Both the position numbers and the translations under genes were made by a program. Under the pieces are notes generated by a model. That model was given only the letters and a program-made list of their open reading frames with translations, ran no database searches and was not told the DNA's origin. DNA of 63,831 bases, filler included, from Octopus bimaculoides (lineage: Eukaryota), in NCBI RefSeq assembly GCF_001194135.2. It is 7 parts of 7 records of this genome, joined end to end, with 100 filler letters (N's around TTAATTAATTAA, not from the genome) between each part and the next. Parts side by side here need not be neighbours in the genome. Positions count along the whole stretch, not along the records: positions 23,239 to 34,300 come from NC_069000.1; 6 more parts are not named here. One strand, given 5' to 3'. Of the stretch, positions 1-63,831 are shown in pieces (the stretch's first letter is position 1; each line of letters opens with the position of its first letter).

Positions 1-64
<64 letters not shown>

Positions 65-69
65 CATGT

Positions 70-793
70 ATTATTTAATAAAAACCGTATAGATTTTTTT
101 ATGAACAACCAATAATTTCATGTGATGTAAACGACTCAGACAGCATTTCATAACATGTCTAGTGCTTTCACACAATCCTTGGGCTATGCCCACATGGCAT
201 AACAAGCTAAAACAGGATGATAGCATTATCGAAAATGTGAGAAAAGGCAAGAAAGTAGATGCAAAAGGTGGAAGGTTGAAAACACTGGAAAACAAAAGGA
301 AACAGAAAATGAAAAAAGAAGAAAGGGGGAGAATTAGAATTATGTCTCCTTTGACTGTAAAGTTATAAAACTGAATGGATAGGAACCTAGCGTCTGCAGT
401 ACAGCTGCTCAATCGGGAGAGTGTGGTATTTTCCAATTCATCAATAGAAACTAATCCATATGTTTACATCCACTGAAAATTTCCCTATCCATTCAGCCTT
501 TTGACATTACAGTCAGAGGGGACATAACTCGAATTCTCCATTTTTTTCTTTTTCCATTTCCTTTCATTTTCCGATGTTTGCAACCTTCCATCTTTTGCAT
601 CTAGTTTCTTCTCACTTTTTCTCATATTTTCTCTCGTCCTATTGTCCTGTTTTAGCTTGTTATATACCATGTAGGCTTAGCCTAAAGATTTCATGAAGGC
701 ACCAGACGTGTTATAAAATGCTGTCTGTGTTGTTTTTATTGCATGAAACTATTAGTAGCTCATAAAAATATATTCTGGGCTTATTAGATAATA
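70..793. repeat. Large imperfect inverted repeat (fold-back): arms ~70-383 and ~484-793, ~100-bp spacer
   Basis: Arm 1 contains AACAAGCTAAAACAGGA, TAGATGCAAAAG and CTGAATGGATAGG; their reverse complements occur in arm 2. ORFs 162-368(+) and 485-670(-) translate to homologous peptides (NKLKQD...DAK.GRL). Confidence 0.9.
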
Positions 794-998
794 GTGAACA
801 GTTAGATTCACAATGATGACATGCATATTAATTCATAATACGTTCCGGTGGATTCAAACGTGAATATGCTAATCACTGTTGAGTGTGTCACAGGAAAATT
901 ACTTCCTCACCGTATGAATCGAGAGTTATAAATGCATATTCATCAGAATGGAGGATACACAAACACATGCATATACACATGCATATACATCATACGCA

Positions 999-1352
999 TT
1001 AGACTGCAACCATGCTGGAGCGCTGTCTTGATGAAAATTTGTTAAAAGAATCAACTCCAGTACTTACATTTGTAAGCCTGGTACTCGTTCTATCAGTCTC
1101 TTTTGCCAAACCGCTAAGTTACAGGGACGTAAACATGCTAACACTGGTTGTCAAGTTGGTGAACAAACAGACACACACACACACACACACATGCTGAGTT
1201 TCGTTCAGTTTCCATCTACCAAATCCACTCACAAGGCTTTGGTTGGCCCAGGGCTATAGTAGAAGACACTTGCCCTAGCTGTCACACAATGGGACTAAAC
1301 CCACAACCATGTGGATGGGAAGCAAGCTTCTTACCACACAGTCACACCTGCA
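999..1352 (-). mobile_element. SINE family A, diverged copy
   Basis: CATGCTGGAGC tail and CAAATCCACTCACAAGGC body motifs. Confidence 0.8.
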
Positions 1353-2091
1353 CCTAAGATGTGTGTAGAATGAATATTCTACACATATCTTAGGGTTTGT
1401 GAGTATGTATACATTCATGCAGAAAATGAAACCAGAATTTTACAGAAATCATCATCATCATCATCATCATCGTTTAACGTCCGCTTTCCATGCTAGCATG
1501 GGTTGGACGATTTGACTGAGGACTGGTGAAACCGGATAGCAACACCAGGCTCCAGTCCGATTTGGCAGAGTTTCTACAGCTGGATGCCCTTCCTAACGCC
1601 AACCACTCAGAGAGTGTAGTGGGNNNNNNNNNNNNNNNNNNNNNNNNNNNNNNNNNNNNNNNNNNNNNNNNNNNNNNNNNNNNNNNNNNNNNNNNNNNNN
1701 NNNNNNNNNNNNNNNNNNNNNNNNNNNNNNNNNNNNNNNNNNNNNNNNNNNNNNNNNNNNNNNNNNNNNNNNNNNNNNNNNNNNNNNNNNNNNNNNNNNN
1801 NNNNNNNNNNNNNNNNNNNNNNNNNNNNNNNNNNNNNNNNNNNNNNNNNNNNNNNNNNNNNNNNNNNNNNNNNNNNNNNNNNNNNNNNNNNNNNNNNNNN
1901 NNNNNNNNNNNNNNNNNNNNNNNNNNNNNNNNNNNNNNNNNNNNNNNNNNNNNNNNNNNNNNNNNNNNNNNNNNNNNNNNNNNNNNNNNNNNNNNNNNNN
2001 NNNNNNNNNNNNNNNNNNNNNNNNNNNNNNNNNNNNNNNNNNNNNNNNNNNNNNNNNNNNNNNNNNNNNNNNNNNNNNNNNNNNNNNNNNN

Positions 2092-2450
2092 GTTTCAGTT
2101 AATTGACTGTGGCCATGCTGGAGCACCGCCTTTAGTCGAGCAAATCGACCCCATGACTTATTCTTTGTAAGCCTGGTACTTATTCTATCAGTCTCTTTTT
2201 GCCGAACAGCTAAGTTATGGGGACGTAAATACACCAGCATCGGTTGTCAAGCGATGTTGGGGGGACAAACACAGACACACAAACACATACACACACACAC
2301 ATACATATATATATACATATATACGACGGGCTTCTTTCAGTTTCCGTCTACCAAATCCACTCACAAGGCTTTGGTCGACCCGAGGCTATAGTAGAAGACA
2401 CTTGCCCAAGGTGCCACGCAGTGGGACTGAACCCAGAACCATATGGTTGA
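2092..2450 (-). mobile_element. SINE family A copy
   Basis: Reverse complement of the family A consensus. Confidence 0.88.
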
Positions 2451-2856
2451 GAAATAAATAGTTGTAGTTGTGGTGGTGGTGGTGGTGGTGGTGGTTGTAA
2501 TGGAGGAGGTGCTGTTGGTGTTGGCAGTGGTGATGCTGGTGACAGCAGCGGTGGTGGTAATGGTGGTGCTGGTGCTGGTGATGGTGGCGGTGGTAATGAT
2601 GACAGATAATTATATATATATATAAATATAAACAGGCTCAAAACGTAAAAGACTTTCTCACTTTACCGAATGCCAAACTAATACGCCTGCTTGTTGTTCA
2701 TACACCTGTCTTTGTCTTTTGTTTTTCTGTAAATTTCTACTATATATCAATACATACATACACATATCTATCTATATATACATATACATATACACATACA
2801 CACACATATAGACATACGCACACAAGCACACACACACACACACACATATAAACACA

Positions 2857-2895
<39 letters not shown>

Positions 2896-3554
2896 GCATG
2901 TGGTTAGAGCATTTGGCTCATGATTGAAAGTTGCAAGTTTGATTTCCTGAAGCACAATGTGCCCTTGAGCAAGACACTTAATTTCACTTTGCTCCGACTA
3001 TCACTCAGCTGGCAAAAATGAGTTATACCTGGAGTTCAAAAGGGCCAGCCTTGTCTCATTCTATGTCATTCTGCCTCTCCCTGAGAATTGTGCTAATCGT
3101 ATGCGTAACTATGGATACATGCAGCTTTAAAGAGAATGAGAGAAATAGTACATCTATGGTCCATTAATGAGGAGTTTGCAAATCCAATATCCAAGATACA
3201 CTTTCAGCTTTATACCTATTATTATTATTGGGGCAACAGGATACATACTGATCAGTCTGGAGCAAAGTTTGGCTGAACTTGGGATGTTGGGGGAGAGAAC
3301 GCAAATCCTTAAATTCATATGCTACAAATGATCATGATATCTGGGATTAAAAAAACCTGCAAGACCTTCTTAAGATTTAAGGGATAAGGAACAAAACAAG
3401 ATGTTCTCTTTCACAATGTTGCTACTAAACAGGTGGCCAGTCAAAATTTGTTCTAAATTAAAGGTAAAAGAGAAGAAGCATACATGCATGCATACATATT
3501 TACATTTGGAGCGATGGATGGATAGGTGGATACTCTCCCTCTCTCTCTTTACTC

Positions 3555-3957
3555 TTATACTTGTTTCAGTCATTTGACTGTGGCCATGCTGGAGCACCAC
3601 CTTTAGTCGAGCAAATCGACCCCAGGACTTATTCTTTAGAAGCCTAATACTTATTCTATCGGCCTCTTTTTGCCAAACTGCTAAGTTACGGGGACGTAAA
3701 CACACCAGCATCGGTTGTCAAGCGATGTTGGGGGGACAAACACAGACACACAAACACACATACATACATATATATATACATATGCATATATACAACAGGC
3801 TTCTTTCAGTTTCCGTCTACCAAATCCACCCACAAGGCTTTGGTCGGCCCGAGGCTATAGTAGAAGACACTTGCCCAAGGTGCCACGCAGTGGGACTGAA
3901 CCTTGAATCATGTGGTTGGTAAGCAAGCTACTTACCACACAGCCACTCCTGCGCCTA
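3555..3957 (-). mobile_element. SINE family A copy
   Basis: Reverse complement of the family A consensus, head to tail. Confidence 0.9.
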
Positions 3958-5051
3958 TGTGTAGATATGTATATATCTACACATCATCATTATCATCATC
4001 AGTAGCAGCAGCAACAGCTGGACACTGGACATGAATGTCTTGAACTCAAGAACTGAATCAGAACATTCCCCTTACTGGGTGGTCCATTGCAGGGTCCTGA
4101 ATGGACTGAAGCAATATTAAATGAAGAGCATTGCCCAAAAACACAAAGCACCACCCAGTTTGGGAATACAAACCCCAAATTTGTGACTATGAGTGCAACA
4201 CCCTAACCCCTAAATCATGCACCTTTACCTAAATACACATAAAAACATATCCCAACAGATAGGATCAAATTTTTGATATTATTTATTCACCATTACACAT
4301 GTTTCCTTACAGGGGTTACAGAGTTATACATGTAGGAGAAACATGAAGGGCATCTCCAATTAAAAATTCATCTAAACAAAGGATCAAATAATTATTTGAT
4401 TCTCTATCTGAAGAATTTCTTATAGGAGATATCTTTGATGTTTATTCTACAAGTACATTTTTGTAACTCCAATTAGTAAACAAAACATGTGTAATGGTGA
4501 GTATATAATACCAAAAACTTTTTCCCAATCTCCTTGTTTGATACGTAATTACTCTGCAAAACTATTTTCCAGTATTTTTCAAATCTTCTGCATGCCTCAT
4601 CCAAATATAAAATATGCATACAATTCCAAAGCACAGGAATATGCAGATATGCTTTCTGATAACACAGCCCAGATTATAACCCAATATGCACTAAAATCCA
4701 ATACACACAAACACACACACACATAAACACACACACATACATACACTCCCACACACAATAGAACTGACTGGTTTCCCAGAGACCTGTGAATCAACATTCT
4801 CTTCTTCGGTGAGACAAGGCAAACAACATTTCATGATAAAATATTGAAATATGAAAGGAGATTCACTTGGCAGCTAGAGACCTTCATATCATATATCTAT
4901 ACACATTTGACTGCATATATACACACAAACACACACACACATATACATATATATATGTATGTATACATATATACATATATATGTATGTATGTGTATATAG
5001 ATACATATACACACATACACAAAACACATATATGTATACACATTCATATAC

Positions 5052-5082
<31 letters not shown>

Positions 5083-5375
5083 CATATAAACATGCATATG
5101 TGCATACATATACACATATATACATATATAGGTATACATATATGTGGCTATGTGGTAAGAAGCTTGCTTCCCAACCAAATGGTTCTAGGTGCAGTCAAAC
5201 TGTGACACCTTCAGCAAGTGTCTTCTACTATAGCCTCAGCAAAAAAGATCAATAGAATAAGTTCTAGGCTTGCAAAGAATAAGTCCTGGGAACTCCAGCA
5301 TGGCCATAGTCAAATGATGTAAACACACCAACATCGGTTTCCAAGCGATGGTGGGATAAACACAGACACACAACC

Positions 5376-5415
<40 letters not shown>

Positions 5416-5883
5416 NNNNNNNNNNNNNNNNNNNNNNNNNNNNNNNNNNNNNNNNNNNNNNNNNNNNNNNNNNNNNNNNNNNNNNNNNNNNNNNNNNNNN
5501 NNNNNNNNNNNNNNNNNNNNNNNNNNNNNNNNNNNNNNNNNNNNNNNNNNNNNNNNNNNNNNNNNNNNNNNNNNNNNNNNNNNNNNNNNNNNNNNNNNNN
5601 NNNNNNNNNNNNNNNNNNNNNNNNNNNNNNNNNNNNNNNNNNNNNNNNNNNNNNNNNNNNNNNNNNNNNNNNNNNNNNNNNNNNNNNNNNNNNNNNNNNN
5701 NNNNNNNNNNNNNNNNNNNNNNNNNNNNNNNNNNNNNNNNNNNNNNNNNNNNNNNNNNNNNNNNNNNNNNNNNNNNNNNNNNNNNNNNNNNNNNNNNNNN
5801 NNNNNNNNNNNNNNNNNNNNNNNNNNNNNNNNNNNNNNNNNNNNNNNNNNNNNNNNNNNNNNNNNNNNNNNNNNNNNNNNNNN

Positions 5884-6214
5884 GGGCAAGTGTCTTCTAC
5901 TATAGCCTCGGGCCGACCAAAGCCTTGTGAGTGGATCTGGTAGACGGAAACTGAAAGAAGCCTGTCGTATATATGTATATATATATATATGTATGTGTGT
6001 ATGTGTTTGTGTGTCTGTGTTTGTCCCCCCAACATCGCTTGACAACCGATGCTGGTGTGTTTATGTCCCCGTCACTTAGCGGTTCGGCAAAAAAAGATTG
6101 ATAGAATAAATACTAGGCTTCTAAAGAATAAGTCCTGGGGTCGATTTGCTCGACTAAAGGCGGTGCTCCAGCATGGCCACAGTCAAAAGACTGAAACAAG
6201 TAAAAGAGTAAAGG
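5884..6214 (+). mobile_element. SINE family A copy (head lost in gap)
   Basis: Body and tail match the consensus. Confidence 0.88.
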
Positions 6215-6235
6215 AGAGAGTGCTTTTATCTTTAG

Positions 6236-6625
6236 CCTTTACATGTTTCAGTCATTAGACTGCAGCCATGCTGGAGCACCGCCTTGTAGAATTTCACTCG
6301 AATGAATCGACCCCAGTACTTATTTTATCAAAGGCTGGTACTTATTCTATTGGTCCATTTTGCTGAACTATTAAATTATGGGGACATAAACACACCAACA
6401 CCAGTTGTCAAGCAGTGCTATAGAACATGCACAGACACAAAGACACACACACAAACACACGCACACACAGAGGACAGTCTTCTTTAAGCTTCCATCTACC
6501 AAATCTACTCACAAGATTTTGGTCAACCTGAAGCTATAGCAGAAAACACTTGCCCAAAGTACCACACAGTGGACTGAACCTGGAACCATGTGGTTGGGAT
6601 GGAAAATTTTTACCATACAGCCATT
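6236..6625 (-). mobile_element. SINE family A-related diverged copy, tail-to-tail with 5884-6214
   Basis: GTTTCAGTCATTAGACTGCAGCCATGCTGGAGCACCGCC tail and CAAATCTACTCACAAG body. Confidence 0.8.
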
Positions 6626-6846
6626 CTACACATCACCCACATAACCATATACCATGCCCCATGGCATCATACCACATTATAAACCATATTATACCATACT
6701 GCATCACACCACACTGTATATCACCACAGCATACCACATTGTAGCAAAACTTAGTGACAAATATACCTCAACAATTTTGATCCTAATCCAACTGGGACTG
6801 CCCCTAATGCTATGATACAAACTTCTTATTTTAAAGTCGTCTAAGC

Positions 6847-7125
6847 CAGGGGTTTTCAAACTTTTTGACTTGCAGACCCCTTTGTATTTCAGGCTTTACG
6901 TTAGGGACCCCCTTATAAACGCTTATGAAATTTATACATAAATATTTGCTTAAAATAACATATATTTTTACATTTATTTATTTAACAGTATTTAACAAAT
7001 AGGTTTATTGTCAATTAAAAGATTTCGATTAAAAAACATATATAAAATCAAATTGCCCATAAAAAGTATTTGCTGTCCACGGACCCCCTGTCTTGTCCTT
7101 GCGGACCACAGTTTGAAAACCCCTG
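6847..7125. mobile_element. hAT (Charlie-like) MITE
   Basis: Perfect 15-bp TIRs CAGGGGTTTTCAAAC / GTTTGAAAACCCCTG and a perfect 8-bp TSD GTCTAAGC (6839-6846, 7126-7133). Confidence 0.95.
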
Positions 7126-8319
7126 GTCTAAGCTATAAACNNNNNNNNNNNNNNNNNNNNNNNNNNNNNNNNNNNNNNNNNNNNNNNNNNNNNNNNNNNN
7201 NNNNNNNNNNNNNNNNNNNNNNNNNNNNNNNNNNNNNNNNNNNNNNNNNNNNNNNNNNNNNNNNNNNNNNNNNNNNNNNNNNNNNNNNNNNNNNNNNNNN
7301 NNNNNNNNNNNNNNNNNNNNNNNNNNNNNNNNNNNNNNNNNNNNNNNNNNNNNNNNNNNNNNNNNNNNNNNNNNNNNNNNNNNNNNNNNNNNNNNNNNNN
7401 NNNNNNNNNNNNNNNNNNNNNNNNNNNNNNNNNNNNNNNNNNNNNNNNNNNNNNNNNNNNNNNNNNNNNTGCTAACCATTTTCATAGCAACCAGTCAGAG
7501 ATTTGCCCCTGGTTCTAGGATACAAACTTCCTTTTTCGAAGTGATCTAAACTAAAAACTTCCATCAGAATTCCTTGTAAATCTACATTCCAAAAGCCAGC
7601 TTAATAATGATGAAATTATTTTACTACGTTCTTCATTATTTTCAAAATTAATTAAAACAAAGTAAATAGCAGAGACTCCAGCAAACAAGATCTGAAGAAG
7701 GAATTTTAATTCCGAAATATCATCGGACTATAGATAACCAAGTTACAACAGGTATATAGTCCATTTTTTGTTCTATAGTGCATTGTTATACCATTCTAAG
7801 CTTTTTATTCTTTACAAAGTAACTGTATTTTAACAGAAATATGGTAAGGAATGGATTAAGCGAATCTTGGATAAAACGTTCCACCAGAATTTCATGTAAA
7901 TTTATGTCCCAAACACCAACTAATTAATGACTGAGTGATTTTACTAAATTCTTCATTAATTTCAAAATTAAATTAAAGTCAGCGTATATCAAACAGCGGT
8001 ATGGTAGTAGAAGGTTATTTGTTAAGGCTATCTTTACAGATATTCTATAGAAATTACAGCCAGCACTAATTTTTGTTCCTGTGTTTCATATACGAGACGT
8101 CAGATGTAAACAAACAATGAGATCAAAGATGAAAATAGGTAGTGGGCATATCTGCCACATTTCGATGGGTTTTGTCTCTTCATCAGCACCCATTTAACCC
8201 ATTGCTTAAATAGCCACTATATATAGCAGTTTATAGTTATTGGATTGACCAATGTACATAGCGCACAACACAGTGGAGCATGGTATTGACTTATAAAACT
8301 GCTGAATATACTTTATAGT

Positions 8320-8702
8320 GTGGAGGCACAATGGCTCAGTGGTTAGGGCAGCAGACTCGCGGTCATAGGATCGCAGTTTTGATTCCCAGACTGGGCGTTG
8401 TGAGTGTTTATTGAGCGAAAACACCTAAAGCTCCACGAGGCTCCGGCAGGGGATGGTGGCAAACCCTGCTGTACTCTTTCACCACAACTTTCTCTCACTC
8501 TAACTTCCTGTTTCTGTTGTGCCTGTAATTCAAAGGGTCAGCCTTGTCACACTGTGTCACACTGAATCTCCCCCGAGAACTACGTTAAGGGTACACGTGT
8601 CTGTGGAGTGCTCAGCCACTTGCACGTTAATTTCACGAGCAGGCTGTTCCGTTGATCGGATCAACTGGAACCCTCGACGTCGTAAGCGACAGAGTGCCAA
8701 CA
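8320..8702 (+). mobile_element. tRNA-derived SINE family B (~380 bp)
   Basis: A box TGGCTCAGTGG and B-box-like TTTGATTCCC. Near-identical copies at 18146-18512(-) and 48544-48918(+). Confidence 0.9.
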
Positions 8703-8896
8703 CATACTTTATAGTACATTATGGTTACAGAACGAAATATCATGTACCTACAAGTCATTGGTAACAGAAGGGTTTAAGTAAATCTTGGTTAAAACTTTTA
8801 ATCAAATTTCCAAACACCAACTTAATAATGATAAGCTTATTTTACTAAATTCTTTGTTATTTTCAAAATTAATTGAAGGAAAGAGAATGTAATTAA

Positions 8897-9189
8897 CCCA
8901 TTACCTACCAGTGTGATCTCATATGAGATCACTTAAAAATTACAAATTTCGTAATTATCTGTCAATATTTACACATATCTAACCTTTTTGCTATATCTAC
9001 TAGGTATATTTCTCTGATATTCAAATGAGGTTTGCTAATTTTTCACACAATATCTCACTTATTTCTATTTAAGATGTTATTTTGAAATGTTATTTTGCTC
9101 AATCCAGCGTGTTTCTAAGGCTGTTTTATGCTAGAAATCAAAGTTTCATAAAAAAAATTCCAGTTAATAGAATTATGGGAGGTAATGGG
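8897..9189 (+). mobile_element. piggyBac-type MITE, copy 1
   Basis: TTAA TSDs (8893-8896, 9190-9193), TIRs CCCATTACCT / AGGTAATGGG, and an internal 20-bp palindrome GTGATCTCATATGAGATCAC (8913-8932). Confidence 0.9.
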
Positions 9190-10226
9190 TTAAACAGAAA
9201 TATGTTAACAAAAATGGTCGTCATTACTCTTGGACATTTCTATCAGACCAGTACCACCACTACAACTCCTACCACTATCGCTATCATCCTATCATATAGA
9301 CAGTCTTTATATTAGATACTCATCTTGATTTCTCTTCTCTTTCTTCTCAACCATCTCAAAAATCCACTTTTTAAAGAAATGTTAGGTTTTTCTGTCAGCA
9401 TCCTTCATCTTTCAACATACAAACATTCCACACATGCATTCACATATACACACACAAACACATACTTGTCCATGTCCACACATCCCCAAAACATCCACAC
9501 CCACACACAGCCACACACACTCACACATTCATACACTCATTCCTTCACTCACTCACACACATATACACTCACGCAGACACATACACAGCATTAGACTAAC
9601 CGTCCAGCAAACTTGGGACCAGAATTTACTTGGATTTCTGAATTTTCTGGAGACAGTCTCAATATAAACTTAGAAAATAAAATAAACTACAAAATGCAAA
9701 AAAAAAAAAAAAAAGCTAAATTGTATCAATGAGATTCAAAGAAATACGCTTCTGCAGCAGAATTTGTTAAATATCTATTAATCCACTTAAAATTCTTAGA
9801 ATATATTGTATTTTTCATCGTATAAACATTTTACAGTATAATGTTTATAGGATGAAAGTTAACTCAAAAAAAGTAAAGAAAATGGTTTTATTAACAGATG
9901 GAGGCACAAATTAATACACTTCTGAAGCAGAGTCTGTTTCATATTTATAAATCCACTTAAAATTCTTAAAACATGTTGTACAGCACCGTGTATTCTATAT
10001 AATATTTAATGGATTAAATTTAAATGAAGAAAAGTGAAGGACGTGATCTTATTTAACAGATACAAGTTCAAATTAACATACTTCAAAAGAAGGGCCTGTT
10101 TGATTTTTATAAATCCACTAAAAATTCTTAAAATATATCACAATTGTACTCTGTATTGAGTACAATGTTTATAGGATGAAAATTAAACAAAGAAAAGTAC
10201 AGAACTTGATTTAATTTAACAGGTAC

Positions 10227-10643
10227 GGTGCAAGAGTGGCTGTGTGGTAAGTAACTTGCTTACCAACCACATGGCTCTGGTTCAGTCCCACTGCATGGCA
10301 CCTTGGGCGAGTGTCTTCGACTATAGCCTCGGGCCGACCAAGGCCTTGTGAAAGGATTTGGTAGACGGAAACTGAAAGAAACTCGTCGTATATATGTATA
10401 TATATATATGTGTGTGTGTGTGTATATGTTTGTGAGTCTGTGTTTGTCCCCCCAACATCGCTTGACAACCGAGGCTGGTGTGTTTACGTCCCCATAACTT
10501 AGCGGTTCAGCAAAAAGAGAACCGATAGAATAAGTACTAGGCTTATAAAGAATAAGTCCTGGGATCGATTTGCTCGACTAAAAAGGCGGTGCCCCAGCAT
10601 GGCCGCAGTCAAATGACTGAAACAAGTAAAAGCATTAAAAGAG
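10227..10643 (+). mobile_element. Dominant tRNA-derived SINE (family A), full-length copy with internal (TA)/(TG) microsatellite
   Basis: A-box-like TGGCTGTGTGG, B-box-like GGTTCAGTCCC, 3' tail GGCGGTGC.CCAGCATGGCCGCAGTCAAATGACTGAAAC. About 20 copies or fragments in the window. Confidence 0.92.
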
Positions 10644-11720
10644 ATACAGGTACAAAATAATACATTTCTAAAGTAGAATATGTTTGATCTTTAACAAACC
10701 AATTAAAAATGTAATGAGCAAAACTACTTTTAACATACTGTATGTAAATTAACCAACTTCCAAAAACAGGGTCTGTATACAGTATTGCAAAGTAATCTTG
10801 GATTTCTGGAAATTCCAGAATGGGAGGTTTATCGCTTTCCAATCACACGGTTCTGAATTCAGTCCCATAGCACATTGGGCAAGGGTCTTCTACTATAGTG
10901 CCAGGCTGACAAAAGCCTTGTGAGTGGATTTGATGGATCATGTGTGGGTGTGTGTGTGTGTGTCTCTCTGTCTGTGTTTGTTCTTCACCACCACTTGACA
11001 ACTGGTGTTTGTCATGACTGACCATGGGATTGCACCTAGAAAGTTGCCCTCCCAGGCACAAGTCCAGGCAAGGTTGTTTATGGGAGACCAGCAGTCGCCC
11101 ATGCATACCAGCCTCCACTCTCCATGCTACCAGTGTTATCCAAGGGAAAGGCAAAGGGGCCGATACAGCTTGGCACCTGTGACGTCGCAACTCATTTCTA
11201 CAGATGAGTGAACTGCAGCAACGTGAAATAAAGTGTCTTGCTCAAGAACACAACACACAGCCCTGTCCGGGATTCGAATTCACAACCTCACGATCGTGTG
11301 TATGCATATACACACACACATACATGCATACACAGTTTTGTAGATGCAAACAAGAACAGGTGTCACAAAACACATGAGTTTAAATTTTTCTTCATGATAT
11401 ATATGTACATACACACACGCACACACGCACACACACACACACACACACACGCGCATGCACACACACATATATATGCATGGCATTATGTCATGCTTGAGAA
11501 GAAGACCCATCAAGCCAAGTAAAATTGCAGTCATGGCAGATACCGATGTCACGCAAATGGCATGAAAATGCAATCATTACACTCTTGGTGTGGTTGGCAT
11601 TAGGAAGGGCACCCAGCCGTAGAAACCATGCCAAATCAGACTGGATTCTGGCGCAGCTTTCCACTTTGCCAGCCCTGGTCAAACTGTCCAACCCATACCA
11701 GCATGGACAATGGATGCTAA

Positions 11721-11755
<35 letters not shown>

Positions 11756-11985
11756 ATGTATATGACTATTTATCAGTTATTCCCCTTTATCTGCATCATC
11801 GTCTATGTAATTATTATCATTAAATGCTTATGTTACATGCTAGTATGTCTGTGAATATATATGTGTATAAAGGAAAAATAAAGTGTGTGTGTGTGTGTGC
11901 GCGTGTACATACAGATGTATAATTATGTTTATATATACATACATTGTAAATAACATCACCACAAACAATTTTATATATATACACA

Positions 11986-12067
<82 letters not shown>

Positions 12068-12212
12068 CAGACAGATAGATATGAATTTACATCTGTGTGT
12101 GTGTGTATATAAATAAATATATAAGTGTGTGTGTATATGAATAAATATATGAGTGTGTGTGTGTGTGTGTATTGCAGAATCATCAGTGATACTGCAAGAC
12201 ACAAAATAAAAT

Positions 12213-12258
<46 letters not shown>

Positions 12259-12354
12259 GTCATGTATGTATATTTTTGTTCTACAACAATGTAAACCTTC
12301 TACACTTAACTTACGCAACATTAAGTACTCTACATAGATACACATACACACTCA

Positions 12355-12395
<41 letters not shown>

Positions 12396-12447
12396 GTCTG
12401 TCTCTCTCTGTCTATCTATCTATCTCTCTATCTATCTGTCTATTTAT

Positions 12448-12495
<48 letters not shown>

Positions 12496-12986
12496 ATACA
12501 CATATATATTTTTACATATATAGGCAACAGATGAGATCCAGAGATTCTTGGTATAGAAAACACTTTGTAGCATTCAAATGATTTGAACTTAGGCTCCGAT
12601 GGTTTTACAAAGGAGCAATTCTGTGGTGTAAAAGAGTGGCTGTAAGAGGAGTCCAGGTGCAAGACTAAGTTGTTATATTTAATTTATCTGCATAACTGCC
12701 TCTGTTTATATATATATATAAATATAGAGAGATATATTTGTAGAAAGATATATATATACTCATACACACACGCATGTGTGTAAACACACACACACATAAA
12801 TATGTCAATAAATATACTGATAGATAGATAGATACATACATACACACATACATATATAGACATTTACAGATATGAATATAGATATATGTATATTAAATAA
12901 AGAATTTTACTATATATGTGTGTGTGTGTGTGTGTGTGTATTTTATGTTCTAACACAACATCCACTTTTAAGCAGATATATGTATG

Positions 12987-13075
<89 letters not shown>

Positions 13076-13635
13076 CGTGAGANNNNNNNNNNAGCCTGGT
13101 GTTGCCATCCAGTTTCACCAGTCCTCAGTCAAATCATCCAACCCATGCTAGCATGGAAAGCGGACGTTAAACGATGATGATGATGATGATGATATAAAGT
13201 GCCTATATGTGTGTATTTGAATAAGAAGATATATGCAACACATTCACACACACATATATTAATATTTTAGCAGAAGTAGTAGAGTGATCAAGGTCCGAGA
13301 GTTTCGTGCATTGGCGAAATATTAATAAAAATATACACATACTCATATTTTGAGCCCTATTTTTCCTGTTTGCATCAACATATATGTATATATACATATA
13401 TATACATATATGTGTATATATATTTTCGTTACCATATCATAAATCAGAAGAGCATACCCTATGAAATATAGAGCAGTTGTTTATTTTTGTATGTGTATTT
13501 TTTTTTTTGCAGAGAATAGTTATCATTTAGCAAAACTGAAGAAATGTCTAGTTCATGCTAGATATGAAACCAATGCATTTTTTCTAAAGTATTATGTTAC
13601 AAGTACAAATATATATATATCTATATATATATATA

Positions 13636-13735
13636 NNNNNNNNNNNNNNNNNNNNNNNNNNNNNNNNNNNNNNNNNNNNTTAATTAATTAANNNNNNNNN
13701 NNNNNNNNNNNNNNNNNNNNNNNNNNNNNNNNNNN
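13636..13735. other. Assembly gap marker: 44 N + TTAATTAATTAA + 44 N (100 bp)
   Basis: The same 12-mer sits inside N runs at 13680, 23183, 34325, 36678, 59165 and 62529. It encodes stops in all six frames. Confidence 0.95.
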
Positions 13736-13844
13736 GCCGTCACGATGGTGTTATCGGCAAAATCAACAAGATCTTCAACCATTCTTAAACAAAATTTTCG
13801 ACGTCAACAATTAGAACAACAACAACAACAACAGCAACAACAAC

Positions 13845-13878
<34 letters not shown>

Positions 13879-13952
13879 GGTATGCTGTGCTTCGTATGTT
13901 TTACCCCAGTATCACTTTGATGGCATGCACTGTTCTCTCACTCAGTAATACA

Positions 13953-14285
13953 AAGAAGAAGAAGAAGAAGAAGAAGCCTTTCTTTATTGGCCAGAAGGGC
14001 CGAACACAAAAACATATAAGGACATTACAAGACAAAAGACAAGCGGGGTTTAAAAGCAGAAAGCGGCTAAACAAAAAAACAAAGAAAAACAGTTAACAAA
14101 AAATTAAACAATAAAATTCTCCAATAGTGGGGACTTCCACCCACGGCCAACCAGAACACCCCACACACCCTAGTCACCCCGACTGCCAAGGGCATGCCAA
14201 GTAGGTGCCCCCTCTTGCCCTCAACTGCTCCGGCTTACAGACGAATATTCACACGGGCCATGTTCGTCTTAAATTGAGCTCACAT
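13953..14285 (-). mobile_element. LINE (L1/Tx1-like) 3' UTR with AATAAA and (CTT)n tail
   Basis: Minus strand ends GGCCCTTCTGGCCAATAAAGAAAGG(CTT)n after a GC-rich then U-rich segment. Clade assigned from architecture only. Confidence 0.45.
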
Positions 14286-14999
14286 TCGTATCAACCGAAT
14301 ATTTAGTTCTATTCATGTCATATTCATGGCTCAAAGGAATACAAAAAAAAACAAAAAAACACCGAGTGATTAATGTTTTTGCTATAAGCAACCATCGTTA
14401 TTGCGTTCGTATTTATTATTATTTTATTTTTTATTTTAAAATATATATTTTTAATTAAACATTAAAACACATGTTTCCATCATCGATGATCTTTCGTTGG
14501 AGTACAGATTTGTGTGGGATTCCAAATGAAAAGAAACCAAGCCAGGAAAATACAAAAATAGACTTGGCCCTTCTGTATCAGTGAAAAAGATGCAATTGTG
14601 AACCTGCAGTTGTAAATATGTGAGAGACGAAATAGGAATTTTGAAAGAAATGTCTATAAAATTAATTTTTAATCATCGAATGGCTACGGAGGTCCACCAG
14701 AATAAAATAGTAATCAAAGGAGACCATAGATTAAAAAAACGGTTGAGAACCCCTGATTTTCATTAACCTTGAAATTTCAAAGGAAACCAATGTGTTTGCT
14801 GGACAGCAATAACTTTGGTTACTATTCTCGTTCACTTGGTGTGCCATGCGTGGCAGATAAATTCATATTGCTTGTTAAGATTATCTCCACAGATATCCTA
14901 CAGACATTAGGGCCGCCAGCACTGATTTTTGTTTCGATGTCTTGTATTCGAGAAGACGCTGCACAATAAAATACCGCATCCGTCTCTTCAAGACAATAA

Positions 15000-15277
15000 C
15001 CCATTACCTCCCATAATTCTATTAACTGGAATTTTTTTTATGAAACTTTGATTTCTAGCATAAAACAGCCTTAGAAACACGCTGGAATAATCAAAATAAC
15101 ATTTTAAATAGAAATAAGCGAGATATTGGGTGAAAAATTAGCAAACCTCATTTGAATATCAGAGAAATATACCTAGTAGATATAGCAAAAAGGTTAGATA
15201 TGTGTAAATATTGACAGATAATTACGAAATTTGTAATTTTTAAGTGATCTCATATGAGAACACTGGTAGGTAATGGG
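15000..15277 (-). mobile_element. piggyBac-type MITE, copy 2 (inverted relative to copy 1)
   Basis: Near-identical reverse complement of 8897-9189, 15 bp shorter. Flanked by ATAA and TTAA. Confidence 0.9.
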
Positions 15278-16624
15278 TTAAGATTCTTACCAAAGACAAC
15301 ACCTTGTGGATGTGAACGAAATTGTCCCAGTATCGATATCCAGTCGAAAATGAACCATATCAACGTAACTTTACAGGTTTGGAGTGATTTTTTGAACACT
15401 TAAAAGCCTTTTTTGTTTGTTTTTTGATAACGTTTCGGTTTAATTCTCACGAGAGTGGCCCTACTTCAAATATGCTAGCTCTCAATTTGCTATTAGTTTT
15501 CCATGCAGAGGATGTGACTGAGTAGTACATCTGTTTCTCCATTGATTAAGATGAATCATCCAACACTTTTGTTTCAATGTAACAGTTCGTTTGTGTCCAC
15601 ATCTAAATACAATCAGAGGTGATCGATCTGTTTCCAGATGTATCGGTAGGATGAAGGGAAGTGAAATAGGGAGAGAGAAAAAGAAGCTGGTAAGAGGAAG
15701 AGAAGGATGATGGAGAGAGGAAGGGAAAAAGGCAAGAAAGAATGAAATAGAGAAACGGGGGAAAGAGGCAACGGAGTGGGGGAAGTGAGGACGATATCGG
15801 TAAGAGAATGAGAGCGAAATAGAGAAGGAATGAATATAGGTAGGAAAGAAAATGTGAAGGAAAGATGAAAAGGGAGAACAAAAGTTTTTAAAAAAAGGGG
15901 GTTGAAGGAAAGAATGAAAGAAACAAACTAAGAAGAATTTAGAGATCAAAGGAGAGAAAGCGGATGAATGAGTGAGGGAAGAAGTGAACGAATGAAGGAA
16001 CGAACGAGCGCGCGAACGAACGAGAAAAGTAGATGCTTAGAGAAGGAAAACAGAAAGCGAACGAAAAGCGAAGATCTTTTCGTCTTTTCAGCCTTTATTT
16101 CTTTCAGTCATTGGACTACGGCCATGCTGGAGCACTGCCTTGAAGGATTTCCTCGAATACATCGACCCCTATTACTTATTTGCAGACCTGGTACTTGTTC
16201 TGTACTTTGCTTTTTGCTCCACCCCTATGTTTCGGGGACGTAAACAAACCAAGCGGCGGTAGGGGACAAACACAATCATAGACATGCAAACATCCNNNNN
16301 NNNNNNNNNNNNNNNNNNNNNNNNNNNNNNNNNNNNNNNNNNNNNNNNNNNNNNNNNNNNNNNNNNNNNNNNNNNNNNNNNNNNNNNNNNNNNNNNNNNN
16401 NNNNNNNNNNNNNNNNNNNNNNNNNNNNNNNNNNNNNNNNNNNNNNNNNNNNNNNNNNNNNNNNNNNNNNNNNNNNNNNNNNNNNNNNNNNNNNNNNNNN
16501 NNNNNNNNNNNNNNNNNNNNNNNNNNNNNNNNNNNNNNNNNNNNNNNNNNNNNNNNNNNNNNNNNNNNNNNNNNNNNNNNNNNNNNNNNNNNNNNNNNNN
16601 NNNNNNNNNNNNNNNNNNNNNNNN

Positions 16625-16671
<47 letters not shown>

Positions 16672-16924
16672 CTGTCTGTGTTTTTCCTTCCACCATGGCG
16701 TCACAGCCGATGTTGATATGTTTACATCTCCGTAACTTAGCAGTTCGATAAAAGAAATAGATCGAATAAGTACCAGGATTACAAAAAATAAAAGAATACG
16801 AAGGAGAGACGGAGAATGTGAGTGAGGGGTGTGGGAGAGAGAAAGACACAGAGAGAGAGAAGGAAAGAGATAGCGAGAGACTGGTTGAACAGAAAGAGAT
16901 GGAGAGAGAGGGAGAACGGTGTGT

Positions 16925-17190
16925 GTGTGTGTGCGCGTGTGAGTGGGCGGTGGGAGGAAAGGCGGACGGGAGCTCGCAGATAAGGTCGAAGTGATTAGTG
17001 AATGGTTATCGATCTGTGCCGAGGTTATAATGAGAGATTCATTACAAATATAACAAGCGTGTCAAAAGTATAACGAACAGAAACGACAGCTGAGCAGCCG
17101 ATCACCGTGTGTGTGTGGGGTGGGGGCGGGGGCGGAGCGTGACACAGAGCTGGAGCGAGAATATGTAAATACACACATACGGCTTACTCA
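16925..17190. promoter_or_regulatory. CpG-rich unique block with GC boxes and a GATA site
   Basis: GGGCGG at 16945-16950, 17124-17129 and 17130-17135; AGATAAG at 16978-16984. Many CpGs in an otherwise AT-rich window. Adjacent to the putative signal-peptide exon. Confidence 0.4.
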
Positions 17191-17191
17191 C

Positions 17192-17290
17192 AGCTGAGGC
17201 GATGCTCCAGCTTGGTTGCACTCCCAGGACTGAAACCATTAAAAGCATAAAATACAAAGAATAAAAACAATATAAAATATCCAAAGACAT
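17192..17290 (-). CDS. Putative first coding exon of an unidentified secreted or membrane protein (signal peptide MSLDILYCFYSLYFMLLMVSVLGVQPSWSIASA)
   Basis: ATG at 17290, a ~19-residue hydrophobic core, small residues at plausible cleavage sites, then a consensus donor GCT|GTGAGTAAG, all in unique sequence. No homologue recognised. Confidence 0.5.
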
Positions 17291-17690
17291 ATGTGTGTGT
17301 GTCTTCGTGTATGTGTGTGTATGTTCGTGTGTGTGTGTGTGTGTATGTGTGTGTGTGTCAAAGAGACAGACATGGAGAGGTAGACAGACAGACAGACAAA
17401 CAGACAGCAAGAGTTTATAAGAACAAAATATATGATATGTGTGTGTGTGTGTATCCGTGTTTGACAAACGGTGCTGGTTTGTTTACGTCTCCGTAAATTA
17501 GCTGTTCGGTAAAAGGAGTAGTATAGCTACGTACCAGGCTTAAAAATTGTACAAGGGGTCGATTCATTCCAATAAACATCCTTCATGGTGGTGCCCCAGC
17601 ACGGCCGCAGTTTAATGACAGAAACAAGTAAAAGATAAAGATATGCATGTGTGTATGTGTGTGTGTGTATTACTCTTTTACTTGTTTCAT

Positions 17691-17722
<32 letters not shown>

Positions 17723-18095
17723 CACAATGGGCTTCTTTCAGTTTCCTTCTACCAAGCCCAATCACAAGGCTTTAATCGGCTAGTGACTATAGTAGAATGC
17801 ACTTTCAAAAGTGCCACGCAGTGGGATTGAACCCGGAACCATGTGGTTGGTTGGTAAGCAAGCTTTTCACCACATAGCTATGCCTGCTGTATGATTATAT
17901 ATATAGTTGAAAATTACAGAAAAACGAAGACGAAGTCAGGTGTAGGAACAACAAGCTAGTGTATTAGTTTGACGCTCGGGGAAAATGGAAAAGTCTTTTA
18001 CGTTTCGAGCCTACACTCTTCAACAGAAAGGAATATGAGAAAATAAACAGAGAGAATAGAAGACATTTTGGATTTAACGGTCTATTATACACAAA

Positions 18096-18133
<38 letters not shown>

Positions 18134-18145
18134 AATACACACTCA

Positions 18146-18512
18146 AAGGCACTACGTCGGTTACGACGATGAGGATTCCAGTTGATCCAATATACGGAAC
18201 AGCCTGCTCGTGAGATTAACGGGTAAGTGGCTGAGCATTCCACAGACACGTGTACCTTTAACGTAGTTCTCGGGAAGATTTCGCATGACACAGAGTGTAA
18301 CAAGGCTGGCCCTTTGAAATATAGGTAAAACAGAAACAGGAAGAAAGAGGGAGAGAAAGAGTACAGCAGGGTTCACTACCACCCCCTGCTGGAGCCTCGT
18401 GGAGCTTTAAGTGTTTTCACTCCATAAACACTCACAACACCCGGTCTGGCAATCGAAACCGCGATCCTATGACCGCGAGTCCGCTGCCCTAACCACTGGG
18501 CCATTGCGCCTC
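18146..18512 (-). mobile_element. SINE family B copy
   Basis: Reverse complement of 8320-8702. Confidence 0.88.
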
Positions 18513-18602
18513 TAGGCATATACACATATATACATATATGGATGCATCTATATGTATGTAAACACACAAATGCACAGAAAACACATTCATACAAATACAC
18601 AT

Positions 18603-18634
<32 letters not shown>

Positions 18635-19797
18635 NNNNNNNNNNNNNNNNNNNNNNNNNNNNNNNNNNNNNNNNNNNNNNNNNNNNNNNNNNNNNNNNNN
18701 NNNNNNNNNNNNNNNNNNNNNNNNNNNNNNNNNNNNNNNNNNNNNNNNNNNNNNNNNNNNNNNNNNNNNNNNNNNNNNNNNNNNNNNNNNNNNNNNNNNN
18801 NNNNNNNNNNNNNNNNNNNNNNNNNNNNNNNNNNNNNNNNNNNNNNNNNNNNNNNNNNNNNNNNNNNNNNNNNNNNNNNNNNNNNNNNNNNNNNNNNNNN
18901 NNNNNNNNNNNNNNNNNNNNNNNNNNNNNNNNNNNNNNNNNNNNNNNNNNNNNNNNNNNNNNNNNNNNNNNNNNNNNNNNNNNNNNNNNNNNNNNNNNNN
19001 NNNNNNNNNNNNNNNNNNNNNNNNNNNNNNNNNNNNNNNNNNNNNNNNNNNNNNNNNNNNNNNNNNNNNNNNNNNNNNNNNNNNNNNNNNNNNNNNNNNN
19101 NNNNNNNNNNNNNNNNNNNNNNNNNNNNNNNNNNNNNNNNNNNNNNNNNNNNNNNNNNNNNNNNNNNNNNNNNNNNNNNNNNNNNNNNNNNNNNNNNNNN
19201 NNNNNNNNNNNNNNNNNNNNNNNNNNNNNNNNNNNNNNNNNNNNNNNNNNNNNNNNNNNNNNNNNNNNNNNNNNNNNNNNNNNNNNNNNNNNNNNNNNNN
19301 NNNNNNNNNNNNNNNNNNNNNNNNNNNNNNNNNNNNNNNNNNNNNNNNNNNNNNNNNNNNNNNNNNNNNNNNNNNNNNNNNNNNNNNNNNNNNNNNNNNN
19401 NNNNNNNNNNNNNNNNNNNNNNNNNNNNNNNNNNNNNNNNNNNNNNNNNNNNNNNNNNNNNNNNNNNNNNNNNNNNNNNNNNNNNNNNNNNNNNNNNNNN
19501 NNNNNNNNNNNNNNNNNNNNNNNNNNNNNNNNNNNNNNNNNNNNNNNNNNCGCACTTATTACTCTTTTACTCTTTTACTCTTTTGCTCGTTTCAGTCATT
19601 TGACTGCGGCCATGCTGGAGCACCGCCTTTAGTCGAGCAAATCGACCCCAGGACTTATTTTTTGGAAGCCTAGTACTTATTCTATCTGTCTCTTTTGCCG
19701 AACCACTAAGTTACGGGGACGTAAACACACAACCATCAGTTGTCAAGCGATGTTGGGGGGACAAACACAGACACACAAACATATACACACACATACA

Positions 19798-20190
19798 TAT
19801 TTATTTATTTATTTATGGGTTTCAGCCAAGTGGCTGTGGTCATGCTGGAGCACCACGTGACTTTTCGTCTTTATGCTGTGCTCTCTTCACGTTCCTTGCA
19901 TGGCTCTTCGCCTCCACCTGATATAATCCAATCAAGTGTTTTGATGGCACATCTGGTGTATAAGAGAATTTGACATCGCTGCCCTAAACTGTGCCTCATT
20001 TCGAACCATTGGTTCGTCTGGTATCGTGGAGAGGAAAGCGTCGAGTTTTGTCTTGAAGACCTCTATATCCATGTCTTGCATGTCTCTCAAATGTTTTGGC
20101 AGGGCATTAAAGAGCTGGGGTCCTCTGAAACCGAGGCTGTTGCAGTACCTCGTTCTTATGTGAGATGCAGTGGACGGCACCTTTGGTACC
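19798..20190 (-). mobile_element. Second CR1-type LINE 3' end, inserted into the internal microsatellite of a SINE
   Basis: RYCNSLGFRGPQLFNALPKHLR...FKTKLDAFLSTIPDEP...SNSLIHQM, stop at 19934-19932, ~115-nt 3' UTR and a (TAAA)n tail. The host SINE halves lie at ~19555-19797 and ~20191-20330. Confidence 0.85.
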
Positions 20191-20629
20191 ATGCATATAT
20201 ATACATATATACGACGGGCTTCTTTCAGTTTCCGTCTACCAAATCCACTCACAAGGTGCCACGCAGTGGGAATGAACCTGGAACCCTGTGATTTGTAAGC
20301 AAGCTACTTACCACAAACCACCCCTACGCCTATTCGTTAATGTTTTTTTTTCTGTTTTTACTTTTAGAGACAGTGCGTCTTCTTAGAAATAAATAGAATG
20401 ATTCTGGCTTTGAAATTGAGAAGGACAAAGTGATGGTCCCGGGCATTTCCTCGACAGGAACAACATGTTGCATTCTTCTGCAAGACATTTCATTTCCTAT
20501 AACATCAGTCTAAATAGGTGCCCGTCAGATTGCTATTTTTGTGTCTTTCTTTCTCTCTGTCTGTCTGTCTGCTTGTCTGTCTGTCTGTCTGTCTGTCTGC
20601 TTGTCTGTCTGCTTGTATGTCTGTCTGCG

Positions 20630-20674
<45 letters not shown>

Positions 20675-20675
20675 G

Positions 20676-20720
<45 letters not shown>

Positions 20721-20804
20721 TTCTATCTATATCTCTCTCTCTATCCATCTATATATCTTTCTCTCTTTCTTTCTCTTCTCCCTTTTCCTTTCTTTCTCTC
20801 TATC

Positions 20805-21246
20805 TCTGTTTCCGCCTACCAAATCCACTCACAAGGCTTTGGTCGACCCGAGGCTATAGTAGAAGACACTTGCCCAAGGTGCCACGCATTGGAACTGAAC
20901 CCGGAACCATATGGTTGGGAAGCAAGCTTCTTACCACAAAGCCACGCATGCGCTTATATATGAAACGTCGTAACTTTCAGTCCTACCTTGAGTTCATTCA
21001 TTTATTTGTTTCAGTCATTTGACTGCGGCCATGCTGGAGCACCACCTCTAGTCGAACATATCGACCTCAGGACTTATTCCTTGTAAACCTAGTACTTATT
21101 CTATCGGCTTCCTTGGCCGAACGGCTAAGTTACGAGGGACGTCGGTTGTCAAGTGACCGTGGGGGGGGGGGGNNNNNNNNNNNNNNNNNNNNNNNNNNNN
21201 NNNNNNNNNNNGGGGGGGGGGGACAAACTCAGGCACACAAACATAT

Positions 21247-21289
<43 letters not shown>

Positions 21290-21420
21290 CGACGGCTTCT
21301 TTCAGTTTCCGTTTACCAAATCCACTCACGAGGCTCTGGTCGGCCCCGGCTATTGTGGGACTGAACCCGGACCCATGTGGTTGATAAGCAAGCTACTTAC
21401 CACACAGTCGCTCCTGTGCC
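20805..21420 (-). mobile_element. Two adjacent SINE family A copies (a 5' half, then a near-complete copy with an internal deletion)
   Basis: Consensus motifs at 20805-20952 and 21005-21420. Confidence 0.8.
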
Positions 21421-21639
21421 TTCAGCCACTCCTGTATAAAATCTGCAGAAATAACTTTGAAAAACTTCTAATTTGCATTTCCAATGGATTGTTTTCTAAT
21501 TTTGATTTGGCCGGTATTTGTTAATCGTATAAAGATTGCATATGTCAGCACATGGATATATTTCGTGCACTAACGCTGGTGCAGATACTCATTATCGTGT
21601 ATGGTTACGTTACTAAGCTGTGATATTCCTTTTCATATC

Positions 21640-22360
21640 AACCCCTTGAGACCGCTCTTGCTTCTGTGATATAAACTTCCTGCTTATAAAGTGATTTAAA
21701 TTTAAACCATACATCAAAATTTCATGTTAATTTTTGTTAACACCTACTTGATATTGACAAAGATATTTTACTAAATCCTTCGTTTTTTTTCACTTTTCAA
21801 ATTGAAAATATGCAGTGAATTTGACAGAAATAAGGTAACAAAAGTGTGAAAGTGATCTAAATTAAAACCAGCCATCCATCAATAGACGGCTCTTGGTTTT
21901 ATGATACAATCTGCCTGTTTTATAAAGTGATTTTCCTATTAAAACCATCGATCAAGATTTCGTGTTAACTTTTGTTCTAAACAGCAACTTGACAAAAATA
22001 TTTTACTTAATTCGTTATTTACAAAATTATTTGAAACAAAGGAAGAGCATTTCACTTCGTGTTTTCAAACTTGAATTCAATTAAAATCATCCGTCAAAAT
22101 TTTATATTAATTTTTGTTCTCAACACCAGATTGGTATTCACAAAGGTATTTCACTAAATTCGTTATTTTCAAAATCATTTAGAAGAAACGTAATGTATTT
22201 GGCAGAAATACGGTGACAAAGGGGTTAAAGTGATCCACCAATATTCCAAGTTTTGTTCAAAACACCAACGTCATAACGAAAAATGTTATTTTATCAAAAA
22301 TAACTAGAAGGAAAGCAGTGTATTTCGACAGAAATATTGTAACAAAAGGGTAAAACAACG
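21640..22360. mobile_element. Stack of degenerate fragments of another AT-rich (piggyBac-like) MITE family
   Basis: Recurrent AAAGTGATCTAAATTAAAACC...AAAATTTCATGTTAATTT...TTTTACTAAAT...CAGAAATA.GGT.ACAAAAGGG motifs. The same family appears at ~7500-7990 and ~8770-8890. Confidence 0.6.
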
Positions 22361-22847
22361 ATGTTTAAATGTTATTCTTGTGAAGCAAAGAAAAATATAA
22401 TTTAACACGTATTTTACGAATTTAATCTGCAAGCGATACACCGAAAATATGTAAAATATTTCAAAGTTTAAGAATGTAACTCACTCTGTTACATGTTGAT
22501 GTCTAAATTCTAAACATAGGACTTCGTCCATAGAACAAGTAAATAGCAAAAGTTTCCCAGCAATAAGATTAATCTTTCTCTATACATTCCAATTATAAAT
22601 GCACTTTAATGATTTCAACACTAACTGTATTAATTGAATGAGTCATTAATGACGAAACTTGAAATTCCAGTCACTCCAATATTAATAAACTTTATTCTAC
22701 TAAATCTGAAGATTCTTCCACATTAAATGTTTTGTGGTTTTATAATAAGGACATCAACAATATCTTATAATACACTTAATCATTTAGACACATAAATACA
22801 TATTTGTGGGTGTGTATGTGTGTGTTGATGCATATACATACGCGAGC

Positions 22848-23138
22848 GGTACATCATTTGCACGATGTGGAAAATATACCGCCAGCATTGCCCAAACGAC
22901 CTGAACATTAGTTTCAAGGTTCATCCAAGGCTGGGACCACGGGCCATACGTCCCCTGCTTAATTCAGGATCACAACATATAGGTAGACTGCGGCATAATT
23001 TATTTTCCTCAACAGGCCCTGCCCTGTTTAACATTGTCCCGAAACTGATAAAAGAGGAAACAGATCCTATCAGCTTTAAACAGAGTCTAGACAGCTTTCT
23101 TCAAGGAATACCAGACAAGCCACCCATACCTGGATACA
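22848..23138 (+). mobile_element. CR1-type LINE 3' fragment (same family as 52921-53890)
   Basis: PNDLNISFKVHPRLGP...STGPALFNIVP...FKQSLDSFLQGIPDKPP; homologous DNA is inverted at ~53050-53340. Confidence 0.85.
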
Positions 23139-23689
23139 NNNNNNNNNNNNNNNNNNNNNNNNNNNNNNNNNNNNNNNNNNNNTTAATTAATTAANNNNNN
23201 NNNNNNNNNNNNNNNNNNNNNNNNNNNNNNNNNNNNNNTGTATAATTACTATTTTCGTTAGCAGTTTATGATATGGTATTAAGCAATTTAGATAATGAAT
23301 AAATTGTTTTGAACTCAAACTTGGCAGTTAGTAATAAATGAAAATCCAGGGAATGAGATTGCAATTTCAGTAGGCATTAGGGGTACTATATCTTACTTGA
23401 AGCAGTTTGTATCATGTGCTTATTTTTCTCGTAATGCCTGACACAACCGCATTGAAGCTTTTTTTCAATGAAAGTCATGTATGATAAAGAAAAGCAAACA
23501 TTTACAGCAAACACACAAATAGAATAATGGTGTGTACAAAAATAAATGTCAGAGAATGCTTATGAGCGAACAGCGTGCGTGAAGTAAGAAGGGCCATTGA
23601 AGGTAATGTACTATTAACAGGAATCAGGGAAATGAAGCAAAATATCAATGAAATGCTTGCAAGAAGTCTGGTTGCTAACGGCTACAGTT

Positions 23690-24987
23690 TGCTGGAGATA
23701 TGAAGAATGCAGTAGAGGAATAACTACTGTAGGGCTGCTTTGTAGACGACATTTTTTGTCTTTCCTTCAGGAGCATAGATGAATATGTTTTGTCTGGATG
23801 GTCAACTCTGGAACAACTGACATGGAATTGTCCATGTGAAAAACACGATGTTCGAAGGTCCACTCAGATAACTTTGAACGACTGACCTTGTGCTTTGTTA
23901 ATTGTCATGGTGAAGCTGAGTTTGAGAGGGAACTGAAATCTCTGCATAGGTTAGGGGCTGTCTTTTGGGGTTAGCGGAATTTTCGGAATGAAAACAATAT
24001 CGTTTTTGCCATGTCCCGTGATAATTTGGGCTTCAATGACGTGGTCCATCATTTATTTGACCACAAGCCGAGTTCCTTTGCGCTGTGTGGGTGCGTTTAG
24101 ATTGCGTAGGAAGATGATAGGGCAACAGACTTTTAAGTGAATTTCATGGGGATGGAGTCCTGTAGGATCTTGGGAGTTGAAAAATTCTGTTGGAAAGTGT
24201 GTAAGCTGACCGAGGTCGGTAACGGTGTCAACTGATCTGTAACAATGTTCTTGAGAAGGTAGCTGACTAAGTCATAGTTAAGAATGTTGACAGCTGCACT
24301 TGTAGGTGCAAGAACAGCCCTGTCACAAAGCCAATCTGGTTTTATTTATTCCATTGTAAGATTTGGGTAAACGGCAGAATATGTCATCAGGGCTGGAGAC
24401 AGTAGCGTCAATGTATACATTGTTGTTGGATGTAATTTTTCCATTGCCGATTTTAAGGAGCATTTCCGAAAACTGGATTGTAGGCTGACCAGTCTGTAGG
24501 AGTGATCTCATGTTGATGGTGAGTTGTTTCGATTGGATATGCGACCAAAGGAGGGATATTTTTAAGGCAGGCATTAAGTTCACCAGCGGGTGTTCCTTTG
24601 TGTATAATAGGCAGAGTTTGTCAAAAATCTCCTGCAAGAAGTAGAGTCGCAACTCCAAGGATGTTTGCTCTACGGTCTCTCATTGTAGGAAACATTTGTG
24701 GGACATAGTTGCTTCATCCCAAACAATGAGTTTGCGCTTTTTCAAAATTGTCATTTCGTCCGAAGAATGCCTTATGTGGCTCGTTGAGTTTTCTTGATGT
24801 GCTACATTGAAAGGCAATTTGAAGGTAGAGTGTGCTGTTCGTCCGCCGTCGAGAAGAGTCGAGGCTATTCCTGAGGGGGCAACAGCAATAGCAAGGTCGC
24901 CATTATGCCGAAACTTAGCAAGAAGAAGATTTAAGAGGAATGTTTTCCCAGTTCCAACAGGTGCTTCTAAGAAGCTAATTCTGCCAN
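23690..24987 (-). mobile_element. Helitron Rep/Hel remnant (PIF1-family helicase domain), frameshifted
   Basis: Walker A region FLEAPVGTGKTFLLN, then AVAPSGIASTLLDGGRTAHSTFKLP, LIVWDEATM, LLKIGNG, TINKAQGQS and CFSHGQFHVSCSRV across several frames with stops. The 5' part runs into an N gap. Confidence 0.92.
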
Positions 24988-25764
24988 NNNNNNNNNNNNN
25001 NNNNNNNNNNNNNNNNNNNNNNNNNNNNNNNNNNNNNNNNNNNNNNNNNNNNNNNNNNNNNNNNNNNNNNNNNNNNNNNNNNNNNNNNNNNNNNNNNNNN
25101 NNNNNNNNNNNNNNNNNNNNNNNNNNNNNNNNNNNNNNNNNNNNNNNNNNNNNNNNNNNNNNNNNNNNNNNNNNNNNNNNNNNNNNNNNNNNNNNNNNNN
25201 NNNNNNNNNNNNNNNNNNNNNNNNNNNNNNNNNNNNNNNNNNNNNNNNNNNNNNNNNNNNNNNNNNNNNNNNNNNNNNNNNNNNNNNNNNNNNNNNNNNN
25301 NNNNNNNNNNNNNNNNNNNNNNNNNNNNNNNNNNNNNNNNNNNNNNNNNNNNNNNNNNNNNNNNNNNNNNNNNNNNNNNNNNNNNNNNNNNNNNNNNNNN
25401 NNNNNNNNNNNNNNNNNNNNNNNNNNNNNNNNNNNNNNNNNNNNNNNNNNNNNNNNNNNNNNNNNNNNNNNNNNNNNNNNNNNNNNNNNNNNNNNNNNNN
25501 NNNNNNNNNNNNNNNNNNNNNNNNNNNNNNNNNNNNNNNNNNNNNNNNNNNNNNNNNNNNNNNNNNNNNNNNNNNNNNNNNNNNNNNNNNNNNNNNNNNN
25601 NNNNNNNNNNNNNNNNNNNNNNNNNNNNNNNNNNNNNNNNNNNNNNNNNNNNNNNNNNNNNNNNNNNNNNNNNNNNNNNNNNNNNNNNNNNNNNNNNNNN
25701 NNNNNNNNNNNNNNNNNNNNNNNNNNNNNNNNNNNNNNNNNNNNNNNNNNNNNNNNNNACATAC

Positions 25765-25801
<37 letters not shown>

Positions 25802-28800
25802 CATGCATACATACATACATACATACATAGTCAATTCAAATAAACGAACAATTCAAACAGAAAAACGATAAAAACGAGCGCGAGGACGTGCACATGAAAT
25901 GTATTAGCTTGACACTCGGTGAAAGGAGAGAGTTTGACGGTTGAGCATAGTTCTTCGTCGGAAAGGAGAAAGGGAAAAGTCCAAGGATGGATACGAAATC
26001 GTCAACGGCACACATGTAGTTATATTACTGAAGTGACATATATATATATGTTTGTGTACCTTTGTCCCCACACCATAACAGTTGGATACAGTCTGTAGTA
26101 GCTGCATATGTTTTAGAATTTTTATATTATTTTTTAAATGATGCCCTTTTATTGGTCAAGGTTTTTCTACGTCCGTGACGGAGTATATATTTAGTTTAAA
26201 ATCTCAGGACGTATTTTAGTATTAGAAATTCTGTCTAACGCTACCGATGACGAGTGTGAGACAGGCATGTAATTTATGTACACATGAAGCACTTCAAATT
26301 CTAATGACAAATGATTATTATTTATCAAATTAATGAGGCGAATTTGTGATTATTGTTTCTAATATAGGTACAAAGTATGAAACTTAGGGGAGGGGGTGAA
26401 TCGATTCGAACATAACGCATCCCCTGGTCCGGTAACTGAGGCGTTGTATTCTTGAGGAAAGAGAACACGTGTAGTTTAAGGTTTAGGGTTTTCGGTTCAC
26501 GATCGTGAGTTCAATTCCCAGACACAAACACACACACACATACACACACTCACACACACGTAAATTATATATACGACGGGCTTCTTTTAGTTTCCGTCTC
26601 CCAAATCCACTCACAAGGCTTTGGTCGGCCAAAGGCTATGATAGAAGACACTTGCTCAAAGTGCCACGCAGTGGAACTGAACCTGGAATCATGTGGTCGG
26701 AAAGCAAGCTTCTTACCACACACTCAATTACATGCTTGAATTGACGAAATTCAAGTAAGGAGTACGAACATATGCATTAAAACGCTTTTAATTCCTGATT
26801 TCTCTCTTCTTGCTTCTTTTTCTTTTATTTTAATCATTGTAAGGATCACGAAATTATTGGTTTGAACTGAAACATGCATGTGAAGGATGGAGTACTACGA
26901 ATGGGTCAATAAACAATATACCTCGAAGACTATTATCTTTTATCCGTTTACTTGTTTCGGTCGTCGGACTGCAGCCATAATGGAACAATGCATGAAAGGT
27001 TTTAGTCCAGCGGTTCTCAACCGGGGTCCATTTCTATGGTAAATAAATCACGTAGAAGCTAACGGACACGAAAAATTGCTGTTATAACCAGTGCAGGAAA
27101 TATTAAAATTTGAATAGAAATACGTCTATCCTCGTTTATCACGGATGTTTGGTTTGTCTTCTGATTAAAAAAAAAAGAAACTATGAATCAGTGATAAATG
27201 AATAATCGATGATATGGATAAGGCGTAAGTTTTGGCTCCGAGTCTCCAAGTTATTCTGAACATTGTGAGTAGAAATTGAAACGGATTTTCGTGATTCTTA
27301 TTATTAAAAATCAATTCGTGATAAGCATAACACGGTTCAGTATTAGCGTACCGCGTTATCCCCAGCATCAGTGAAGAATGAATTAGTGACAAAAGGGATA
27401 GGTGCAATAATGTGATGGAGAAATAAAAAATGTCAATGAAATAATATTTTAGTTAATTTAGCAAGCAAGGGAGGCGACTGAGGAAATTTATTCTCAGAGC
27501 AATTAGAGTTTTCTCCCATTTCACCTCAACACTTTTAAAAGAGTTCTGTTGTTGCCTATATATATANNNNNNNNNNNNNNNNNNNNNNNNNNNNNNNNNN
27601 NNNNNNNNNNNNNNNNNNNNNNNNNNNNNNNNNGGGATAGTCATTTTTTTTTTTGTGCCTTATAATTTAACACACTCACCGTTAAAATTTCCACTTATTT
27701 CTTATTTTTATTTTCCTAAAATTTTCGTTGCGTCTTGCAACCTTTTCAACAGTCTTGACTGTCCGTTATTTACGCTGCGTTCTTTTTTTTTTTGCTTTTG
27801 TTTGTTTTTGCGCATGCGTGTGTCTCAGTGTGTGTGTATGTATGCATGCATGTATGTGTGCATGTGCGTACGTACGTATGTCTGTGTGTGTGTGCATATG
27901 TATATGTGTATGTATGTGTGTGTATGTATATATGTATGTATGTGTGTGCGTTTGCATGTATGTATGTATGTATTCTGCATATTCCTGTGTTTGTGTGCCT
28001 TTTATGTATGTGTGTGCATGTGTGTATATGCATGTATGTACCTCTGTCTCCTTGTGTGTGCATGTCTGAGTGTGTGTGTGTTTTGCTGCTATGTACTATC
28101 CAAAAACGAAATATATATATATCTCTTCGAAACGCCTGTGTTAGAATGGGGGCAGCTTATGAAGGAAAATGTTCTCTATGTGGCCTGTGTGTTTTCAGTA
28201 CTCTGATTATTATTATTTTTTGTCTACGTTTTGTTTGCAATGTCCTGTACCCAGATATGCACCTATATATACAGGTAGATGTAGGTATGCACATACTTGT
28301 ACGTATATATGCATATACTCATTTATTATTTGTTTTATATAGATATATACATACACTTATATTAAGTGCTCTATTATTTCCAATTTATAGGAGGATTAAT
28401 TTTACAATTTCTTTAAAGGACAGTATACACTTTAATATTTTTTAATATTTTAATTAATATTACATATACCATTCGTTCTTAACACATAGATTATAAATCC
28501 ATTCATCTCCGAAGAGCGGAATTATCGATAGTATGCTGATCTTTTGATTACATTGTGGTTACAATAATATCCGCGAAACGATCGTCAGATGTAAATTTTT
28601 TTTTAATTTTAGACTTTTTAAAATTTTAGACTTTATAATATTCATGCTCAATTACGCATAAATTTTTATATGCATTTATATTCACATGTATCTTTATCTA
28701 CATTCATATTTTTATATATATTTATATTTATATTTCGTATATCTTAAATTTTAAATTTATTATATTACCATGNNNNNNNNNNNNNNNNNNNNNNNNNNNN

Positions 28801-29087
28801 NNNNNNNNNNNNNNNNNNNNNNNNNNNNNNNNNNNNNNNNNNNNNNNNNNNNNNNNNNNNNNNNNNNNNNNNNNNNNNNNNNNNNNNNNNNNNNNNNNNN
28901 NNNNNNNNNNNNNNNNNNNNNNNNNNNNNNNNNNNNNNNNNNNNNNNNNNNNNNNNNNNNNNNNNNNNNNNNNNNNNNNNNNNNNNNNNNNNNNNNNNNN
29001 NNNNNNNNNNNNNNNNNNNNNNNNNNNNNNNNNNNNNNNNNNNNNNNNNNNNNNNNNNNNNNNNNNNNNNNNNNNNNNNNNNNNNNN

Positions 29088-29124
<37 letters not shown>

Positions 29125-29622
29125 CGACGGGCTTCTTTCAGTTTCGTCTACCAAATCCACTCACAAGTCTTTTTGGTCGGCCCGAGGCTATTGTAGAAGA
29201 CACCTGCCCAAGGTGCCACGCAGTGGGACTGAACCCGGAACCATGTGGTAGGTAAGCAAGCTACTTACCACACAGCCACTCCTGCCTCAATTATGTGTAA
29301 AAAAACAAAAAACAAAAAACAAAAAACAAAAAAAAACTCTTCAATATTAAATTGAAAAATTATTCAAAACATTTGTACAGAATATGTTTATTAAATCTTT
29401 ACAAGAAAGGGTGACTGTGACTTCGAAGTTTCGGCCTGCTAGCCTTCGTCAGATTATATATATATTAATGAAGGAAATTCTAATAAATGGACGGTAGACA
29501 AATGATTCTAGAATTTACCATTGATAGATCAAGAGGTTTCAGTTTCTTTCGTTAGTTGTATAATATTTTTCATTTTTATTTGTTTTGTTTTTTTGTTTTC
29601 GGCTTTCTTTTTGTGTTTTGTT

Positions 29623-29670
29623 TTTATTGTTTTCCAGCTACAATAATTTATTTTAGTTATTTCCTTTATT
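29623..29670 (-). terminator. Candidate polyadenylation signals of the FGF gene
   Basis: Three minus-strand AATAAA hexamers (plus-strand TTTATT at 29623-29628, 29647-29652, 29665-29670) within 70 nt of the stop. The context is AT-rich, so usage is unproven. Confidence 0.35.
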
Positions 29671-29691
29671 CCGGTCGTCTTGATTTCTCCT

Positions 29692-29877
29692 TCACATATC
29701 TTTTATTGGTAAAAACTGGGAATGTTTCTTTCGTGTTCGAGACTTTCTGCCGTTTTTTATTCTGCCGCGTTTGCTAATAGCAAGGAACCATTTTTTGTTG
29801 GAATATTTCTCTGATTTGTAAAGCGTGTATAGATTTTTCATCTTTTCGTGGAAAGTACAAGACTCATCCTTGGTCGG
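29692..29877 (-). CDS. FGF1/2: FGF coding exon 3 (terminal): PTKDESCTFHEKMKNLYTLYKSEKYSNKKWFLAISKRGRIKNGRKSRTRKKHSQFLPIKDM*
   Basis: Acceptor CCTTTTTTTCCAG|CCG, phase 0. Contains the invariant C-x-F-x-E, Y-x-x-Y-x-S, W-F/Y-x-A and C-terminal F-L-P motifs. TGA at 29694-29692. Confidence 0.95.
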   Translation of the reverse strand, partial: PTKDESCTFHEKMKNLYTLYKSEKYSNKKWFLAISKRGRIKNGRKSRTRKKHSQFLPIKDM

Positions 29878-29980
29878 CTGGAAAAAAAGGAATGGAAATC
29901 GAAAGTGAAAAATAAGTTGAGGAAAGGAAATCAAAATATCAATTAGCATTTTGAAATATTAATTAACATTTTGTTTAGAC

Positions 29981-30566
29981 CAGTGCTCTGCAATCGGTAT
30001 ATCTGTCGCAGCACACTGGTGTGTCACGTGACGATGCTAGGTGTTCCACGAGACGATGCTATATGTGCCACGAGACGATGCTAAGTGTGCCACGAGACGA
30101 TGCTAGGTGTGACACGAGACGATACTATGTGTGACACGAGATGATGTTATGTATGACACGAGACGATGCTAGGTGTGCCACGAGACGATGCTATGCGTGC
30201 CACGAGACGATGCTATGTGTGACATGAGACGATGCTATGCGTTCCACGAGACGATGCTAGGTGTGCCGCGAGACGATGCTATGCGTGTCACGAGACGATG
30301 CTATGTGTACCACGAGATGATGCTATATGTTCCACTAGACGATGCTAGGTGTACCACGAGATGATGCTATGTGTACCACTAGACGATGTTAGGTGTGCCA
30401 CGAGACGATGCTATGTGTGCCAAGAGGCGATGCTAGGTGTGCCGCAGTTTAACCTGAATATAATTTTTTCCCCTATACTTTTAGTTATACTTTTAGTCCA
30501 GGTATACCGCCGGATTTTAAAAAGAATATAAGTGTACCACAAATGGAAAAAGGTCGCAGAACACTG
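29981..30566. mobile_element. hAT MITE in FGF intron 2 carrying an internal minisatellite
   Basis: TIRs CAGTGCTCTGCAA / TCGCAGAACACTG. TSD GTTTAGAC / GTTTAAAT (6 of 8 match). Confidence 0.75.
30025..30442 (+). repeat. 22-bp tandem minisatellite, 19 copies (consensus CACGAGACGATGCTAKGTGTGC)
   Basis: Units counted directly with an exact 22-bp period (30025 + 18x22 = 30421 is the last unit start). No spacers. Confidence 0.97.
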
Positions 30567-30971
30567 GTTTAAATCCTAGTGATTCGATTAAAGACGTTCC
30601 TGTCATCATCATAATTTATTCAGTCATACTGAGTGTCGTATCTATAGATACAGGATTCAGTCTTTTATCGTTTATCTTCCACTTGTTTTAGTCATTGGAC
30701 TGCAGTCATTTTGGTGTGCCACCACGAAGGGTTTACTCGGACAAATCGACCCCGTACTTTTGTGTTTACGTTTGCTTTATGCACTATCGGACACTTTTGC
30801 CGAACCGTTAAGTTATGGAGATTTTAACAAACAACCACTGGTTATCAATCGATGGTGGGGGACGAACACTCACATATGTGTGAGTTTATGAATATATGTA
30901 TGCATGTATTTATGTATGTATGTATGTATGTATGTATGTATGTATGTATGTATGTATGTATGTATGTATAA

Positions 30972-31217
30972 AGGCCTGTGATATGCAGAAGACCTACTGG
31001 GTGAGCAATGCCCGTCATCGCCACAGATGGAGGAAACAGGTTAAGGAGGGTGTCGACACCTTTGAAAGAGCACGTATTCTTCATGAAGAATTTAAGCATG
31101 ATGTTCGAAAGCGCACTGCTATCGTAGTGAATGGGGAAAGCTTGGTCTGCAATGTCTGCAGTCGTGTATGCTTGTCAAGAGCAGTGCTCATTATTATCCA
31201 CCAACGGAGCCGCAAAT
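30972..31217 (+). mobile_element. RTE/BovB-type LINE 3' fragment with C2H2 zinc finger
   Basis: W...A..R..WRK.V..GV..FE followed by CNVCSRVCLSRAVL..HQRS, typical of the RTE ORF C-terminus. Confidence 0.8.
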
Positions 31218-31259
<42 letters not shown>

Positions 31260-31652
31260 CTTTGCGTTTGTGTTTGTCCTCCATCACTGCTTGACAACCG
31301 GTGTTGATGTGTTTATGACCCTATAACGCAGCGGTTCCGATAGAATAAGTATGGTTGTGTGGGCAGGCAAATACTCAGTCTGTTATAGGGTTATCCATTT
31401 TATACATGAGTGGACTGGAGCAACGGGAAATGAAGCGTTTCGCTTAAGAACGCAACACATCGCCGATCTGAGAACTGAAACCACAATCGGGCGATCTTGA
31501 ATCCAACACCCTAACCAATAGGGCTCATGCATCCACACACACAGACATACTCAATGACAGAGAGAGAGGGTGGATGATGGAGAGGGGAAAATCGAAAGAG
31601 AGAGAGAATGACAATGAAAAAAGAAAAGAGAAGCAATAAAATAAATAGTTAC

Positions 31653-31756
31653 CACACCACATAAAACTCCTTTGTTATTAAATGCCAAGTATCGGCCGCT
31701 CTGCACTCCTTTGATTGTTACTATTCCTGTATCCACTGTTTCAAACTGCAACAAAG
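31653..31756 (-). CDS. FGF1/2: FGF coding exon 2 (104 nt): (S)LLQFETVDTGIVTIKGVQSGRYLAFNNKGVLCGV
   Basis: Acceptor TTTTCTTTTAACAG|CT and donor GTG|GTAACT. The exon is 104 nt, phase 1 to phase 0, the size and phases of the conserved middle exon of vertebrate FGF genes. Motif G-x-V-x-I-K-G-V-x-S-G-R-Y-L-A-x-x-x-x-G is the FGF core. Confidence 0.95.
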
Positions 31757-31775
31757 CTGTTAAAAGAAAATGTAT

Positions 31776-32001
31776 ATCATCATCATCGTTTAACGTCCGC
31801 TTTCCATGCTAGCATGGGTTGGACGATTTGACTGAGGACTGGTGAAACCGGATGGCAACACCAGGCTCCAGTCTGATTTGGCAGAGTTTCTACAGCTGGA
31901 TGCCCTTCCTAACGCCAACCACTCAGAGAGTGTAGTGGGTGCTTTTACGTGTCACCCGCACGAAAACGGCCACGCTCGAAATGGTGTCTTTTATGTGCCA
32001 C
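31776..32001 (-). mobile_element. RTE-tail SINE/LINE 3' end with (GAT)n tail in FGF intron 1
   Basis: CATCATCATCGTTTAACGTCCGCTTTCCATGCTAGCATGGG motif. The same family occurs at 1449-1623(-), 13095-13193(+) and, more diverged, ~11480-11755(+). Confidence 0.85.
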
Positions 32002-33619
32002 NNNNNNNNNNNNNNNNNNNNNNNNNNNNNNNNNNNNNNNNNNNNNNNNNNNNNNNNNNNNNNNNNNNNNNNNNNNNNNNNNNNNNNNNNNNNNNNNNNN
32101 NNNNNNNNNNNNNNNNNNNNNNNNNNNNNNNNNNNNNNNNNNNNNNNNNNNNNNNNNNNNNNNNNNNNNNNNNNNNNNNNNNNNNNNNNNNNNNNNNNNN
32201 NNNNNNNNNNNNNNNNNNNNNNNNNNNNNNNNNNNNNNNNNNNNNNNNNNNNNNNNNNNNNNNNNNNNNNNNNNNNNNNNNNNNNNNNNNNNNNNNNNNN
32301 NNNNNNNNNNNNNNNNNNNNNNNNNNNNNNNNNNNNNNNNNNNNNNNNNNNNNNNNNNNNNNNNNNNNNNNNNNNNNNNNNNNNNNNNNNNNNNNNNNNN
32401 NNNNNNNNNNNNNNNNNNNNNNNNNNNNNNNNNNNNNNNNNNNNNNNNNNNNNNNNNNNNNNNNNNNNNNNNNNNNNNNNNNNNNNNNNNNNNNNNNNNN
32501 NNNNNNNNNNNNNNNNNNNNNNNNNNNNNNNNNNNNNNNNNNNNNNNNNNNNNNNNNNNNNNNNNNNNNNNNNNNNNNNNNNNNNNNNNNNNNNNNNNNN
32601 NNNNNNNNNNNNNNNNNNNNNNNNNNNNNNNNNNNNNNNNNNNNNNNNNNNNNNNNNNNNNNNNNNNNNNNNNNNNNNNNNNNNNNNNNNNNNNNNNNNN
32701 NNNNNNNNNNNNNNTATATATATATGCGATATATGCGATATGTGCGTGTGCGTGTATATAAGTATGTATGTATATTTTTCACAAATCTCAGATTTAAGTA
32801 TGTCCCTTTCTAGGGCCTCTTTGGAGGCTCCTGCAAGCCTCTAACTCTGTAGATTCTTCTCCCTCACCCTATTACATATAACTACAATTTAATTTATAGG
32901 TTTTACACTTTTTCTTGCTTGCCCCTTTTCCACACTTTACCCATAATTTACATCTTTAGGAAATACTGACATTGCTAAAATATGACTATCTAACAGCTAT
33001 TAATTTGAACAACTAGATAACGAAAATTGTAACTTGGTTTATTATACCGTACACCTAGGAAACGTTTACCTATGAAACTATGTATGATATCTGCTTACAC
33101 CATAAATGAAGTGATGGTTAATTTTATATAAAAATAAACGGAACAAATTTCCTTCCGAGTCATAGGCTCATACGGTCGGTTTCCCAGATTCTGTGATGCA
33201 TACATCACCCATCCCTAGACGGGATGAAACAAATAAAAGATGAAAGAACATAACTAAACATCTTAAAAAACCTGTTCATCATCACTTTACTAATTTTGAC
33301 TGTTTGATCAGCTAGCTGAATCACTCCAAAATATAGGTGTAAAATTTGGGCACAAGGCCAGTAAGTTTGAGGAAAGAGTAAGTCGATTACAGCAACCCCA
33401 GTGTCAAAATGGTACTTATTTTATCGACCCGGAAAGAATAAAAAGCTTAGTCGATCTCGGCGAAATTTGAACTAAGAACGGCAAGCATTTTGCCCCTAAG
33501 CGTTTTGCCCGGTGTGCGAAAGACTCCGCCAGTTCACTGTTCTAGTAACGTTCTGAAAATATTAGGGAGCACAAGTAAGCAAAGATGAAACAGAACCATT
33601 CTGTCAAAGCTAAACCTAC

Positions 33620-33782
33620 AGTTGTTATCCACGTGTTGAACGCTGCTGTATACGAGTCCATCTTCGTTGATGCATAAGAAATAACCTGTCCGACTGATTA
33701 ATTTCTTCGTTGGTTGCCATTTGTTCGGATTTGGATTAAATCTGAAATCGTTTGGTAATGGAATTGGTTCTTCCAAAGTCAT
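33620..33782 (-). CDS. FGF1/2: Fibroblast growth factor (FGF1/2-like), coding exon 1: MTLEEPIPLPNDFRFNPNPNKWQPTKKLISRTGYFLCINEDGLVYSSVQHVDNN + 1 nt
   Basis: KKLISRTGYFLCINEDG aligns with FGF beta1-beta2 strands (FGF1 KLLYCSNGGHFLRILPDG; FGF9 QLYCRTGFHLEIFPNG). Phase-1 donor T|GTAGGT at 33620/33619. Upstream acceptor TTTATCTTTGCAG|GGAACAATG at 33789/33788 implies a further 5' exon. The subfamily label is inferred. Confidence 0.9.
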
Positions 33783-33818
33783 TGTTCCCTGCAAAGATAA
33801 AAGTAAAAAATATTTTTA

Positions 33819-34021
33819 GGTGTGGCTGTGTGGTAAAGAAGTTTAGTTTACTTCCCAAACACACGGTCCTGGGTTCGGTCCTACTTGGGCAAATGTCTTC
33901 TGCTATAGAGCCTCGGGTCGACCAAAGCCTTGTTAGTGGATTTGGTAGAGGGAAACTGAAAGAAGGCCGTCGTATATATATGTACATATATACATACATA
34001 CATATGTGTGTGTGTGTGTGT

Positions 34022-34052
<31 letters not shown>

Positions 34053-34252
34053 AGTTTGTGTTTGTCCCTCGCTGTCGCTAACAACCGATGTTAGTGTGTT
34101 TATGTCCCCGTAACTTAGCGGTTCCGCAAAAGAAACGATATAATAAGTACTAGGCATACAAATAATAAGTCCTGGGGCCGATTTCTTCGACTAAAACCCT
34201 TTAAGGCGGTGCTCCAGCATGGCCGCGGTCAAATGACTAAAATAAGTAAAAG
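33819..34252 (+). mobile_element. SINE family A copy immediately upstream of the FGF exon-1 acceptor
   Basis: Same head, body and tail as 10227-10643. Confidence 0.9.
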
Positions 34253-36072
34253 AAAAAATTTATCAGGTCATCCCATAAGTTCTGTCCGAATTTTGAATAA
34301 NNNNNNNNNNNNNNNNNNNNNNNNNNNNNNNNNNNNNNNNNNNNTTAATTAATTAANNNNNNNNNNNNNNNNNNNNNNNNNNNNNNNNNNNNNNNNNNNN
34401 TATATATAGCTGATGTATGTATGTGTGTATGCTGGTGTATGTATGTCTGTATGTATGCTCGTAAGTGCTTGCATGTGTCTATATGAATAACTTGAGGCTT
34501 ATGTATCATTGCACACGTACATATACCTACTATATTTAACTGTCAGCTATGGCATTTAAATAGAAAAAAGCTCAAACGTTATACCAGCAGACAATCGTAA
34601 ATATGTAAGTAAATATAATAACATGACAATTTGACACAGCAATTAATTGTATTTAATTGAAAACTTGTTCACTCAATACGATTTCGATCTACGATTATAC
34701 AACCTTTTTTCTGTTTTATTCTTTTTATTGTGTTTTCCATGAGTTCTGGCAACCAAATGGATCATGTTGTCACAATGCGAAATGTACGGAAAATAGCATT
34801 TTACCGTATTAAGTAAGATTACTTGTATTTTCATACGTCGTTTTCTGTTGTTTTACATGTTCTTAATCTTGATTCCAGTTAACCGTTATTCATTCCAGTC
34901 AGCTCTTGTCTTGGAGACTTAATCTCAATGAATGTCATCAATCTATTCATTAATGTACAGTGATTTATATATGTGTACATTATTTTAGAAATACTTGTAT
35001 CTAGGAATATAATATACAATATGACATGTCTTTTCTTGATTTTAGCTGAATGTTGTCAGTCTTTGTTTTGGTAGTGCATATATATATATATATATATANN
35101 NNNNNNNNNNNNNNNNNNNNNNNNNNNNNNNNNNNNNNNNNNNNNNNNNNNNNNNNNNNNNNNNNNNNNNNNNNNNNNNNNNNNNNNNNNNNNNNNNNNN
35201 NNNNNNNNNNNNNNNNNNNNNNNNNNNNNNNNNNNNNNNNNNNNNNNNNNNNNNNNNNNNNNNNNNNNNNNNNNNNNNNNNNNNNNNNNNNNNNNNNNNN
35301 NNNNNNNNNNNNNNNNNNNNNNNNNNNNNNNNNNNNNNNNNNNNNNNNNNNNNNNNNNNNNNNNNNNNNNNNNNNNNNNNNNNNNNNNNNNNNNNNNNNN
35401 NNNNNNNNNNNNNNNNNNNNNNNNNNNNNNNNNNNNNNNNNNNNNNNNNNNNNNNNNNNNNNNNNNNNNNNNNNNNNNNNNNNNNNNNNNNNNNNNNNNN
35501 NNNNNNNNNNNNNNNNNNNNNNNNNNNNNNNNNNNNNNNNNNNNNNNNNNNNNNNNNNNNNNNNNNNNNNNNNNNNNNNNNNNNNNNNNNNNNNNNNNNN
35601 NNNNNNNNNNNNNNNNNNNNNNNNNNNNNNNNNNNNNNNNNNNNNNNNNNNNNNNNNNNNNNNNNNNNNNNNNNNNNNNNNNNNNNNNNNNNNNNNNNNN
35701 NNNNNNNNNNNNNNNNNNNNNNNNNNNNNNNNNNNNNNNNNNNNNNNNNNNNNNNNNNNNNNNNNNNNNNNNNNNNNNNNNNNNNNNNNNNNNNNNNNNN
35801 NNNNNNNNNNNNNNNNNNNNNNNNNNNNNNNNNNNNNNNNNNNNNNNNNNNNNNNNNNNNNNNNNNNNNNNNNNNNNNNNNNNNNNNNNNNNNNNNNNNN
35901 NNNNNNNNNNNNNNNNNNNNNNNNNNNNNNNNNNNNNNNNNNNNNNNNNNNNNNNNNNNNNNNNNNNNNNNNNNNNNNNNNNNNNNNNNNNNNNNNNNNN
36001 NNNNNNNNNNNNNNNNNNNACTAAAATTTATTGAATCATGAACTGAGTATACAAATCATTTTGGTTCACACC

Positions 36073-36114
<42 letters not shown>

Positions 36115-37079
36115 TCGTAACTTATAGTATTTTGATTAACGAGTGAATTTGCTATGTTTGTACAAAATTTGCCATAAGAAAGTTATGCAGTTGATTAATT
36201 ACTAAAGTGTTAATAGTAATTATTTTGGTATTTAATCAATTAAGAATTAATAGAAGCTTCAATTGTCTAATTAAACTTAATTTATAACCCGGGGAATCAT
36301 AACATAAATATATATCTTGATATTCTAAATTATAAAGATGGATATCTATATTGTTATATAAATTCCCCATATAGTGAAAATTTGGTCATGTATATTTGTG
36401 TGCGGGAATGTGTCACGTACACATATCAACTGCAACATTTGTCAAAAAAGACAGGAATGATAAATGTAGCAAGATTAATTTCCTGCAGGGAGAATAAGTG
36501 TCTAAGTAAAAATCGGCTTTCAAGCGACTTTCACCATATATAGAGACATACACATATACTTATATACATATATATACATAAACATACAAATGTACATACA
36601 TAGACATAAACATACATACATATATACATACATNNNNNNNNNNNNNNNNNNNNNNNNNNNNNNNNNNNNNNNNNNNNTTAATTAATTAANNNNNNNNNNN
36701 NNNNNNNNNNNNNNNNNNNNNNNNNNNNNNNNNATATATATATATATATATATATATATAATAAGGGATTAAGACAATATGACTCTCCCCAGACAAAATA
36801 TATATACATATATATTCATGTACATATATATACGAATACATACATTCGTACAAATCTGCACATATATTCATACATACATACATATATACATATATACATA
36901 TATACATACATACATACATCCATCCATACATACATACATACATACACACATACATACACACACACATACATACATACATACATACATACATAAATACACA
37001 CATACATACATACATACATACATACACACATACATACATACATACATACATACATACACACATACATACATACATAACA

Positions 37080-37443
37080 AACTACCTAAGCACCAATCTT
37101 GAGAAATTAGGCTTCTCAGAACTAGAAAGAAGAAAGCTAATTAGGAGATTACAGACTCAAACCAACAATGGAACTCTAAAAAGTTTGCCAAAAATCTCCA
37201 GAAGTTTTTCATTTGCGTGTATATGAACATGTGTAGACATACAACTGTATGATTGAGAATACATACATAAAACAAAACACAGATCTGCACTTGCACTGAC
37301 TCTATATACTACACATGTACACACAAACATGCAAAAATATCCTGTTGTTGATGTTGAAATTCCAGTGAAGGAGCTTTGGATCTAGGTTAGAAACCGGCTC
37401 TTTCTCTATTGGCAAGAAAGCTTGAAATAAAACTGAACAATGA
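37080..37443 (+). mobile_element. R4/Dong-like LINE 3' end, copy 1
   Basis: AATCTTGAGAAATTAGGCTTCTCA is homologous to the ORF end at ~40067-40100. The 3' UTR ends in AAAACTGAACAATGA, followed by a (TACA)n tract. Confidence 0.75.
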
Positions 37444-37811
37444 CGTACATACATACAATCATACATACACACACACATACACACACACACATACATGCAC
37501 ACACATACATACATACATACATACATACATGCATACATACATACATACATACATACATACATGCACACACACATACATACATGCATACATACATGCATAC
37601 TTACATACATACATACATACATGCACACACACATACATACATACATACATACATACATACATACATACATCCATACTGCACATACATATACACACACACA
37701 CACATACATACATACATACATACATACATACATGCATACATGCATACATACATACATACATACATACATACATACATACATACATACATACATACATGCA
37801 TGCATGTATGC

Positions 37812-50404: not shown

Positions 50405-52883
50405 ACTTATGCATACACTCAGTGATATATACACGTATGTAGAAATATATATATAGATTTGTACCGTCACATACACGTATACGTGTGTGTCATTGTGCAA
50501 ATATATGTCTGTATATTTTTCAAATGTGTATATACGCATTTTTATGTAAACTTACACACAAACACACACCTCACACAAACACACACCTCGCACAAACACA
50601 CACACATATAAAGACTCACACACACATACACACTCACACACACATACAAACGCTTACACACACTTACAAACACACACACACACATGCAAACACTCATACA
50701 CTACATGCAAACACTCATACACACACACACTTACAAACACTCACACGCATACAAACACTCACACACACATATAAACACTCACACACACACATACAAACTC
50801 TTACACATACACATACAAACACTCACACATACACACACACACATACAAATACTCACCCACAGACGTACATACACACACACATATAAACACACACACACAC
50901 ACACACAGGTAACTGAATCAATGGCGGTAAACGAAAATGGTTTGACGTTTGTGTTCTAAGAAAGTGGTGCCGTTTAGCGCTTGAATATTTTATGGTTAAA
51001 GTCATGTTGACCTTGACGACGACGATGGTGATGACGATTATAATAATAGTTTTGATGATGGTTGTCGTCGCACGCATGTTTATTTAACCCTAGGTCAGTG
51101 ATGCTTTTTACTCAAATATTTTATCTAAGATTACATTATATAATGTATTATAGATATCGTTTGAAGACAAAAATTTGGCTACTATTTCTAGTCCAGATGA
51201 TTGGTCACATTGAAGCGCCTTCATTTGGTAATGGAAGTAATGAGAACTTTTATTTTCCATAGCTAGTGTAAATACTTTGCGAAAAAGCAAATTTACTACG
51301 GTATTCTTCCTTAGATAATATCTCGTGTAGACGTGCTGTGTCTAAAAAGGCAAATATATCAGTAACAGACGAAAAACATCCAGCAACTGCGGTAAGAATG
51401 CTAAATGCACATTCCTACCTCGTTGGCTTTGTCAGCAGCATGTGCTCACAACTTACTGTGTGCTAAGATAAAAATCTGTCGTTACCGATATAGGAAAACA
51501 GTGAAGGGCAATCACTGGTGTTGCCAACAGTGTTGGATACAACGAATTTTTATTCAGCCAGGCGGCTATTTGCAACATCAGTAATTATTCATTCACTATT
51601 TTCCTATAGATTTTACTATGCGATAGACTGAGTACATGCTACTGACAATGTCCAACGACCAAGGAACACGCATCAATCGGCTGTGAGACGATTTATGTCT
51701 GCTTCCCATATATATTGCGCTAGAAAGCGTGAGTTCGAATAGTTACTTTCTATAAAGTACTGTACTGAGTCTATAATAAAAGTCACATTTATAATGAACA
51801 AGTGCATAGCAGTTGCGCCTGTCCTACAGCTAACTTTTTACTCTGAGACGCTGCCAATACTATAGATCCCACATCAGTTAGTTTGAACTACAACAAAAAA
51901 AAGAGTGTATGGGCTATCTAATCAACATCTATTAATACACAATGTATATGCAGTTAATATTTATATATAGTGTCTGTTTAATCAGTCAACACCTAAACAC
52001 TGGTGTTGTATTTCCCTCGGATGACTCGCAGAGATAACACAACGAGTTATACAAATTTAATTATTACATTTATTATTCAATTACATACAAACAACGCACT
52101 CACCCAATGTTCGTTATGAATAAACACAAGTCATGTCCGCCATATATATATATCAATGACATTTTACCACGACAGTCACACAAGACAACAACAATGAAAC
52201 AATGAACTCAGACGAACCACAGTGACACACGGAACGTCAGACGAATTACATATCTAACAGTCCATATAACAACTGGTCTATCGACTCATGATTTCCAGAC
52301 TTTGGTTAACATGCAGTTTAGTATCTTTAGAAAAGCGGAAGTAAATTAACCGGAAATGATGAAAGTGACATTACATAATTTCATGTAAGCGTTGTGTATG
52401 ACATATCAAATGTATAGAACGTACATACATTTTATATAACACGACAACTGTACAAATATTTTATATGGCTATCGTGTGTCGACATACAAACCATCCAATT
52501 GCCTTCGGAGTGGCGTTCGTTGTTGAGTAAAGTATATAGGAACCTCAGCTGCTATTTCTGAGGATACTATACAAGTAGGTGCCTGTGATTTCAGAATAGT
52601 GAGAGAGTCGTGTTAATGAAATTAAAGGATTTCACTAGTTCACTTTACATTCTCTTTACGAAATTATGGGGCTGTTTTCCCTTTTGATTTGTATCGCAAT
52701 ATACTTTAACTTTTGACGGTTGTGTTCTAAGAAAATGATGAATATTTTACAATTAAAGTTATGATGACTCACATCTAGACTCTCAATTTTTCTCTCTTTC
52801 TCTTTCTGTCTGTCTATCTCTCTTTATGTCTTTCTCTCTTTCTCTCTCCATCTTTCTGTCTCATTCAGTTGATGTATATATAT

Positions 52884-52914
<31 letters not shown>

Positions 52915-52920
52915 AAATTT

Positions 52921-53890
52921 AGATATGTTTCGACCAGAGATGGTCCAGACCATGTCTAATTTAATAGCACCACCTAATAGTATTAACAAAATCCTTTTTA
53001 AGTCAAGTTTTGTGGTATCATGGTCCATTCGAGTAGGGAGTTCTTGTTGAGTGCGTTGTGTAGGTGGCTTATCTGGTATTCCTTGTAAAAATTTGTCCAG
53101 AATCCGTTTAAAGATGATGGGATCCTTTTCCTCTTTGATCTGTGTCGTAACAATGTTAAATAGGACAGGGCCTGTTGAGGAAAAGAAATTGTGTTGCAGT
53201 GTATTTATGTGTTGTGATCCTGAATTGGATAGGGGACGTATGACCCCTGGTCCTAACCTTGAATGAATTTTGAAGCTAATGTTGAGGTCGTTTGGGTAAT
53301 GCTGGTGGTATAATCTCTACATTGTGCAAATGATGTATCGCTCACGGCGGTGCTGGAGGGAATAGGGATTCAATGCTTTAAGGTGGTCCAAATATTCGAG
53401 ATCAGTCATGCCTTTGTTCTTTTAGTGAGTGACCTCTGGGGTGATTCAGTTTTCCAAAATGTTTTGTTTTGTATGGGGAGACCACAGGGGGCAGCAGTAT
53501 TCGAGGTGTAGCCGTACAAAGGAGGAGCAAAAAGGAATGATGACACTTTTTTCTCTGGACCGGAATGTTCTTAGGATCCAGGAGCTCATCCTACGAGCTA
53601 TATCGACCTTATTGTTTATGCAGGCACTCCAGCTCAGATTGTTGTCAACAATTACTCTAAGGCCTCTGATATTATTAGATGTTGTGAGTGGCTCCCTTGA
53701 ACGAAAAGAGTGTGGCTGGTTTAGCATAATCTTTCTTCTAAAATGCATCAGCTCAAATTTTCCCTTATGTAATTTCATTTTGTTTTTGTCTATCCATTGA
53801 CCCACAGCATGTAGATCAGACTGGAGTTCAGTTCGGTCTTCTTCATTGATAATTTTCTGGAGCTTAGAGTCATCAGCGAATATTTTCACT
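52921..53890 (-). mobile_element. CR1-type LINE, 3' portion (RT C-terminus plus 3' UTR)
   Basis: KIFADDSKL, ELQSDL...W...NKMKL, SFVRLHLEYCCPLWSP, GPALFN and FL..IPDKP motifs, with frameshifts. The tail abuts (TA)n. Confidence 0.9.
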
Positions 53891-53937
53891 TTGCTGCTTT
53901 ATGACGCTGGAAAGGTTGTTTATATAGACTATAAAGA

Positions 53938-54037
<100 letters not shown>

Positions 54038-55982
54038 ACACACACACACTGTATATATATAAAATTTGCGACGAAAACACTTTTAGTACCGATAGCAATC
54101 TGTAGATTCTACTAAACGTTGATCTACTGTACGAACACCATATTGCGGTATTTGTCTTGAGAAAGCACCTCGTATAGGCGTATGGCGCTAGAAAGTACAG
54201 AAGTATCAGTAACAAAGAAAAAGCGTCCACGTCTTGGCAGAATTTGAGCTTAGAATGTAAAGAACCGGAAAAAATGCCGCTGAGCAGTTCGTCCGACGCT
54301 CTAACTATTCTGTAAGCTCGCCACTTAACAATAACAATGGTTTCAGATTTTCGCCTAAAGACACTCACTTTTAGAGGAGGTGATTAGTTGATCACATCAA
54401 ACCCAGCACATGATTGGTGATTTATTTTATCGAGCTCCGATGGATAAAAGGGAAAGTTGACCTCAGCGACACCTAGAGTTTCCCCGAAAACGTCGACGCT
54501 CTTACGCACCATAAGTTCTATATATATTGCAAAAGTGAAACTTTCAACGATCGCATTGTCCGACTTGTAGAGAGTGGTGAGCGCCTGATGACATTCCGCG
54601 TGCCAGACAACCAATCTTGATCCTTTCATGAGCCAAGACTGTATTTCCATCAAAAAGACGTGCGTGTCTTACAAGCGGAGACCACATCTGTTCACCGTTA
54701 AAAAATATCTACAGGTGGTGCAGCCTTAGCGCGTGTCTACTCATCAGTAACTATGGCGTGCCAAGTCCACCTTTCAGAGGACACGGGAAACAGGTTTTTC
54801 ATCTTCCTCCGATAATATTTTGTTCTTAACACAGCACGTTTATAAGAAATCCCTTTATCGGATGAAAACCGCAGCAACTTATCTATTAATGATGTTTATA
54901 CATTAAGTATGACGCATATATTGCTACACAAATATATATTTACACATACATAAATCCATAACACACAGATCCACATATGAATAACATACATTGTCGCACA
55001 CATATATATGAACATAAACACATACATATATTGTCGCCTTGAAGGAGCAAGTGGTGTATATTAACCGCGTTATCTAATATCCGGTTATCTAATACCCAAT
55101 ACGAAACTAATTGGTTAGATCGGCTGAAATGGATCGATAATACACATATATGTGTATGTGTGGGTCTACATACATACAAACATACATACATACATACATA
55201 CATACATACACACACATACCTATACACACATAACATGCATACACTAAAAAACGAGATTTGAAAAGTCTCATTCGACAGATGATATTTTTGTTCGCCTGCA
55301 CAAGAAAAATAGGATATTTTCCTGCAGACGACATTCTCTGTTTAATGTCCAATGTCTACAAACAAAGTCTCCAAACAAAATAACGAACACTTATATCTCT
55401 GCTGTGTCCCTTTCTTCCGTTTTTCCTCATTGCTGCCATAATATATTCCGCTTCAACAACACTTGGAGACGTTGTTATGTTAAGGCTGTTGGAAGAGAGA
55501 ACCCAGCAACAGCTACACACATACACGAACACAATACACATACAGTCATACACACACAATCATATCAGGCATTTTTTTTTCCTTTCCCTAATTCCTCTCG
55601 TCTTCTTTCTCTCTCTCTTTCTCTTGCTTTCTCTCTCTCCCTCTCTCTATTTCTCTATCATGCACACTACGCGCACACGCACGCTGTCTGTATCTTTCCC
55701 CATCGCATATAAAACGCGCACAACACAACACGTCTATACACGTATGTATGCGTTTATGTGTGACTGTATATTATACAAGAACTGTAAACAATGACAGAAA
55801 TAATAAACGTGTGTACAGTGCATCTGCATATTTTACACACACACACACACACACACGGGCGGACACACAGACGGACACAGAAACACAGACACACATACAC
55901 ATACCCACGGATATACGGATACACGGACGCACACACGCACACAAATCTACGTAGCACATAATCATATTCACACATACATACC

Positions 55983-56037
<55 letters not shown>

Positions 56038-56079
56038 GTGCGTACACCACACACACACACACACATATGCATACATACA

Positions 56080-56115
<36 letters not shown>

Positions 56116-57062
56116 CATATATGTATAAATATGTTTGTATTTATATATTTCATAACTTTTTATATGTTTGGGACATTAAGAGTGGCGAACAAGTTTTTGC
56201 ATGGATAGATTACCAAAAATATGATCACTCATGCGTACCCATCGATGTGTATATATATATATCTTTATCTGTGTTTGAACACATACATCTGTAAAGCGTG
56301 TATATGTATCTATATGCGTGTGTCATTACAGCGCGCACGCGCACAGACACACATGCATACGGACACACACACACAGGCACGAACACGGACACGGACACAC
56401 ACGCACACAAATCTACATAGTACATATAAATATACACTCACATATACATTTCTATGCATATATATATATACACACACACACATTTATGCATACACACATA
56501 TATATACATGTATATATATGCATACGTATACACACACAGAGATGCACACACAGATGTAGATATATGTGTGCTTATAATTATAAGTGTGTGTGTACGTGTG
56601 TGTGTTAAGTATGTATATATACGCATATATGTATATATATATGTGTAGACATATGTAGCAGAGAGTTAGAGGTGATACATACATACATACATACATTCCC
56701 AGTTTCTATTTTAAACAAACAACGTTTGATTTGGTGGAGACATTAAGGGCGGGAAACCGTTTTGCCTGAGCAGGCGATCAAAAATTTGTTCAGTGAAGCG
56801 CGTGGATTTGCAAAAATAAGTTTGAAGGCAAATGATAAATTGACTTTCGAAGTGGATAGAAGCTGGGAAATTTTAAAAGACAAAAATAAGAATCTGGTGA
56901 AACTATTCAAAATGTGACGGGGAAAAAAATGGAAAATGCATTCTTATATATTTTCGTTTCTTTATTTGTGTTCCCACTTCGTTGTCATCCTCTTCTTCTT
57001 CTTCTTCTTCGTTGTCGTCTTCGTTGCGCCGCCGCCGCCTTCGTCATATTTTGTAAGCGGTG

Positions 57063-57456
57063 AATTGGCACAAACGTTAGCACGCCGGGTGAAATGCTTA
57101 GCGGTATTTCGTCTGTCTTTATGTTCTGAGTTCAAATTCCGCTGAGGTCGACTTTGCCTTTCATCCTTTCGGGGTCGATAAATTAAGTACCAGTTGCGTA
57201 CTAGGGCTGATTTAATCGACTGGCCCCCTCCCCCAAAATTTCGGGCATTCTGCCTAGAGTAGAAAAGAATCGTTAGCGCGCCGGGCAAAAAATGCTTAGC
57301 GGCATTTCGTCCGTCCTTTGTGTTTTGAGTTCAAATTCCGCCGAGGTCGACTTTGCCTTTCATTCTTTCGGGGTCGATGACATAAGTACCAGTGGAAGAC
57401 TGGAGTCGATGAAATAGACCAGCCCCCTCCCCCAAAATTTCAGGCCTTGCGCCTAT
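57063..57456 (+). mobile_element. Tandem pair of a ~200-bp SINE-like family (family D)
   Basis: Two consecutive GTTAGC.CGCCGGG..AAATGCTTAGCGG...GAGGTCGACTTTGCCTTTCAT.CTTTCGGGGTCGAT units. Others at ~45920-46115(+), ~33340-33535(-), ~54225-54490(-), ~58500-58665(-) and ~63500-63667(-). Confidence 0.85.
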
Positions 57457-58719
57457 NNNNNNNNNNNNNNNNNNNNNNNNNNNNNNNNNNNNNNNNNNNN
57501 NNNNNNNNNNNNNNNNNNNNNNNNNNNNNNNNNNNNNNNNNNNNNNNNNNNNNNNNNNNNNNNNNNNNNNNNNNNNNNNNNNNNNNNNNNNNNNNNNNNN
57601 NNNNNNNNNNNNNNNNNNNNNNNNNNNNNNNNNNNNNNNNNNNNNNNNNNNNNNNNNNNNNNNNNCGATGTAATCAACTAACCTCTAACCTCGAAATTTC
57701 AGGCCTTGTGAATTATTTCTTGTTCATTTGTTTGTAATTTTTTGTTCCTATTGTTTTCCCTTCCTTTCTTTTTTCCTTCTTTCCTTAATTTCTTCGTTTT
57801 CTAATGTTTTCCTTATTTTCCTTTTCTTTCATTGTTTGATTGTGTTATTTGTTTCTTTGTTTCTGTATTTTGTTTCATGTTCTTTGCGGCCCTCTTTTAC
57901 TTCTCTCCTTTGTAGTCTAACGCCCTTTTGAAAAGGAATACGTGAAGAGAGAAAGAGAGAGAGAGAGAGCATATACGTATGTATAAACGAATTGAAAGGA
58001 GCAAAAGAGAGGGAGAGGTGATATAAAATGTGGGAGATAAATAAGAGGGAGAAAGAAGGAAGACCCGTCTCTGAGTAGATTTTATTGAATGGATCGTGAA
58101 ACCGATGAGTGAAACCGGTTATTTAATTTGCTTGAAGGTTAAGTGGGTTGAGACTACTATCATACAGACAAAAGCCGTATGGTCCATTAAGCCAAAACTG
58201 AATACGCTGCAGTGAAAATTAATATTCTGAAACTATTATTAATCAGTACTTCCGAACGATTTTATTAAAACATTTAATATAATTGTACTTAAATCAACTT
58301 ACAAGCAACTCCAAAATACAATTGTTCACATATTTGTGCTCTTTAAACGACTGCCATGTTTTCTCTTCTAAAGCATTGAATGCGAAACTAAAACAATGCT
58401 AACTCTTAAGATCAGAAAAGTCGATTTAAACTTGAGTTCAGCGTATTTCTAATAAATTTCTCAATGAAATCTCTTGTGAATAATAAATATCTGTAATTTA
58501 GGTACGTGCCAGTAATTTTGCGATAGGGAAGGGAGATAGTCATTTAAACAGACTCAAGTCTGTTTGACTGTTACTGAATGTTACCGGCCTTGGAAAGATG
58601 ACAGGCAAAGATGGCCTCGACAGAATTTGAACTTAGAATGTAAAGATCCGGTATAAATAATACAAGGCATATTATTTGTCGTTTTAATGTTTCTACCAAT
58701 CCACCACCCTTCTATAGTA

Positions 58720-59120
58720 ATAATAATAATGTCTTTTATTCGTCACAGGAACACAGACATGTGGTGCATCACAAGGACAGTCTACAATTTATGTTGGAGT
58801 TTATGTGGTGTGTGCGTACGAGTAGATGTAATCACCTTACCTCGGTTTTCCTTTCCTCGACTGCGAGTCTGTCTTGCGGTATCCAATCCTTAAAGCTTGC
58901 CCCGACCCAAAGTACACCAGGAATAGCAGCTGCTTCTCCCAAACCTAGACTGTCGCTTCACACGTCTTGTCCTGACCACAACCCCGCTTGAAAAAGGGCA
59001 CGAATCCCGATCGAGGCTCCCTCTGCCCTTTTTCCCCTTCCGGTCAACTCGCCCTACCGGTCAGCCTCCCCAGACACTGACGTCATACCACACGCCACCC
59101 TGATCTTAAAGATCACGTTC
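58720..59120 (-). mobile_element. LINE-like 3' end with AATAAA and (ATT)n tail
   Basis: GC-rich block followed on the minus strand by CCTGTGACGAATAAAAGAC(ATT)n. The 5' side is lost in a gap. Confidence 0.4.
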
Positions 59121-59220
59121 NNNNNNNNNNNNNNNNNNNNNNNNNNNNNNNNNNNNNNNNNNNNTTAATTAATTAANNNNNNNNNNNNNNNNNNNNNNNN
59201 NNNNNNNNNNNNNNNNNNNN

Positions 59221-59275
<55 letters not shown>

Positions 59276-61711
59276 GTATGTATATAAGCGGATGGTTCGC
59301 ACGATAGAATTTGTATTTAAAAACAAAAAAGGCATCACTTTGAAATTTCTATCATGTATAAAAGAAAGTAATTTACATTTTTATCACAGTACGCTACTTG
59401 TTTCACTAACTCTATAAGACGATTTAGTCATGCAGAAAAGAAGAAAATAAATTAAAATAAGTTCAATTCAATTAATTTTTCCTTATATTAGTTCTGGATT
59501 ATCACATGTGTTTCTTACAAAAACCACAAGATGTTCTTAGTTTCTTTTCTTCTGATTGCTGCTGCATCTTGGTAACGTAGCAGCAATATTCCAAGCAATG
59601 GTTGTTCTGGTTTCTCATAGAGGAGTGGCGAATAGTAGTAACATCACTTTTACTGGGTCTAGTAAAAGTTAGTTGCTATACAGTCGACCAATTAGAACCA
59701 TTGTTTAATTGGATGTCTATAGAACCGACAGCATCAAATGGGCAGGAATCTGATTATTAGGAGCATTTAGTTTGATAAATTAAAACAGTAGCTTTCAACC
59801 CGTGCACATATGACACTTGGGGGGGTGGAGATAAGATATTTTTCTTAAAATTTACATGCACCACATATTTTGATGATTTTTTTGAAAATACAATTGCTAA
59901 TAGTGATAAAACATAACAGGAATTTTTAAACGATGAATGGCAATGAAGGCTCACCCGAGTAAAATAAGAATCAAAGTGGTCCATAGGCAAACATTCTTTG
60001 AGTATCTCTGGATTAAGAGTAAAATGTGTTGAATTGAATCTCATATCTCCAAAAATGCATTAGCTTACTCATGGAACATAGAATCAAATATTAGAATGAA
60101 ATATTAGTGTCTGGAATCATTATCTACAAAAACTGGCGTCAGCGATCCAGTTCAGACTCCATCAATGCTTTGAAGTCTGTGGCAGAAACCATTTACCCAT
60201 GACACAATATATTCAATTATATTGTGTTTATTATATGACATATATAAGTTGATATGATAAGCGCTTAAATTTACATTCCTAAAGTTACCATATACGAATG
60301 TCAAAACTAATAAAATATAGAAAAGTGAGAGATATAGCAAATTAATATAGAATTAGGAAAATTTAGGAAAAGAAATTAGCAGAGATTGAGAAAAATTAAC
60401 TCCTTGAAATATTTATAATTAAAATAGCAGGAACAAGAGTAAGACTAATATTAAATAAATAGCGAAAAACAGATTATGATAAAAGTATAGGGAAGTAAAG
60501 ATCGAGATAAATTTGATTGGTTCAAGCCGACTCAGAAGTATGCGCAATTTACAGATTTAAATAAAGATGCTGTTGAATGGTTATTTTAAAGCTATTGCAC
60601 ATATTTTTATCTATTACACAAAACTCTTACGAATTTTTGCTTGAATAATTAATTAATTCAATTATGTTATTTATTTATGTAATTAATTAATTTATAATTT
60701 ATTACAAATATGTTAATATTGTTCTGATTTGGAGTGTTAAGCTTTCATAATCAATCGAAACATGTTCTTAATATGATTATACATTCTATTTCTATGTAGA
60801 AGATTGGGTTATTTTCATTCGCAAAATATCACGTAGTTTTCTTTTATGAAATCTCAGAACCTAAATGAATAATGAGTACCTTTTCTCAAATGAACTACAA
60901 ATGAAGTAATAAGAGAAACAAGACGTGGTCACTTCAGTTGATAGCAATATCTGCTACATATTTCAACAATTACGTTTGAGATTTAGAAATAGAATAGGAT
61001 TTAAATTAAGATAAATTACCTCTGTATCTGGGAGTCCTTATTGATGGGCCTGCCCAATAAAAGTTATCTGTGGTTAAACAACTAATATGTCATGTTTATT
61101 CAACAATGGGAAGAGACATTAATGCATGAAGTAAAGTGGGTAAGGTTTTCAATTATAGCCTGTTTTCCGACAAGAAAACAATGGTATTGAGATCATAGTG
61201 CTTAATCATGAAAGCAAATATCATACGTGGACGAGGATGTTTGCAAACTCGCTTACTGTGCACAGCTATTCCGATAATTATATGCACAATACTGAAAAGA
61301 ATATGATACATAGCAGTGGTTAAGAGCCGAAAGTAATTTTGCTGCAGGTAAATATAAAAATATACAAAGGTACAGAATTTTGAGGGATACTTAAAATATT
61401 AGGACATACATTCACAAAAATTATATACATAAATGTAAATGCATATATACTTGCGCATATATGTATATATAAATATATACATTTATGAACATGAACATAT
61501 ACATGCGTATATATGTATGTATATNNNNNNNNNNNNNNNNNNNNNNNNNNNNNNNNNNNNNNNNNNNNNNNNNNNNNNNNNNNNNNNNNNNNNNNNNNNN
61601 NNNNNNNNNNNNNNNNNNNNNNNNNNNNNNNNNNNNNNNNNNNNNNNNNNNNNNNNNATATATATATATATATGCATATAATAGACACACACATATCTAT
61701 CTAGCTATCTA

Positions 61712-61747
<36 letters not shown>

Positions 61748-61936
61748 TCTAGCTAGCTACCTATCTGGCTATCTCTCTCCCCCCTCTCTCTCAACACACA
61801 CACACACACACACACACATACACACACACACACACATATAGATAAATGTATATGTATATATACTAAAAGAGAGAACGAGATAGATATATAGATAGATAGA
61901 TATAGAGAGAGAGAAAGAAAGAGAGAAAGAGATAGA

Positions 61937-61977
<41 letters not shown>

Positions 61978-62443
61978 TCCGTTTTGTACAAACTGAATTA
62001 AACTAATAATATATCTTCTACTAAAATGCCTTTGAGAATGTGAAAGAGAATCTAGAAATGGAATTGTCTAATAAATGCAATAAAAGATAAAATAGAAATT
62101 TCCCAAGAGAGACTATTCTTTTCTTTAATGTGCTACTAATACATATGCACACTTAATTTGGCAAGAACACATATTCAAACATATGCATACGTTATATAAG
62201 TCTGTAGGTCTCAATTTGTGTACATGAAATTCAAATTTATCTACCTTTGTATGATTATGAATAAAAGTGTGTATACTCGTATATCGAATAGCAAATCTCT
62301 ATATTTATTTACACGCTATATACTTTACAACATATATACTTTACAACATATAAATACTAGAACGCATCATGGTAGTTTTTGCATAAATAGGCTAACACAC
62401 AGAGGGAGATAAAAATATATTTATATTTCTCTATACCTATCTA

Positions 62444-62484
<41 letters not shown>

Positions 62485-62743
62485 NNNNNNNNNNNNNNNN
62501 NNNNNNNNNNNNNNNNNNNNNNNNNNNNTTAATTAATTAANNNNNNNNNNNNNNNNNNNNNNNNNNNNNNNNNNNNNNNNNNNNTACATACATACATACA
62601 TACATACATACATACATACATACATACGCACCAAGAGGAAATGGGAAAGAAAGTTAGGAAAAGAGGCAGACATACATCTACGCATATGTACGAACATACG
62701 TACAAACTGTTTCACCTGTGGTGAATGTAATGAAGAACTACAG

Positions 62744-62778
<35 letters not shown>

Positions 62779-62779
62779 T

Positions 62780-62845
<66 letters not shown>

Positions 62846-63054
62846 CAGAGAGACAGACAGTAGTAGATGAAGCAAATATTGAAATCTTTAAAGTTTATGT
62901 TTTTTGAATTTGAATCATTTTAAAATGCCATTATCTCTGATGGTGTTAAGTCTTTGGAAAACAGATTTATATTATGATGCGATAAGTATTGGCTTACAGA
63001 TGACGTGGCAGATCTGTAATCATAGTCACTATAAACACCACTACTACTATTACC

Positions 63055-63107
<53 letters not shown>

Positions 63108-63831
63108 CAGTAGTAGTAGGAAAAGCGAAGTTGCGTACTTATCGACCCATCATGATCGTTTGATTCTAGGATTGTAAAGAAAGAGGAAGAAAAACAAAAA
63201 TAAATTAAAATAGGAAGAATTTGGAGCATGCGAACACTTAAACGTTGTGTCTGTTGTCTGTGATAATTAGTGAGTTGGGAACGGTAAGCATAGATATAGA
63301 GAAATGGTTTAAGGAGATTGGAATACAATGTCTTGGAGAGCTCCTACAGAAAATGTGTCTCTTAGAAACATCAGGAGGGTTCTAAGCGCTTGAAAGACTG
63401 CTGAAAACTTGTGGAAACCAAAGGTTGCAGGTAGTAACCCGCTACCCAGAAAAGCCAAGCCATAATAATGGTGATTATAATTTTTTTGTACAATAGGATC
63501 AAGGCCTAAAATTTGAGGGGAAGGGTTGTTGTCGATTACATCGACTCCACCGCTCAATTAGTGTTTGGTGCTTATTTCATCGACTTCGAAAAGGGTGAAA
63601 GGCGAAGTCGACCTCGGTGGTATTTGAACTCAGAGCATAAAAGACGGACGAAATGCCACTAAGCTCGCTGCCTTAAAAAAAAAAACACGAATACCACTAA
63701 CACCATCAACACCACCACCATTGCTACTACTACTACTACTACTACTACTTCTGCTGATGCTGTTCATGCTACTACTACTATTGGATAGATACATTTCTTT
63801 TATTAGCCACACAGGGCTCAACAAAGATGGG

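What the first reader, a model, noticed from the sequence alone, without database searches (positions are those of the whole stretch)
29692..33788. Complete signal-peptide-less FGF1/2-like gene with vertebrate-type exon architecture
Splicing the three minus-strand exons gives an uninterrupted 150-aa FGF. The intron phases (1, then 0) and the 104-nt middle exon match vertebrate FGF genes. The short SEKYSNKKWF loop, overall length and lack of a hydrophobic leader resemble FGF1/FGF2, which are exported by non-classical routes; SRTG in strand 1 instead resembles FGF9/16/20. The first family-conserved Cys (FGF1 LYC) is replaced by Ser, and new Cys residues appear in FLCIN and VLCGV. The C-terminal heparin-binding segment KRGRIKNGRKSRTRKK is unusually basic and could double as a nuclear localisation signal. 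The ORF track shows only three disconnected fragments.
Basis: partly seen in the sequence, partly recalled or inferred. Interest (0 to 1): 0.75.

Follow-up and report, generated by a model that had tools for sequence, protein, structure and literature searches.

The report
Octopus leaderless FGF gene, already annotated
The three minus-strand exons really do encode a 150-residue fibroblast growth factor without a secretion signal, but it is the gene already listed in RefSeq as "fibroblast growth factor 1" of Octopus bimaculoides, and its FGF1/2 label is the best guess rather than a proven placement.

Summary
Exons 33782-33620, 31756-31653 and 29877-29692 (minus strand; 163+104+186 nt; GT-AG introns; phases 1 and 0) give a 150-aa protein. 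It matches Pfam FGF over the full domain (E 4e-33). It is residue-for-residue identical to RefSeq XP_014772942.1, "fibroblast growth factor 1 [Octopus bimaculoides]".

The assembly gap lies inside intron 1 and does not touch the reading frame. Both flanks are collinear with the gap-free O. sinensis locus.

The gene is under purifying selection (dN/dS 0.18 against O. sinensis) and has no hydrophobic leader. An O. vulgaris model adds 31 hydrophilic residues from exons at least 8.6 kb upstream, outside this piece, so "complete" is uncertain but "leaderless" holds.

The subfamily is not resolved. Among recognised subfamilies, FGF1/2 together with arthropod FGF1-like proteins is the plurality placement in NJ bootstrap, approximate ML placement, HMM scores, loop length and leaderlessness. 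FGF9/16/20 is not excluded. FGF11-14 is effectively excluded. No relative above 45% identity exists outside Octopus.

It is most likely a heparan-sulfate-binding FGFR ligand exported without a signal peptide. An intracellular role is the main rival.

Verdict: an already annotated, functionally unstudied gene of modest interest.

The parts
33620..33782 (-). First coding exon of the RefSeq model (ATG 33782-33780). Encodes residues 1-54 plus the first base of codon 55. Donor GT at 33619-33618.
   Evidence: 87% protein identity to O. sinensis exon at L001 10001-10163. Donor conserved.
33783..33790 (-). Conserved splice acceptor (AG 33790-33789 after a pyrimidine tract) and 6-nt leader GGAACA (33788-33783), which reads Gly-Thr in frame with the ATG. 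The exon therefore probably begins at 33788.
   Evidence: tttgcag|GGAACAATG here, tttacag|GGAACAATG in O. sinensis. The O. vulgaris protein CAI9737405.1 reads ...LLCAK-GT-MTLEE across this junction.
31757..33619 (-). Intron 1 (phase 1), containing the assembly gap 32002-32714.
   Evidence: The orthologous intron in O. sinensis is about 6.0 kb and has no N, so the gap length here is probably underestimated.
31653..31756 (-). Second coding exon, 104 nt, covering residues 55-89. Acceptor AG at 31758-31757, donor GT at 31652-31651.
   Evidence: O. sinensis exon 2 is at L001 16180-16283 with conserved splice sites. From direct reading of the sequence, the nearby alternative acceptor (tgcag|TTTGAA, exon start 31745) would give an in-frame TGA.
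29878..31652 (-). Intron 2 (phase 0). It holds a 22-bp tandem repeat array (30019-30443, about 19 copies) and microsatellites.
29692..29877 (-). Third coding exon, covering residues 90-150 plus stop TGA (29694-29692). It encodes the heparin-binding glycine box G127-x4-G132-x2-S135 and the basic run K125-K140.
   Evidence: 93% protein identity to O. sinensis L001 17378-17563.
29328..29691 (-). Probable 3' untranslated region. It is conserved with O. sinensis at about 91% and has AATAAA motifs at 29670-29665 and 29652-29647. Its extent is not verified.
   Evidence: One alignment block covers window 30110-29328 and L001 17147-17934 at 91%. Motifs read. No transcript data.

Best explanation
This is the Octopus bimaculoides gene that RefSeq names fibroblast growth factor 1.

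Shown:
- It is a conserved, selected, three-coding-exon gene.
- It encodes a small (17.4 kDa), very basic (pI 9.8) protein with the FGF beta-trefoil domain and no N-terminal signal peptide.

Inferred:
- It acts as a heparan-sulfate-binding paracrine or autocrine ligand of the octopus FGF receptor.
- It leaves the cell by a route that does not need a signal peptide, or on cell damage, as vertebrate FGF1 and FGF2 do.
- Its basic C-terminal surface (strands 10-12) binds heparan sulfate and could also serve nuclear import.

In evolutionary terms it is a fast-evolving FGF seen so far only in Octopus. Its nearest recognised relatives are the FGF1/2 subfamily in the broad sense, meaning vertebrate FGF1/2 plus the leaderless arthropod FGF1-like proteins. 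That placement is a plurality, not a statistically supported result.
For: Identity: the spliced product is an exact match to XP_014772942.1 / A0A0L8HER9. Orthologues exist in O. sinensis (94% identity, same three exons and splice sites) and O. vulgaris.

Family: Pfam FGF at E 4.4e-33 over the full domain. The AlphaFold core (residues 30-125) has pLDDT 77-94. The top Foldseek PDB matches are FGF1 and FGF2 (probability 1.0, TM 0.6-0.7).

Selection: dS 0.158, dN 0.028, dN/dS 0.18.

Leaderless: N-terminal hydropathy maximum is 0.34, and 0.90 in the extended O. vulgaris form.

Heparin site: the glycine box G-x4-G-x2-S is kept, and 10 of 16 residues in K125-K140 are basic.

Receptor surface partly kept: N107, Y109, Y112, L148 and the F-L-P motif in FGF1 numbering.

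Subfamily:
- The best human hit is FGF1, 81 bits against 75 for FGF20.
- All natural PDB hits in the top 60 are FGF1.
- HMM scores are arthropod FGF1-like 119, vertebrate FGF1/2 108, vertebrate FGF9/16/20 80 and FGF11-14 75.
- The strand 9-10 loop has 9 residues, as in FGF1 and 27 of 32 arthropod FGF1-like proteins.
- 27 of 30 arthropod FGF1-like proteins are also leaderless.
- ML placement without orphan sequences gives FGF1/2 in the broad sense a weight of 0.90.

Expression hint: an O. vulgaris hemocyte transcriptome lists one FGF1 transcript and FGFR2 transcripts (PMC4199593). Whether that transcript is this gene is not verified.
Against: No transcript, secretion, heparin or receptor data were available here.

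Three positions that contact FGFR in FGF1/2 are changed in both octopus species compared (O. bimaculoides and O. sinensis): Tyr30 to Ile, Arg50 to Val or Ile, and Asn110 to Thr. The near-universal Gly48-Thr49 is Ser-Ser. Tyr30 is aromatic in almost every canonical FGF. The Asn110-to-Thr change is less worrying because 3 of the 4 FGF8/17/18-group sequences compared also have Thr there.

The subfamily placement collapses when long-branch invertebrate FGFs are included. The broad FGF9/16/20 HMM scores 116, only 3 bits below the best.

The structure model used an alignment made only of vertebrate FGF1 sequences, so its resemblance to FGF1 is partly built in. Its C-terminal 24 residues are of low confidence.
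Confidence: 0.6

Rival explanations
1. It is an intracellular (intracrine or nuclear) FGF. It would work like vertebrate FGF11-14 or nuclear FGF1/FGF2 isoforms rather than as a receptor ligand.
For: It has no signal peptide under either gene model. It carries a very basic run, KRGRIKNGRKSRTRKK, that could act as a nuclear import signal. Receptor-contact residues Tyr30, Arg50 and Asn110 and the Gly48-Thr49 pair are all replaced, and the replacements are conserved between the two species compared. At the Asn110 position FGF11-14 carry Val, a change that I recall being linked to their failure to bind FGFRs.
Against: It is not related to FGF11-14: HMM score 75, 0% of NJ bootstraps, RELL 0.004. It has Thr rather than Val at position 110, as receptor-binding FGF8/17/18 do, and a 9-residue loop against 13. 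The heparin-binding glycine box typical of extracellular paracrine FGFs is intact. Leaderless FGF1 and FGF2 are nevertheless exported.
Confidence: 0.2
2. It is a derived member of the FGF9/16/20 lineage, or of a spiralian-specific FGF clade, that lost its N-terminal region. It would then not be a relative of FGF1/2, and the resemblance to FGF1 in size, loop length and lack of a leader would be convergent.
For: Published spiralian FGFs outside FGF8/17/18 are all FGF9/16/20-like (PMC8224027; PMC8180254). The broad FGF9/16/20 HMM scores 116 against 119. Placement on FGF9/16/20 is only 2.2 lnL units worse, with RELL 0.26. The RTG motif in strand 1 and its 12-residue length match FGF9. With all sequences included, the protein groups with secreted orphan FGFs of cnidarians, an annelid (Owenia), hemichordates and tunicates.
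Against: Octopus already has a separate FGF9/16/20-type gene, P0136, named FGF20, FGF3 or let-756-like. The vertebrate FGF9/16/20 HMM scores 80 against 108 for FGF1/2. The loop length is 9, against 13 in vertebrates and 10-12 in invertebrate FGF9-like proteins. The grouping with orphan sequences has support of 0.33 or less and looks like long-branch attraction.
Confidence: 0.15
3. It is a conventionally secreted FGF whose signal peptide is encoded by an upstream exon that lies outside this piece and is missed by current models.
For: A conserved acceptor lies 6 nt upstream of the ATG and the frame is open across it. Upstream exons exist at least 8.6 kb away in O. sinensis. Most of the orphan invertebrate FGFs nearest in the tree have hydrophobic leaders (6 of 11 reach the 2.2 hydropathy cut-off).
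Against: The only model that uses upstream coding exons (O. vulgaris, 181 aa) adds MKITRLTDNACSKPDLVSSSRKQSLLCAKGT. That stretch is hydrophilic, with a hydropathy maximum of 0.90. Two independent RefSeq models start at the ATG at 33782.
Confidence: 0.04
4. It is a pseudogene or an annotation artefact.
For: No direct transcript evidence was examined here. Repeats crowd the locus, and a SINE-like element ends about 40 nt from the ATG exon.
Against: The frame is intact, all four splice sites are canonical and conserved, dN/dS is 0.18, and three species carry it with the same structure.
Confidence: 0.01

Closest known systems
Vertebrate FGF1 (acidic FGF) and FGF2 (basic FGF)
   Same: About 150-155 residues and no signal peptide. 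The strand 9-10 loop has the same length as in FGF1. It has the heparin-binding glycine box, the second conserved Cys (Cys98 in FGF1 numbering) and a three-coding-exon layout with a 104-nt middle exon. FGF1 gives the best BLAST, phmmer and Foldseek matches.
   Different: Identity is only 35%. Strand 1 lacks the extra residue of the vertebrate NGG motif (12 residues against 13). Tyr30, Cys31, Gly48, Arg50 and Asn110 are replaced. The protein is much more basic than FGF1. It is not placed inside the vertebrate FGF1/2 clade by any tree.
Arthropod FGF1-like proteins (the Tribolium FGF1a/1b group, assigned to FGF1/2 in PMC3420111)
   Same: They are mostly leaderless (27 of 30). They share the strand 1 length and RTG motif and the 9-residue strand 9-10 loop. 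They give the highest subfamily HMM score (119) and the best ML placement among recognised groups, on their stem.
   Different: Identity is 31-37%. The arthropod proteins have lost Cys98, carrying Thr, Gly or Asn instead, whereas octopus keeps it. They end in GQKAIQFLPR, whereas octopus has RKKHSQFLPI. Support for the grouping is below 50% in bootstraps.
FGF9/16/20 subfamily, including C. elegans LET-756 and the second octopus FGF (P0136)
   Same: There is no cleavable signal peptide, the RTG motif is present in strand 1, and the proteins bind heparin. This is the only non-FGF8 subfamily so far described in spiralians.
   Different: FGF9/16/20 proteins are longer, with an N-terminal extension of about 60 residues, and have a longer strand 9-10 loop (13, or 10-12 in invertebrates). 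The vertebrate HMM scores 28 bits lower than FGF1/2. Octopus has a separate gene of this type.
FGF11-14 (FGF homologous factors, intracellular)
   Same: They have no signal peptide and have lost the canonical Asn at the position that contacts the receptor linker.
   Different: FGF11-14 have Val at that position and at position 138, a 13-residue loop and long N- and C-terminal extensions. They give the lowest HMM score (75) and essentially zero tree support.

Membership tests
FGF family (Pfam PF00167, beta-trefoil growth factors) | Full-length match to the FGF domain profile above the curated threshold | tested here: met
   114.3 bits against a cut-off of 24, E 4.4e-33, profile positions 3-124 of 124.
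FGF family (Pfam PF00167, beta-trefoil growth factors) | Beta-trefoil fold | tested here: met
   In the AlphaFold model, residues 30-125 have pLDDT 77-94 and form 10 strands. Foldseek top hits are FGF1 and FGF2 with probability 1.0. The last two strands are of low confidence, and the alignment contained only FGF1 sequences.
FGF family (Pfam PF00167, beta-trefoil growth factors) | Three coding exons, with introns in phase 1 and phase 0 at conserved positions and a 104-nt middle exon | tested here: met
   The window side was computed and is conserved in O. sinensis. The vertebrate side of the comparison is from my recall of published gene structures and was not re-derived here.
Paracrine, heparan-sulfate-dependent FGFs | Glycine box G-x4-G-x2-S/T and a basic cluster in strands 10-12 | tested here: met
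   G127-RIKN-G132-RK-S135, with 10 basic residues in positions 125-140. Actual heparin binding cannot be tested with these tools.
Paracrine, heparan-sulfate-dependent FGFs | Conserved FGFR-contact residues (FGF1 Tyr30, Arg50, Asn107, Tyr109, Asn110, Leu148, Leu150) | tested here: inconclusive
   Asn107, Tyr109 and Leu148 are kept, and Leu150 is Ile. Tyr30 is Ile, Arg50 is Val or Ile, and Asn110 is Thr (Thr also occurs in FGF8/17/18).
FGF1/2 subfamily | Phylogenetic placement with FGF1/2 | tested here: inconclusive
   NJ gives 43% (without orphan sequences) or 4% (with them) inside an FGF1/2 plus FGF1-like-only clade. Approximate ML placement gives weight 0.90 and RELL 0.53 without orphans, but the best placement falls on a tunicate orphan when they are included.
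FGF1/2 subfamily | No N-terminal signal peptide | tested here: met
   Hydropathy maximum 0.34, against FGF1 0.77, FGF2 1.24 and secreted FGFs 2.5-3.3. No dedicated signal-peptide predictor was available.
FGF1/2 subfamily | Strand 9-10 loop length as in FGF1 | tested here: met
   9 residues between the Tyr112 and Trp122 equivalents. FGF1 has 9, FGF2 has 6-7, FGF9/16/20 has 13, FGF7/10/22 has 11 and FGF8 has 7.
FGF1/2 subfamily | Vertebrate-type strand 1 (LYC-x-NGG, 13 residues to the DG turn) and both conserved cysteines | tested here: not met
   The sequence is LISRTGY, with 12 residues. Cys31 is Ser, while Cys98 is kept.
FGF1/2 subfamily | Conserved synteny with FGF1 or FGF2 neighbours | not testable with these tools
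   The 11-kb piece and the 27.5-kb O. sinensis locus contain no other host gene.
FGF9/16/20 subfamily | Long N-terminal extension, 13-residue strand 9-10 loop and best profile match | tested here: not met
   There are 24 residues before the core, the loop is 9 residues, and the vertebrate HMM scores 80 against 108 for FGF1/2. Tree placement is not excluded (RELL 0.26).
FGF11-14 (FGF homologous factors) | Val at the Asn110 position, Val at position 138, a 13-residue loop, and a clade with FGF11-14 | tested here: not met
   Thr, Ser and 9 residues respectively. HMM score 75, NJ 0%, RELL 0.004.

The most novel reading that the evidence does not exclude
The gene would be a true spiralian member of the FGF1/2 subfamily, retained in octopods. 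The developmental literature has reported no FGF1/2 member in Spiralia, where only FGF8/17/18 and FGF9/16/20 types are described. Its altered receptor-contact residues (Tyr30 to Ile, Gly48-Thr49 to Ser-Ser, Arg50 to Val, Asn110 to Thr) and its extreme basicity would mark a shift towards an intracellular or nuclear role, or a non-canonical receptor-binding mode. No relative above 45% identity was found outside Octopus.
Probability: 0.2. Interest if true: 0.45.

Novelty: already known. Interest (0 to 1): 0.2.

Why it matters
As a sequence feature it adds nothing new. The exact protein has been in RefSeq and UniProt since the O. bimaculoides genome annotation, and orthologues are annotated in O. 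sinensis and O. vulgaris.

Its modest value is comparative. Reviews and developmental papers list only FGF8/17/18-type and FGF9/16/20-type ligands in spiralians (PMC3420111, PMC8180254, PMC8224027). They infer an FGF1/2 gene in the protostome ancestor from arthropods alone.

A leaderless, FGF1-length FGF under purifying selection in octopus is a candidate for the missing spiralian representative. If a well-sampled phylogeny or synteny confirmed that, it would firm up the ancestral bilaterian FGF set. It would also give cephalopod biologists a third ligand to consider alongside the FGF receptor in arm growth, regeneration and hemocyte biology.

Tried and rejected
1. A single-sequence AlphaFold run gave pLDDT 35 and was unusable.
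3. A profile search meant to name invertebrate relatives returned 120 vertebrate FGF1 proteins. A second search, built from octopus plus orphan invertebrate FGFs, returned only 4 hits. Neither found a named molluscan or other spiralian orthologue, so the distribution outside Octopus remains unknown.
4. NJ on all 144 core domains recovered the vertebrate subfamilies but put octopus in a poorly supported mix of long branches: Exaiptasia, Owenia, hemichordates, tunicates and the other octopus FGF. I read this as long-branch attraction, not as a clade.
5. Asn110 to Thr was considered as evidence for loss of receptor binding. It was rejected as decisive because the FGF8/17/18 sequences carry Thr there.
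6. The alternative acceptor 11 nt downstream in exon 2 was rejected because it gives an in-frame stop. This comes from direct reading of the sequence.
7. The Rfam scan of the piece found nothing.
8. Literature searches for octopus or cephalopod FGF ligands found only a transcriptome listing.
They were used as subfamily labels, as extra tips in the trees and as members of the subfamily HMMs. Those that had close database relatives among the hits were 74-100% identical to them. The rest (FGF4, 7, 8, 9, 13, 14, 17-19, 21-23) are unverified.

Full report
**What is in the sequence**

On the minus strand, three segments join into one open frame:
- 33782-33620, 163 nt
- 31756-31653, 104 nt
- 29877-29692, 186 nt

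Together they make 453 nt, encoding 150 residues and a TGA stop. Both introns have GT donors (gtaggt, gtaact) and AG acceptors behind pyrimidine tracts. Their phases are 1 and 0.

A second acceptor-like AG lies 11 nt inside exon 2. Using it would give an in-frame TGA, so it is not the site.

**The gap**

The N run 32002-32714 lies entirely within intron 1 (33619-31757), so it cannot change the frame. Continuity across it is supported in three ways.
- Both flanks align in the same order and orientation to an N-free chromosome-level locus of Octopus sinensis. Window 33602-33225 aligns to L001 10924-11304, and window 31777-31352 to L001 16159-16583.
- The Pfam FGF profile runs through the exon 1/exon 2 junction without a break.
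- Three independently annotated orthologues have no extra residues there.

The same intron is about 6.0 kb in O. sinensis and 1.86 kb here. The 713-N placeholder therefore probably understates the missing sequence.

**Identity**

The protein matches Pfam PF00167 at E 4.4e-33 over positions 3-124 of 124. An exact-sequence look-up shows it is already public as XP_014772942.1 / UniProt A0A0L8HER9, "fibroblast growth factor 1 [Octopus bimaculoides]".

The O. sinensis orthologue (XP_029647533.1) is 94% identical, with the same exon boundaries and splice sites. Between the two species dS is 0.158, dN is 0.028 and dN/dS is 0.18. That indicates purifying selection on a working gene.

A published O. 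vulgaris hemocyte transcriptome lists one FGF1 transcript along with FGFR2 transcripts (PMC4199593). I could not check that it is this gene.

**The 5' end**

Six nucleotides upstream of the ATG lies a conserved acceptor, tttgcag|GGAACAATG here and tttacag|GGAACAATG in O. sinensis. The frame stays open across it.

The O. vulgaris model CAI9737405.1 is 181 residues long. It reads MKITRLTDNACSKPDLVSSSRKQSLLCAK-GT-MTLEE..., so it uses that acceptor. Its 55-nt exon, encoding (C)SKPDLVSSSRKQSLLCAK, lies at L001 1323-1378. That is 8.6 kb upstream of the ATG exon in O. sinensis, with its own AG and GT. A further exon must supply the first ten residues.

These exons fall outside this piece, which ends 512 nt upstream of the acceptor. 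"Complete" is therefore true of the RefSeq coding sequence but not certain for the gene.

The extension is hydrophilic, with a highest 9-residue hydropathy of 0.90. The RefSeq N-terminus scores 0.34. Human FGF1 and FGF2 score 0.8-1.2, and secreted human FGFs score 2.5-3.3. The "leaderless" claim survives either model.

**Relatives**

An exhaustive HMMER scan of 1.84 billion cluster representatives found 564 FGFs at E of 0.001 or better. Only the Octopus cluster itself scored below 1e-30. The next hits are 34-45% identical:
- copepod proteins with two FGF domains
- amphioxus FGFA
- insect "FGF1-like" proteins
- Trichinella FGF20
- teleost FGF1

No squid, other mollusc or other spiralian orthologue was identified. 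Two profile searches meant to name such relatives failed to do so.

**Subfamily**

I extracted 144 core domains and aligned them to one profile (127 columns). NJ with 300 bootstraps recovers the vertebrate subfamilies:

| Subfamily | Bootstrap support |
|---|---|
| FGF1/2 | 0.55 |
| FGF3 | 0.99 |
| FGF4/6 | 0.98 |
| FGF5 | 1.00 |
| FGF7/10/22 | 0.67 |
| FGF8/17/18 | 0.79 |
| FGF9/16/20 | 1.00 |
| FGF11-14 | 1.00 |
| FGF19/21/23 | 0.82 |

It places octopus in none of them. With long-branch invertebrate FGFs present, octopus joins them in 85% of replicates. These are Exaiptasia, Owenia, hemichordates, tunicates and a second octopus FGF, P0136. The closest partner, an Exaiptasia FGF, has support of only 0.33. 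I read this as long-branch attraction.

I also ran an approximate ML placement. It used a rate matrix derived from BLOSUM62, four gamma rate categories, an NJ backbone with ML branch lengths, and RELL resampling. With the orphans included, the best ML placement is on a tunicate tip (weight 0.74, RELL 0.33), and several alternatives lie within 3-5 lnL units. With the orphans removed, the results are:

| Placement | NJ bootstrap | ML likelihood weight | RELL |
|---|---|---|---|
| FGF1/2 plus arthropod FGF1-like | 43% | 0.90 | 0.53 |
| FGF9/16/20 | 17% | 0.07 | 0.26 |
| FGF19/21/23 | 12% | below 0.01 | below 0.01 |
| FGF11-14 | 0% | below 0.01 | 0.004 |

Subfamily HMM scores (bits) agree in direction:

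| HMM | Bits |
|---|---|
| Arthropod FGF1-like | 119 |
| Broad FGF9/16/20 | 116 |
| Vertebrate FGF1/2 | 108 |
| FGF4/5/6 | 96 |
| FGF7/10/22 | 93 |
| FGF3 | 91 |
| Vertebrate FGF9/16/20 | 80 |
| FGF19/21/23 | 80 |
| FGF8/17/18 | 79 |
| FGF11-14 | 75 |

Discrete characters lean the same way.
- The strand 9-10 loop has 9 residues, as in FGF1 and 27 of 32 arthropod FGF1-like proteins. FGF9/16/20 and FGF11-14 have 13, FGF7/10/22 has 11, and FGF8 has 7.
- 27 of 30 arthropod FGF1-like proteins are leaderless.
- Against this, strand 1 lacks the extra residue of vertebrate FGF1/2.
- The RTG motif is shared by FGF9/16/20 and arthropod FGF1-like proteins alike.

FGF1/2 in the broad sense is therefore the best label. 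FGF11-14 is excluded. FGF9/16/20 is unlikely but open.

**Likely function**

Several features are kept:
- the second family cysteine
- Asn107, Tyr109, Tyr112, Leu148 and the FLP motif (FGF1 numbering)
- the heparin-binding glycine box G127-x4-G132-x2-S135
- ten basic residues between positions 125 and 140

The calculated pI is 9.8.

With an alignment of 30 sequences, AlphaFold gives a beta-trefoil core with pLDDT 77-94 for residues 30-125. The best PDB matches are FGF1 and FGF2. The alignment contained only FGF1 sequences, so this confirms the fold and not the subfamily.

Several positions are changed in both O. bimaculoides and O. sinensis:
- Tyr30 to Ile
- Cys31 to Ser
- Gly48-Thr49 to Ser-Ser
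- Arg50 to Val or Ile
- Asn110 to Thr

The Tyr is aromatic in nearly all canonical FGFs. Thr at position 110 also occurs in FGF8/17/18, so it does not by itself argue against receptor binding.

My reading, which is inferred and not shown, is a heparan-sulfate-bound ligand of the octopus FGF receptor that is exported without a signal peptide, as FGF1 and FGF2 are. The main rival is an intracellular or nuclear role.

**Comparison with the literature**

Oulion et al. (PMC3420111) place Tribolium FGF1a/1b and other arthropod genes in FGF1/2. In Lottia and Capitella they find only FGF8/17/18-like and FGF9/16/20-like genes. Later work on brachiopods, phoronids and annelids says the same (PMC8180254; PMC8224027).

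I found no paper that discusses this octopus gene beyond a transcriptome listing.

**Verdict**

The open points are its true subfamily, its 5' exons and its mode of action.

Noticed in passing
window 24323-24986, minus strand: Remnant of a PIF1-like helicase of the kind carried by Helitron transposons. Pfam PF05970 gives E 3e-26 for 24680-24986 and a weaker second fragment at 24323-24658. The frame is broken, and the remnant is cut off by the assembly gap 24987-25758.
   Followed up: partly
window 30019-30443 (FGF intron 2): Tandem array of about 19 copies of a 22-bp unit (GTGTGCCACGAGACGATGCTAT, 84% matches). The orthologous site in O. sinensis (L001 17147-17239) holds only about 4 units, so the array has expanded or contracted since the species split.
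   Followed up: partly
window 26506-26742 (+), 29090-29285 (+), about 33830-33990 (-): Three copies of one SINE-like repeat family that also occurs many times in the O. sinensis locus. The third copy ends about 40 nt upstream of the FGF ATG exon and is at the orthologous position in O. sinensis, so it predates the species split.
   Followed up: partly
window 24987-25758, 27567-27633, 28773-29087, 32002-32714: Simple-sequence runs (CATA, CA or AT) sit directly beside three of the four N gaps, and another lies within about 200 nt of the fourth (27567-27633). This suggests the assembly broke at simple repeats. Intron 1 is about 4 kb shorter here than in O. sinensis, so the 713-N gap is probably an underestimate.
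   Followed up: partly
L001 1323-1378 (O. sinensis), 8.6 kb upstream of the FGF ATG exon: A 55-nt internal exon with its own AG and GT. It encodes (C)SKPDLVSSSRKQSLLCAK and is used by the 181-residue O. vulgaris model. It resembles the upstream alternative 5' exons that I recall for vertebrate FGF1. Whether it is coding or untranslated in O. bimaculoides is unknown.
   Followed up: partly
proteins P0002 (Tigriopus californicus, 361 aa) and P0010 (Lepeophtheirus salmonis, 329 aa): The best non-octopus hits are copepod proteins with two complete FGF domains in tandem in one leaderless chain. First domains group with first domains and second with second (bootstrap 0.71 and 0.60). This implies an old internal duplication in copepods.
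   Followed up: no
protein P0136 and its cluster (Octopus vulgaris, O. bimaculoides, O. sinensis): A second, longer octopus FGF (216-300 aa) is named FGF20, FGF3 or let-756-like by different sources. It scores best against the FGF9/16/20 profile. It shows that automatic FGF names in octopus are inconsistent.
   Followed up: partly
window protein residues 37 and 87; O. sinensis residue 53; O. vulgaris residue 97 in 150-residue numbering: Cys37 and Cys87 are lineage-specific and conserved in all three Octopus species. O. sinensis and O. vulgaris add a further Cys at 53, and O. vulgaris has Cys-Cys at 96-97. Whether any pair forms a disulfide was not examined.
   Followed up: no
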